Virus record (IMG/VR): IMGVR_UViG_3300049220_000010
Span: 1-50,316 of that record
Reading direction: 5' to 3' (one strand)
DNA length: 50,316 nucleotides
Source of the DNA: a virus
Taxonomy: Duplodnaviria > Caudoviricetes
Positions 1 to 50,316 of the stretch are shown one piece after another. The notes below the pieces were generated by a model. That model was not told where the DNA came from and did not search any database. It was given only the letters and a program-made list of their open reading frames with translations. The position numbers and the translations under genes were made by a program. The first letter of the stretch is position 1. Every line of letters begins with the position of its first letter.

Positions 1-124
1 CATAGACATACATACTCTCCCATACGTACGCAAGACATACACACTGCTATACATAGTCACCCACCTACATAGGCATAAGGCTCTCCATTCGTAAGGAATT
101 ACAATCCCAAATCCAAAATATTCT

Positions 125-550
125 CAAGTACCACCCCTGTTTATTTGGATATACAAAATCGGCTATATACGCATATAGGTTAGGTGGTAGTAGTGGCAGA
201 GGTGGGGGACAAAATATATTATAGTACCACCCATATCAAGCCAGCATTTATAATAGTTCGCGCTATTTAGTGGTGGACATACATAAAAAAACCTTACATA
301 CTACTTAATAATATATTTAAAATGTTATAATTTAATACCCTACTACCACCTATACTATATCAACCCTTTATTAATAGGGGCTTAGACTGGTGGTAGATAT
401 TAAATACACTCTGCCACCTACTACCACTTTGTAAGTCAAAATATTATAGCCTACCACCCGTAGAATACTGGTTTATAGCATTTTAGGCATAAATACGCTA
501 TTTTAACATCAATTTAACTTTTGTACGGCTTCACGGTGTTAGGTGGTAGA
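125..550. repeat. Non-coding cluster of about 10 (C)TACCACC/GGTGGTAG repeats in both orientations; candidate replication origin or cos/terminase-binding region
   Basis: Copies at 129-135, 183-190, 225-231, 343-350, 389-396, 451-458 and 542-549; variants at 192-199, 411-418 and 421-428; no ORF in 1-650. Confidence 0.75.
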
Positions 551-612
551 GATTTTATGCATTTTTCGGCTAAAAACGACACTTTTTTAATGCACTTTTT
601 TGTAAGCCTAAA

Positions 613-672
613 AACTTTAACACAATTTTAACATTTTATCTATTGTTTATTCAAAATGACGTTGTATATTTG
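613..672 (+). promoter_or_regulatory. TTAACA-N5-TTAACA box plus Bacteroidota sigma70-type promoter
   Basis: Box at 613-636; TTG 643-645, 19 nt, TATATTTG 665-672. Confidence 0.75.
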
Positions 673-692
673 TGACATCAATAAGAAAGAAC

Positions 693-998
693 ATGAAAAA
701 ACAAACTCAATCACAATCTACTATTGTAAGAATTATAATGACTTACACCGACGTAATAACCGACGGAATCGCTTGGGCTATTGCTGCTCTAATTTCAATA
801 TACGCATACGGACCGTATGGACTATGGAAATCACATTGTGACTACCAATGGATAGAAGACTTATATGAGCTGGATTATAAGCTTAAAAAAGAGCTGGACA
901 GACAGCACGACAAAGATATGACGTTTTACATGTGGATTACAGTCATAAACCTGCTAGCATGGACAGCAACAATTTTATTATTCGCAAAATACTTTTAA
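693..998 (+). CDS. Small membrane protein with two hydrophobic segments
   Basis: ORF track 672..998; ATG 693 preferred because 672 lies inside the -7 element. Confidence 0.7.
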   Translation: MKKQTQSQSTIVRIIMTYTDVITDGIAWAIAALISIYAYGPYGLWKSHCDYQWIEDLYELDYKLKKELDRQHDKDMTFYMWITVINLLAWTATILLFAKYF

Positions 999-999
999 A

Positions 1000-1365
1000 A
1001 TGAAAAAACCACAGCCCAACACAATTAATTTTCGTAGACCATACGCAAAGCATACAGAATTAACCTTTACAGGAATATTGACTATTAAAAACGAAAATCA
1101 AGAAGTCGTTTACCATGAGCCAGCATTTAGAAACTACGTCTATGAATTTATACAGCAAATGAAGAAAGAAGGAGCGACAACTGGAGGTACTTATTCAATG
1201 AACGGTGATATAGACATGAAAATAACAGGCGAAAGAAGAACTTTTTATGTAGAATATAAAGTTGGTCCTGAAATAGGCAGCAAAGAAAATAATCTTAATC
1301 CTGCATTCGCTAAGTTTATTGTCACCCAAAAATTAAACAAACCGAATAGTAATGTGGATTTATAA
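1000..1365 (+). CDS. Hypothetical protein
   Basis: 121-aa ORF packed in operon with A-rich start. Confidence 0.75.
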   Translation: MKKPQPNTINFRRPYAKHTELTFTGILTIKNENQEVVYHEPAFRNYVYEFIQQMKKEGATTGGTYSMNGDIDMKITGERRTFYVEYKVGPEIGSKENNLNPAFAKFIVTQKLNKPNSNVDL

Positions 1366-1447
1366 CGATGAATATATGTGCGTGATTTGCACAACTGCAT
1401 ATTTATTGGATTATATGACATTTATACACATTTTAAATATGAATTAA
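1352..1447 (+). CDS. 31-aa peptide MWIYNDEYMCVICTTAYLLDYMTFIHILNMN
   Basis: Translated by hand; fills the gap between the 1000..1365 and 1449..2060 ORFs. Confidence 0.45.
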   Translation: MWIYNDEYMCVICTTAYLLDYMTFIHILNMN

Positions 1448-1448
1448 T

Positions 1449-2060
1449 ATGGACTATCCAAATGATTTAATCGAACACGAAATAAAAATCATTACCACCC
1501 TGTTAGATAACTTTGAATATTTTAAGTATGGATTGTGCAAGCTTGCTAAGAAATTAGCACGAGAAGAAATAATTTACGGCTACTTCTACGATGATATAAT
1601 TGAGTGGTTAGATTATAATACTCCTCCTTACAAATATCCTACAAATCCAAATGGAATAATATGTTATTCTTGGAAAGTTAAAACTGCTGATCCTCGATGG
1701 TATTGGCTTCAGCATAAGCTTATTCAAGCGAAATTGAAAATATTAACTGAAAATTGGATAAAAGACAGACAGGGTAATATTATCGAGAGCGCAAAAGGCG
1801 GACCTGAATTTAAAAATGGAACAAAATTAAAACAAATCAATATGGCAACAAAAGGAAAAACCTTATTTAAAAAGCTTACCACCGCTCAAAAAATCAAGTT
1901 TAAAGAAAACCATAGGTTATGCGAAAGAAATGATACATGGAAAGAATATATGAATTCAAATTTTAAATCATTTTGGTTTTTCATAGGCGAGGCTTTTTTA
2001 TGGTCGAAAACCAAACAAGGACAGGAATATTGGTATGAAATTTCAAAACAAAACAAATAA
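1449..2060 (+). CDS. Hypothetical protein, possibly two modules with an internal start at 1842
   Basis: 203-aa ORF; Trp-rich motifs in both halves. Confidence 0.65.
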   Translation: MDYPNDLIEHEIKIITTLLDNFEYFKYGLCKLAKKLAREEIIYGYFYDDIIEWLDYNTPPYKYPTNPNGIICYSWKVKTADPRWYWLQHKLIQAKLKILTENWIKDRQGNIIESAKGGPEFKNGTKLKQINMATKGKTLFKKLTTAQKIKFKENHRLCERNDTWKEYMNSNFKSFWFFIGEAFLWSKTKQGQEYWYEISKQNK

Positions 2061-2062
2061 AT

Positions 2063-2548
2063 ATGTCAAAAGTAATTTTAATCACTGGACCTCAAGGTTC
2101 AGGTAAAAACATTCTAGCCGATTTTATGGCTTACGATCACGAACAGGTTAATTTCGACGACCTAAAAAGAAAGCAGCAATTGGGAGTTGCAAAGGCTCTT
2201 AAAGGATTGGATAAAATAGTTATTGATCAATGCTATCCTGATGTGCATTTACTAAGGATAATTGATATTTGTCGAAATATGGAAGTAGATGCTATATTTA
2301 TTTCAAACGAACACCTTAGCAGGTTTCCAGAAAACTTATTTGATATTGAATACAACGTAACAGCGAGGTTTTCAAACGTTCCATTAATACCACCTAGAGA
2401 AACTTATATGTCTAACGACCTAACAAAAGATGGATCTCGTGTAATGACTGCAACACCTGAACCACCAAGTCCGCCAGAGCCACGCGAACAAGAACATGAA
2501 AATGCACCGTCTGAGTTTTGGAAAGACCAACAAAACAAAGGAGAATAA
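2063..2548 (+). CDS. P-loop NTPase/kinase-like protein
   Basis: N-terminal VILITGPQGSGKN (Walker A-like) and IVIDQ (Walker B-like). Confidence 0.65.
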   Translation: MSKVILITGPQGSGKNILADFMAYDHEQVNFDDLKRKQQLGVAKALKGLDKIVIDQCYPDVHLLRIIDICRNMEVDAIFISNEHLSRFPENLFDIEYNVTARFSNVPLIPPRETYMSNDLTKDGSRVMTATPEPPSPPEPREQEHENAPSEFWKDQQNKGE

Positions 2549-2550
2549 TT

Positions 2551-2607
2551 TTAACACAATTTTAACACAATTAAATTTGCTTCGTATTGAAAAACAGACT
2601 ATATTTG
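2551..2607 (+). promoter_or_regulatory. TTAACA-N5-TTAACA box plus sigma70-type promoter
   Basis: TTAAC at 2551 and 2562; TTTG 2576-2579, 20 nt, TATATTTG 2600-2607. Confidence 0.8.
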
Positions 2608-2642
2608 TCATATAATTAATCAAGCAAAAAAAAACAAACATT

Positions 2643-2801
2643 ATGTATCAAGTAGTTATTTCTCAAGTATTAAAGCAAGGAACTAAAACTTTTAAATTCA
2701 ATAGCCTTGTAAAAGCAAAAGATTTCGCTAATCAAAAACAAAACAGGTTAGTTGATATTTTAGAAAGAACTAACGATGGATTTGTAAGTTTAATGTTCTA
2801 A
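2643..2801 (+). CDS. 52-aa hypothetical early protein (MYQVVISQVLKQ...)
   Basis: Translated by hand; first ATG after the promoter, with an AAACAAACATT leader; below the ORF-track cutoff. Confidence 0.75.
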   Translation: MYQVVISQVLKQGTKTFKFNSLVKAKDFANQKQNRLVDILERTNDGFVSLMF

Positions 2802-2815
2802 AAGAATAAAATATT

Positions 2816-3262
2816 ATGAAAAAACTTATTACCTTATTGTTTCCTGCACTTCTTTTTAGTCAAGTAGGAATTAACACAGCAAGCCCAACAGAAACGCTTG
2901 ATATAAACGGCACTTTAAGAGTAAGGAATACGCCAAATGGGCTACCAACTGACAGCCTTTTAGTAATTCGGAACGGTGTGGTTAAGAAAATATCCATGTC
3001 TTCAATTACCCAACAAAATTCAGGTACGTGCCCTAATTTTTTAAAGAATTTAAGTCACCCTTATTACTTGGTATTCAGTTCTAATGGTTCAATACCGAAT
3101 CCAAACAGCCCAATCGTTATTTCAGGAAGCACTTTTAATAGTGCAGGAACTTGGACAACTGGCAACGTCTATTATTATTCATACACTCGTGTTTCTGCTG
3201 GTGGGTTCAATATTAATAATTTCACTGTAAACTTCGGGAGTTTGCTATGTGTTTATAATTAA
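2816..3262 (+). CDS. Secreted/surface protein resembling host Flavobacteriales QVGINTxxP proteins
   Basis: Signal peptide MKKLITLLFPALLFS followed by QVGINTASPTETLDING. Confidence 0.7.
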   Translation: MKKLITLLFPALLFSQVGINTASPTETLDINGTLRVRNTPNGLPTDSLLVIRNGVVKKISMSSITQQNSGTCPNFLKNLSHPYYLVFSSNGSIPNPNSPIVISGSTFNSAGTWTTGNVYYYSYTRVSAGGFNINNFTVNFGSLLCVYN

Positions 3263-3319
3263 AAAAAGGGGAAGCCGAAAACCTTATAGAGTAGGCAAAA
3301 TAATTATTAGAGAGAGATT

Positions 3320-3345
3320 AGCAGTCTTTTCGGAGGCTGCTTTTT
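3320..3345 (+). terminator. Intrinsic terminator
   Basis: GCAGTCTT-TTCG-GAGGCTGC followed by T5. Confidence 0.8.
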
Positions 3346-3351
3346 ATTAAA

Positions 3352-3490
3352 GACCTATTGGCGGAATGGCAGACGCAGGGCGGAAAGTGAATCGCATTTT
3401 TTTTGGTACTGGATTTTCATTTGCATTTATTTTTATAGCGAGAAGAGTCCCGAATATCTTTCCATGTGGGTTCGATTCCCACATAGGTCA
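3352..3490 (+). ncRNA. tRNA-Leu-like RNA with the anticodon arm replaced by a long U-rich insertion
   Basis: Perfect 7-bp acceptor GACCTAT/ATAGGTC plus A73; D-arm TGGCGGAATGGCAGACGC; T-arm GTGGG-TTCGATT-CCCAC; 88 nt between D-arm and T-stem; no encoded CCA. Confidence 0.75.
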
Positions 3491-3491
3491 C

Positions 3492-3575
3492 ACAGGCATA
3501 ACAAAGCACAGCGTTCTTATCTCATGTTTAATTTGTTTCATAATTATAGTTTAAATTGGTGTTGTGCCTGTTTTT
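3492..3575 (+). ncRNA. Candidate small RNA: 12-bp stem enclosing a 56-nt loop, ending in a T-run
   Basis: ACAGGCATAACA (3492-3503) pairs with TGTTGTGCCTGT (3560-3571), one G-U pair. Confidence 0.5.
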
Positions 3576-3604
3576 ACTTTGAAATCAATAAAAATCAATA
3601 TACA

Positions 3605-3811
3605 ATGAACATTTCAGGATTAAAAATTGGAACATTTGTTCTAATTAACGGAAAAGAATATCGTTATAATGGTTCTGTAAGAATCGGTTTTGTAGGCACT
3701 TGGACACTACAACACGAATTTATAGACATTGAAGGAAGATTTAAATACTTCAGTGTCAACGGCGACACAAAACTAGAAATTATAGACGAAAAATTCTACA
3801 TAAAAAATTAA
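3605..3811 (+). CDS. Hypothetical protein (MNISGLKIG...)
   Basis: 3' part of ORF 3464..3811; ATG 3605 has an A-rich leader, and the upstream part overlaps the RNA elements. Confidence 0.7.
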   Translation: MNISGLKIGTFVLINGKEYRYNGSVRIGFVGTWTLQHEFIDIEGRFKYFSVNGDTKLEIIDEKFYIKN

Positions 3812-3814
3812 CTC

Positions 3815-4345
3815 ATGGCTTTAACAACTATTCAAACCTATTCAGGTAAAATCATCGATCCTTTTAACCTAAAAATGGATGATATAGACATTCGAGATAT
3901 TGCACACTCTTTATCTATGATGCCACGTTTCGCAGGTCATACACAAACATTCTATTCCGTTGCTATGCATTCAATTAGATGTTGTGTGCTGGCTGTACAG
4001 GCTGGAGAAAAACCGGAAAAAATACTTTTGGAGCTATTGTTACATGATGCAGCAGAAGCTTACATTATGGACATGCCTTCACCGATTAAGCATAGAATTG
4101 ACGGTTACGAACATTTAGAAAGAGATATTTGTGCAGCAATTTCCAACAAATTTGAAATCGATTTGGCTGGCAAAAAAGACCTTATAAAAAAGTACGACGA
4201 AATAGCATTAAAAGAGGAATTAAATGCTGTCATGTGGGGAAATTTGCCTTGCGACGCTTGGTATATCAGCAGCAGAGGATTTACTATGGACTTTATTGAA
4301 ATGGATTTCTTAAACATTTACTCAAAATGGAAAAGAACGAAGTAA
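3815..4345 (+). CDS. HD-domain phosphohydrolase (YfbR-like 5'-deoxynucleotidase family)
   Basis: DIAHSLS..RFAGH..YSVAMHS..LLHDAAEAYIMDMPSPIK motifs. Confidence 0.85.
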   Translation: MALTTIQTYSGKIIDPFNLKMDDIDIRDIAHSLSMMPRFAGHTQTFYSVAMHSIRCCVLAVQAGEKPEKILLELLLHDAAEAYIMDMPSPIKHRIDGYEHLERDICAAISNKFEIDLAGKKDLIKKYDEIALKEELNAVMWGNLPCDAWYISSRGFTMDFIEMDFLNIYSKWKRTK

Positions 4346-4725
4346 TTAAAAAAGCTTATGAAGACTTAGGAATTGCATGGGAATCAATAAACCATGCAAC
4401 AGATTATGACGGATGGATGTGTCTTGATAGAGTAATTATTCCTGAGATAAGCGATGAAAGCTTTGATGCTAAAGCTGGCAATTGGGTCCGCCCGAAATCT
4501 TTACACGGGGTAGAAAAAAACAACGGTTGGACTAAAATCGAAAAATGGAAGCGTATGCCAAAAAGAAGTTTTTTCTGCCAAATAATTCTAAAAAATGGTA
4601 GGCGTACAGTTGGACAATATGTTCACACAATGAATCAATTTTGCGTTCTTAGGTCCGGATATATGGATACAAGTAAAATCGCTCATTATGCTGAAGTAGC
4701 CAACAACAACGATCCGATTTATTAG
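4327..4725 (+). CDS. Hypothetical phage protein
   Basis: 132-aa ORF overlapping the previous stop; RPKSL..NNGWTKIE motif. Confidence 0.7.
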   Translation: MEKNEVIKKAYEDLGIAWESINHATDYDGWMCLDRVIIPEISDESFDAKAGNWVRPKSLHGVEKNNGWTKIEKWKRMPKRSFFCQIILKNGRRTVGQYVHTMNQFCVLRSGYMDTSKIAHYAEVANNNDPIY

Positions 4726-4759
4726 CCCTATGCTGCTCAAAAAGTTCATAAAATAAACC

Positions 4760-4790
4760 TTTGTGGAGTATTTTACTATAATTAAATTTG
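4760..4790 (+). promoter_or_regulatory. Sigma70-type promoter
   Basis: TTTG 4760-4763, 19 nt, TAAATTTG 4783-4790. Confidence 0.55.
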
Positions 4791-4799
4791 TAACCCGCT

Positions 4800-5009
4800 A
4801 TGAAAGAAAAGGTTCTGCAATTACTAATTGATAAACACATTAAAAGTGGAGGGCATAATGGATACTATTTACCGAAATTAATAAGTGATGCCGAGTCGAA
4901 TTACAACGAAGTAAGAAAAGCAATAAGCGAAATTCACAAAGATGGATTATTAAAAACGGCTGATGGAGCTCATGGAGTATTAATTTTATACAAACCCCCG
5001 ACAAAATGA
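4800..5009 (+). CDS. Small winged-helix DNA-binding protein
   Basis: Pattern LPKLISDAESNYNEVRKAISEIHKDGLLK followed by a beta-hairpin. Confidence 0.55.
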   Translation: MKEKVLQLLIDKHIKSGGHNGYYLPKLISDAESNYNEVRKAISEIHKDGLLKTADGAHGVLILYKPPTK

Positions 5010-5548
5010 ATCAAGTAAAAGAGTTTATCGAATATATTTTCAATGCAATAAAAATTTGGATAATAATCCAACCGTGGCAAAGCGGAGTAAGAGTTCGAAT
5101 GGGTAAGAACGTTAAGAAATTAGATTCTGGAATGCATTTCCGTATTCCTTATTTTGACAGCGTTTTTGTTCAAGAAACACGTCTTCGGGTTGTTGAATTA
5201 CCTATGCAGACAATTACAACTTCTGACGGGAAGACAATCACTTTAAACAGTGCAGCAGGCTATGTGATTGCCAATGTAGAAAAGCTATATAAAACACTCT
5301 ATCACCCTGAGACAACTATAAGAAACATCATTATGTCTGCTGTTGGTGAGTTTTGTTATGGCAAAGAATTAGCTGCGATTGAAAAGAAATTGCTTGAAGG
5401 TTATGTAATTGACAAGCTAAACGAACACGATTACGGTGTAAAATTTGAATATTTTAAAATAATGAATTTTGCAGTCGTTAGAACCTACCGATTAATTCAA
5501 GACACGACTTGGAGTTGGGAAGGTTTAAACCTAGATACAAAGAAATAG
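5006..5548 (+). CDS. SPFH/Band 7 domain protein
   Basis: IIQPWQSGVRVRMGK..GMHFRIPYFDSV..QTITTSDG motifs. Confidence 0.8.
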   Translation: MNQVKEFIEYIFNAIKIWIIIQPWQSGVRVRMGKNVKKLDSGMHFRIPYFDSVFVQETRLRVVELPMQTITTSDGKTITLNSAAGYVIANVEKLYKTLYHPETTIRNIIMSAVGEFCYGKELAAIEKKLLEGYVIDKLNEHDYGVKFEYFKIMNFAVVRTYRLIQDTTWSWEGLNLDTKK

Positions 5549-5550
5549 AT

Positions 5551-5706
5551 ATGGTAGAGACGAAAACTTACTTAGTTTTTGATTTAGACAAAAAACAACC
5601 AATAAGCAAAACTGAAAAGAAAATGCTAATTGTTTATGAAGATCAATTAACTATAATCAAATTTGAAGAAATAAAACAAAATGGAATAACCAAAATCAAG
5701 CTCTAA
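5551..5706 (+). CDS. Small hypothetical protein (MVETKTY...)
   Basis: 3' part of ORF 5509..5706, starting just after the SPFH stop. Confidence 0.5.
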   Translation: MVETKTYLVFDLDKKQPISKTEKKMLIVYEDQLTIIKFEEIKQNGITKIKL

Positions 5707-5709
5707 AAC

Positions 5710-7041
5710 ATGGAGGACTTTCAGGGTAAATACAAAAAACAATTCAATTATATTGTTAGTCATTATCAATTCCGTTTTAATGTTGTTACCTCGTTTTATG
5801 AATACAGAAAGCTCGAAACCGCAAAACCAAACCAAAGAAAACAAAACCGAAGTACCAAACTGGGAGGACCTTGGAGAAAGTACGACGACAGAGTTAGAAA
5901 TCATATTCTTTTGGAATTAATGGAAAAAGACTTAGATATTTCACAAGACAAATTTAATATATTTATCGAAAGTGAAATCGTAAGTGCAGACTATAACCCA
6001 TTTTTAGAATACTTTGAGTCTTTGCCTGAGTGGGACGGGAAAACAGATTACATTGAACTACTTTCGAAAACCGTTAAGACGTTTGATGTAGAACATTTTA
6101 AAAGTACGCTGCAAAGATTTTTTGTTGGAACACTGGATTGCCTATTGGAAGAAGATGCTGTTAATGATGTTTGTTTAGTTTTTCAGTCCGAACAGGGTGT
6201 CGGGAAAACAAGGTGGATGCGTTCATTATTGCCTGAAAAATTTAGAAACGAATATCTTTACGAAGGTAATATTGATACTAAAAACAAAGATCATACCATG
6301 TACTTGAGTCAGTATTGGTTTATTCATTTGGACGAGTTGGAAACACTGAAAAGCAATGATATTTCAGCAATTAAATCTTTTATTACAAGACAGCGAATAT
6401 CCGTTCGTAAAGCGTTTGGAAGATACAAAACAAATTTCATACGGCGTGCTTCTTTTTTAGGCTCTGTAAATGATGATAAGTTTCTAACAGATATTACAGG
6501 AAATAGACGTTGGCTTGTTTTTAAAGTAACAGACATTGATTACGAACACGAAGTAGACGTTGACAAAATGTGGGCTCAGGTTTATTATCTTTGGAAGCAA
6601 GGATTTAAACACTGGTTTGACATTACCGAAATTAAGGTAATTAACAAAATAAACGAAGAATTTAGGTCAATGAGTTTAGAAGAAGAAATGTTGCTTCAAT
6701 TTTACGAATTTGACTATCCGGAAAACGGAAGAGGTGAATACGTTGGTAGTTTCGACGTGTTAACCGAATTAGGAAAAGTCCATGCTCATATGCTGAATAA
6801 ACTTAATTCAAATACTATGGGTCGGGCGTTGGCAAAGCATTCAAAAGACAAAAAACGTCGACAGGGTGTGTCGAAATACTACGTAGTTTGGAAGGGTCCT
6901 GACTTAGATAAAGACACCGATCCAAAATTGCGTGATGAAGAAGCTTTACAAATACTGGAGAAAGAAAGAATGGAAAAACCATTAATCGAACTTCCAAAAC
7001 AAACTTATAATCCGTCCGATGAAGACGAGATGCCTTTTTAA
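5710..7041 (+). CDS. VapE/VirE-like P-loop helicase/ATPase
   Basis: LPEWDG; QSEQGVGKT Walker A; LDELE Walker B; FLTDITGNRRW; acidic tail DEDEMPF. Confidence 0.9.
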   Translation: MEDFQGKYKKQFNYIVSHYQFRFNVVTSFYEYRKLETAKPNQRKQNRSTKLGGPWRKYDDRVRNHILLELMEKDLDISQDKFNIFIESEIVSADYNPFLEYFESLPEWDGKTDYIELLSKTVKTFDVEHFKSTLQRFFVGTLDCLLEEDAVNDVCLVFQSEQGVGKTRWMRSLLPEKFRNEYLYEGNIDTKNKDHTMYLSQYWFIHLDELETLKSNDISAIKSFITRQRISVRKAFGRYKTNFIRRASFLGSVNDDKFLTDITGNRRWLVFKVTDIDYEHEVDVDKMWAQVYYLWKQGFKHWFDITEIKVINKINEEFRSMSLEEEMLLQFYEFDYPENGRGEYVGSFDVLTELGKVHAHMLNKLNSNTMGRALAKHSKDKKRRQGVSKYYVVWKGPDLDKDTDPKLRDEEALQILEKERMEKPLIELPKQTYNPSDEDEMPF

Positions 7042-7067
7042 TCTAATTTTAAAAATAATAAAGAATT

Positions 7068-7724
7068 ATGCATTATCAAACAGACTTCCAACTAGGAGAA
7101 AAAGTTCAAAATTACTTAATTGACAAAATGGTAGAGACGCCAATGGTAACCCACAATAGCATGGATTGGGAAGGACGTTATAGAGCCGTTGAAAGCGCAT
7201 TTACTGGCATTATGCAGGTCCTTGGTCTGGACCTTAATGACGACAGTTTAAAAGACACTCCGAAACGTGTTGCCAAAATGTATTTACAGGAAATTTTTTA
7301 CGGTTTAGACTACCATAACTTTCCAAAGTGTACAGCAGTTATGAACAAAATGAACCACGACGAAATGGTAATCGAAAAGGACGTAACTGTAAGCAGCACA
7401 TGCGAGCATCATTTTGTCACAATCGATGGCTTTGCAAAAATCGCTTATATTCCAAAGGATCACGTTTTAGGGCTTTCAAAGCTTAACAGGATTGTAGATT
7501 TTTTCAGCAAAAGACCACAAATTCAAGAAAGGTTAACGGAACAAATTTACCATGCCCTTTCGTTAATCCTGCAAACAGAAGATATTGCGGTTGAAATTTC
7601 TGCTGTTCACCATTGCGTAAAAAGTAGAGGTATCAAAGACACAAACTCCTATACAATCACTCGAAAATTAGGAGGCGCATTTATGCGACAGGCTACAAGA
7701 AATGAATTTTTAAACTCTAAATAA
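7068..7724 (+). CDS. folE: GTP cyclohydrolase I
   Basis: TPKRVAKMY, CEHHF, GLSKLNRIV..RPQIQERLT and HHCVKSRG motifs. Confidence 0.95.
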   Translation: MHYQTDFQLGEKVQNYLIDKMVETPMVTHNSMDWEGRYRAVESAFTGIMQVLGLDLNDDSLKDTPKRVAKMYLQEIFYGLDYHNFPKCTAVMNKMNHDEMVIEKDVTVSSTCEHHFVTIDGFAKIAYIPKDHVLGLSKLNRIVDFFSKRPQIQERLTEQIYHALSLILQTEDIAVEISAVHHCVKSRGIKDTNSYTITRKLGGAFMRQATRNEFLNSK

Positions 7725-7730
7725 ACAATT

Positions 7731-8183
7731 ATGTCAAACTTTAAATTAAACGATTTATCTAATAACATTCACAAACAAAACGTAAAAAAAGGATTTTACG
7801 AAGATTATGAAGATATTAAAAATGCGATATACAGATCAGGTGACGACCAATTAATTCCAGCATTTGAACAGACTTTTTCTGCTCAAAGATATGCTTTAAT
7901 TCATTCTGAAGCTACAGAAGCATTAGAAGCAATGAGGAGCAACAAATTGTTAGACGACAGAATAAACGGAGAATGGAAGGAAGGTCTTTTAAAAGATGAT
8001 GATAAAACTTTTCAAGGTCTTTTTCAACACATGGTAAAAGACACTCAAGAAGATGAATTAGCTGACGTGTTAATTCGTGTTTTGGATTACGCAGCCTTTA
8101 AAGGAATCGATTTAGATTTCCACGTTGAAGCAAAATTAAGATATAATGCTTTAAGACCACATAAGCACAATAAATTGATTTAA
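7731..8183 (+). CDS. MazG-like nucleotide pyrophosphohydrolase
   Basis: LIHSEATEALEA..EDELADVLIRVLD..KLRYNALRPHKH. Confidence 0.85.
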   Translation: MSNFKLNDLSNNIHKQNVKKGFYEDYEDIKNAIYRSGDDQLIPAFEQTFSAQRYALIHSEATEALEAMRSNKLLDDRINGEWKEGLLKDDDKTFQGLFQHMVKDTQEDELADVLIRVLDYAAFKGIDLDFHVEAKLRYNALRPHKHNKLI

Positions 8184-8184
8184 A

Positions 8185-9051
8185 ATGAAATACTATACAG
8201 CAGTCGTTTCAGACGACGAAATAAACTATGCAACCATTATTCCACCGAATAATATACTGGCTTCTTATCATTACTTTAAAAACAAAATCGACGTAATAAG
8301 AAAGAGCGTATTCGATGGACACGACGTATTTATTGACTCGGGTGCGTTTTCTGCCGAAAGTCTTGGAAAACCTATTGATATAGACGATTACTGCAAGTTC
8401 TTAAAAGAGTGCGGTGCGACTTATTATGCATCACTTGACGTAATAGGCAATGCGAAAGCCACAATGGAGAATTATGACTATATGGTTCAAAAATACGACT
8501 TAAAGCCAATTCTAACTTTTCACATGGGCTCGCAAATGGAAGACTTAGATAAGGTTTTGAATGTTCCTAACCTTAAATATATGGCACTTGGTGGGCTGGT
8601 GTTTAGTTCAGGAGTTACGAGTCATTGTGATGAAGTTTGGGGCTACATTTTAAGACACAAACCGAACATTAAGGTTCACGGCTTTGGGTTGACAGATATT
8701 GAAGCAATGAAGCGTTATCCATGGCATTCGGTTGATTCAAGTTCATATAAATCGTGCAGGCGTTTTGGTAGACAAAATATTCTTTTCAATGGTTTTGACT
8801 TTAAAACTATACCTGAAAAAGAATATCTGCAAATTCTTAAACGTATGGGTTATGATTTTCCCGAAGACACCAGCGAACTAAGCAAAGAAGAAAAAACTGC
8901 ACTCAATAAACGCAAATATGCTGCTTATGATCACCATTCGGCATATTCTTATAAATTGTTTGCCGCAATGCTTGGAGAACGAAATAAAAGCCGAGATTTT
9001 AGTTATCTAACAGCTCAACAAAAACTATTCCCTGACGATTTCGGCATGTAG
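8185..9051 (+). CDS. dpdA: TGT-fold DNA guanine transglycosylase (DpdA-like)
   Basis: FIDSGAFS, LDVIG, FHMG, ALGGLV, VHGFG and SVDSSS motifs; lies next to folE and near queCDE. Confidence 0.8.
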   Translation: MKYYTAVVSDDEINYATIIPPNNILASYHYFKNKIDVIRKSVFDGHDVFIDSGAFSAESLGKPIDIDDYCKFLKECGATYYASLDVIGNAKATMENYDYMVQKYDLKPILTFHMGSQMEDLDKVLNVPNLKYMALGGLVFSSGVTSHCDEVWGYILRHKPNIKVHGFGLTDIEAMKRYPWHSVDSSSYKSCRRFGRQNILFNGFDFKTIPEKEYLQILKRMGYDFPEDTSELSKEEKTALNKRKYAAYDHHSAYSYKLFAAMLGERNKSRDFSYLTAQQKLFPDDFGM

Positions 9052-9068
9052 CCGTACGACCTCACGTT

Positions 9069-9087
9069 ATTTAGAATAATTCTAAAT
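9069..9087. promoter_or_regulatory. Perfect 9-1-9 palindrome, Flavobacteriales-type Fur box
   Basis: ATTTAGAAT-A-ATTCTAAAT upstream of a promoter. Confidence 0.7.
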
Positions 9088-9109
9088 TAAATTAAATTTT
9101 CAAATATAC

Positions 9110-9140
9110 TTGATTTGCTTTGATTTTTATCATACATTTG
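9110..9140 (+). promoter_or_regulatory. Sigma70-type promoter
   Basis: TTG 9110-9112, 20 nt, TACATTTG 9133-9140. Confidence 0.7.
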
Positions 9141-9172
9141 TCATACCAAAATAAAACAATTGGTAAAACATT

Positions 9173-9454
9173 ATGAAACATTTAATTAAAAAATGGATTG
9201 CAGAAGCAATCAGAGAAGAGCGAAAATTGTTTGCAGTTTACGAAGACACTCCAGAAGGAAGAGAGCCTTTAATGGGGCTGGACCACATTCAATCGGAGTA
9301 CGTTCCAAGAAACGGAGAAAACATTCAAGTGCTAAGAGGAAACGTACTATATAAGTACAAAGTGATCGAAGTTAATCACATTTATCACTTTAGTTCCAGC
9401 GAATTTCAAGAGGGGCATATTCTAGTAACTTTTGTAAGTGCAGTTCAAATCTAA
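9173..9454 (+). CDS. Hypothetical protein in a stand-alone promoter-terminator unit
   Basis: 93-aa ORF with its own promoter and terminator. Confidence 0.8.
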   Translation: MKHLIKKWIAEAIREERKLFAVYEDTPEGREPLMGLDHIQSEYVPRNGENIQVLRGNVLYKYKVIEVNHIYHFSSSEFQEGHILVTFVSAVQI

Positions 9455-9455
9455 C

Positions 9456-9482
9456 AAAGGGGAGCGTAAAACCTCCCTTTTT
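9456..9482 (+). terminator. Intrinsic terminator
   Basis: GGGAG-CGTAAAAC-CTCCC followed by T5. Confidence 0.7.
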
Positions 9483-9511
9483 AAAAGTTTTTGAAAATAA
9501 TTCTTAAAATA

Positions 9512-9543
9512 TTTGGATCGTATTGATTTTTATCATATCTTTA
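9512..9543 (+). promoter_or_regulatory. Sigma70-type promoter with a variant -7 element
   Basis: TTTG 9512-9515, 20 nt, TATCTTTA; spacer resembles those at 33081 and 45802. Confidence 0.6.
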
Positions 9544-9569
9544 CAGGACTAATTTAAACAATAAGAATT

Positions 9570-9824
9570 ATGAACAAACAATTAAAAGGCAAAACGGTAA
9601 TAGTTACCACTGAAGCCACAACAAAAAGAGGTCGAGTTATTAAGGCGACAATGAAAGTAGATTCGCAAGCAAAGAATCACATTTACATTCGAACCGAAGC
9701 TAACAGAGATTACAGAGAGTCGAAAATTCATTTTAGTCATATAGATGAATTAAGAACGTTTAAAAAGATGATTGAAGAACTGGAAACAGAATACGAAAAT
9801 CACAAAAAATTCCTTAACAAGTAA
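9570..9824 (+). CDS. Hypothetical protein in a stand-alone unit
   Basis: 84-aa ORF between a promoter and a terminator. Confidence 0.8.
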   Translation: MNKQLKGKTVIVTTEATTKRGRVIKATMKVDSQAKNHIYIRTEANRDYRESKIHFSHIDELRTFKKMIEELETEYENHKKFLNK

Positions 9825-9830
9825 CAAACC

Positions 9831-9852
9831 GGAGCCTTCGGGCTCCATTTTT
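9831..9852 (+). terminator. Intrinsic terminator
   Basis: GGAGCC-TTCG-GGCTCC followed by ATTTTT. Confidence 0.75.
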
Positions 9853-9863
9853 ATTCATTACGC

Positions 9864-10607
9864 ATGGACCAAAAAGAAAAAGCACTCGATAAAATTAGAA
9901 AATTACTAGCATTAGCTGATAATAATGCAGCCAGCGAAGGTGAAATTGAAAACGCCTTAAAAGCAGCTCAAAACTTAATGTCTAAATTTGACTTAGATAT
10001 GTCTGATGTAGAAGTTTGCGAAGCAGATTTAGGCTGGGAGGATCAAGATTACAATCCCAAAAATAACGAAAGAAAATATTGGTTGTGGGACTTATTGGAA
10101 GTAATAGCAAAATCTCAAAATTGTAGATCAATTAAAAAAAAGAGAGTTGTTAATGATAAATTGCAAGAATATTTTCGAGTATTCGGTACAAAAATGGAAG
10201 TGAAAGTTACTACTGAAATTTTTAAAATAACCGTACCTATAATTCGAAATATTTCAAACAAAAGGTATAGAGAAAAGTCCAACAATGTTGTGGATATGCA
10301 ATTGGCATACGGGTTGCCAATCAACCCTCCTAATAAAGGCAAATTTTTTAACGATTATGTTGATGGCTTTTTATATGGTTTGCATTTGAAATTAGAAGAA
10401 AATAAAGAAAAAAACATACAAGAAGACGAAACTGGAAAATATGGTTTAATTATAGTTAAGAAAACAGACCTTATAAAAGATTTCGTACAAGAAAACACAA
10501 AAAACTTAAAAGACGTTAAAACCAGCAGAGAACGTGATGTAGATGTACATGTATGGCTTAAAGGCGTTCAAGATGGGAAAACAGAACATGAAAAAATGTT
10601 AGAATAA
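9864..10607 (+). CDS. DUF2786-like domain protein
   Basis: N-terminal LDKIRKLLALA..SEGEIENALKAAQNLMSKFDL. Confidence 0.75.
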   Translation: MDQKEKALDKIRKLLALADNNAASEGEIENALKAAQNLMSKFDLDMSDVEVCEADLGWEDQDYNPKNNERKYWLWDLLEVIAKSQNCRSIKKKRVVNDKLQEYFRVFGTKMEVKVTTEIFKITVPIIRNISNKRYREKSNNVVDMQLAYGLPINPPNKGKFFNDYVDGFLYGLHLKLEENKEKNIQEDETGKYGLIIVKKTDLIKDFVQENTKNLKDVKTSRERDVDVHVWLKGVQDGKTEHEKMLE

Positions 10608-10609
10608 AT

Positions 10610-10670
10610 GTTAAAGTTTTGTTAAAATTTACAAAAGATTTGGAAGTGAATAGAAAACTTCATACATTTG
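10610..10670 (+). promoter_or_regulatory. Inverted TTAAC box plus sigma70-type promoter
   Basis: GTTAA at 10610 and 10621; TTTG 10639-10642, 20 nt, TACATTTG 10663-10670. Confidence 0.75.
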
Positions 10671-10724
10671 TCTCAGTTAAAACAACAAACAAATAATTTT
10701 TTTAAACCTTTAAATTTTTTTATT

Positions 10725-11351
10725 ATGAGAAACTTAGTAAAATTCGCACTTGATTATTCAGTAGCAGTAACTGAAGATGATGTTTTAGAGCTTGGTTATG
10801 ATGTAACCGAAGAAGATTTTAAAGCATACTTCGAAATCCCTGAAGACGCTGCAACATTGCCAGCTTACAAAAAGCATGAAGACTTCGATCCGAACAGTAT
10901 GAAGCCTTTTATGAACACAGAAGAAATCGAAGGTTACTTTATTACTGGAGAAAAAGCAGCACCTGCGGAGGAAAAACCGAAAAAACAAACGGCTGCTGAA
11001 AAGAAAGCTGCTAAAGAAGCTGAAAAGAAAGCTAATGCAGACAAAAAAGCCGAAGAAAAAGCTAAATCACAATCGGAGCCAAAAGAGAAAAAACCCGGAG
11101 TAATCGCGTCTATTTTAGATATTATTACTAAGGCTACCTCTCCAGTTTCAGAAGCTCAAATTTTGGAACAATTGGTTAAACTATTTCCTGAAAGAGAATC
11201 GGCTGCTATGGCAAAAACCGTAAAAGCTCAATTAGGAGGAAAAAATCAACCTTTAAGAATGGAGGAAGAAAAAGGAGTAAAATTCGTTCTTACTCTAACT
11301 GAGGCAAAAGAAGGAGAAAAACAGCAAAGACTTTATGCCATCGCGAAATAG
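10725..11351 (+). CDS. Protein with acidic N-domain, Lys/Ala/Glu linker and C-terminal winged-helix-like domain
   Basis: ATG 10725 after the promoter; C-domain is paralogous to 45865..46278. Confidence 0.75.
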   Translation: MRNLVKFALDYSVAVTEDDVLELGYDVTEEDFKAYFEIPEDAATLPAYKKHEDFDPNSMKPFMNTEEIEGYFITGEKAAPAEEKPKKQTAAEKKAAKEAEKKANADKKAEEKAKSQSEPKEKKPGVIASILDIITKATSPVSEAQILEQLVKLFPERESAAMAKTVKAQLGGKNQPLRMEEEKGVKFVLTLTEAKEGEKQQRLYAIAK

Positions 11352-12150
11352 AAGAATTGCTGTAATATCATTGTCAGGAGGATTAGATTCCTCCTGTCTT
11401 TTGATAAGACTTTTATCTCTTGGTTATGAGGTCCATGGAGTTTCTTTTGATTATGGTCAAAAACATAAAATCGAATTAGTTAAACTCCAAAAAAATCTAA
11501 ATTTTTTAAGAGGTAAATATCTTCAATTACATAGCTATAATGTCTTAGATTTGTCAGCAGTTGGCAAACTTTTCAATTCGTCGCTAATTAACAGCGAACA
11601 AATTGTTCCGGAAGGACATTATGAAGAAGAAAACATGAAATCTACCGTTGTTCCAAACAGAAACATGATCTTTGCATCAATTATTCAAGGTTTGGCTTTG
11701 TCTATTGCAACAAAAGAAAATGAACTTGTTGAAATAGCATTAGGAGTCCACTCGGGAGACCATGCAATATATCCAGATTGTACGCCTGAATTTTACAGGC
11801 TTCAAGAAATGGCATTTAAAGCCGGAAACTGGAACGCCAATTCAGTAATCTACCAGCTACCATACATTCAAGGAAATAAGTCTACTATATTGCAAGACTT
11901 TTTCTACCACGCTGGAAGACTTGGACTGTCTAAATCAGAACAGGACCTATTTTTATCTCAAACACATACTTCTTACAATCCAGATTTGTTTGGAAGAAGT
12001 TCAGGAACATCAGGAAGTGACATTGAAAGAGTAGAAGCTTTTTTAAGTCTTGGATTGGTTGACCCTGCCGAGTATGTTAACGGATGGGAGTGGACTAAAA
12101 ATCACGTTTTAGAAATACTAAATAATCGCAAAAATGGCGCACACAATTAG
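11335..12150 (+). CDS. queC: 7-cyano-7-deazaguanine synthase
   Basis: SGGLDSS, FDYGQKH, VPNRNMIF and DHAIYPDC motifs. Confidence 0.95.
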   Translation: MPSRNRRIAVISLSGGLDSSCLLIRLLSLGYEVHGVSFDYGQKHKIELVKLQKNLNFLRGKYLQLHSYNVLDLSAVGKLFNSSLINSEQIVPEGHYEEENMKSTVVPNRNMIFASIIQGLALSIATKENELVEIALGVHSGDHAIYPDCTPEFYRLQEMAFKAGNWNANSVIYQLPYIQGNKSTILQDFFYHAGRLGLSKSEQDLFLSQTHTSYNPDLFGRSSGTSGSDIERVEAFLSLGLVDPAEYVNGWEWTKNHVLEILNNRKNGAHN

Positions 12151-12493
12151 CAAAGAATTTCATTTCTCTGCATCACACATTCTTAAAAATCTACCGGAAG
12201 GACATCCGTGTGGAAGAATGCACGGTCACAATTACGTTGTAACAGTTTTCCTTAAAGGAGAACCGGACGAAAAAGTTGGCTTTGTGCAAGACTACAAAGA
12301 CTTAAATCCTATTAAAGAATACATTGATAAAATGTTAGACCATCAACACTTAAACGACGTTTTTCATTGGTTTAACCCAACCGTTGAGAACATGTCAAGG
12401 TATTTGTTCGAAATGTTTAAAAAAGAATTTCCTTTGCTTACTGCAATAGAAATGTCTGAAACGCCGAAAACAAATTGCCGATATGAGCCGTAA
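12134..12493 (+). CDS. queD: 6-carboxy-5,6,7,8-tetrahydropterin synthase
   Basis: FSASH..CGRMHGHNY..LDHQHLN..PTVEN..ETP. Confidence 0.95.
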   Translation: MAHTISKEFHFSASHILKNLPEGHPCGRMHGHNYVVTVFLKGEPDEKVGFVQDYKDLNPIKEYIDKMLDHQHLNDVFHWFNPTVENMSRYLFEMFKKEFPLLTAIEMSETPKTNCRYEP

Positions 12494-13010
12494 CAAAAGA
12501 GTATTCTTTATAATGGCTTATTTGATTGCGTTGGTTGCGGCAAACTTAATCGTTAAGCATTTTGGACCTTTTGGATTATGGTTTTCGTCTGCTTTTCTTA
12601 TACCTTTCGACTTTATTTGCAGATGCATATTTCATGAAACATGGAAAGGTGGAAAATTAGTATTGAATTTAATTCTTTTAACTATTTTCTCAGGTGTAAT
12701 AACTTTTGTAATGAATGAAGATGCTTTAAATATCGCATTGGCTTCGTTCGCAGGAATTGTTTCTGTTCAAATATTCGCAGGTTTATTTTACCAATTATTT
12801 AAGAAAAAATCTTTTATGATAAAAGTAAACTTGTCGGATTTGGTTGCAATTGTAGTTGACTCCATAGTTTTTCAATTGGTAGCTTTTCAGGCAATTAATT
12901 TAGAAGTAACTGGAGGTCAAATCCTAATTAAAATGATTGGCGGTTTGTTTTGGTTCTTTATAATTTTTAAACTTTTTAAATTCAATCCTAATGGCAAAAC
13001 AGAAAATTAA
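12483..13010 (+). CDS. yhhQ: VUT/YhhQ-family preQ0/preQ1 transporter-like membrane protein
   Basis: Multi-TM protein with VAANL, IALASF and VDSIVF; embedded between queD and queE. Confidence 0.75.
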   Translation: MSRNKRVFFIMAYLIALVAANLIVKHFGPFGLWFSSAFLIPFDFICRCIFHETWKGGKLVLNLILLTIFSGVITFVMNEDALNIALASFAGIVSVQIFAGLFYQLFKKKSFMIKVNLSDLVAIVVDSIVFQLVAFQAINLEVTGGQILIKMIGGLFWFFIIFKLFKFNPNGKTEN

Positions 13011-13701
13011 TACAGAACATTTGAGTATATCGGAAAAGTTTTACTCTATACAAGGAGAAGGACGCACAATGGGATTTCCTGCAATATTTTTACGCCTATC
13101 GGGTTGTAACTTATTATGTAAGTCAGACGATTGGATTTGTGATTCGATCGAAGTTTGGAAAAAGGGCATAAAAACAACGTTTGAAGATGTTTTTGATCCT
13201 TTAGATATAGAACGTTTAAAAAATGGAGTTCATTTAGTAATAACAGGCGGAGAGCCGATGTTGCATCAAAATCAAATTATTGAATTCTTCAAATGGTTTA
13301 GAGAAGAGCATGGATTTAAGCCTTACATTGAAGTTGAAACAAACGGAACAGTTTTGCCGGAAAGAGCTTTGTATCTGTATATTAACCAATGGAATGTTTC
13401 ACCGAAACTTTTGAACAGTGGTGAGGATTTTGACAAACGTTTTAATCTTCAAGTTCTTAAAACATTAAATGGAACCAACTCAATGTTTAAATTTGTTATC
13501 AAAAACGAACTGGATGTAATAGAAATTTTCACAAATTATGGCTTTTTGAAAAAACAAAAAATCTATCTTATGCCAGCAGGTGCAACCCAAGAAGAACTTA
13601 ATGCAGTAAGGACAGATGTTATTGAGTTGTGTAAAAAATACATATTGAAATACACCGAGCGACTACACATTGTCGCATGGAACAAAAAAACAGGAGTATA
13701 A
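12991..13701 (+). CDS. queE: 7-carboxy-7-deazaguanine synthase (radical SAM)
   Basis: FYSIQGEG, RLSGCNLLC..CDS, ITGGEP, VETNG and VSPK motifs. Confidence 0.95.
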   Translation: MAKQKINTEHLSISEKFYSIQGEGRTMGFPAIFLRLSGCNLLCKSDDWICDSIEVWKKGIKTTFEDVFDPLDIERLKNGVHLVITGGEPMLHQNQIIEFFKWFREEHGFKPYIEVETNGTVLPERALYLYINQWNVSPKLLNSGEDFDKRFNLQVLKTLNGTNSMFKFVIKNELDVIEIFTNYGFLKKQKIYLMPAGATQEELNAVRTDVIELCKKYILKYTERLHIVAWNKKTGV

Positions 13702-14609
13702 TGAATTTTGAGGATATAGAAAACTATCAAGAGACGCCTGTATCCCTGTTTAGAAATGTAGAAGACAACGCTCCAAAAGAATTTACTTTGGAGCGTTGGT
13801 TATTGAACACTATAAACCCTGTCGACCAAGATTTAAAAGAAAAGGTTGAACAGTATAGGGAGACATACGACAAAGAGATAAAGAAGAAATTGCCATGCAT
13901 AACAATTTCTGCGACGTTTAATGGAAGGCGTAGTTTAGACAATATAGTACAAAAGAATAAGCTGATTTGCATTGACGTGGACCGACATTCAAAAAGCAAA
14001 AAGAAAAAATGCAACCTCTGCGTTGATATGCTGCTGGTTAAAGAAATGTTTATGGCACATCCATGTACTTTGTATTGCGGAAAATCAGTTGGCGACGATG
14101 GCATTTATGCAATTATTAGAATAGAAGAAGAGGAAAGGTTAAGTGAATATTTTGACTATTTCCGTGATAGTTTCGCAAGGATTGGCGTAAATATTGACGA
14201 ATCATGTAAAGATTATACTCGTTTAAGAATATTTTCATACGATCCAGAGGCTTACTTCAATCCAAAGGCTCTACTTTATAGGCTTCCTAAAAAAGAACCT
14301 GAAAAGAAGCCACAACGCAAAGAACATATTTCGCAAACCGATGCAGAAAAAGTAGAAAAAATAATCGCTGTTTTGGAACAGACTTCCATGGATATAACAC
14401 AGTCTTATGAGGACTGGATTAAAATAGGAGCAGCACTGAACGACGGATTTGGTGATATGGGTCGGGATTATTTTCACAAAATAAGCAGTTTTTATTCTGA
14501 TTACGACTATAAAGAAACAGAAAAAAAATGGGGTCAGTGCCAAAAAATGACAAAAATAAAGTTGGCAGCACTTTTCTACGTCGCGTCGTCTTATGGAGTA
14601 CGATATTAA
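13701..14609 (+). CDS. Primase-like protein with VirE N-terminal (BT4734-like) and PriCT-2 domains
   Basis: KKKLPCITISATF, ICIDVD, DESCKDYTRLRIFSYDP and DITQSYEDWIKIG motifs; TAATG coupling to queE. Confidence 0.85.
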   Translation: MNFEDIENYQETPVSLFRNVEDNAPKEFTLERWLLNTINPVDQDLKEKVEQYRETYDKEIKKKLPCITISATFNGRRSLDNIVQKNKLICIDVDRHSKSKKKKCNLCVDMLLVKEMFMAHPCTLYCGKSVGDDGIYAIIRIEEEERLSEYFDYFRDSFARIGVNIDESCKDYTRLRIFSYDPEAYFNPKALLYRLPKKEPEKKPQRKEHISQTDAEKVEKIIAVLEQTSMDITQSYEDWIKIGAALNDGFGDMGRDYFHKISSFYSDYDYKETEKKWGQCQKMTKIKLAALFYVASSYGVRY

Positions 14610-14673
14610 AATGTTAAAATTGTGTTAAAGTTTACATAAATCAACAAAAGATTAAAATAAGTTCATATATTTG
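14609..14673 (+). promoter_or_regulatory. Inverted 24-bp box plus -7 element without a -33 TTTG
   Basis: AAATGTTAAAATTGTGTTAAAGTT 14609-14632; TATATTTG 14666-14673. Confidence 0.7.
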
Positions 14674-14692
14674 CTACATAAAATTTAACAAT

Positions 14693-14878
14693 ATGACTAA
14701 AAAACAATTGGAAGACCTACAAGAAGTGAAGAAAACCTCTCATAGAATTGCAGGTATAGCAAGGAAAATCGATGAAGCAGATAAAGAAGGCTTGCGACAT
14801 AGGATTGACGAATATAAACAAAACATGCTCAAAGAGCAGATAAAAATTAATGGTTTAATTAATTCTGTATGTCAGTAA
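14693..14878 (+). CDS. Small helical hypothetical protein
   Basis: First ORF after the promoter. Confidence 0.7.
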   Translation: MTKKQLEDLQEVKKTSHRIAGIARKIDEADKEGLRHRIDEYKQNMLKEQIKINGLINSVCQ

Positions 14879-15135
14879 TTTCACATATAAAAAATATTTT
14901 CACTATTGACCGTCCTGCACAAAGGAAAAGAGTAGTGAAAAATTGCGTAGATTTATTGTTCGAGTCTTACATTGGCAAAGATAAAATTTCACCATTGGAA
15001 ACATCTTTAGCATTGAATGAGATTAGAAAAGAAGTTTTTGAAAGACTTGTAAAAACAAGAAAATTAAAAGAAAGCGAAATAGAAGCATTAACATTTTCTT
15101 TACAAAACATTGAATACAATGACACGGCAAAATAA
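14869..15135 (+). CDS. Hypothetical protein
   Basis: 88-aa ORF overlapping the previous gene. Confidence 0.7.
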   Translation: MSVISHIKNIFTIDRPAQRKRVVKNCVDLLFESYIGKDKISPLETSLALNEIRKEVFERLVKTRKLKESEIEALTFSLQNIEYNDTAK

Positions 15136-15140
15136 TAAAT

Positions 15141-16892
15141 ATGAAACAAAAACAAGTTAAAATCATTGGACTTTCGATTAACGAAAAGTTCGGGAGTTTA
15201 AAAGCTGTTAATTTAGGGTTTGATCCTGAAAACAAACTTACTATTATTAAAGGTGAAGTTGGTGCAGGAAAAACAACTTTACAAAAGGCTTTAAAACTTA
15301 CAACTCAAGGGTCACAAACATTATTGGATAAAACTCTCTTAGGAGACAATATTGATATTGTTGCACAGCTTCTAGATGGAGACACAAAAGTTTTCGTCGC
15401 CTGTAAAAGTAATTCAAGCGGTGGTTTAGATTACTTTATTTACACAACTGACGAAGACGGGAAAAAGATTAATAATCCTGTTATTGATGGCAAAAAAGCA
15501 ACTCCAGCAGGTTATTTAAAAACACTTCAAACAGCTTTAACATGGAGGTTAAATGAATTAACCAGTGAAAACCCAACTACACAACGAGAAATTTCGTTGG
15601 AAATGTATAAGGAAGAACTGGAGAAGAAAGGCGTTTATCTCAACAAGTCGCATCCTAAATACGTTGACAGTATTTTGGACAAAATCGAGAAAGCAAAAGA
15701 TAAAAGGAACTATTTAGACATGAAGCGTAAAGAAGTCGGCGGTATTGCTGACGATATGCAGAAAAAGTCTATTGATTTTTCTGGACGTCGGGAAGTTAAA
15801 GATTTAACCGAAATAAACAAGCAAATAGCTGAAAAATCGGCAGAAATTACTTTGGCGGCTACGAATGTTAAACAATCAAGAGATAACAAGCTTTTGAGCA
15901 TTAAAAACAAAGGTTTAGAGCTTGCTGCCAAATTAAAAGCACAAAACGAAGCTATTCAATCCCACAACCGCAAAGAAAGCAACAAAGAAACGGTTTATAA
16001 ACAAAGCATAAGCGTTTATAACAATGCAGTAAAACAAGCGAGAGAACAGCTTAATCCTATTTTAAAAGAAGACTTTGAAGAATACTTTTGGGACGATTTT
16101 ATCAGCGACCAAACATTAGAGCCTCAAAAACCAGTTCTTAATCTTAAAAAAGAGCTAGAGTTTAATGAAAAAGGAACCTGCATTTCAAAGGTGGAAGATT
16201 TTGAAGAAGAAGAAATAAAGCAACTTTTAACAGAATATAAGCAGGTTGCAGTTGATTACCAAACTTTATTCAATACTCCTATCGACGAAGTAGATACTTC
16301 CAATGAAAAAGCAGAGCTTGAAAAATTAGAGGCGAAAAAACAACGTTATGTTGAATTTAATGCAGATGCTCAAGCAGTAAACTCTTTTTTAGACTGGAAG
16401 GAACAAAACGAAATAGTTAAAGAAATGAAGAAAAATTACTTCATGAAATTAACTGAAATCGATACTGGTGTTGAAGGTCTTTATATTTGCCCCGAATACG
16501 AAATAGTCAACGATGAAAAAATTGCCAAAGAAAACGACATTTACTTGATGTATGATGGTAGTTATGATCCTGAATATTTTTGCAATCCAAATAAAGAACT
16601 TAGAAAATTAGCTTCTTATTCTGATACGCAAAAACCAATGATTTGTCTATTAATTCAAAGGTACTTATTGAGCAAAAAAGAAAAAGCTTTGCCATACTTA
16701 TGGATTGATCAGGTTCCAATTGACAATAAAACGAAATTATTGCTTGATAGAATGTCTAACGAATTAGGGCTTTGGCTCTTCGTTAATTGGACAGGTGACT
16801 TTGACTACGATAGTCTAAAAGATGGAGAAGTTTTGATTGAAAACGGTGAAGTATTTGGCAAACCAGTAATTACAGAAAATGAAGATAATTAA
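15141..16892 (+). CDS. SMC/Rad50-like ATPase with central coiled coil
   Basis: GEVGAGKTT Walker A; long coiled coil; YSDTQ signature-like and LWID Walker B-like motifs. Confidence 0.8.
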   Translation: MKQKQVKIIGLSINEKFGSLKAVNLGFDPENKLTIIKGEVGAGKTTLQKALKLTTQGSQTLLDKTLLGDNIDIVAQLLDGDTKVFVACKSNSSGGLDYFIYTTDEDGKKINNPVIDGKKATPAGYLKTLQTALTWRLNELTSENPTTQREISLEMYKEELEKKGVYLNKSHPKYVDSILDKIEKAKDKRNYLDMKRKEVGGIADDMQKKSIDFSGRREVKDLTEINKQIAEKSAEITLAATNVKQSRDNKLLSIKNKGLELAAKLKAQNEAIQSHNRKESNKETVYKQSISVYNNAVKQAREQLNPILKEDFEEYFWDDFISDQTLEPQKPVLNLKKELEFNEKGTCISKVEDFEEEEIKQLLTEYKQVAVDYQTLFNTPIDEVDTSNEKAELEKLEAKKQRYVEFNADAQAVNSFLDWKEQNEIVKEMKKNYFMKLTEIDTGVEGLYICPEYEIVNDEKIAKENDIYLMYDGSYDPEYFCNPNKELRKLASYSDTQKPMICLLIQRYLLSKKEKALPYLWIDQVPIDNKTKLLLDRMSNELGLWLFVNWTGDFDYDSLKDGEVLIENGEVFGKPVITENEDN

Positions 16893-17484
16893 CGGACACA
16901 ATATGGAAATTAAGCATTGGAAAGAAGTTGTCTCCAACGATTCAATGCGACCAGTAATGACAGGAGTTTACTTTGACTTAATTAATCATTGTATGGTAGG
17001 AACAAATTCACATTTGCTTTTAGAATGTCCAATTGATATAGAATTTACAGAAGAAGAAAAGATAATGCAAAAAGACAAACTCGCTGAACTAATGCAACAA
17101 CAATCAAAAATTGTTCCAATTGAGTTTTTTGATAAAAGAAAATACATGGGTAATTGGAAAGATTACTGGAATCCAGAAATTACTTATGATTTAAGTGACG
17201 ATAATTATGCTCATGTTTTAAATAACGGAGAAGTTGTTTTCAGGTGCAGGTATATTGATGGTAAATTTCCAAATTATAAAGCAGTTTATCCTAAAGGGCA
17301 GACAGCGATTGATTCAATAGGCATTGACATTAGCATGGCTCAAAGAGTCTACAAAGCCATTCCTTTTCCAAATCCATATAAAGCACTTCATTTCAAATTC
17401 TTTGCAAAAAATAGAGGTATAGTTTTCCATAATACAACAGAAAAAAGATTTAAGGGAATAATAATGCCAAATATAGGAGATTGA
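16879..17484 (+). CDS. Short DNA polymerase III beta-clamp-like protein
   Basis: VSNDSMRPVMTGVYF, VGTNSHLL, RYIDGKFPNYKAVYP and terminal GIIMP, as in DnaN domains II-III. Confidence 0.75.
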   Translation: MKIINGHNMEIKHWKEVVSNDSMRPVMTGVYFDLINHCMVGTNSHLLLECPIDIEFTEEEKIMQKDKLAELMQQQSKIVPIEFFDKRKYMGNWKDYWNPEITYDLSDDNYAHVLNNGEVVFRCRYIDGKFPNYKAVYPKGQTAIDSIGIDISMAQRVYKAIPFPNPYKALHFKFFAKNRGIVFHNTTEKRFKGIIMPNIGD

Positions 17485-17485
17485 T

Positions 17486-19108
17486 ATGGCAGGAATAGAA
17501 TTATGGGATTATCAAAACACGCTGGTAAATTTAATCCGAAAAGAAATAGCAAAAAAGAACCTACACATTCTTTCGCAATTACCAACAGGAGGAGGAAAGA
17601 CGGTAATTTTTTCCTATATGGCAATTTCGGCATCTCTAAAAGGGAACAACACTTTAATTCTAACAGACCGCGAAGAACTACTTACTCAGGCAGGAGGAAC
17701 CATTAAAAAGTTCGATGTCAATTGTGCATACATAAAAGCAGGAGCAAAATACTACGACCAAAGGAAAAATATTTTCATTGGTATGTCTCAAACCTTAAGG
17801 AATAGAATTACAGACCCTTATTGGATTAATTTTATCACAAATGAAATTGATATAATAATTATTGATGAAGCACACATACAAGAATTTAACTACCTCTTTG
17901 AATCTGGATTACTGAAAGAAAAATTAGTTCTTGGTTTTACTGCGACACCAATTAGAACAGGAAATCAACGGCAATTAGGACTTGATTACGATGTTTTAAT
18001 TCGAGGAGCTGAGCCAAAAGATTTAATTAAGTTAGGAAAATTATTAAATTGCGACTTATACGAGGCTGATTCACCCGATATGACTGGTGTAAAAATAAAC
18101 CAGTCAAGCGGCGATTATAATGAAGGCTCTATGTTTGAGCGTTTTGACAAACCAACAACGTATCAAGGATTAATTCGTAATTATAAACAAATTGCAGAAG
18201 GAAAAAGAATGCTCGTGTACTGCTGTAATGTTGAACATGCCATAAAAACAACTGTACAGCTCGTTGAAGCTGGTTATAGAGCAAAATTTGTATGCAGTGA
18301 ACCAAGCCAACCAAAGGAAAAAGAAACAATGACTTCGGCAGAAAAAGCTGTACATGATGAAAAATTAAGGCGTTACAATTTTTTTGTTAAGAACTACATG
18401 GAGCATTCAGGACCAAGAAAAGATTTAGTTGCAAAATTTAAAGCAAAAGAATTTGACATATTGGTAAATGTAGATATGCTAACAAAAGGTTTTGACGAAA
18501 GTTCAGTTGAAGTTGTTGCAGTTCTTAGAGCTACTTTGTCGCTCGCTTTATGGCTTCAAATGCTTGGAAGGGGTTCGAGAATAGACGACTCTATTGGAAA
18601 AACTCATTTCATTGCATTAGATTTTGGCGGCAATAAAAAACGGCTTGGAGGTTACGACGATAACAGGAATTGGAGTCTTTGGCATGAAACACGTAAAGGC
18701 GGAGGAGTTGCACCTGTAAAAGAATGTGGACACACGTCCACAGGCAGATCAATTAGACCGTCAAATGAAATTAAAATAGGTTGCAGACGGTTGATATTAG
18801 CTTCTTATCAAATTTGCCCTTTTTGTGGGTTTAAATATCCGGAAAAGTCGGAAGAAAAAGAAGTTGACCTTTCATTGTCAAAACTTGTAACAGAACAGGG
18901 GATTGTGATTAACACCAAGTCACCCTCAAAAATGGATTGGGAGGAGCTTACTCAATACAGAGCAGCAAAAGGGCATAAACAGCCGTGGCTATGGCGACAA
19001 CTATGGACCAGAGGAAAAGATATAGAGCTCTCCAACTATGCTGCTAAATATCATTGGAGTAAGCCCGTCCTAGAAAAAGCGATTAACTATTGTAAAAATA
19101 ATCTATAA
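17486..19108 (+). CDS. SF2 DEAH-box helicase with C-terminal Zn ribbon
   Basis: LPTGGGKT, DEAH, TATP, QMLGRGSR and CPFCG motifs. Confidence 0.95.
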   Translation: MAGIELWDYQNTLVNLIRKEIAKKNLHILSQLPTGGGKTVIFSYMAISASLKGNNTLILTDREELLTQAGGTIKKFDVNCAYIKAGAKYYDQRKNIFIGMSQTLRNRITDPYWINFITNEIDIIIIDEAHIQEFNYLFESGLLKEKLVLGFTATPIRTGNQRQLGLDYDVLIRGAEPKDLIKLGKLLNCDLYEADSPDMTGVKINQSSGDYNEGSMFERFDKPTTYQGLIRNYKQIAEGKRMLVYCCNVEHAIKTTVQLVEAGYRAKFVCSEPSQPKEKETMTSAEKAVHDEKLRRYNFFVKNYMEHSGPRKDLVAKFKAKEFDILVNVDMLTKGFDESSVEVVAVLRATLSLALWLQMLGRGSRIDDSIGKTHFIALDFGGNKKRLGGYDDNRNWSLWHETRKGGGVAPVKECGHTSTGRSIRPSNEIKIGCRRLILASYQICPFCGFKYPEKSEEKEVDLSLSKLVTEQGIVINTKSPSKMDWEELTQYRAAKGHKQPWLWRQLWTRGKDIELSNYAAKYHWSKPVLEKAINYCKNNL

Positions 19109-19632
19109 TGAGCAAACAAAACGAAGAAATAAAACTCGTTTATCAATTTAAATCACGAGAAGAATGGGTTCAAGCAATGCAATTTGAACCGAACCCTAAT
19201 TGGGTAAAAACGCGTGAGTTAGGAAGTGGTAAAAAATCAACTTATATACCGCTTCCAATTCAACAGGCATTGGCAGATAAATTTTATCGAGAATGGGACG
19301 TAGTGCAAGAAGAATATCAACTTATAACAAATGAAATTCTTTGTACGGTAACAATTGAATATTTACCCGATTATCCATTTTCCGAACATCGAAAAATGAC
19401 TGGTTCTGCATCTAAACCAATTCAGCAAAATCAAGGAACTGCTGCATCTTTATATCCGGACGGCAAAAAAACAAACGCCCTTGAATATAATGGACCAGCC
19501 GCTCGAGCTTCTGCTATTTCAAATGCATTTACAACAACTGCGAATATCTTTGGTAGAAATTTAAGCCGAGATATTAAATCTAACTTCTCGTTTATAACAG
19601 AAAAAGAAAAAGAAAATGGAAGTAAAGAGTAA
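19108..19632 (+). CDS. Rad52/Sak-like single-strand annealing protein
   Basis: YIPLP..W..CTVTI..GSAS..AISNA..FGRNL pattern; adjacent to exonuclease and SSB. Confidence 0.65.
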   Translation: MSKQNEEIKLVYQFKSREEWVQAMQFEPNPNWVKTRELGSGKKSTYIPLPIQQALADKFYREWDVVQEEYQLITNEILCTVTIEYLPDYPFSEHRKMTGSASKPIQQNQGTAASLYPDGKKTNALEYNGPAARASAISNAFTTTANIFGRNLSRDIKSNFSFITEKEKENGSKE

Positions 19633-20725
19633 TGAAATAAAATATTCTGATATTGAATTAAATATTCAGATTGCAGACGACGAAGATATTCAGCATGTTG
19701 AAGAAGCTTTACAAAGAACAGAGACATGGCAAGAAGAAAGACGAGGTAATTGGACCGCTTCGCAATTCAAAAATATGATGGCTTCGGATAATGCAGGCGG
19801 AAAATTAGATTGGTTTGACAAAGAAAAAGTTTTTCGTTTCAGCGAAGGTGCAATTAAATATATCTACGCTAATGCAATGGAGAGAAAAACTGGAAGATAT
19901 ATTGTTTCTGACTCTACAAAAGAAATGAAATACGGAACCAAAATCGAGCCTTTAATTCATAGGCGTTTTGAAGAATATTTAAAAAACAAAGGTCTTAGAT
20001 TAAGACAAGTCGGATTTAAAACTTTCGACAACATTCCGACCGCTGGAGTTAGTTCCGATGCAATTGTTGAAACTTTGCAAAATGAAATTGTTGCATCAGC
20101 AGAATATAAAGCATGTTCGAGTTGGACTACTCTTTTTGAACGTACATACGAATCAATGGACGAAAAAGGAAAGGATTTTTGGCAAACTCAAGGTCAAATG
20201 GAAGCTTGGAATGTAAGTTCAAATTACTATGTAGTAATTAGCCCACCAAAAGATATAAACGCTTATCTTTATAGCGATAATGTAATGGAGCTTTACGATC
20301 AATGGACTAACGAAACCGAAATGGAAGTTCAAATTGTTAAAAAAAGTCCAATTCATTGCAAGGCTTTAATCAAAAGAATACAAATATGTGAATCGGTTGT
20401 TGATAGATTTTTAAGCGAGGAAACCAATTTAACAATTAGAGACATTTTGTTTGAAGAGATTGATTACTTCAAAGGTTACTGGGAGACAGATACGGATGAT
20501 TTATTGGCTTTAAAAAAGAGCCTTGATTCTGGTGAGTTGCCGCCTGTTAAAGAAAATATTTTCGCGAGAAAAAACAGAGAATTAAGAGAGCAAAAAGAGT
20601 CTGCGGAAAAAGAAGACCCAACCAAACTATTCAATATACCGGAGACAGTTCCGGAACCAATAGAAGAAATTATTCCCGTAAAAAAAGGCGTTACGGAAAT
20701 AGACATGGACAATTTGCCTTTTTAA
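19616..20725 (+). CDS. YqaJ/lambda-exonuclease-like recombination nuclease
   Basis: WQEERRGNWTASQ, MKYGTKIEP, VSSDAIV..EYKA and QTQGQM motifs. Confidence 0.85.
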   Translation: MEVKSNEIKYSDIELNIQIADDEDIQHVEEALQRTETWQEERRGNWTASQFKNMMASDNAGGKLDWFDKEKVFRFSEGAIKYIYANAMERKTGRYIVSDSTKEMKYGTKIEPLIHRRFEEYLKNKGLRLRQVGFKTFDNIPTAGVSSDAIVETLQNEIVASAEYKACSSWTTLFERTYESMDEKGKDFWQTQGQMEAWNVSSNYYVVISPPKDINAYLYSDNVMELYDQWTNETEMEVQIVKKSPIHCKALIKRIQICESVVDRFLSEETNLTIRDILFEEIDYFKGYWETDTDDLLALKKSLDSGELPPVKENIFARKNRELREQKESAEKEDPTKLFNIPETVPEPIEEIIPVKKGVTEIDMDNLPF

Positions 20726-20746
20726 TCAAAACAAATAATTTATATT

Positions 20747-21151
20747 ATGGCTAAAAAAACATTCTCAGGTAGCATTGCATTGACAGCAATGAAATTCGTA
20801 AAAATGCGAGGAAAAGGACAAAACGGTCCAGTTGATGGAATTTTTATTCCAATCGAAGCAAACAAATTAGTAGTAGGTAAAGAAAAAGACGGTGTTACTC
20901 CTGTCTATATGCCAATCCGTTTTCAATACAACTCCGAAGCCGATACTTATGGTCAAAATGGTTTTGTGGCAAAATCTGTTTCTTCAGACGAGTATAAAGC
21001 AGCAGACACGGACGCGAAAAAAGAAGCTTTAAAAGAGTTTCAGCCAATCCTTGGAAATCTTAAAGAATTCACGAGCGATGGTACTGCAAACGATGCAGCC
21101 GGAGCCGCTTCTACTGAAACATATACACCTGACGACGATTTACCGTTCTAA
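20747..21151 (+). CDS. Single-stranded DNA-binding protein
   Basis: GIFIPIEAN..PILGN core and C-terminal DDDLPF tail. Confidence 0.75.
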   Translation: MAKKTFSGSIALTAMKFVKMRGKGQNGPVDGIFIPIEANKLVVGKEKDGVTPVYMPIRFQYNSEADTYGQNGFVAKSVSSDEYKAADTDAKKEALKEFQPILGNLKEFTSDGTANDAAGAASTETYTPDDDLPF

Positions 21152-21588
21152 TGGAAAATAAACTACAAAGTGATATCGTGCTTGAATTTTCAGCACGGTA
21201 TCCTCTTTTAAGGGGTCAATTTTTCCACGTTCCAAACCAAAGAAATCACCAATTACAGGCGATGCAAGCTCGTTCACTTGGTATATTTCCAGGAGTTGCC
21301 GATTTGCTATATTTCAAAGAATATGTAGTGCATGGATTTACTGTGGAAAACGTGTGTAAGTTAATAGCCTTAGAAGTAAAAGAATCAGGCAGTACTCATA
21401 AATTAGATCACGTTCGTCAGCAATACGAATGGGGCGAGATATTAGAACGAGCCGGAGGAAAATACGTGATTGTTATGTCTGTTGAGCAGGCAATGGAGGC
21501 GGTAAATGACAATTTTACAAATTGCATGTCGCTTAAAGATTTGAAAATTAAAATCGATAATTGTAAATCTAAAACTATAAAATTTTGA
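21151..21588 (+). CDS. VRR-NUC nuclease
   Basis: ENKLQ..FHVPN..GIFPGVADL..ALEVK..Q motifs. Confidence 0.85.
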   Translation: MENKLQSDIVLEFSARYPLLRGQFFHVPNQRNHQLQAMQARSLGIFPGVADLLYFKEYVVHGFTVENVCKLIALEVKESGSTHKLDHVRQQYEWGEILERAGGKYVIVMSVEQAMEAVNDNFTNCMSLKDLKIKIDNCKSKTIKF

Positions 21589-22055
21589 CAGCAGAAAATT
21601 TACAGAAAGCAGAAATTTCTGAACAAATAATAAAAGATTATTTTCGATCTTTAAATTATATTGTCTATGGAATAGAACCAGTTGACAAAGGAAAAAGGCA
21701 TTTCTTTGATTTTGTTTGTACATTAAACAAAGAAGATATAATTTATGTTGATGTTAAATTTAAACAAAATTCAATTTTTAAGAAAAAGGTTTTCGGAGAA
21801 TTACACGGAATAAATGTAACTTCTTTTGAAGAATATCAACAATGCAAGAAAATAAGCAGTTGTAAGTTTTTCTTGATTTTTGTTGAACTTTTATCAAAGA
21901 CAGTATATTTTCAAGAAATAGACAAGTTGCAAAATCCTGTTTACACAGATAATAATAAAATTATTTGCTGGAAAGTTTCTGAAATGAAAATACTTTTCCA
22001 TTTAGACGACAACCATATTGAAAGACTAAAAAACCCCAACAATGTTGAGGTTTAA
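21585..22055 (+). CDS. PD-(D/E)XK-like nuclease
   Basis: E..FDF..YVDVK pattern; TTG start coupled to the previous gene. Confidence 0.55.
   Translation: MTAENLQKAEISEQIIKDYFRSLNYIVYGIEPVDKGKRHFFDFVCTLNKEDIIYVDVKFKQNSIFKKKVFGELHGINVTSFEEYQQCKKISSCKFFLIFVELLSKTVYFQEIDKLQNPVYTDNNKIICWKVSEMKILFHLDDNHIERLKNPNNVEV
22028..22053 (-). terminator. Intrinsic terminator for the minus strand
   Basis: Minus-strand AAACCTCAAC-ATT-GTTGGGGTTT followed by more U; the G-U pair works only on the minus strand. Confidence 0.75.
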
Positions 22056-22118
22056 ATCAATAAAAATTTTGAACATTTAAAAAAAGTAAAAATGTCACTC
22101 TTGGGTATTGCAAATATA
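22028..22118 (-). ncRNA. Candidate ~80-nt small RNA with its own -7 element and terminator
   Basis: TATATTTG at 22118-22111 points into a gene-free stretch that ends at the terminator. Confidence 0.45.
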
Positions 22119-22129
22119 AAACAATATTT

Positions 22130-22633
22130 TTACTCAGTATAAGATTTCATTATTTTTATATTATCGGTCTTAATATTTTCTATATTCAGGCTTAAAGTAT
22201 CGGGAGTGTATGCTCCTCCAGCAGTAGAAATTCCAGAAGCTATTTTTGGGAGCTCTGTATTGATAAAGAGTTGTAAGTCTTGCAACTCTTTTTTCATTTT
22301 AGAAAATTGGACTAAATTATCGTCATTTCCTCCAAACTCAATAGACCTGTCTTTTCTTAACCAAATATAAGTTGCAAGCGTTCCGTCAGGCATTAAAGAA
22401 TAAAGCCTACATTCTCCTATATCTGCAAGTCTTTGCGTTTGAATATAACCAATGCACACGGGTTCCGCTCCGTTACTTGTTTCTGCGAAAATAGCATCTA
22501 ATTCCGGAGTTGGGTTTCCGTCAAAACCAAATGGAGAGCATTCGTCTGCTGTTTTTGCCCCGAATTGGAACACTTTTAAAATTCTATATGCTCCTTCTTT
22601 AAATGTTGATTTTACTTTACTTAATGTGATCAT
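22130..22633 (-). CDS. Baseplate spike/assembly protein (Mu gp45-like)
   Basis: PFGF..P..GECRLY motif; follows the hub gene. Confidence 0.65.
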   Translation of the reverse strand: MITLSKVKSTFKEGAYRILKVFQFGAKTADECSPFGFDGNPTPELDAIFAETSNGAEPVCIGYIQTQRLADIGECRLYSLMPDGTLATYIWLRKDRSIEFGGNDDNLVQFSKMKKELQDLQLFINTELPKIASGISTAGGAYTPDTLSLNIENIKTDNIKIMKSYTE

Positions 22634-23754
22634 GCGAAAATATCTTTAGGGGTTTCTCCGTTGAATGCTTCAGGCAGAACAGCAGCAATGGACATTTCTC
22701 TGCCACTCGGACTCTCCGATTTATTTATGGACATAATCATTAAATTTACAGGTCTTGCAAGATATGTTTCTTCGTCTTCAACTTGTATAATATTGCCGGG
22801 CTTTAAGTCCAGCCAAGAATTTAATTTAATGTCAACTTTTATATTTTTTAACTCGTCTGCAAATTGATTTTTAGAAGCTTGTTTGGTGTCAAAATCTTCG
22901 CCTTCGCTTAATACTTTAACAGCAGGTCGAAAAGACATAACCAAAGGATTTTCGTGTGTATCAAAATATTGTGGTTTTTCTTTCGGTTTTTTCTTTTTTG
23001 GTGGTTTTGGATTATCTGGATCATCAGGCTGTTTTAAATCTAATGGATAACCTAACGCATCTTCTCCCGCTTCCGCATCCTTTTTCTTCTTCTTTTCTTT
23101 TTTTGCTTTCGGCTGTCTTAAACTTGTAATTTCGCTATGTAAGCTTTGTCCTGATATATTAAAATTAATTGTTACAGTGTTCTCTGTATTGAAAACGTGC
23201 AGAGGTTTTTGTTTTGTGTTTGGTCTGAACAATACTATTCTGCCATATTCGTCATGCGAAAGAATTAAGTTTCTTTGCGAAGCTAGTTTTGATATATATT
23301 CTTTTATTTCGTCTTCGGGTGCAGCCGCTGATTTACTATAATTTTTTGAAGCTTCGTTTTCAATATCTTTACTAACAATAAGTTGAAGATTGAAAGGTTT
23401 AATTACTTGACGAATAATTTCCTGTAAATTCATATTATTATGCTCCAAAGGATATGCAGAACGTGGAATATTACAATCTTCCAATACACCCGCTAAAGAA
23501 TAACCTGACATTTGAACAAGGTTTGCTTTGCTGTCTGATGTAAATCCATGATCTACAATAATGCCAGTAAAAAACAATTTTTCATTATCGTCAAAAAACT
23601 CTACTTTAAAAAAACTTAGAGGGCGAAATAAAGGTCTTTGTTCTTTGTCGAACCTGCAAGCAAAACTGAACGTTGAAGCCAAAGAGTCCAAAGATTGTTC
23701 GTATGCAAAATCAGTAAAATCGACGTAGTAACTACCTGCTAGTTTTATTTTCAT
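22630..23754 (-). CDS. Baseplate hub protein (Mu gpP-like)
   Basis: SLDSLASTFSF..FTGII..SGYSLAGVLEDC..DEYGRIVL motifs. Confidence 0.75.
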   Translation of the reverse strand: MKIKLAGSYYVDFTDFAYEQSLDSLASTFSFACRFDKEQRPLFRPLSFFKVEFFDDNEKLFFTGIIVDHGFTSDSKANLVQMSGYSLAGVLEDCNIPRSAYPLEHNNMNLQEIIRQVIKPFNLQLIVSKDIENEASKNYSKSAAAPEDEIKEYISKLASQRNLILSHDEYGRIVLFRPNTKQKPLHVFNTENTVTINFNISGQSLHSEITSLRQPKAKKEKKKKKDAEAGEDALGYPLDLKQPDDPDNPKPPKKKKPKEKPQYFDTHENPLVMSFRPAVKVLSEGEDFDTKQASKNQFADELKNIKVDIKLNSWLDLKPGNIIQVEDEETYLARPVNLMIMSINKSESPSGREMSIAAVLPEAFNGETPKDIFA

Positions 23755-25052
23755 TACTCTAAGTATTTAATTACAGTTCCTTTTTTCACACCAAAAATTC
23801 TATCATTAACAATATTGTTTAGTTTTCTAAATTTTTCAATGTTTTTATCTTCTTCGTCTAATCCAAAATATTTATGAGTTAGAATAATTAAATTAGTGTC
23901 TTTTTCTATTTCAATACTTCTTTCTTGTTTTGAATTAAAGGCTATATCATAAAGATTATAAAGCGTTTTATTTATTATGGCACTAAGCCCCGAATGCACA
24001 TTATAATCCAAAGAAAAAGCATTAATAAGGTCTTCAATTGGACTTTGCATTTGGTCCATTGTTACAACATAATCGTTATATAATTCATTTACGCTTTCAC
24101 TTGCTTTTTCTACATCTTTTCTTGAAATATAATCTTCTTCGTTTGGTTCCAATGCAATTTGACAAACTGCAGAAACAATAGACGATCCAATAGATTCAAA
24201 AAATGATTTATTATTACGATTTTGCTTGGTAAATAAATCTTCTTTTACAGACTTATATATGTCGTACATTACAGCTATTTTTTGAACAACGGATATTTCT
24301 GTTTCGAATTTTTTATCCAAACCAAAGAAATCAACCACCCCAACTATTACATCTTCAAAAGTATCAGGTTTGTAATCTGCCGAAAAACTAACAAGTTCAT
24401 TAATTTGTTTCATTCCGTTATAAGCGTCGTCAAGAATTTTTGTTGTCGCAGATTTAGCTTTGCCATATCTGCTTCTAAATTCTTCTTTATTAGCATCGTT
24501 TAAGATTGGACTGCTTTGAATATTAATATGGTCAATTTGACCTTGCATTCTGCTTTGATCAATTGGTGCTAATTTCACATTGCTTGCGAAAGAAACAGAA
24601 GAATCTTCAATTAATTGTTTTCTGTCTGCTGCAATATCGTCTTGAATAGAATTGCTTTTTTTTGGCACTCCTGTTAATATGGTTTCCCAAAATTCAACAG
24701 TTATTTCCGTATTGTTATACGTATTGTCGGCACGAGCTAAAGACAGGGGTTGACCTGTAATTGTTCCATACAAAGGATGTTCAACAGTCCAATAGCGTGG
24801 GTCAGAAGCAGATTTTTCAAATTGGTCACATAGGTCTAAATAATCGTCACCTTGAAAATATAAAACAAGATTATATTTCGCTGATTTTGGCTTTCTCCTA
24901 TCAATGTATGTTCCCTCTTTGTTTATAAATTCAAAAGATGAATAATTATATTCTTTTTCTTTATTCGCATTTTTCCATAAAGGAGTGTATTCTTTACCGT
25001 CTCCAGTTTGAATTTTAAATTTCGAATTATTTAATTTGTCAATCCAACTCAT
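23754..25052 (-). CDS. DNA circularisation/tail protein (Mu gpN-like)
   Basis: MSWIDKL..FQGDDY..HPLYG N-terminus. Confidence 0.75.
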   Translation of the reverse strand: MSWIDKLNNSKFKIQTGDGKEYTPLWKNANKEKEYNYSSFEFINKEGTYIDRRKPKSAKYNLVLYFQGDDYLDLCDQFEKSASDPRYWTVEHPLYGTITGQPLSLARADNTYNNTEITVEFWETILTGVPKKSNSIQDDIAADRKQLIEDSSVSFASNVKLAPIDQSRMQGQIDHINIQSSPILNDANKEEFRSRYGKAKSATTKILDDAYNGMKQINELVSFSADYKPDTFEDVIVGVVDFFGLDKKFETEISVVQKIAVMYDIYKSVKEDLFTKQNRNNKSFFESIGSSIVSAVCQIALEPNEEDYISRKDVEKASESVNELYNDYVVTMDQMQSPIEDLINAFSLDYNVHSGLSAIINKTLYNLYDIAFNSKQERSIEIEKDTNLIILTHKYFGLDEEDKNIEKFRKLNNIVNDRIFGVKKGTVIKYLE

Positions 25053-25795
25053 TATCTGTTTATTTCTCGGTTAATCCAATATTCAACATTTTTAATGTAT
25101 AACTGGTCAATTGTTCCTTGTGCAAGATTTCCAGCTTCTTCCATGAAATGAGTTGGTTGTATTCTTACCTGTTCCCTTTCTTTCATAACCAGTCTCATTT
25201 TAATGCTCACTTTTCCTTTTTTTGTTTTTCTAAAAGCCGTAACTCTTGCTACAAAATTACCTCTCATTGAATTTAGAAACATCGGTTTCCCTTCTTTATT
25301 AGCTTTGTAAGCTCTCGCAACAAATTTAGATTTATTTGTACCTCTATTTCTTCCCACTTGCGAACGACCCGAAATAATTTTGTCTTTGTCGTAGTAATTC
25401 TCTCTTCTTACAAACCCATTTACTTTACTTCCAGTTCTCGCATGTTTTAAATATTGTAAACCACCTTCAAGAACACCGCCTTTTTCCTGTTCGTTCATTT
25501 GCTGAACCGCTCGCCTTGCAGCAGGATTCCCCATGTCTAAAAATCCAACAGTTGCCTCCATAGAGTTGATATTCATTCCTGTTGCTTTTTCAACTCCTGT
25601 ATAACGTTTGAAGAATTGAGGAGCTTTGAGTCCATGAAAATTTTCTCTTACAGACGTTTGTAATGTTACTCTTTTCATGTAAAATGCAGCATCGTTTAAG
25701 GTTGAACGAATTGCTTTCGGGATTGCACTTCTATTCAATGCGGCTAGACGTCGAGTATATCCTTCAAGCTCTCTTGATTCTATATTTAGTCTCAT
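25052..25795 (-). CDS. Basic tail-completion/morphogenesis protein
   Basis: AIPKAIRSTLNDAA..PTHFMEEA; position in the tail module. Confidence 0.55.
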   Translation of the reverse strand: MRLNIESRELEGYTRRLAALNRSAIPKAIRSTLNDAAFYMKRVTLQTSVRENFHGLKAPQFFKRYTGVEKATGMNINSMEATVGFLDMGNPAARRAVQQMNEQEKGGVLEGGLQYLKHARTGSKVNGFVRRENYYDKDKIISGRSQVGRNRGTNKSKFVARAYKANKEGKPMFLNSMRGNFVARVTAFRKTKKGKVSIKMRLVMKEREQVRIQPTHFMEEAGNLAQGTIDQLYIKNVEYWINREINR

Positions 25796-25796
25796 T

Positions 25797-26963
25797 TTAA
25801 ATAGTCCATTTTACAGCATTTGATCCGTCGGTGTAATAGACATCTGTTGCAATTCTAAAAAGATTTCCTGCAAAATTAGGGAAATTTCCTAAATTAGAAA
25901 CAGAACCATTAAGATAAAAAGCTATTAATTCATCTTCGTAAAAAGTTACTATTCCACCAGCATAAGCGACAGCATTATTCGTTTTTACGAAAGTATTACT
26001 TAGTGTATAATTTGCTTGAAAATCTAATTGGTTATTTGCTAAATCTAATTTATAGCAAGCCAAAAGATTATCATTTATCGAGGAACTTGCGTCATTTGTT
26101 AAATAAATAAATTCCTGATCCATATACATATGAACGTTATAATCATCAATACCTCCATTTAAAGGATGGTCTATGCTTGGTAAATCAATAATACCACTAA
26201 CATCGACTGGGTCAATACTGCAAACCTTTATCTCTAAATTATTTATCAAATAAGCAAGACAAATAACTCTTCCTTCGTGAAAACCTATTGACTTAACTTC
26301 AGCTGTGTCGGAATAAAAAGCAGAAATTACTTCTTTTAAATTATAATTTTCAGGAAAGTCTGAATACAAATGTCCATTTTTTTCGTACCAAATTTTATTT
26401 GAGTTTTCGAGATATTGCACAGGTGTTCCAAATGTAGCAAATGTTCCACCTTGCGAAGAACCACCACCTCCATTTGAAAGATTGTAGGATCTTACGTTTG
26501 CTTGGTCTAATATAATTAAAAGCTCGTCACCAGTTTTAAACCCTGTTGAACTAAATGGGTAAAGGGTTGGTCCAGTTCCTTTGATATTAGCAACTCCTGC
26601 ATTATAATCTTCTGCTGCTCTTGCGAATAAAAAATATTTTGTTGGAACTAGGCTGAAATCAATGTTAATGTTCCACGTGGAACCATCGATATTTAAAATC
26701 TTTTCAGTGTCGTTAAGGTCATTAACATTTCTTTTTAAAGCATTAATAAATTGATAACCATTATTAGCACTATCTTCGATTTCGTTCGGAACAATACCTC
26801 TTTGACGCATATAAGCATACACATTCATTAAGAAGTCATTATAAACTTCTCTTACAACTGGAGTTCCTTCTTGAGTTCCTTCTATTTCGTTTTGAATTGC
26901 ACCATCAGGGAATTTAACGTAATTGTTATCATGTACTAAATTTTGTCCTTTTAAAGTTCTCAT
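25797..26963 (-). CDS. Tail fibre/receptor-binding-like protein
   Basis: N-terminal FPDG..GTPV..NGYQ anchor shared with 26975..27910; beta-rich C-terminus. Confidence 0.6.
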   Translation of the reverse strand: MRTLKGQNLVHDNNYVKFPDGAIQNEIEGTQEGTPVVREVYNDFLMNVYAYMRQRGIVPNEIEDSANNGYQFINALKRNVNDLNDTEKILNIDGSTWNINIDFSLVPTKYFLFARAAEDYNAGVANIKGTGPTLYPFSSTGFKTGDELLIILDQANVRSYNLSNGGGGSSQGGTFATFGTPVQYLENSNKIWYEKNGHLYSDFPENYNLKEVISAFYSDTAEVKSIGFHEGRVICLAYLINNLEIKVCSIDPVDVSGIIDLPSIDHPLNGGIDDYNVHMYMDQEFIYLTNDASSSINDNLLACYKLDLANNQLDFQANYTLSNTFVKTNNAVAYAGGIVTFYEDELIAFYLNGSVSNLGNFPNFAGNLFRIATDVYYTDGSNAVKWTI

Positions 26964-26974
26964 ATCTTTTGTTT

Positions 26975-27910
26975 TTATCCTATGTATTCAATAAATAATA
27001 CTGTTCTATAAGGAGGTAAGTTGTTGTGAGGTAAATCGCCTCCAGTATAGTCAGTCCATCCATCTTCGTTATTATATTCGTCAGGTCGAAAACCTTGTCC
27101 TTTAAATGCTTCTGCATATTGCATTGATTGACCGAAGTGTCTGTGACGTGGCATTTCTGCTTCTGTTAATTTATGAGTTTTTTCACCACCCATTTTCCCT
27201 AATACATTAAATTCCGCCTCTAAAACATTCATTCCGACTGGAAAACGACCTCTCCAATCTTCAACTTCTCTCCATCCTGCTGGAATGTCAACTGCTGGTT
27301 TATTCCAAAAAACCATTGCACCGTTCGCGATAAAAACAGACATAATTTTTGTCCAACTCGTAAAAGTATTGGTTATAGTTGTAATTGTTTCAGCTAAATT
27401 CGGCACTGTTTGACTATCGTATAATCCAGTTATGTTAATAGCATTGCTATAATTAATTATCCTAACGAATTGACCCGCTTTCCAGCCTCCTACAATAGTT
27501 AACGGCTTGGAAGCAGCATCGTTGCCAATAATAGTATTCAAAGTTCCAACAGAGTCGAAATCAGTCTTGAATGTAATTGCTTCTTCTAGTTTTAAAGCCG
27601 AAACTTTACAAGGAATTGTCAATGTAGTAGCATTTGTTTTAACAATGTTTCTAATCAAATCATTTTTACCAGCCAACTCCATAAAAGCATTATAAAGCTG
27701 ATATCCATTGGTATTATTGTCTGGAAGACCATTATAAGGCTCTTTTGCATCACGCATAATTTTTGCATGAAATTCATGTATATCGCCATAAACTTGCTCG
27801 TTCACTGGCGTTCCATTTCCGGAACCATCGTTATTTCTAATTCTGCCATCAGGATAATCAGCTGGATTGCTGTTATCAATGTTCGGTTGTGTTGCTTTAT
27901 TTCTTGCCAT
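26975..27910 (-). CDS. Tail fibre protein with collar-type domain
   Basis: IPAGW..DWRGRFPVG..GGEKTHKLTEAEMPRHRH..HNNLPPY. Confidence 0.8.
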   Translation of the reverse strand: MARNKATQPNIDNSNPADYPDGRIRNNDGSGNGTPVNEQVYGDIHEFHAKIMRDAKEPYNGLPDNNTNGYQLYNAFMELAGKNDLIRNIVKTNATTLTIPCKVSALKLEEAITFKTDFDSVGTLNTIIGNDAASKPLTIVGGWKAGQFVRIINYSNAINITGLYDSQTVPNLAETITTITNTFTSWTKIMSVFIANGAMVFWNKPAVDIPAGWREVEDWRGRFPVGMNVLEAEFNVLGKMGGEKTHKLTEAEMPRHRHFGQSMQYAEAFKGQGFRPDEYNNEDGWTDYTGGDLPHNNLPPYRTVLFIEYIG

Positions 27911-27912
27911 TT

Positions 27913-28704
27913 CTATACATAATTTATAAATGTGAAAGCCACTAAATGAGCAGGCTTTAATTTTAAAATCAATTCTCTAAATTCTTGTTTTCTGTTAGCA
28001 TCAACAGTTCCTTTTTGATACAAACCATTCGGCGAAGCGATGAAAAATGTAGCCCAAAGATTTTGATTACCACCAGTTGAATAACTTTCCTCTCCTGCTT
28101 CGTTTGCAATTACCTCGAAATTTCCATCACCGTGTTGTGTTGAATTTCCATGTTGTGTAATTCCTCCGTGTTGAGTAACTGCTATCGCGTTGCCGCCAAC
28201 CTCTAAAGGTGTCATGTAATAATACTGTCCATTTATATCATAAAAAATATTCGCGTAAACTTTAACATCGGTGAAGCCGTATAATTCTATTTGTTTTTGA
28301 ATATATGCCAAACTTTGTCGAGCTTTAATATTTCTCGGAAAAGACAATTTATTAACAATGATTTGTTTTCTTAACTCAATTGTTAAATTCGGGTTACTAA
28401 TCAATCCTAATTTTCCTTCCCAATAAATACAGTCTTTTTCGTCAAATTCTTCGTTGTCAGGTATGGCAGAATTAAGAAAAGATAAACAATCTTCTCTTAA
28501 TTGAAGAAAAGATTCATTTATCGCTTTATGTAACTGCTCAAAATGATTACCATTAAATAATCTCCATGCTCTACCAGTTGGATAAAGTTGGTCTGTTAAA
28601 TCTAATAGTTGTTTCACCTCACGAGGTGCAGTCGGGAATTTATGAGGTGTCTTAAATCCAAACTTGGTTGAAGACTTATGTACAGTATCTTTATAATCAG
28701 ACAT
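27913..28704 (-). CDS. Baseplate wedge protein (Mu gp48-like)
   Basis: LYPTGRAW..WEGKLGL..LKPAH; follows the J-like gene. Confidence 0.75.
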   Translation of the reverse strand: MSDYKDTVHKSSTKFGFKTPHKFPTAPREVKQLLDLTDQLYPTGRAWRLFNGNHFEQLHKAINESFLQLREDCLSFLNSAIPDNEEFDEKDCIYWEGKLGLISNPNLTIELRKQIIVNKLSFPRNIKARQSLAYIQKQIELYGFTDVKVYANIFYDINGQYYYMTPLEVGGNAIAVTQHGGITQHGNSTQHGDGNFEVIANEAGEESYSTGGNQNLWATFFIASPNGLYQKGTVDANRKQEFRELILKLKPAHLVAFTFINYV

Positions 28705-29878
28705 AATTAATATTTCTTAAATATGGTATATTAGCAAAACTGAATCTAAAGTTAGGAACCTCTTGACCATCCACATACATTTTAAAGTTTTGAAAGAAAT
28801 TGTTATTTCCTAACGAATCACTGATTGTATTTTGCATTTGACCAGCATAAAGAATGTCATTTCTATTTTTTTGCAGATCTGCACCGAAAATAAAAGGTCT
28901 TACATCAAGCAAAAATAAATCTAAATTATTTTTAATTAATGCTTGAATTTCAATGTTGTTCTCCTGCAAACCAATTATATCAATATCAACAGGTCTTAAT
29001 GTAATAGGCAAAACTTCAAGAATAGCCTGCATTGGCAATCTTCCTCTATCATTTATATCCATGCTCGTGTCCGGATCCATGTAAATAACCTCTTCAACAT
29101 TGTTGAGCATTATTTGACTTGGTGTTCCATTTCCGTCTGTTGAGTCTTCTTTGTTTGCTTCGACAAAAACCTGAACAACACCAGCTTCATTTTCTTTTAC
29201 ATACGGATAAACTTGTCTTACTCCCTGAGCGTCTTGAGCCCAAATACGATAATCGGTTCTTGCTCCGCCTTGAGGTTCTAATTGTATAGCGTCTATGATT
29301 TTTTTCCTGTATTCTTCTATACTTTCAGAGGCTATTGGTAGTTCTACGATCTCAACAATTTGAACAGTGTTTTCAACGCCAATTACGGGCTCTGTAATAG
29401 TAAGCTCGTCGTCTACTTTTAAAATGTTTTCTCCGCCCGTTTCAAGCGAGCGTATTAAAAAAACATTATCATCTTCGTTAGCTGATAAATAATGGTCTTC
29501 TTCGGAAATAAACATTTTTCCGGGATTTGTGGAATCGTCATTACTTTTCAAAGTTAATCCAGTTCTAAGAAAAGAGTTTTCTACTCCATAAACCTGAATC
29601 CTATAATAACCGTTTGTTGCTGGTTTTGGCTGTCGATTTAGATATATTTGTCCAAGTCTATTCAAAGTACCGCCATTTTCAGCAGAATCGGCTGTATCTG
29701 GAAATAATTGATTTCTAATATCGTCGAGGTATAAATAAGAAAGTTTAAATTCGCCTGACAAGACAACCGATACGGCATCTAAAACGAATTTTAAATCTGA
29801 ATCGCTTATATCCAAATTACTTTTCAACGAAGAGTTAATTCGAGTATGCAGTTGTTTTGTAGTTGGAATCTGTTTCAT
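28697..29878 (-). CDS. Baseplate J-like protein (Mu gp47)
   Basis: QLFPDTAD, ESIEEYRKKI..PQGGARTDYRIWA and GVVQVF motifs. Confidence 0.9.
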   Translation of the reverse strand: MKQIPTTKQLHTRINSSLKSNLDISDSDLKFVLDAVSVVLSGEFKLSYLYLDDIRNQLFPDTADSAENGGTLNRLGQIYLNRQPKPATNGYYRIQVYGVENSFLRTGLTLKSNDDSTNPGKMFISEEDHYLSANEDDNVFLIRSLETGGENILKVDDELTITEPVIGVENTVQIVEIVELPIASESIEEYRKKIIDAIQLEPQGGARTDYRIWAQDAQGVRQVYPYVKENEAGVVQVFVEANKEDSTDGNGTPSQIMLNNVEEVIYMDPDTSMDINDRGRLPMQAILEVLPITLRPVDIDIIGLQENNIEIQALIKNNLDLFLLDVRPFIFGADLQKNRNDILYAGQMQNTISDSLGNNNFFQNFKMYVDGQEVPNFRFSFANIPYLRNINYV

Positions 29879-30354
29879 ATTAATTTTTGAATTATTACTT
29901 CTTTTTTCGAGTTATCCCAAGCGAATTGAAGTATTTTATCTTCTTTGTTTTTTAGTTCTTGGAATTGAACCAATATATTTACTCTGTTTTGATTAACAAT
30001 TTGAATGTTAATTTTCATATCCACCACGTTTTGAAGAAATTTAAGATCGTTTTTTACTGATTGTTCTATTTCTAAACGCCCTGCACTATTCAAAACAGTA
30101 TTATTTAAAACTCTTTCTGTCTCAGAATTAAATTGTTTTTCTTGCCTGTCTCCAAAAATTAACGAATTTCCCCACCAATCATATCTTTTTTCGCTGGAAA
30201 GTTCATTTCCTTTTGTGCTTGCTTCAACATTTCCTCCAAATAAAGATATATATATTTGATGGATTAATGTTTCGGTGGATCCTAAATCATTATTGCTAAT
30301 AAATAAGTCTCCACCGTCAGAAGTTTCATATAATGCTATGTCTTTTCCTTTCAT
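29875..30354 (-). CDS. Baseplate protein (Mu gp46-like)
   Basis: GGDL..ISLFGG..WWGN..DLKFL. Confidence 0.75.
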   Translation of the reverse strand: MKGKDIALYETSDGGDLFISNNDLGSTETLIHQIYISLFGGNVEASTKGNELSSEKRYDWWGNSLIFGDRQEKQFNSETERVLNNTVLNSAGRLEIEQSVKNDLKFLQNVVDMKINIQIVNQNRVNILVQFQELKNKEDKILQFAWDNSKKEVIIQKLI

Positions 30355-32342
30355 TTTCTTCCGTTTGTTGGTGTTACTTTTACAGGAATCGCAAGTGGTC
30401 CTCTTTGTTGTACTCCTGCACTTCCGCCAAAAGGATTATTTAAATTAATATCGACTAAATTACGAGTCGTGTTAACATTTTCGTTTGTGATTTGCCCTTG
30501 TTTCACGGTTGGATTTGAAAGTGCTGGTGTGCTTTTATTTTCGGACGAATCAGAAGATTGAACGTCTAAAGCGGCTCGCATTGCTGTCACATTTTGTAAT
30601 CCATTTGTCGCTAATTTAGACAATCCAGGAATTTTTGCCAATGCAGCCAATAACATTTGAACAGGTTTAAGCATTACATCAAATAAAACTCGACCAATTG
30701 CCATCAACCCAGCTTTAATTCCGCCTTCTTGGAATGCTTTTTTCACCATATCCCAGTTTTTGATTAAAGTCATTATAAAATCAATAACCAATCCTAAAGG
30801 ACCTAAGAATTTCACAACAGTTGATCCCCACTCGTCCCAATAATAAATGATCGCAACAACAAAGCCGATTAAGGCAGCAATTCCTACAATTATTAATCCT
30901 ATTGGGTTCGCGGTCATAGCAGCATTCCACAGCCATTGTGCAGCCGTTACAACCTTCATGACACCAGCCCAAAGCCACATCGCCTTCTCGGAAACTAATG
31001 TCGTGATATACCAAGCTCTCAGGGCTAATGTATTGGTTCCTAAAGAAATTGCTGAACTTGTATTCAATGCGGCAAAAATACCCAGTATAATATTATACGC
31101 AGCCATTGCAATCATTGCCGCCCAAATAGTGCCTCTAACTATTAGAAACCACTTTACAAACGTTGCAACGGAAGTAATTACCAAGTCTATGTTATCAGCA
31201 AGCCAAACAAGCCGATCTTTTACATTTGTTAATGTTGGATTTAAACTATCTCCTGATACAGCCCAATTCACAAATGAATTTTTAACTTCTTCCACTCTGT
31301 TTTTTAAAGTGTCAGAATTGGTTGCGGCTTGCTCTTGAGCTTTGTTTGTTTCTCTGATTTTGGCTTCCCATTCATCGTAAGTTTTAAGATTGGAAAAAAT
31401 AACATTACCAGCCGTTAAATTCTCTTTGCCGAAAACATTCGCGACAGCAATTGCGTCGTTTTGAATTTTACTCAATTCTTTCAATCTTACTCCTAATGGT
31501 TTTGTTTTATCCATTAATAAGTTAAGATTAACATTGTGTTTTTGTAAAGAAGCGAGAGCTGGTTTCGGAAGACCTTTCGCGGTTGCCAAAACATTTAATA
31601 AGTTTCTTGCACCGACAGCGATTTTCGTATGGTCCATCTGTTTACCAAGCGTTTCAATTAAAGCTACCGATTCAGATAGTTCAACATTCGCACCATAAGC
31701 GTTCGCTCCAAATTCTTTCAATCCTTCTGCAACCTTCGCCGTAGAAACAGAACCTACAATCTCCCCAGCCGTAAGAATATTGATTGTTTTATTAGCTTCT
31801 TCTGCTCCTAGTTTAAATTGATTCATTACAGACGTTAAATTCTCTAATGTTGGAGTAAGCTCGGTTCTCGCCGCCTTAGATAAAGTAATACCTGCTTCAG
31901 TAATTTGTCCTAAAGCCTTTGGATTGTCCAAGTATTGAGACATTGCCGAACCGATTACTTCGAAACTCGAAGCCACATCAATTGCTGATTTTTTAGACCG
32001 TTTGGCAATGTCTTCAACTTGACCTTTAAATTTATCTGAACTTTCGCCCGTAACAGCAGAAAGGGAGTGCAAGGCTGTTTCGTAGTCCATGACTGAGTCA
32101 ATGCCAAATTTCGCTCCTGCGAATGCAGCCGCTCCAAGCGACGCAGCGGAGACATAATTGAGCATTTCTTTTCCAGCATCACCGATTGAAGGCGTTAATT
32201 TATTGAACCATTTATCGGCAGTTCCTACTCCACGCTGAGCTCTATTCATAGAGTTCATTGTGTTTCTTCCTAATCGGTTAACAACATTTGAAACCCTGTC
32301 AACGGCTGTAAATATTGTCGGAACTTGTAATGTAGCTGCCAT
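30351..32342 (-). CDS. Tape measure protein
   Basis: 663 aa, Ala-rich, with AAQWLWNAAMTANPIGLII and hydrophobic segments. Confidence 0.9.
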   Translation of the reverse strand: MAATLQVPTIFTAVDRVSNVVNRLGRNTMNSMNRAQRGVGTADKWFNKLTPSIGDAGKEMLNYVSAASLGAAAFAGAKFGIDSVMDYETALHSLSAVTGESSDKFKGQVEDIAKRSKKSAIDVASSFEVIGSAMSQYLDNPKALGQITEAGITLSKAARTELTPTLENLTSVMNQFKLGAEEANKTINILTAGEIVGSVSTAKVAEGLKEFGANAYGANVELSESVALIETLGKQMDHTKIAVGARNLLNVLATAKGLPKPALASLQKHNVNLNLLMDKTKPLGVRLKELSKIQNDAIAVANVFGKENLTAGNVIFSNLKTYDEWEAKIRETNKAQEQAATNSDTLKNRVEEVKNSFVNWAVSGDSLNPTLTNVKDRLVWLADNIDLVITSVATFVKWFLIVRGTIWAAMIAMAAYNIILGIFAALNTSSAISLGTNTLALRAWYITTLVSEKAMWLWAGVMKVVTAAQWLWNAAMTANPIGLIIVGIAALIGFVVAIIYYWDEWGSTVVKFLGPLGLVIDFIMTLIKNWDMVKKAFQEGGIKAGLMAIGRVLFDVMLKPVQMLLAALAKIPGLSKLATNGLQNVTAMRAALDVQSSDSSENKSTPALSNPTVKQGQITNENVNTTRNLVDINLNNPFGGSAGVQQRGPLAIPVKVTPTNGRK

Positions 32343-32537
32343 TTATTTTTTCTTATTATTTGCTTCAATTTCGTCGTGCTGTTCTTTGACGTCTTTGTAC
32401 CAATATCTTAAACCAAAATAGTCTTCGTCGTCGCAATACATATCGTTTATTTTATCAGGTGAAGCCCAGTCGAAACTTCGCGAAACTGTTTTAATAATAT
32501 TCTTTAAACTCTCTTCGCTGGGATACCTTACAAAAAA
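32343..32537 (-). CDS. -1 frameshift extension of the tail assembly chaperone (gpGT-like)
   Basis: Slippery T TTT TTG before the TAA at 32530; the -1 frame stays open to TAA 32345-32343, abutting the tape measure ATG. Confidence 0.8.
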   Translation of the reverse strand, partial: FFVRYPSEESLKNIIKTVSRSFDWASPDKINDMYCDDEDYFGLRYWYKDVKEQHDEIEANNKKK

Positions 32538-32986
32538 ACTGTCGAAACTTGTTCAATTACTTTATAATCAAATTTTTCTAATTTGTCCAACATTGCGACA
32601 GGCTGACCAGTAATATAAGCAAGACATCTCAACGTGTACTCAATTTGGTTTTTCCCAATATCCAAACCTTTCATAATATCTCTTAATTGAGTAGGTTTAA
32701 TTCTTGTTCTAAAAGAAACACTATCAAGAGCTACTTGTTTGTCTTCATTTAAGATTGGATATTTTAATTTAAATGAAGGAATTGAGTCTGAGTTAAAAGA
32801 AAGAAGTCCCGACTGCATTGCTTGAATTACTTGTGGGTAATCGTTTTCGACTTTAAATTCGTCTTTCTTTGTTTCCTCAAATTTCTCAATAAATTTTTGG
32901 ATTTCTTGGATTGCCATTTCTTTTGTAATTGCTTCTTTTGAAACATTCGCAAAATAATCTACTTTTTCGTCTTCTAAATTGTTCAT
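32528..32986 (-). CDS. Tail assembly chaperone (gpG-like)
   Basis: Between tube and tape measure; ends in a slippery site. Confidence 0.8.
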   Translation of the reverse strand: MNNLEDEKVDYFANVSKEAITKEMAIQEIQKFIEKFEETKKDEFKVENDYPQVIQAMQSGLLSFNSDSIPSFKLKYPILNEDKQVALDSVSFRTRIKPTQLRDIMKGLDIGKNQIEYTLRCLAYITGQPVAMLDKLEKFDYKVIEQVSTVFL

Positions 32987-33018
32987 TTTTTAAAGATTTA
33001 ATTGTTTTACTTAAAAAA

Positions 33019-33049
33019 CAAAGATAAATATTATAAAACTATCAACAAA
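33019..33049 (-). promoter_or_regulatory. Minus-strand promoter for the chaperone/tape measure/baseplate genes
   Basis: TTTG 33049-33046, 19 nt, TATCTTTG 33026-33019. Confidence 0.65.
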
Positions 33050-33080
33050 GAAAAATAATTGAAAATTTATAGAAAAAAAA

Positions 33081-33112
33081 TTTGGAGCGTATTGATATAG
33101 ATGCTATATTTG
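33081..33112 (+). promoter_or_regulatory. Sigma70-type promoter of an inserted gene
   Basis: TTTG 33081-33084, 20 nt, TATATTTG 33105-33112. Confidence 0.8.
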
Positions 33113-33144
33113 TCATATAATTAAACCAATAAAAAACAAACATT

Positions 33145-33366
33145 ATGAAAACAATTAAAAAAAGCGAAGAAAAAGATTTAAAAGTTTGGGCTGTTTTCCA
33201 AATACCTACAAAAGAAGCGAAAATATTTGCAGGAGCTCAGCCTGTTCAAGTAAGTGAGCTAATGACAAACAATGATGCTCACGATTATTGCAAGAACATG
33301 AATCAATGTGGATATATTGATGAGATGATTTTAAGATATGATGTTATATTAGTAGAAAAATACTGA
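33145..33366 (+). CDS. Hypothetical protein; moron inserted antisense in the tail operon
   Basis: Own promoter, AAACAAACATT leader and terminator. Confidence 0.8.
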   Translation: MKTIKKSEEKDLKVWAVFQIPTKEAKIFAGAQPVQVSELMTNNDAHDYCKNMNQCGYIDEMILRYDVILVEKY

Positions 33367-33374
33367 TCTAAAAT

Positions 33375-33408
33375 AAAATCCCCACTGTCTCACGAGTGGG
33401 GATTTTTT
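33375..33408. terminator. Bidirectional intrinsic terminator
   Basis: AAAATCCCCACT-GTCTCACG-AGTGGGGATTTT between convergent genes. Confidence 0.85.
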
Positions 33409-33429
33409 AAAAAGCAATCCTATGAAAAA

Positions 33430-33837
33430 CTATATTTTCTCCATTTTGCCACCTCCGGCAACTTTAAGAGTTGAATTTACATTATTCGAGTCGATGTTAA
33501 AATCTCCTACTGGCATTCCTGTTCCTCTGTAAATTGCTCCTGAAATATGAGTAATTGTCCATGTTCCAGCCTCAGCACTTTCCATGAGTTTTGGCACATC
33601 TGTTAGTTCTTTCGAAGTAAGTAAGTCGACCGCAATTGGTCCTTCCATACTCCATAAGACTCTATTCTTCTGTACAATCATAGAGCCATCTCCTGTTACG
33701 TTGTTTGCATCGTCAGCATTTCTGATACCTCCAGGATCTAAGGTAAAGCTTTCATTAGATTTTGGGTAAAATCTAAAATCTCCTAATGTTGGGTGATTAC
33801 ATGCAATTTCTGTAATATCTCCGCCTATAAAATTCAT
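33430..33837 (-). CDS. Tail tube protein
   Basis: 135 aa, immediately downstream of the sheath. Confidence 0.75.
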   Translation of the reverse strand: MNFIGGDITEIACNHPTLGDFRFYPKSNESFTLDPGGIRNADDANNVTGDGSMIVQKNRVLWSMEGPIAVDLLTSKELTDVPKLMESAEAGTWTITHISGAIYRGTGMPVGDFNIDSNNVNSTLKVAGGGKMEKI

Positions 33838-33856
33838 GTGTTAATATTTTTAAATG

Positions 33857-35377
33857 TTAAAATCCTGCTTCAGCCGTAGTCGACTCAATCCTTGCAATTC
33901 CAGTTCTTTTATATCTGAAAAACGTGTCAAATCTGTTTGGATTTGTTTCGTTAATTCCTACTCTTAACGACTCTTTTGAAAAAGCAGGGTCGTTAATTAA
34001 AGCTCTTTCGCCTAAATCTTCAAAAAGATCAAACAAAATAGCCTTCCATTCTTTCGGCTTGATTGCCATCGTTGAAGATGTAACTTGATTGTCCATAATT
34101 AAAACTTTATCTCTAAGTTTAATTATTTCTAAAACCGAATAAGCATCTTTTACGTTCCAGTCAAGATTTAAATTCCTGCAATAATTGAATTGCAAAGGTC
34201 TTTCACCTTCAGGGTGGTAAGTTGTTACTAAATCTTGAATTTCATAAACTCCTTTATTAAGAATTACGGTCGAACAACCTTTCTTAATTAAGAAATCTCT
34301 ATTGTTATAGAAAGACATATCGCCAATATTAGCGTCTAAAGGAATTGGCATATCGGGAAATGGTTTTCCGTTAATATCGCTTTCAGGTGTGTCTTGCATT
34401 GTTCTTGCAAATAGCCTCACAACATTGGTTGCTGCTTCCCATGGAAAAGCCTTTGAAGCGGGTGCAGGACAAAGAACATTTGTTACCTGATTTACCCTTG
34501 CTGCATCATTTGTTATATCAGAAAGTACTGTAATGTCTGTTTCTACGCTTCCGAAAAACGCCATAAAAGGTTTGAATGTTGTTGCAGCATATCTTCCAGT
34601 TGGTGTTTCTGTTGATGGTGTTCCGTTAAACTGCTCAAGCGTTTCGAAATGCTCTTCACCGTAAGGATTAATTACGCACGTGTACCAATCCGAACCAAAC
34701 TGATTCAGGCTATCGATAATAGCCGGAGTTCCCGTTCCCGCTGTATTGGTAGTCATTGCATAAGTAATACCAGCACCATCGCCATTATTATTAAATTCAA
34801 CTTGCAAAAATGAAGATGTTAACCCTTTCCATTTTGTAGTCAATATTAATTCGGTTGTTGCTCCCGTTGCTGCGATAGGAGACGATAAAACATTGTTAAT
34901 GGCATCTCTAATTTTAGCAGCAATCTGCGACGCTGTTTCTCCTTTCACAATATTGAAAGAATATGTTTGGTAGTCCAAATTTTCTCTACCAGCCACACGA
35001 ATTAAATGAGTTGTGCTTTTCGTTGCTGTTCCCGTAACGGACCAATTTTGAACCGTTGCAGTTGATCCAACAGCCTCCAATTGAGGGAAAACGATAGTAG
35101 GTATTCCACCAACTCCATCACTATCAACAGGACGTAAAATCCTCATTATTTGATGAATTGGCGAACCATAACCATAAATTCTTCCTGCTTCTTCCGATGA
35201 AGTAATTTCTCTTTTATCCGTGTTAATAGATGATTGAGCAGCCGTATTCGCTTCACCTAATATTGCAATGATTTGAGGGAGGTTGTCAGTCGTATTTTGA
35301 AAATTCCCTTTTTTGATGTTGTATCCGGAAGTTCGGCTTAATCTTTCGGTTCCAATGGCTGTTGAAATATAGCTCAT
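33857..35377 (-). CDS. Contractile tail sheath protein (Mu gpL-like)
   Basis: EAGRIYGYGS, LTTKWKG, RDFLIKKGCST..DLVTTY and NPNRFD motifs. Confidence 0.85.
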   Translation of the reverse strand: MSYISTAIGTERLSRTSGYNIKKGNFQNTTDNLPQIIAILGEANTAAQSSINTDKREITSSEEAGRIYGYGSPIHQIMRILRPVDSDGVGGIPTIVFPQLEAVGSTATVQNWSVTGTATKSTTHLIRVAGRENLDYQTYSFNIVKGETASQIAAKIRDAINNVLSSPIAATGATTELILTTKWKGLTSSFLQVEFNNNGDGAGITYAMTTNTAGTGTPAIIDSLNQFGSDWYTCVINPYGEEHFETLEQFNGTPSTETPTGRYAATTFKPFMAFFGSVETDITVLSDITNDAARVNQVTNVLCPAPASKAFPWEAATNVVRLFARTMQDTPESDINGKPFPDMPIPLDANIGDMSFYNNRDFLIKKGCSTVILNKGVYEIQDLVTTYHPEGERPLQFNYCRNLNLDWNVKDAYSVLEIIKLRDKVLIMDNQVTSSTMAIKPKEWKAILFDLFEDLGERALINDPAFSKESLRVGINETNPNRFDTFFRYKRTGIARIESTTAEAGF

Positions 35378-35392
35378 TTCGTTATTTTTTTA

Positions 35393-35992
35393 TTAATTGA
35401 TTTTGTTATAAACGTATCCTAAATCAGTGTTGTCGAGTTTTACCTGTGTATAGATTTCACCCAAATTCACTCCTGTTTCCATTAGCTGGTTTTCTTGTAT
35501 TCTTACAGAAAAAGAAATAGAACCCATTTTCACGAAATTACTATCCTCTTTTTGTTGGCTTTCGAAAAAAGTAAAGTTTTCAAAAGCAGTTCCACCGATA
35601 AATCCCGGAGGTAAACCGAGCGTCTTATATTGAGTATGTTGAAGAATGTAACGGACAATTCCTAAATACTTATGCAATTTAAATGCTGAATTTTCTGAAC
35701 CACTTTGCCCGCTTCCTGCAAACCCTTTGGAAAAAATATCAATAACATAAAACGTTTTTCCTTGCGAATCTTTTTGCGTTTTTTGGTCGTAGTTACCTGA
35801 ATCCAATTGTATATTTATAACAAGTTCTTCACCGTCCGAAATAGGGATTGTTCTTTCTAAAAAAACACCAACTTCTTCGGGGAGACGTAATGGTTGTTTT
35901 GTTTTTTGATTCTCTATTTCTGTTTTAAGAAGCGCGCCGATTGTATCACGAACTATCTCAAAATTCTGCACTGGAATTACTTCTTGTATCAT
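35393..35992 (-). CDS. Tail terminator/neck protein
   Basis: Position upstream of the sheath; 199 aa. Confidence 0.55.
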   Translation of the reverse strand: MIQEVIPVQNFEIVRDTIGALLKTEIENQKTKQPLRLPEEVGVFLERTIPISDGEELVINIQLDSGNYDQKTQKDSQGKTFYVIDIFSKGFAGSGQSGSENSAFKLHKYLGIVRYILQHTQYKTLGLPPGFIGGTAFENFTFFESQQKEDSNFVKMGSISFSVRIQENQLMETGVNLGEIYTQVKLDNTDLGYVYNKIN

Positions 35993-36372
35993 ATTTTTAA
36001 ATCACCTAATATACAAACTATTAATCCGAAAGTTTCACTTGGAAATGTTTCATTTATAATGTATGTTTTAACAATTCCAGTCGCGTCTTTTACTTCGACT
36101 TTATGGTTTTGCATGTTCACATTTCCTGTTCTTGCATCTCTTGTCACGTATCCTAAAGCGTTCAACTCTTGCTCATTTATGCAAATATGTGCGCTTTTTG
36201 AATTCATTGGTACTCCATCCGTGTCATAAGATATCCAATGTTTCGTATGTAAGCCTTTGATATTTACTAAAAATCCGGAGGTATTTGTAAGCACAATGTC
36301 CTCCTCAAAACCTCCGGATGTTATTATAGAATGAGCGTCTTTTCTTGCTTGAAGCAAAAGACTTCCAGACAT
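35989..36372 (-). CDS. Head-closure/neck protein
   Basis: Position between capsid genes and tail terminator. Confidence 0.55.
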   Translation of the reverse strand: MSGSLLLQARKDAHSIITSGGFEEDIVLTNTSGFLVNIKGLHTKHWISYDTDGVPMNSKSAHICINEQELNALGYVTRDARTGNVNMQNHKVEVKDATGIVKTYIINETFPSETFGLIVCILGDLKI

Positions 36373-36758
36373 TACTCTTTTTCTTTATTCAGTTCGTCGT
36401 TATCTTCAAGCAACTTAATTAAATCCGCATTTACAGCTTCTGCATCGAAAGAAATTTCTCTCTTTGTTAGTTCAGCCTGCAATTCGTCTTTTTTCATTTG
36501 CTTGTAAGTTTTTACAACTATTCCAGCTCCGGCTCCTCCATTTGCTCCTAATGGATTTGGTAATTCAAATCCTTCATCTCCCTCGCCTTCTTTTCGTAGA
36601 GTTTCTAATTCACTTTTCGATGGTCTTTTAATAAAACCTTTTTCGATTAAATCTTCGGCTGATGATGCAAGTTCGTCTTCTGATACGAAATCATTTCCTT
36701 TTGCGACTTTATTGTTTTTGAGCAATAATTCAACAACTGTTACTTTATATTTTTTCAT
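36372..36758 (-). CDS. HeH/LEM(SAP)-like domain protein
   Basis: ATG 36758 (MKKYKV); C-terminal KQMKKDELQAELTKREISFD..ADLIKLL. Confidence 0.7.
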   Translation of the reverse strand: MKKYKVTVVELLLKNNKVAKGNDFVSEDELASSAEDLIEKGFIKRPSKSELETLRKEGEGDEGFELPNPLGANGGAGAGIVVKTYKQMKKDELQAELTKREISFDAEAVNADLIKLLEDNDELNKEKE

Positions 36759-36768
36759 TATTTTGAAA

Positions 36769-37836
36769 TTAAGCGGTTTTAATTGTGTACATTCTGTCAA
36801 TAGAGACAGGAATTACAAGAGGAGCAGAAGAGATAATGAAATCCCAAGCCATTTTCACTTGATCAATTACGTCTCTAATATAGAACTCTCCTTCTACTGG
36901 AGCAACATACTGTCCTGAAACATTGTCACCTAAAATCGCAGGTACTCCAGCAAATGCTGTTTTTCCTTTGAAGTCGTTTGCTACCATGACAACGTTATCA
37001 GCGTCGATATAAGTTTTTGTTACACCGTCAGCAGGATCTTTGTAAGACTCATTGTACGTCCAAAGGTTGTAAATATAATCTTGACCAGCGATTTGACCTT
37101 GAAAAACCATTCCTGTAACGTTGTCAAATTGAGGCATGTTAATGTCTAATCTTTTAATATTAGTCCATTCAGCCTGTTCTTTAACCTCAGGGTGTTTTTT
37201 AAAGTTATTGAATGCAGAAGAGCCCATAATTACGTTGATGGTAGTAGCTCCGGAAAGCCCCTCTTGACGTAAGAATAAAGCACCTTTGTCCAAGTCAGCA
37301 AGAGGTGTTGAAGTAGTTGCGCTCCAAACTGCTGCACCTGTAAGAACTGGCATTGAAGCAGCTTGTCTTTTAAAGTCAATATTGTCTCCGTTTTTCAGCT
37401 TAACAATACCTGATTGAACCACTTGCGAACGTTGTAATTCGATTGCTCTTAAAATCATGTTTTTGATCTTTCTGATCTTATCAGAAGCGTCATTTAGCAA
37501 TAATCGAGCATCAATTCTTGTTGGTGCATTTCCTTGAGCAAATGTTTCGTCATATCTTTGGCAAGCTGTAAAATCGAACGATTCATTATAATAAGGAGGT
37601 TGAAAAATTTTCTCCATTGAGTGAGAAAATGTATTTCTATTCGGGTCGGTGCATCGTTGAACATCAACAGCAACTAATTGCAAATTTCTTTCTACTTCAA
37701 TAGAAACGAATTTTGTATTTGTAGTTACTGACGGGAACAAAGATTGCAGACCTTGTTTCGGTGTTTCATCGTCACTAAATGTGGCGATTAATGTTTGGGT
37801 AATCCCTCGTCTGTGTTGGTTTAATGTAATTGCCAT
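36769..37836 (-). CDS. Major capsid protein (lambda gpE-like)
   Basis: 355 aa; FQPPY, IDFKR, PLADL and SAPLVIP; follows decoration and protease genes. Confidence 0.85.
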   Translation of the reverse strand: MAITLNQHRRGITQTLIATFSDDETPKQGLQSLFPSVTTNTKFVSIEVERNLQLVAVDVQRCTDPNRNTFSHSMEKIFQPPYYNESFDFTACQRYDETFAQGNAPTRIDARLLLNDASDKIRKIKNMILRAIELQRSQVVQSGIVKLKNGDNIDFKRQAASMPVLTGAAVWSATTSTPLADLDKGALFLRQEGLSGATTINVIMGSSAFNNFKKHPEVKEQAEWTNIKRLDINMPQFDNVTGMVFQGQIAGQDYIYNLWTYNESYKDPADGVTKTYIDADNVVMVANDFKGKTAFAGVPAILGDNVSGQYVAPVEGEFYIRDVIDQVKMAWDFIISSAPLVIPVSIDRMYTIKTA

Positions 37837-37844
37837 TTCTTTAT

Positions 37845-38300
37845 TTAGTTTTCGATTTTAGTATGTTCTCTTGCACTCGTGTCAATATGCAATCCAAGAG
37901 ATTCAAGAACGTCAGATAACGACTTGTCTCCATCTGTTAACGCAACGGTTGTATTTAGTGTTACTCCAGAAGGAAGAACTAAAAGATTTCCATCAATTGT
38001 TCCTTTTGTGCAAATATTCATACTTACTGTTCCATTGTTTGCAATATCCAAAGGTCCTTCAAATGCAGAGATTCCGATTACTTGTGGCAATCCTGATGCA
38101 TCTACAATTGGTAAAAATCCATTTGGTACAGCAGAGTCTCTCATAATAAGTTGACCAGCCTTAGCTTCGAAAGCAGCACCTGTGTTATTCTTGAAAATTC
38201 CTTCTTTAAATCTGTTATCAAAGATAAAAATCGGTTGACTTGACGTAATAACAGCAGTAGATTGGTTTCTTGTAGCGGTTGTTTGTTGTACTGTACTCAT
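37845..38300 (-). CDS. Head decoration protein (gpD-like)
   Basis: Position between protease and major capsid protein; size. Confidence 0.65.
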   Translation of the reverse strand: MSTVQQTTATRNQSTAVITSSQPIFIFDNRFKEGIFKNNTGAAFEAKAGQLIMRDSAVPNGFLPIVDASGLPQVIGISAFEGPLDIANNGTVSMNICTKGTIDGNLLVLPSGVTLNTTVALTDGDKSLSDVLESLGLHIDTSAREHTKIEN

Positions 38301-38305
38301 TTCAA

Positions 38306-39598
38306 TTATTTTAAAATGTTAGCATAAAATTCAGTAGCCTCTTTTTCTTCTTCTGCCACTTCTTCAGTTGCAGTTGTTGAAGCAGGCGTTGTTCCAGTTT
38401 GTGGAGCATCGTTCTCCATTTTTGCTACTCTGGCAGATGAAGCCGCTTTCACAATTAATTGCTCCCTCTGTGCGCCTGTAATTGCTAAGCCGGACTCAAT
38501 GCCTTTAGATACCATTTCAGGGTCAGTTGTAGAGTGAGCCATCCAAGTTCCTACTCTGTCTTTTTCCGAAGCAACTCCAGCGTTGAAAATGCTGTTATAA
38601 GTTTCCGGATGCTGTTGTTTTAGTTCGTCAACTGTCATTTTGTTTTGAATTTTAGAATTGTTATTTTGATTATTTTTGTTTGTCGGTTTTGCAAAATCAG
38701 ACTTATACTCTACCATTGTTTCTTCAACAACTTCGTTAAATGATTTTAATCCATCGATAAAAGTACCAACAGAATCTTTTGAGAATTTTGTATGTCCGTT
38801 ATCGTAACCAGTGCCTTTTAAAGCTGGTCTATTTTCAACCATTTTATTTAAAAACCTTTCGTTAATAGGATCAAGCATTTCATCTATAATAATTTTATAA
38901 TTATCATGATTTAAAGCCTCTTCAAATGCCTTGTTTTTTTCGGTTGATTTAGAAGCATATATACGAATGTGTTTTACTCCATTCGGATCTTCCGTGTTTG
39001 CTTTCCTGCCATCAAATTCGACCATTGTTCCAGCAGATCCAACAATATTCATTTCGTGTTCAGAATAAATTTTTCCCGTTGCTGCTAAAATACCATACAT
39101 CGCAGAAGCTGCCATTCCTCCTTTTGAAATAACACTGTTTACTGGCTTAGTTTTTCTAATTTCAGCAATAGTCTCGGTCATTATTTCAACAGCCATAGAT
39201 GATCCACCTCCTGAATTAGCTACGATTACAAAACCTTTAATCCTGTCGTCAGCAGCCATTTTTTTCATATTAGAAGAAATGTAATCAATTCCATAAGAAG
39301 ACATTCCGCCTGATACCGTAATAGGTCCATTTATATTAACAACTCCTATCGCTTCAAAACTTTCTTTGCTGTCTAATTGTCCGGGACTCCAATAAGGTCC
39401 ATAAGGTCGATCAACTACTTTTGTAGCCGAGTTAATGTCGTATAAAGAAATAGAATTGTATTTTTGCTCAGGCATTTCCATCTCAACTCCAGAACGTGCA
39501 TTATCTAATAATGCTGAAAGGGCTGGAAAGGAATGAGCATCCACCAACCACGGAGTAAACCCGTAAATTTCTTTCGCTAATTGAAAATTTATTTTCAT
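38306..39598 (-). CDS. S49-family head maturation protease with scaffold C-terminus
   Basis: ANSGGGS, GGMAASAMY and VGSAG motifs; low-complexity linker before MTVDELKQQHP. Confidence 0.9.
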   Translation of the reverse strand: MKINFQLAKEIYGFTPWLVDAHSFPALSALLDNARSGVEMEMPEQKYNSISLYDINSATKVVDRPYGPYWSPGQLDSKESFEAIGVVNINGPITVSGGMSSYGIDYISSNMKKMAADDRIKGFVIVANSGGGSSMAVEIMTETIAEIRKTKPVNSVISKGGMAASAMYGILAATGKIYSEHEMNIVGSAGTMVEFDGRKANTEDPNGVKHIRIYASKSTEKNKAFEEALNHDNYKIIIDEMLDPINERFLNKMVENRPALKGTGYDNGHTKFSKDSVGTFIDGLKSFNEVVEETMVEYKSDFAKPTNKNNQNNNSKIQNKMTVDELKQQHPETYNSIFNAGVASEKDRVGTWMAHSTTDPEMVSKGIESGLAITGAQREQLIVKAASSARVAKMENDAPQTGTTPASTTATEEVAEEEKEATEFYANILK

Positions 39599-39618
39599 TG
39601 TAAATGAATAATTTTGTA

Positions 39619-39626
39619 CAAATATA
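39619..39626 (-). promoter_or_regulatory. -7 element upstream of the protease/capsid genes
   Basis: TATATTTG 20 nt before the ATG; no -33 TTTG. Confidence 0.5.
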
Positions 39627-39686
39627 TAAAAAAAAGATAATAAAAAAAGATATTTCCTAATAAAATCATAAAAAATATGTGATTAA

Positions 39687-40175
39687 TTAAATAATCACAT
39701 ATCCTTGTTTATCAGTTTTGGCAATTTTTAAATCTCTCCAATTATATTGTTTGCCTGATTTGTTTAATTTCTCAAAATGAGGTAAATCTTTGAACGTTTT
39801 CCAATCGCCTCCCCAGTTCCAACCATGTGCTTTGAAAATCTTTACAATCTCCATCCAGTCGGCTACCCTGTCACTATCCCAATCTTTTACCGTATCCCAA
39901 CTCGCGTCTTTTCCGTCAATAATTAAAACAATATCAACGGCTAATCCATAATTATGAATACTTTGTCCTGCTTTCGCATTAGTTACTTTTCTACCTTTTA
40001 AACTTCTGCCAATTGCATAAAGTGCATCCTGTTCAGCAAATGTTCGCAAGCCTTGTGAAATTCTTACTTTTGCTCTTCCTGTTAAAGCTTTATCGCATTC
40101 AGCAATAATTTGTTCAACTTCTTTTCTTACTGACGGATGAAGAACATCAATCCTTTGTTTAGTTACTTTGTCCAT
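39687..40175 (-). CDS. Endolysin, M15 family (L-Ala-D-Glu peptidase type)
   Basis: GLRTFAEQDALYAIGR, SIHNYGLAVD and WGGDW..DLPHFE motifs; ATG 40175. Confidence 0.9.
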   Translation of the reverse strand: MDKVTKQRIDVLHPSVRKEVEQIIAECDKALTGRAKVRISQGLRTFAEQDALYAIGRSLKGRKVTNAKAGQSIHNYGLAVDIVLIIDGKDASWDTVKDWDSDRVADWMEIVKIFKAHGWNWGGDWKTFKDLPHFEKLNKSGKQYNWRDLKIAKTDKQGYVII

Positions 40176-40776
40176 TTTTAAACATTTTTTTAATGAAGTT
40201 AGGTATATATCCACCTATTAGATTTCGGAAATACCATATAAGAATTAAAACTATTACCACAATTACACCACAAACATAAATATTAAAAGGAAAACCTGTT
40301 GATTTTACTTTCGTGTTTACGTGTTTCGCTTCTTTTGCTACTTCTTTTATCGTTTTTTGTGATACTGTTTCTCGTACAACCTTTGCAACCTTGTTGACTT
40401 CTTCAGTTTTTTCTTTAACTGTTTCTTTTTTGTCTTCTTGATTCCATTTGTTTCTAAATATAAAATCAGCATTCCCATTTATCGATATTGCTTGTAATGT
40501 GTCACCATTTTGAACATTATAATATGTAAAATCATTTGCAGAGTCCGTTTTGCCATTAATTTGTATTTCGCCTGAATTTTGATTGTGTTTTAATAACACA
40601 TCTTTTTCATTCTTTTTAATAGCTTGCAGGTCTTCTTTTGAAGAGTTTGTTTTAGTTGTTTCTGTTTCAACTCTTTCGATTTCTGCACCTTTAGAATATT
40701 CAGTTATTTTTAACTTACTCCGGCAACTGTTCGCGATCGTTGCTGCTAGCATTATGAGAATTAATTTCTTGTTCAT
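40159..40776 (-). CDS. Putative unimolecular spanin
   Basis: Lipoprotein signal ending ..IANSC plus a C-terminal TM helix; lies between holin and endolysin. Confidence 0.65.
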   Translation of the reverse strand: MNKKLILIMLAATIANSCRSKLKITEYSKGAEIERVETETTKTNSSKEDLQAIKKNEKDVLLKHNQNSGEIQINGKTDSANDFTYYNVQNGDTLQAISINGNADFIFRNKWNQEDKKETVKEKTEEVNKVAKVVRETVSQKTIKEVAKEAKHVNTKVKSTGFPFNIYVCGVIVVIVLILIWYFRNLIGGYIPNFIKKMFKNGQSN

Positions 40777-41278
40777 TTCTTGCAGTTTTAAAGGTTTCTA
40801 AATCACCAGTTTTGTTAAATTTCTTAAACTTGAGCATTATCCAGTCAGGAGGAAATTTCCCTCTTGTCCATTTTTTCACATTTTCCATCGCAGAGTATGC
40901 AGGATAAGCGAATGTTGTTACTTGTAATAATATCTTGATATACATTGAAACAAAATTTACGTCTTGTACAATCTGATAAAACATTTCAAAAAGAATATAA
41001 CCAACTATACTTCCTCCTACTTTTACAAGCAGCCCGTTCCTGTTTTCTCGCCAAGAAAAATCCTTTTCTATTTTATAATGAACCCAAGAACCAACTCCGT
41101 GATCAATAAATATTGCAACCGCAATAAAAGACATGAATATTTTGTTTTCAACATACCATCCAGTAAAATCTTGAAAGACAGACAGCCCGCCCGCTGGAAT
41201 AGCTGAGACAAGTAAAAGTCCTGTTATTTTTGCTGAAAGAATGTCCATCTTTTCTATTATCATCTTTTTATAATTCAT
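40715..41278 (-). CDS. Putative holin
   Basis: 3-4 TM segments with IDHGVG..KDFS..SAMEN..FPP pattern; upstream of the endolysin. Confidence 0.7.
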   Translation of the reverse strand: MNYKKMIIEKMDILSAKITGLLLVSAIPAGGLSVFQDFTGWYVENKIFMSFIAVAIFIDHGVGSWVHYKIEKDFSWRENRNGLLVKVGGSIVGYILFEMFYQIVQDVNFVSMYIKILLQVTTFAYPAYSAMENVKKWTRGKFPPDWIMLKFKKFNKTGDLETFKTARNEQEINSHNASSNDREQLPE

Positions 41279-41288
41279 TTTTTTTAAC

Positions 41289-43775
41289 TTAGTTGTAAAC
41301 ACGGACTTCAAAAGTTCCGAACTCGCCAGTTAAATCAATCTTGTTTCCAGTATCGCAATCTTGAACAGTTACATAAATTGAGTTATCGTTTGCCCTTCCT
41401 GCGACAAGACATTTCATCGGTCCTATGCCTGAATTTCCTTGGCTTATAGACGCGAATACCGCAACCTTATCAATCGGGAAAGCTCCATTAAGAGTACCTA
41501 TATATTCACCTACGTTTGTTCTCGCCCAAACTATTGCTCCAATATTATTTTCTAAAACTACGAAATTCGGCGATGGAGTTGGTGTTCCTCCAGCTCTTAA
41601 TAAACAAACATATGAAGTGTATGGTCGAATATTTGCGGCAATTTGGTTATCAACATAAATTTTTTGAGTATAATCTAAATTATCAATATTTGCACTTAAA
41701 TCATAGTTGGCTGTTAAACCTCTTGATGTTGTTGGTGTTACAATCTGGATTCCAGTACTTCCGACAACAAGTCGAGATGATGCCGTTGTGACGGTATCTA
41801 ACGATCTGATATCTACTTCACCATCACCAAGTCTTACCCAATTTTGATAACCGAAATCCATATCGTCTCTTCTTAGTCCAACAGCATTACCAACTCTAAT
41901 ATCTCCTGACATTTCGGGAACATTCTCCCCTGAAAGTCTAAGAAAGTTGTCGGTTAAGTATTTCTTTTGAACGTAATCATTATCTAAAATATTTGCTCCG
42001 TAATAAGCTGCTCCGGTAATACCTCTTGAAGATGTTGAGGTGGAAGACACGTTTATTTGAGTTGGTTCAATTTGAAGAGTTGTTTTAAATCCTCCTCCAC
42101 CGGTATCTTCACAATAAATTTCAACAAGACCGTCTTTAAAACCAACAACGCTGTCTGAATTAAATGTGTCGTTTTGGCACATTATTCCAACATTATCGGA
42201 AAATCTTAAATAACCTGTAATATTTTGCGAAGTTCCAGTATATGGAATATATGTATCTTCTGCATCAGTTATTGTTAAATAAGAAGATAGGTCTACAAGC
42301 CCTGAAAGTTTATCCCATCCAGGACTTGACGTTCCGTTAATGTTTTCAACCCAAACATAATTCTCTCCAGTGTCTAAAATATTAAAAACCATACCTTCAA
42401 TATTTGTCTCAGGCGGTCTTGATATTAAGTCAGCATAAGTTGGCAACGATCCAGCTGTCTTATAAACGCTGGACAACATTGAATCAATTTGAGTGCTGTT
42501 GTAATAATTTTGAAATAAAAATCCTCTCTGTACATAATCGAAATTTGAGGTCATAGTATATAAATGAGTACCCCTGATTCCTGTTGAAGGATCAATTAGT
42601 ATATCGTTCACATTCGTACCAGCGTTTCCAACGACAATATATCCATTAATTCTAAACCATCTATCAACGAAGTCACCAGTCACCAAAGCTCTCGAAAGCT
42701 GACCCTGTTGCGGGGAACCAATTGTTCCTTCTTGAGTATCATCAGGTCCGTAACCGCTTAATGTATTGTTGTTATGTATGATTAATTTATTGCTAATTGC
42801 TGCATCGTTGAATCCAGCCCCAATTCCAAAAATAATATTGTTTTGACCCGTAACTCCTTGTCCTGAAAAAGAACCCAAGAATAAATTTCTGTCGCCCATT
42901 GCGGTCGTGTTTCCAGCCTTATAACCAATAAGAGTATTTAGGTTTGAATTTGAGTTATATCCAGAATAAGTTCCGATATAAGTGTTCTTATATCCTGTTG
43001 TATTTTCATTTCCAGACTGCATTCCAGTGAAAACATTGAAATTTCCAGTCGTGTTTTTCTGTCCTGTTAAACCACCTAAGAAAATATTTCTTTTTCCGGT
43101 TGTTGTTGTTTTTCCAGTAAATACTCCTATTCCAATATTATACTCTCCTGATGTTAAGCTTTGTAAAGCTCCATAAGACAAAGAGACGTTATATAATCCA
43201 GATGCTGTTTGACTAAAATCTCCAAAATAATAAGAATAAGTCGGCAAATGAACGCCTATTGCTCCAATTGGACTTCCAGTGTCTGGAGTTGTACCACTTG
43301 AAAGAAAAGAAATTGGTTTGCTTGAATAACTTCCACGAATTGCAACATCATTCAATTTATCTAATGAAGCGAAAGAACTTCTATCTACTAATGCAGGAAC
43401 TCCTTCGGGTGTTGCCACAAAAACTTTCGTAAAAGAAGGGTCTGCTACACCTGCTCCATTTATCCATTCAGATTCGGTGTCTGTTACTTGATACATGTAA
43501 ACGCCAACTCCTGTCGGTGCTTGGATACCACCTGAAATTCCTAAAACTGTTTTCCATAAAACAATTTCTTCAGCAGATAAATTACTAGCATCTTTCAATG
43601 CAAAAGTTCCTCCTTTTATCACCTCACCAATATACAACCAATTTAAAGTACTATTGAAAGGTGCATTTATTCCGCTCTTATTAATATAATAAGAATTTCC
43701 TTGATATACAATGTCGCCGACTTTATATCTTCCGTTCGGGGTCCACTCTTTAGCTGTTAACAGGTTTTGGCTCAT
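41289..43775 (-). CDS. Large fibre-like virion protein
   Basis: N-terminal W..YKVGDIVY..W carbohydrate-binding-like module; Asn/Gly beta-solenoid repeats; three RG..DY(V/T)Q repeats. Confidence 0.6.
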   Translation of the reverse strand: MSQNLLTAKEWTPNGRYKVGDIVYQGNSYYINKSGINAPFNSTLNWLYIGEVIKGGTFALKDASNLSAEEIVLWKTVLGISGGIQAPTGVGVYMYQVTDTESEWINGAGVADPSFTKVFVATPEGVPALVDRSSFASLDKLNDVAIRGSYSSKPISFLSSGTTPDTGSPIGAIGVHLPTYSYYFGDFSQTASGLYNVSLSYGALQSLTSGEYNIGIGVFTGKTTTTGKRNIFLGGLTGQKNTTGNFNVFTGMQSGNENTTGYKNTYIGTYSGYNSNSNLNTLIGYKAGNTTAMGDRNLFLGSFSGQGVTGQNNIIFGIGAGFNDAAISNKLIIHNNNTLSGYGPDDTQEGTIGSPQQGQLSRALVTGDFVDRWFRINGYIVVGNAGTNVNDILIDPSTGIRGTHLYTMTSNFDYVQRGFLFQNYYNSTQIDSMLSSVYKTAGSLPTYADLISRPPETNIEGMVFNILDTGENYVWVENINGTSSPGWDKLSGLVDLSSYLTITDAEDTYIPYTGTSQNITGYLRFSDNVGIMCQNDTFNSDSVVGFKDGLVEIYCEDTGGGGFKTTLQIEPTQINVSSTSTSSRGITGAAYYGANILDNDYVQKKYLTDNFLRLSGENVPEMSGDIRVGNAVGLRRDDMDFGYQNWVRLGDGEVDIRSLDTVTTASSRLVVGSTGIQIVTPTTSRGLTANYDLSANIDNLDYTQKIYVDNQIAANIRPYTSYVCLLRAGGTPTPSPNFVVLENNIGAIVWARTNVGEYIGTLNGAFPIDKVAVFASISQGNSGIGPMKCLVAGRANDNSIYVTVQDCDTGNKIDLTGEFGTFEVRVYN

Positions 43776-45402
43776 CTTTTAATTTTTCTAATGGTTGTAA
43801 ACTTTTTAATTCTTCTAAGTATTTCGTAAGGTTTTCACTCCAGTTTCCTTGATTTAATAATTCAGCAGCTTGATCCATGCTGATTATAGGTGGAATTCCA
43901 AGTGCTGGATTTCCAAGCATTTCACGGACGGCTTTGACTTCTTTAAGCGGATCAATATGAGGCATGTTAGAGCCTGTAAACCTTGAAGAAGTGTATGCTT
44001 CAAGTGCCATAAAGTTGTTTTGATCTAACGCTTTTAAATATCCGGGAGCAACTATTTTTCCTTTTAATATCTCTAATTCTAACCATAGAGAATAAATTGG
44101 TCCGTAAAATTGTTGCGTAAAATCATCTCTGTAAACCTCAACAATGTATTGCCAGCCGTTTATCGCTGCTCTTGATGCGGAGTAGTTTGAATTATATTGT
44201 TGTAAGGCTACCTCAGGAGGTATATCAACAGCAGCGCAGAGTTGCACAAAAACTCCTTTGAAAAAAGGTTCATAATGTAATTCCTGATTAGACTCTAAAG
44301 CTATTAATTTCGAACCAATTGGCATATTGAACGCCTGTTTATTCGTTGTTAATTTGATATTTTTAGTTACTGTTTCAGCAATTTCGTAAGGGTCAGTAAT
44401 AGCATCACCAGCAGTCTCCATGAAGTTTTTCTTCATTGCATCTATAATCGGGTTTTCACCTGTTGAGTTTTGGTTATGCTCCACTGAATAAACGATTTTA
44501 GCTCTTTCCTCAGCACCTGCAACAGAAGCTTCTGTATATCGGTCAAGCTTGCTTACTTTCTCAAGTATGGAAGCGATTTGCGGTATTCCCCTATGATGAT
44601 TAATTCGGTGCTTAGTACCATATAACATCCAAGCGAAATTTTTACCTGAATTCTCTCCCTTGCAAGGAATACGCTCAATAGTTATTTCTTTAAGCTTTCT
44701 GAAACGGACGAAATATGCAATATGTTCGCCACGTTCATTCATTTCAATACCTTGCTCAATGAAACATCCTCGAGATTTGGCGTCGTTATAAAATTTATCT
44801 TCGGCAGGATTAACAACTTCTTGACCGTCTATAACTTGAACATTTAAAACTTTGTTTTCAACCCGACAGATAACTAAGCAATCTCCTCCAAGAAAGGCGG
44901 TTCTAAAAGCTTCTCTTGCTCGCATGTGAAGATTCGCTTGTTTTGAAAAATCACTATATTTGCTTTTCGCATATATTTCAAATCTTTCTTCTGCAAATTT
45001 TCTAAACTGCTCAAGATCGTCATTTATTCCTTCACTTTGTAAAACTAACTTATTAGGTTCTGATTGCAAGTTTAAACCCGTGCCAATAACCCATTTGAAA
45101 AACTTACCCGTAATAATCTTAACAACGTCCGTTTTCAAGTCCGCCTCATACGCTCTAAGTCTAAGAGATTGGTGCATCGGAACTACATTAATAGGTACTC
45201 CCAATTCTCCTTTGGTTTTTTCTCCATCGAATGGCACGTTCATTGCCATTGGATACCACGGACCAAAGTCAGCCCCAAAATAATTGGACTGACTTTTGAT
45301 CTTATTTTTTTTCTGTTGTGGTATATTTTCAGGCGTCGGTATAGAGGAAGTGAATCCTAAATAGTCGGTAATTTTGCCGATTAATGTATTTTGTTTTTTC
45401 AT
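43750..45402 (-). CDS. Portal protein, lambda family
   Basis: VIGTGL, GIEMNERGEHIAYFV, RGIP, NYSASRAA and HIDPLKEVKA motifs. Confidence 0.95.
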   Translation of the reverse strand: MKKQNTLIGKITDYLGFTSSIPTPENIPQQKKNKIKSQSNYFGADFGPWYPMAMNVPFDGEKTKGELGVPINVVPMHQSLRLRAYEADLKTDVVKIITGKFFKWVIGTGLNLQSEPNKLVLQSEGINDDLEQFRKFAEERFEIYAKSKYSDFSKQANLHMRAREAFRTAFLGGDCLVICRVENKVLNVQVIDGQEVVNPAEDKFYNDAKSRGCFIEQGIEMNERGEHIAYFVRFRKLKEITIERIPCKGENSGKNFAWMLYGTKHRINHHRGIPQIASILEKVSKLDRYTEASVAGAEERAKIVYSVEHNQNSTGENPIIDAMKKNFMETAGDAITDPYEIAETVTKNIKLTTNKQAFNMPIGSKLIALESNQELHYEPFFKGVFVQLCAAVDIPPEVALQQYNSNYSASRAAINGWQYIVEVYRDDFTQQFYGPIYSLWLELEILKGKIVAPGYLKALDQNNFMALEAYTSSRFTGSNMPHIDPLKEVKAVREMLGNPALGIPPIISMDQAAELLNQGNWSENLTKYLEELKSLQPLEKLKDEPKPVNS

Positions 45403-45710
45403 CTGAATCTTTTAAAAGATGATACGTCTCTTAATACAACGCTTCTTCCATTCATTCTATTTATATACTGGTTTTTAATTTGTTCCAGCAAGTTGATTCC
45501 GTTTGCAAGTTGTGTAATAGATAAATATGTAGTCTTTACTTTTATTTGTCCATCATCTAACTGATATTCGTTAATCCCAGTAGAAGCCCCCGTCTGTTGC
45601 TCCATAAGAGAGAAAAGCATTTTATCAATTAAAGCGTCAATTGCTATAATCTTTGCTCTGTAATCTGGATACATAGCAATATATTCGGGTATTGTACATT
45701 CGCAAGCCAT
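45399..45710 (-). CDS. Head-tail joining protein (gpW-like)
   Basis: EYQLDDGQ..KTTY pattern; immediately upstream of the portal. Confidence 0.6.
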   Translation of the reverse strand: MACECTIPEYIAMYPDYRAKIIAIDALIDKMLFSLMEQQTGASTGINEYQLDDGQIKVKTTYLSITQLANGINLLEQIKNQYINRMNGRSVVLRDVSSFKRFR

Positions 45711-45768
45711 AATAAGACAAAAGTAAAGTTATTTTTTAAGTCAAAAAACATTTAATTAATTTATTTAT

Positions 45769-45833
45769 AAATGTTAAAATTGTGTTAAAGTTCTAAAATT
45801 ATTTGGATCGAGCTGATTTCCTCCGTACATTTG
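45769..45833 (+). promoter_or_regulatory. Inverted 24-bp box plus sigma70-type promoter
   Basis: AAATGTTAAAATTGTGTTAAAGTT 45769-45792; TTTG 45802-45805, 20 nt, TACATTTG 45826-45833. Confidence 0.8.
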
Positions 45834-45864
45834 CTCTATAATTAACAAACAAACATTAAACATT

Positions 45865-46278
45865 ATGAAAGCAATTATCACAAAAACAGTAAATTCAATC
45901 GCAGTAGAAGCTGAAAAAGGCGAAACTTTTGAAATCGTAAAAGAATTTGACAATAGCTTTTTAATTAAGTACCATAATTTTGGAACTAGACTTTTGTCAA
46001 AACAATTCGCAGAAGTTCAAACAGAACCAACAACGAAAGTAAAAACAGGAGTAATTTCTGAAATCGTTTCCATTTTAAAAAATGGTTATGTTTCGAAAAA
46101 ACAAATACTTGAAACTTTATCTAATTTGTTTCCTGAAAAACAAACGGCTTCCATGTGGAATACTATCAATTGCCAATTCAGTAGAAATCCTGAAACTGGT
46201 TTAAGAATTGAAAGAGAGCAAAAAATTAAAGTTGTTACGAAAGAAAAGAAAGGCAAAAAATTATTTAAATTATCATAA
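45865..46278 (+). CDS. Protein with C-terminal winged-helix-like domain (moron)
   Basis: KTGVISEIVSILK..ILETLSNLFPEK aligns with the C-domain of 10725..11351. Confidence 0.75.
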   Translation: MKAIITKTVNSIAVEAEKGETFEIVKEFDNSFLIKYHNFGTRLLSKQFAEVQTEPTTKVKTGVISEIVSILKNGYVSKKQILETLSNLFPEKQTASMWNTINCQFSRNPETGLRIEREQKIKVVTKEKKGKKLFKLS

Positions 46279-46715
46279 TGGAGTTAGGAAAAGTATATAA
46301 AAGAAACAGTACAGGTCATAACCAACTATTGGTTATACCGAATGAAAAAGTAGTAATACAAAGAAAAGTCTATAACGATTTAATTCACGAACATATATTC
46401 GAAAGAACGGTTGATGGTAAAAGATATTTTGTTTCGTTTCTTGGATTGAAATATATTTTCTTACCATGTGATGAATTAGATAAAGACGGAACGGTTGCTG
46501 TCTACAAAGGCGAAGAAGTAAGAACTTTTAAAATCGTCAAATTTAAAAAGAATCCAGTCTTGCCAATGTATAAAGCAGTCCTTGAATTAAACGGTAAAAC
46601 ATTCTTGACTCAAAGTCTTGCATGTAAACCCGATGTTGAAGATAAAATTTCATATCTCTGCAACAGAGTGAAAAACTTAAAAACTAAGAATATGATTTTA
46701 TTTTCTAACCCGTGA
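46278..46715 (+). CDS. Hypothetical protein (moron)
   Basis: TAATG-coupled to the previous gene. Confidence 0.7.
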   Translation: MELGKVYKRNSTGHNQLLVIPNEKVVIQRKVYNDLIHEHIFERTVDGKRYFVSFLGLKYIFLPCDELDKDGTVAVYKGEEVRTFKIVKFKKNPVLPMYKAVLELNGKTFLTQSLACKPDVEDKISYLCNRVKNLKTKNMILFSNP

Positions 46716-48753
46716 TCAAGCTAACAAATTCTCCCCATGTCATTGTTTTGAATCTCGGGTCGGTTTGCTTTAAAATATCAATGTATATTTCCCGAGCTGC
46801 CAAATTATATACACGAACGTCCCAAAAGTGATTTTGACTTTGGGACGTTTTTTTCTCCCATGCAAAACCGACAACTTCTTCTCCTTTTATTTGTTCAGTA
46901 CGCTTCTCTCCTTCGTAATGAATAAAGTAGCTTTTCATTGTGTATTTCCCTCCAGTTGGTTGTGGAAAATTCATAAATCCTTCGGGTTGGCTTCCGTCAA
47001 TACCTGCACGCAATTTCATATTTTCTGCAAGAATATCTTTCATTTGATTTACCTCGAGCAAATAAATATTCTTAGCTTCTCGTGATTTTGTAATTAACGG
47101 AGTGTCTTTTGTAATCCTTCTAAAATCAGTTTCAACACGGCCTTTAATTCCGGCAATTGGAATATCTTTAATTTTATCAATGAATTGCCTTGCATACTTT
47201 GTAAAGAATCCCGTGTCAATTACAGTTATGTTGACTTTAACTTTTCTTCCAGTTTCAGTAAAATATTCTTGACGCATAATTTTCTCCAATTCGGTCCAAA
47301 CTGAATTCGGTTGGTTGTGAGCATACGTCCATTTTTGCCTTTCAAAGTCTCGCTCCTTTTGAGCGGCAGTTGTGTCTCTGCTTCGTCGGAAAGTTCCAAT
47401 ACTTCCGTGATCAATTGAATATACTGGTCCGTTTGAACTATGTGCTAAAATTTCCCAGTCCAATCTTACATCTTCTATTTTTTGATAATTTTCCTCTTTC
47501 ATTACACCGTTCAAGTCACACGCCAAAGTAAGCAAAATGATTTTCCCATTGCCATCTTCTTCACACGTTTTATCAGGAACAATAGAAGGAAGATATTCGC
47601 GGGTATTGTTCATAAGTTCCAAAACCTTTGGCGTCTCACCTGTTTCTTCCCATGTTTCACCCATTCGAATGTTTAAGAAAGTTTGCAACATCGTTTTGTT
47701 AACCGTACCTCCAACCGGACAAGCTTCCAGCCATTCCTTAACCAAATCAGTCCAAGTAATAAACCCCGCTGGAATTACCAACGCATTTAAATGATATGAG
47801 TAGTAGTTTTCTATTTGTGGCTCAGCAGTTGGAATCCATTTGCCATTTAAATTCAATTCAAATTTTTGGCTATGTTCAATTCTACCTTCGCAATGTTGGC
47901 ATTTATAATGAACTGAATTATTTATCAGTCTACCTTTTTCGTCTAACTCGTAGCAGATTCCTGCATACCTTTTATTTTCTAATTCAACCCTCCAAACTGG
48001 TGTAAAAAGTTTTCCACAATGCGGACACGTCCAATGCCATTTTCTCTGATCACCTAATTCGTAAACTGGTTCAATGTTTGAAGTTTGTTTTATAGTAGGA
48101 GTTGAAATGAAAAATGTTTTCGCCATGTTACCGTATGACGTTTGCCTACCTTCCATCAACTTTCTTAAAGACCCTTCTTTTTTATCAGAACGGGGTGCAG
48201 CTTCCCAGTCGTCGGCAAAAATAATCTTAACAGAAATCTGTCGCATCTTATCAACATTATTTGTACCTTCAATTGTAAGTCTACCTCCTGCATATTCTTT
48301 TGAAAAGTCGGTGTCTCCTGTACGCTGATTTCTTGCACGGATAACACTCGGACGAATATAATGCTGCAATCCTGAAGACTGCATAATTGGATCAAACCTT
48401 TCGCGGATTGAAGTTTTTGCCAATTCTTTATCACCAGCCATGAACATCATAGGATATGCATCTTCTGCAATAACATAAGCCATTCCAGGAATTATAAGTC
48501 CTTGAGTTAAACCAATCTGAGCACATTTCATAATTGAAACGGTTCTTGCTGGATGATTACTATCTAAAGTATCTACTATTTCTCGAGCATAAGGAGAAAT
48601 ATCATATCTAAACGGTCCTTTGTATCGCGATACGCCATCTGGAAGAATAATATTTTCCTCAATCCAATCGCTTGGTTTTTTCTTAACCAACTTAACATTA
48701 TACGCTTTTTCGTGAATTGAAAAATAACGTTCTCTCCAAATGTCTAAATTCAT
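46705..48753 (-). CDS. Terminase large subunit (lambda gpA family)
   Basis: MKCAQIGLT, ISTPT, GDQRKWHWTCPHCG, CQHC, IDTG and NHFWDVRVYNLAA motifs. Confidence 0.95.
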   Translation of the reverse strand: MNLDIWRERYFSIHEKAYNVKLVKKKPSDWIEENIILPDGVSRYKGPFRYDISPYAREIVDTLDSNHPARTVSIMKCAQIGLTQGLIIPGMAYVIAEDAYPMMFMAGDKELAKTSIRERFDPIMQSSGLQHYIRPSVIRARNQRTGDTDFSKEYAGGRLTIEGTNNVDKMRQISVKIIFADDWEAAPRSDKKEGSLRKLMEGRQTSYGNMAKTFFISTPTIKQTSNIEPVYELGDQRKWHWTCPHCGKLFTPVWRVELENKRYAGICYELDEKGRLINNSVHYKCQHCEGRIEHSQKFELNLNGKWIPTAEPQIENYYSYHLNALVIPAGFITWTDLVKEWLEACPVGGTVNKTMLQTFLNIRMGETWEETGETPKVLELMNNTREYLPSIVPDKTCEEDGNGKIILLTLACDLNGVMKEENYQKIEDVRLDWEILAHSSNGPVYSIDHGSIGTFRRSRDTTAAQKERDFERQKWTYAHNQPNSVWTELEKIMRQEYFTETGRKVKVNITVIDTGFFTKYARQFIDKIKDIPIAGIKGRVETDFRRITKDTPLITKSREAKNIYLLEVNQMKDILAENMKLRAGIDGSQPEGFMNFPQPTGGKYTMKSYFIHYEGEKRTEQIKGEEVVGFAWEKKTSQSQNHFWDVRVYNLAAREIYIDILKQTDPRFKTMTWGEFVSLITG

Positions 48754-48754
48754 T

Positions 48755-49036
48755 TTACAAAGTATTTTTAATTTCCGGAAGTTCTATCGTTTGACCTGCT
48801 AATTTATGAAAACAATTTTGATCGTAAGTAATTTGTCCGTCTGCAATTGTAAATTGACAAACCTTTCCTTCTTTTACTATTTTCAACGACGGCTTAAAGG
48901 TTGGTCCGTTTGCTCCAGAAGTGTAGCTCCAAGCTCCATGCAAATCAGAATTGCAGTTAATATTATGAGTGCAGTTACAACCCTTACAAATGAATTGATA
49001 TACTTTCGTTTTTCCAATCTGTTTAATTTTTGCCAT
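48755..49036 (-). CDS. DUF6527-like small Cys/His protein
   Basis: CxGC..H..W..PTFxPSL..C..I.DGQI....C.HxLAGQTIEL pattern. Confidence 0.6.
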   Translation of the reverse strand: MAKIKQIGKTKVYQFICKGCNCTHNINCNSDLHGAWSYTSGANGPTFKPSLKIVKEGKVCQFTIADGQITYDQNCFHKLAGQTIELPEIKNTL

Positions 49037-49160
49037 GACCGAATTTTGTTTTCTTTGAATGTTGTTTGGTTTTCTTTGAATTTCTATTTAAAAGAAATCT
49101 AACAAAAATGAAAAACAATACATATAATCCGACAACAATAAATATAAAATTTTCTTTCAT
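49023..49160 (-). CDS. 45-aa single-TM protein (MKENFIFIVVGLYVLFFIFVRFLL...)
   Basis: Translated by hand; fills the gap and overlaps the next start. Confidence 0.6.
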   Translation of the reverse strand: MKENFIFIVVGLYVLFFIFVRFLLNRNSKKTKQHSKKTKFGHGKN

Positions 49161-49171
49161 AACATCTTTTT

Positions 49172-49198
49172 AAATAAAGGGAGCTTTTACACTCCCTT
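49172..49198 (-). terminator. Intrinsic terminator between the terS and terL blocks
   Basis: Minus-strand AAGGGAG-TGTAAAAG-CTCCCTT followed by TATTT. Confidence 0.6.
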
Positions 49199-49208
49199 AG
49201 TGTTTAAA

Positions 49209-49541
49209 TTAAGCTTCCATAATTTCGTACTCTACTTCCAAGTAAACTTGTTGATTACCCGTAAGCCCGTAAGTCTCGACAATTAATTCTTGACCAACAT
49301 AAGGAGGATAATTAAAACTGTCTGGATTGCACTGGTTTTGATTGTTGTTTACGTTAATAGCATTAAATCCATTTTGAGAAGGATTGCCAATCGATCGAAA
49401 CCAAACCAAAGAACCGTTGTTTCCTTCGAAGTTTTTACCAATAGCAAAAGCTCCTCTGATTGATACGAATTTATTGGATTCAACATTTTCTCCAATAATA
49501 GCCACATTGTCAGTAGCTGTTAAGACAATAGTCTTTTTCAT
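49209..49541 (-). CDS. Hypothetical beta-rich protein
   Basis: 110-aa ORF. Confidence 0.7.
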   Translation of the reverse strand: MKKTIVLTATDNVAIIGENVESNKFVSIRGAFAIGKNFEGNNGSLVWFRSIGNPSQNGFNAINVNNNQNQCNPDSFNYPPYVGQELIVETYGLTGNQQVYLEVEYEIMEA

Positions 49542-49582
49542 AAATTATAAATATTTGATATTATAAGTGCAGACCATCCACA

Positions 49583-50260
49583 CTATTTCTTTTCACCTCG
49601 ATTTCTCGTTTCGGCGTATTCTACGATTACATTCTCTACTTCAGCAGCAGCACTTTCTTTAACACGTTGAACAATTCCGCTGATTTCGTGACGTAATTTG
49701 CCAGTCAATTCAGCAAGTTTAGTTCTGTCTCCATTTGCCAAAATATCACAATAAATAGATGCTAAATTTATAGCAGAGTTTTCAAATGTTTTAAAAATGT
49801 CTTGAATATTTACTTTAATAATCATCTCAACTAAATCCACAGGCATCAACGAACCCATCATTTTATCCACCTGCAATTGAGCAAGCTCTGCTTTTCTTTC
49901 AGCATTTAAAGCATCTGCACGAGTTTTACGAGCAGTCCAAGAAAGGTTTTCTTCGTCTTCTGCATTTTGTTTCATTCTTGCAGCTTTTTCTTCGGCTGTT
50001 TCTTTCTTAGAAAAGATTAATGTTTCCGTTTCAGTAACTTCTTCTTTAAACTTTTCCGTTGTTGTTTTCGGTGCAGGTTTTACCGTTGCTTTTTTATTTA
50101 ATTGATTGCAATTCTTTTTAAATATTTTGTTAAGTGGATTGTCTGTATCTATTAGTTTACTAGGTAGAACAGTAATTTTATTCCTTGTTACACCTGTATT
50201 TATGTAGTTGACAGATTTGCCACATATAGCCGCAAACTCTTTTCGGGTTACTAATGCCAT
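49583..50260 (-). CDS. Terminase small subunit (Nu1-like)
   Basis: N-terminal HTH VTRKEFAAICGKS; coiled coil ERKAELAQLQVDKMMGSLMPV; upstream of the gpA-type terL. Confidence 0.75.
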   Translation of the reverse strand: MALVTRKEFAAICGKSVNYINTGVTRNKITVLPSKLIDTDNPLNKIFKKNCNQLNKKATVKPAPKTTTEKFKEEVTETETLIFSKKETAEEKAARMKQNAEDEENLSWTARKTRADALNAERKAELAQLQVDKMMGSLMPVDLVEMIIKVNIQDIFKTFENSAINLASIYCDILANGDRTKLAELTGKLRHEISGIVQRVKESAAAEVENVIVEYAETRNRGEKK

Positions 50261-50316
50261 ATTTTTTAATTTTGTTGTTTTTTTGTATAAATCCTTTATT
50301 ATAAACGATTTAAGGT

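Follow-up and report, generated by a model that had tools for sequence, protein, structure and literature searches.

The dpdA gene and its neighbourhood

The stretch analysed here (the window) is 50,316 nucleotides long and covers positions 1 to 50,316 of the Caudoviricetes record IMGVR_UViG_3300049220_000010. The ORF at 8185..9051 on the plus strand codes for a 288-aa protein of the TGT fold and is a DpdA-type DNA transglycosylase (7-deazaguanine DNA transglycosylase, dpdA). Its product matched phrog_887 ('queuine tRNA-ribosyltransferase', 3.3e-43) and, as a second PHROG match, phrog_7068 (8e-27). The AlphaFold2 (AF2) model had a mean pLDDT of 93.9, and all its best Foldseek matches were TGT or archaeosine-TGT chains (e.g. 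1iq8_A, 1.3e-6), with TM by query of 0.54-0.63. The Pfam-A search (E<=0.01) and the PDB sequence search produced no match. Homologues were numerous, as tblastn gave matches in 233 phage records, labelled DpdA or '7-deazaguanosine inserting enzyme', and the homologue search gave 654 sequences at E<=1e-3; in all, DpdA homologues number roughly 4,600. Residues D51, D85 and D184 were invariant in 64 sequences. When genome contigs were scanned for related prophages, only distant DpdAs came up (<=45% identity). The C-terminal ~80-93 residues had no tblastn match in the phage records, so the tail region is without a cultured-phage counterpart.

The genes for preQ0 synthesis lie around dpdA. FolE (GTP cyclohydrolase I, which starts preQ0 synthesis; 7068..7724, plus strand; PF01227, 7.5e-60) is followed by a MazG-like pyrophosphatase directly upstream of dpdA (7731..8183, plus strand; phrog_9236, 4.6e-24 and phrog_3301, 5.2e-21). 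Further along the plus strand are QueC (11335..12150; PF06508, 4.1e-35 and phrog_1550, 7.3e-38), QueD (PTPS; 12134..12493; PF01242, 2.5e-30), a Vut_1 family membrane protein (12483..13010; PF02592, 5.4e-6, just over the cut-off, and phrog_4899, 9.5e-25) and a QueE-like radical SAM enzyme (12991..13701; phrog_2076, 2.3e-56). FolE, QueC, QueD and QueE are thus all within 5.5 kb of dpdA and on the same strand. The Vut_1 protein is possibly a preQ0 transporter, since a gene in the same module of phage CAjan is annotated as 'putative preQ0 transporter'.

A DpdB-type ParB-like partner gene is absent from the vicinity of dpdA, and ParB_N gave no match among the scanned plus-strand ORFs between 672 and 22055 (ORF 9570-9824 left out). 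The DNA polymerase and clamp profiles PF00476, PF00136, PF07733 and PF00712 had no match in the 98%-complete record, and no polymerase was found among the PHROG or Pfam matches of the window. With no DNA polymerase of its own detected, the phage has to rely on the replisome of its host for replication. The phage also encodes an AAA_23 (SbcC/RecF-like) ATPase (15141-16892). C-termini resembling the SSB tip were seen in VapE (...DEMPF), the exonuclease (...DNLPF) and ORF 20747 (...DDDLPF). The terminase relatives were from Cellulophaga and Flavobacterium phages (53% and 47% identity, respectively), megablast of 8 kb against the phage records produced no match, and the host phylum is likely Bacteroidota.

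A conserved motif at the DpdA C-terminus

A preliminary description of this DNA had placed a QQKLF motif at the C-terminus of DpdA, and this was borne out, as the ORF ends ...RDFSYLTAQQKLFPDDFGM. The pentapeptide (9016..9030, plus strand) is encoded by CAA CAA AAA CTA TTC as Q278 Q279 K280 L281 F282 and stands 6 residues before the C-terminus. It closes a conserved segment, F272-S-Y-L-T-A-Q-Q-K-L-F282 (8998..9030, plus strand), and is followed by the six residues of an acidic extension, PDDFGM (9031..9048, plus strand), and the stop codon.

Conservation of QxxLF across DpdA C-termini, which that description had left to an alignment, was strongly confirmed in 119 aligned close homologues. F272 and L275 were invariant in them (1.00 each), Q278, L281 and F282 were conserved at 0.93, 0.90 and 0.94, respectively, and the chain usually stopped right at F282. 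Of 120 close homologues, 102 had the pattern Q..[LM]F within their last 12 residues, and the chains of 82 of these 102 end with its F. The same stretch held the pattern in 29 of 150 distant representatives (30-54% identity). The chance expectation for 150 tails is 0.29, the same pattern occurring at 10 of 41,633 positions in the protein bodies, and its presence in DpdA tails is beyond chance. Among the window's ORFs of at least 50 aa (n=165), only DpdA and an antisense ORF (15023-15235) carried the motif in the last 15 residues.

The exceptions to the motif include sequences close to the window's own protein. Of its five nearest relatives, four have V or I in place of Q278 (P0001, P0003, P0004 and P0005; 69-95% identity; …A[VI][ED]KLFP..). 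In two further homologues the Q is missing, and in another two it is displaced by one residue. The PDDFGM positions were filled in <=21% of the 119 homologues, and the acidic extension was seen only in the nearest sub-clade, that is, in the same four relatives (…KLFP[DE][DE]F) and in P0002 (…KLFDELF). Some DpdA clades have no LF motif and end in W..RG.W tails despite a common catalytic core. QQKLF is a real conserved C-terminal motif of DpdA.

The published consensus for the clamp-binding motif of bacterial clients is QL(S/D)LF, located at the C-terminus, as given in the consulted part of PMC9690074. QQKLF has Q1, L4 and F5 of this consensus, and the earlier likening of the peptide to beta-clamp-binding peptides agrees with it to that extent; position 2 is Q and not L. 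Position 2 of the DpdA motifs is Q, T or another residue, and the consensus L is rare (11 of 131 motifs). Peptides of a related kind were found in Bacteroidota, a phylum to which a Paludibacter MAG had led, in genomes that may not be those of the host: the best five IMS-family (Pol IV-like) matches from five genomes end ...VQLKIPFEEFENE, ...VQLKIPFKEFEDQ, ...VQLKLPFKEFEKD, ...VQLQFEF and ...EQLKLPF. QLK[IL]PF occurs near the C-termini of Pol IV homologues from these genomes, and the acidic tail of the Pol IV-like peptides resembles the PDDF of the window's DpdA. The tail Q278-Q-K-L-F282 is most likely a clamp tether, that is, a docking motif of the beta-clamp-binding type, and we put the probability of this reading at roughly 0.55.

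The conserved tail could also be a structural element of DpdA that packs on the TIM barrel, forms a homodimer contact or serves as a lid over the DNA-binding or base-binding site. TGT enzymes work as dimers. The conserved residues come at every third position (F-x2-L-x2-Q-x2-LF), AF2 placed short helical turns at residues 273-275 and 278-281, and the glutamine is dispensable in the nearest relatives, all of which would suit an element of the fold. Part of the tail may indeed pack on the enzyme, because the invariant F272 and L275 lie in a confidently modelled stretch. The mean pLDDT, however, fell from 97 (residues 261-270) to 84 (271-280) and 49 (281-288), with residues 285-288 below 50 and five residues in the 50-70 band. 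Distant clades keep only the terminal LF while the linker upstream of it varies by clade (...PDQLGLF, ...HRVQELF, ...KGFGL), as is usual for linear motifs, and the W..RG.W clades do without the motif on the same catalytic core. A purely structural role for the tail is therefore considered unlikely.

Candidate partners of the tail

The preliminary description had also counted on a beta-clamp-like protein encoded in the same genome. A homologue is present, the product of ORF 16879 (16879..17484, plus strand), but it is a two-domain protein of 201 aa and not the full three-domain clamp. In the PDB sequence search it matched 8dt6_A (Elizabethkingia DnaN, 1.9e-8), and hhalign gave a probability of 98.6% over DnaN 147-254 against a Bacteroidota DnaN profile; a DnaN from this phylum had been chosen by its similarity to the ORF 16879 protein. 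The AF2 model had a mean pLDDT of 90.4 and was matched to beta clamps with VIA Z values of 11.6-14.9 over ~175 aligned residues, the match to 7evp_A having a Z of 14.9 and an rmsd of 3.0 over 176 aligned residues. Residues 1-201 of the model span beta residues ~127-366 and so correspond to domains II and III. The match to PF02767 was only 1.1e-3, below the family cut-off, and domain I (PF00712) had no match anywhere in the record. The TNSH, FPNY..V.P and C-terminal IIMP of the protein align with TDSH, YPNY..VIP and MPV of DnaN, and TNSH, FPNY..V.P and the C-terminal MP are among its family-invariant residues. A RusA-like resolvase, as in the label of phrog_3007, was rejected for this ORF on the PDB, hhalign and structure matches to the beta clamp.

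The neighbours of dpdA were compared across other lineages. In the DpdA superclade other than the window's, 68 of the 93 loci that could be used had a beta-clamp-like gene directly after dpdA and in the same orientation, at distances of -121 to +1837 nt. Phages NP1 and CAjan have the order dpdA, 'DNA polymerase processivity factor', DNA polymerase, and their DpdAs end ...IQELF and ...VMELF. The clamp gene followed dpdA in 63 of 72 loci with LF-type tails and in 0 of 7 with W..RG.W tails. On a tree of 94 DpdA cores, tail type and clamp adjacency changed only 10 and 7 times, and the test of the two traits on this tree had 4 supported independent pairs and a median sign-test p of 1. The correlation between LF tails and adjacent clamp genes does not survive this phylogenetic test, and the conserved gene order alone is used here. 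In the window's own superclade, which makes up 17 of the 94 rows of the tree, no clamp gene adjoins dpdA. The polymerases downstream of the dpdA-linked clamp genes carried [LIMAV]G[LFIM][FWY] within ~30 residues of the start in 33 of 55 cases, a typical start being M(A)R.D..G[LFM]FW.D followed by a Pro/Lys-rich stretch. This N-terminal pattern resembles a second client-like peptide for the clamp.

Ten loci of the W..RG.W clade were scanned, nine of the ten with W..RG.W tails (L100 left out) and one whose tail was classed as 'other' (L084). In 7 of them the gene after dpdA codes for a ParB_N protein, and one of the seven matches lies below the Pfam cut-off. Phage phiSM likewise has a ParB_N gene after dpdA. 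It encodes a full beta clamp of 360 aa, yet its DpdA has no motif and ends ...YRGTTWNK. As a model for the window's DpdA, phiSM was ruled out, its DpdA belonging to the W..RG.W clade. The slot after dpdA tends to hold what may be a DNA-encircling partner, given the ParB_N and clamp genes found there and the need of bacterial DpdA for the ParB-like DpdB.

If the tail of the window's DpdA is a clamp tether, its partner would most likely be the host DnaN. The host clamp is favoured because the phage has no polymerase and because complete relatives keep the motif without a clamp-like gene. Two such genomes, G404 and G405, encode DpdAs ending ...QHKMF and ...QHKLF and had no match to either clamp profile, to PF00476 or to PF00136. 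The ORF 16879 protein is the second candidate partner, as the sequence elements that would form the peptide pocket appear to be kept in it. The motif could bind this protein in place of the host clamp, with the phage's own product serving the enzymes of the phage as a dedicated platform or mini-clamp. Its coverage of domains II and III (the site of the peptide pocket) and the invariance of the elements named above would be in keeping with such a role. The closest viral-contig relative (L074, 65% identity) also carries both dpdA and an ORF 16879-like gene, and phage-encoded clamps adjoin dpdA in other lineages. The tails of G404 and G405, on the other hand, are retained in genomes lacking any such gene, the missing domain I makes ring formation and DNA loading hypothetical, and the gene is 7.8 kb from dpdA. 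This protein as the sole target of the motif is accordingly given a low probability.

Docking on a partner other than a clamp, such as the AAA_23 ATPase, the primase/helicase, an SSB-like protein or a host protein, could be proposed from the abundance of C-terminal peptides in this phage (VapE, the exonuclease and ORF 20747, of SSB-tip-like type), from the acidic PDDF after the LF and from the lack of a clamp gene adjoining dpdA in the window's clade, but it is rather improbable, as the pentapeptide matches the clamp consensus rather than the acidic kind of peptide at SSB tips, only the nearest sub-clade has the acidic extension, and the most regular neighbour of dpdA elsewhere is a beta-clamp homologue. 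In the loci compared, no gene for another candidate partner stood out as varying along with the tail.

Proposed role and comparison with known systems

DpdA replaces guanine in double-stranded DNA by preQ0, which the neighbouring FolE, QueD, QueE and QueC supply. Under the clamp-tether reading, the probably flexible tip of the enzyme would dock in the hydrophobic pocket that lies between domains II and III of a sliding clamp, and the clamp-held DpdA would be carried along newly replicated phage DNA, which would make guanine replacement efficient. Phage DpdAs reportedly modify plasmid DNA in E. coli without phage partners (attributed to Hutinet and colleagues, 2019), and with such activity a clamp would help and not be required. 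More broadly, and only tentatively, the DpdA family may generally need a DNA-encircling partner, the ParB-like DpdB having been replaced in phages by a sliding clamp recruited through a C-terminal peptide. The clamp would be phage-encoded where its gene adjoins dpdA and would be the hijacked host DnaN in phages without a polymerase.

No description of a link between DpdA and the clamp was found in the literature searched, subscription-only papers and supplements lying outside the search. Insertion of 7-deazaguanines by phage DpdA is described as post-replicative in the available portion of one report (PMC10516641). Insertion efficiency ranges from <0.1% to 100% between DpdA subfamilies, and some DpdAs are inactive in E. 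coli. If the clamp tether is correct, it would offer a concrete answer to how DpdA locates and processes guanines genome-wide, provide a five-residue handle for mutagenesis, tie phage DpdA to the need of the bacterial DpdA-DpdB system for a DNA-bound partner, and add a DNA hypermodification enzyme to the clients of the sliding clamp. Should the broader reading of a DNA-encircling partner hold, 7-deazaguanine insertion would be physically coupled to the replisome, and this coupling would explain how an enzyme that works base by base can treat an entire genome quickly enough to evade restriction.

Among the bacterial proteins that bind the beta clamp through a motif at the C-terminus are Pol II, Pol IV and UmuC. 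DpdA shares with such clients a Q-x-x-L-F at or near the extreme C-terminus, a variable linker before it and conservation among orthologues. The known clients are polymerases, ligase and repair proteins, whereas DpdA is a base-exchange (hypermodification) enzyme; its likeness to them is one of sequence, and position 2 is rarely L in DpdA. Among phage proteins, MuC of phage Mu enlists the host beta clamp, according to the part of PMC12867686 consulted. MuC and DpdA would thus both be phage proteins using the host clamp (proposed in the case of DpdA), but MuC is a transcription activator and does not modify DNA.

The alpha-glucosyltransferase of T4 and its clamp gp45 share with the present proposal the idea of a DNA-hypermodifying phage enzyme on a sliding clamp, with modification alongside replication, although both the enzyme family and the clamp family are different. 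This precedent is disputed. The interaction had been put forward on the basis of in-vitro experiments, and a 2025 preprint, as far as its available text states, did not reproduce it (10.64898/2025.12.06.692756).

Bacterial DpdA inserts preQ0 into DNA and depends on DpdB, a ParB-like ATPase predicted by modelling to encircle double-stranded DNA (PMC10164549, in the part seen). The enzyme family is the same as in the window, but the window has no ParB-like gene beside dpdA, and the proposed partner there is a replicative clamp reached through a peptide tag, with no ATPase. The DpdA1 proteins of the Queuovirinae (CAjan, NP1 and the 9g group) have a catalytic core 36-38% identical to that of the window's DpdA, the same preQ0 gene set and an LF C-terminus. 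In those phages dpdA is directly followed by the genes for a beta-like processivity factor of 317 aa and a DNA polymerase, whereas the phage of the window lacks a polymerase and no clamp gene adjoins its dpdA. With its order of dpdA, clamp and polymerase, the E. coli phage CAjan is an experimentally tractable member of that group.

The DpdA gene and its terminal motif

The ORF at 8185-9051 (+) codes for 288 residues with the C-terminus ...RDFSYLTAQQKLFPDDFGM. The product matched phrog_887 ('queuine tRNA-ribosyltransferase') in PHROG at 3.3e-43, with no match in Pfam-A at E<=0.01 and none among the sequences of solved structures. The AlphaFold2 model (64 aligned homologues) had a mean pLDDT of 93.9, and its top Foldseek matches were all tRNA-guanine or archaeosine transglycosylases. 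The neighbouring genes were FolE (7068-7724), a MazG-like pyrophosphatase (7731-8183), and QueC, QueD, a Vut_1 membrane protein and QueE (11335-13701). The ORF is a phage DpdA, and the preQ0 pathway alongside it is complete. In relatives of the window's clade, a small protein with the DnaA C-terminal HTH domain (PF08299) was found just upstream of FolE (loci L075, 8756-9193; L076, 8411-9016; L077, 8753-9184), and in L075 an AAA_15-matching ATPase adjoins it. The viral record is an estimated 98% complete and its structural genes are of the myovirus type. Its terminase shares 53% identity with terminases of Cellulophaga phages (phiSM group) and 47% with those of Flavobacterium columnare phages, so that, judging from sequence similarity, a host in Flavobacteriia is likely.

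The preliminary description had read QQKLF at the end of DpdA, and the codons CAA CAA AAA CTA TTC at 9016-9030 (+) do translate to Q278-Q-K-L-F282. Conservation of QxxLF was likewise borne out in aligned C-termini. Among the best 120 of 654 homologues from a word-indexed search (51-95% identity), 102 carried Q..[LM]F within the last 12 residues, with F as the final residue in 82 of the 102. Eight had variant tails (F to L or I in seven, as QQKLL or QQKLI; L to F in one, QLKFF), and 10 showed neither pattern, of which 2 were incomplete entries, 2 had the Q displaced by one residue and 2 had no Q. The other four of these 10 belong to the five nearest relatives of the window DpdA and have the tail A[VI][ED]KLFP[DE][DE]F, with V or I at the Q278 position. 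Conservation in a 119-sequence alignment of the close set was 1.00 for F272 and L275, 0.93 for Q278, 0.90 for L281 and 0.94 for F282, while columns past F282 were occupied in at most 21% of sequences. Among the best 150 cluster representatives (about 30-54% identity) of 4,606 homologues from an exhaustive profile-free search, 29 carried the motif in its strict form within the 12 C-terminal residues versus 0.29 expected from the 10 occurrences of the same pattern in 41,633 internal positions of these representatives. DpdA is the sole real gene product of the window with the motif near its C-terminus. The terminal Q-x-x-L-F of the window DpdA is genuine and strongly conserved.

An extension after LF (window 9031-9048) is confined to the nearest sub-clade, P0001-P0005 (the five nearest relatives), and reads P[DE][DE]F, in P0002 DELF; in this sub-clade the tail may be on its way to another mode of docking, or to a bipartite one.

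Likeness to clamp-binding peptides

QQKLF agrees with the clamp-binding consensus QL(S/D)LF (PMC9690074) at positions 1, 4 and 5. As a check on clamp clients, IMS-family polymerases were taken from five genomes of the likely host phylum, with a Paludibacter MAG as the entry point; the five best matches end ...VQLKIPFEEFENE, ...VQLKIPFKEFEDQ, ...VQLKLPFKEFEKD, ...VQLQFEF and ...EQLKLPF. Close to their C-terminal ends these polymerases carry Q-L-x-[IL]-P-F, in many cases with a short acidic stretch behind it, and QQKLF-PDDFGM of the window DpdA is much like this arrangement.

We give a probability of roughly 55% to the reading that the Q-x-x-L-F tail tethers DpdA to a sliding clamp; the partner would most probably be the host DnaN, and possibly also the phage's own two-domain beta-like protein. 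The pLDDT of the DpdA model falls from 97 (residues 261-270) to 84 (271-280) and 49 (281-288), and this low-confidence tip suits an unpacked C-terminal end. The invariant residues F272 and L275 fall inside the confidently modelled part, so the tail is probably held against the enzyme as far as about residue 277. A role of the conserved tail as a structural element within DpdA would agree with the anchored part and less well with the tip, and is considered unlikely.

Candidate clamps and genes after dpdA

DNA polymerase A, B and III-alpha and the DnaN N-terminal domain had no Pfam family match in the record, and a polymerase was absent among the PHROG and Pfam matches of the window. The replication genes comprised VapE-like and AEP-type primase proteins, an SNF2-type helicase, an exonuclease and an AAA_23 ATPase; the phage should therefore be copied by the host polymerase and clamp. 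Three replication-module proteins, all on the + strand, have SSB-tip-like acidic C-termini: the VapE-like protein (5710-7041, ...SDEDEMPF), the YqaJ-like exonuclease (19616-20725, ...IDMDNLPF) and ORF 20747 (20747-21151, 134 aa, phrog_18029, ...TPDDDLPF), which may be the phage SSB. Helicase tails elsewhere read ...DLDDDIPF (NP1 gp44) and ...EDPDYVPF (CAjan gp48).

The beta-clamp-like protein claimed for the genome, ORF 16879 (16879-17484, +, 201 aa), does have homology to beta clamps but holds only domains II and III. It matched the Elizabethkingia DnaN chain 8dt6_A at 1.9e-8, and its family profile aligned to domain II of the DnaN profile with 98.6% probability. The model (pLDDT 90.4) superposed on beta clamps with Z 11.6-14.9 over about 175 aligned residues, and the span of beta residues, about 127-366, corresponds to domains II and III, with domain I missing. 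TNSH, FPNY..V.P and a C-terminal IIMP are kept, aligned to TDSH, YPNY..VIP and MPV of DnaN, elements that line the peptide pocket in E. coli beta. The family has 17 sequences of 179-206 aa. With two domains per chain, a PCNA-like trimer would be conceivable, as would a role as a free-standing peptide-pocket module. The PHROG label 'RusA-like' (phrog_3007) looks wrong given the beta-clamp homology. The last 14 nt of an AAA_23 (SbcC/RecF/SMC-like) ATPase gene (15141-16892, +, 583 aa) are shared with the start of the beta-like gene, which suggests that the two form a pair. Two complete related phages (G404, 57.9 kb; G405, 55.6 kb) have DpdAs 46-47% identical to the window's, ending ...QHKMF and ...QHKLF, and gave no match to either of the two clamp profiles or to family A or B polymerases, so that the only clamp common to the window's clade is the host's.

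Pseudomonas phage NP1 and Escherichia phage CAjan share a gene order in which dpdA comes first, a 317-aa 'DNA polymerase processivity factor' second and a DNA polymerase third. The junction has one shared boundary base in NP1 and a 75-codon ORF between the genes in CAjan; the DpdAs end ...RARIQELF and ...RDRVMELF, respectively, and the processivity factors ...VGMRL or ...IGERV. A survey covered 108 loci (28 from genome contigs, 80 from viral contigs), searched with HMMs of two clamp alignments and with the two phage clamp proteins as queries. In 93 usable loci (complete DpdA C-terminus, and at least 2.5 kb downstream or an adjacent clamp gene found), 68 had a beta-clamp-like gene after dpdA on the same strand, at -121 to +1837 nt and 236-366 codons long as open frames. 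By tail class these were 47/54 for Q with LF, 16/18 for LF without Q, 5/14 for other tails and 0/7 for W..RG.W. Downstream of the clamp genes, 33 of 55 large ORFs carried [LIMAV]G[LFIM][FWY] in roughly their first 30 residues, typically M(A)R.D..G[LFM]FW.D and then a Pro/Lys-rich stretch. The polymerases concerned are those of NP1 (L072, 8274-10454), CAjan (L073, 684-2669) and 55 viral or MAG loci. From its sequence, this N-terminal polymerase peptide is probably clamp-binding, a second client-type motif flanking the clamp gene opposite dpdA.

For a tree, 94 DpdA cores were trimmed of their final 20 residues and run in IQ-TREE (quick, then careful). One group of 77 rows carries LF-type tails and in most cases a clamp gene next to dpdA. 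The other 17 rows, made up of the window's clade with its QxxLF tails and of the clade with W..RG.W tails, have no such neighbour. Tail type and clamp adjacency changed only 10 and 7 times; with 4 supported independent contrasts and a sign test median p of 1, their correlation is not independent of ancestry. In the window's clade the motif is present and dpdA has no clamp gene beside it; phiSM has a full 360-aa clamp gene yet a DpdA without the motif. Docking of the tail on a partner other than a clamp would fit the lack of a neighbouring clamp gene in the window's clade and fits less well with the match to the clamp consensus; it is rated slightly less likely than a structural role.

In the W..RG.W clade, a ParB_N protein of about 170-220 aa directly followed dpdA in 7 of 10 scanned loci (L079, L087, L094, L096, L111, L113 and L125, one match being below the Pfam cut-off); the next ORF had no Pfam match in two and the contig ended in one. 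The 10 were 9 of the 10 W..RG.W-tail loci (L100 omitted, identical to L094) and L084, of regex class 'other'. In phiSM (L069) a ParB_N gene, gp51 (35631-36095), likewise follows dpdA. Near dpdA, L096 also has a 1,160-codon ORF (4648-8127) with intein, Hint and LAGLIDADG homing-endonuclease domains.

Comparison with known systems

If the clamp tether is true, DpdA would join the clamp clients as a new type, and the insertion of 7-deazaguanine would be coupled to replication. This coupling had been believed undescribed, and the literature search agreed, finding no paper that links DpdA or 7-deazaguanine to a clamp, clamp-binding, processivity or the replisome. Hutinet et al. (PMC10516641) treat 7-deazaguanine insertion by phage DpdA as post-replicative, and report that its efficiency differs widely from one DpdA subfamily to another and that phiSM DpdA1 was inactive in E. 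coli. The nearest precedent is T4 alpha-glucosyltransferase with the gp45 clamp, an interaction that a 2025 preprint failed to reproduce (10.64898/2025.12.06.692756). MuC of phage Mu is reported to recruit the host clamp for transcription (PMC12867686). The order dpdA then ParB_N in the W..RG.W phages recalls the bacterial Dpd system, in which DpdA requires the ParB-like ATPase DpdB, a protein that in the published model closes around dsDNA (PMC10164549); the phage ParB_N protein is likely the counterpart of DpdB. In these other lineages the slot after dpdA tends to be occupied by a DNA-encircling protein, ParB-like or beta-clamp-like.
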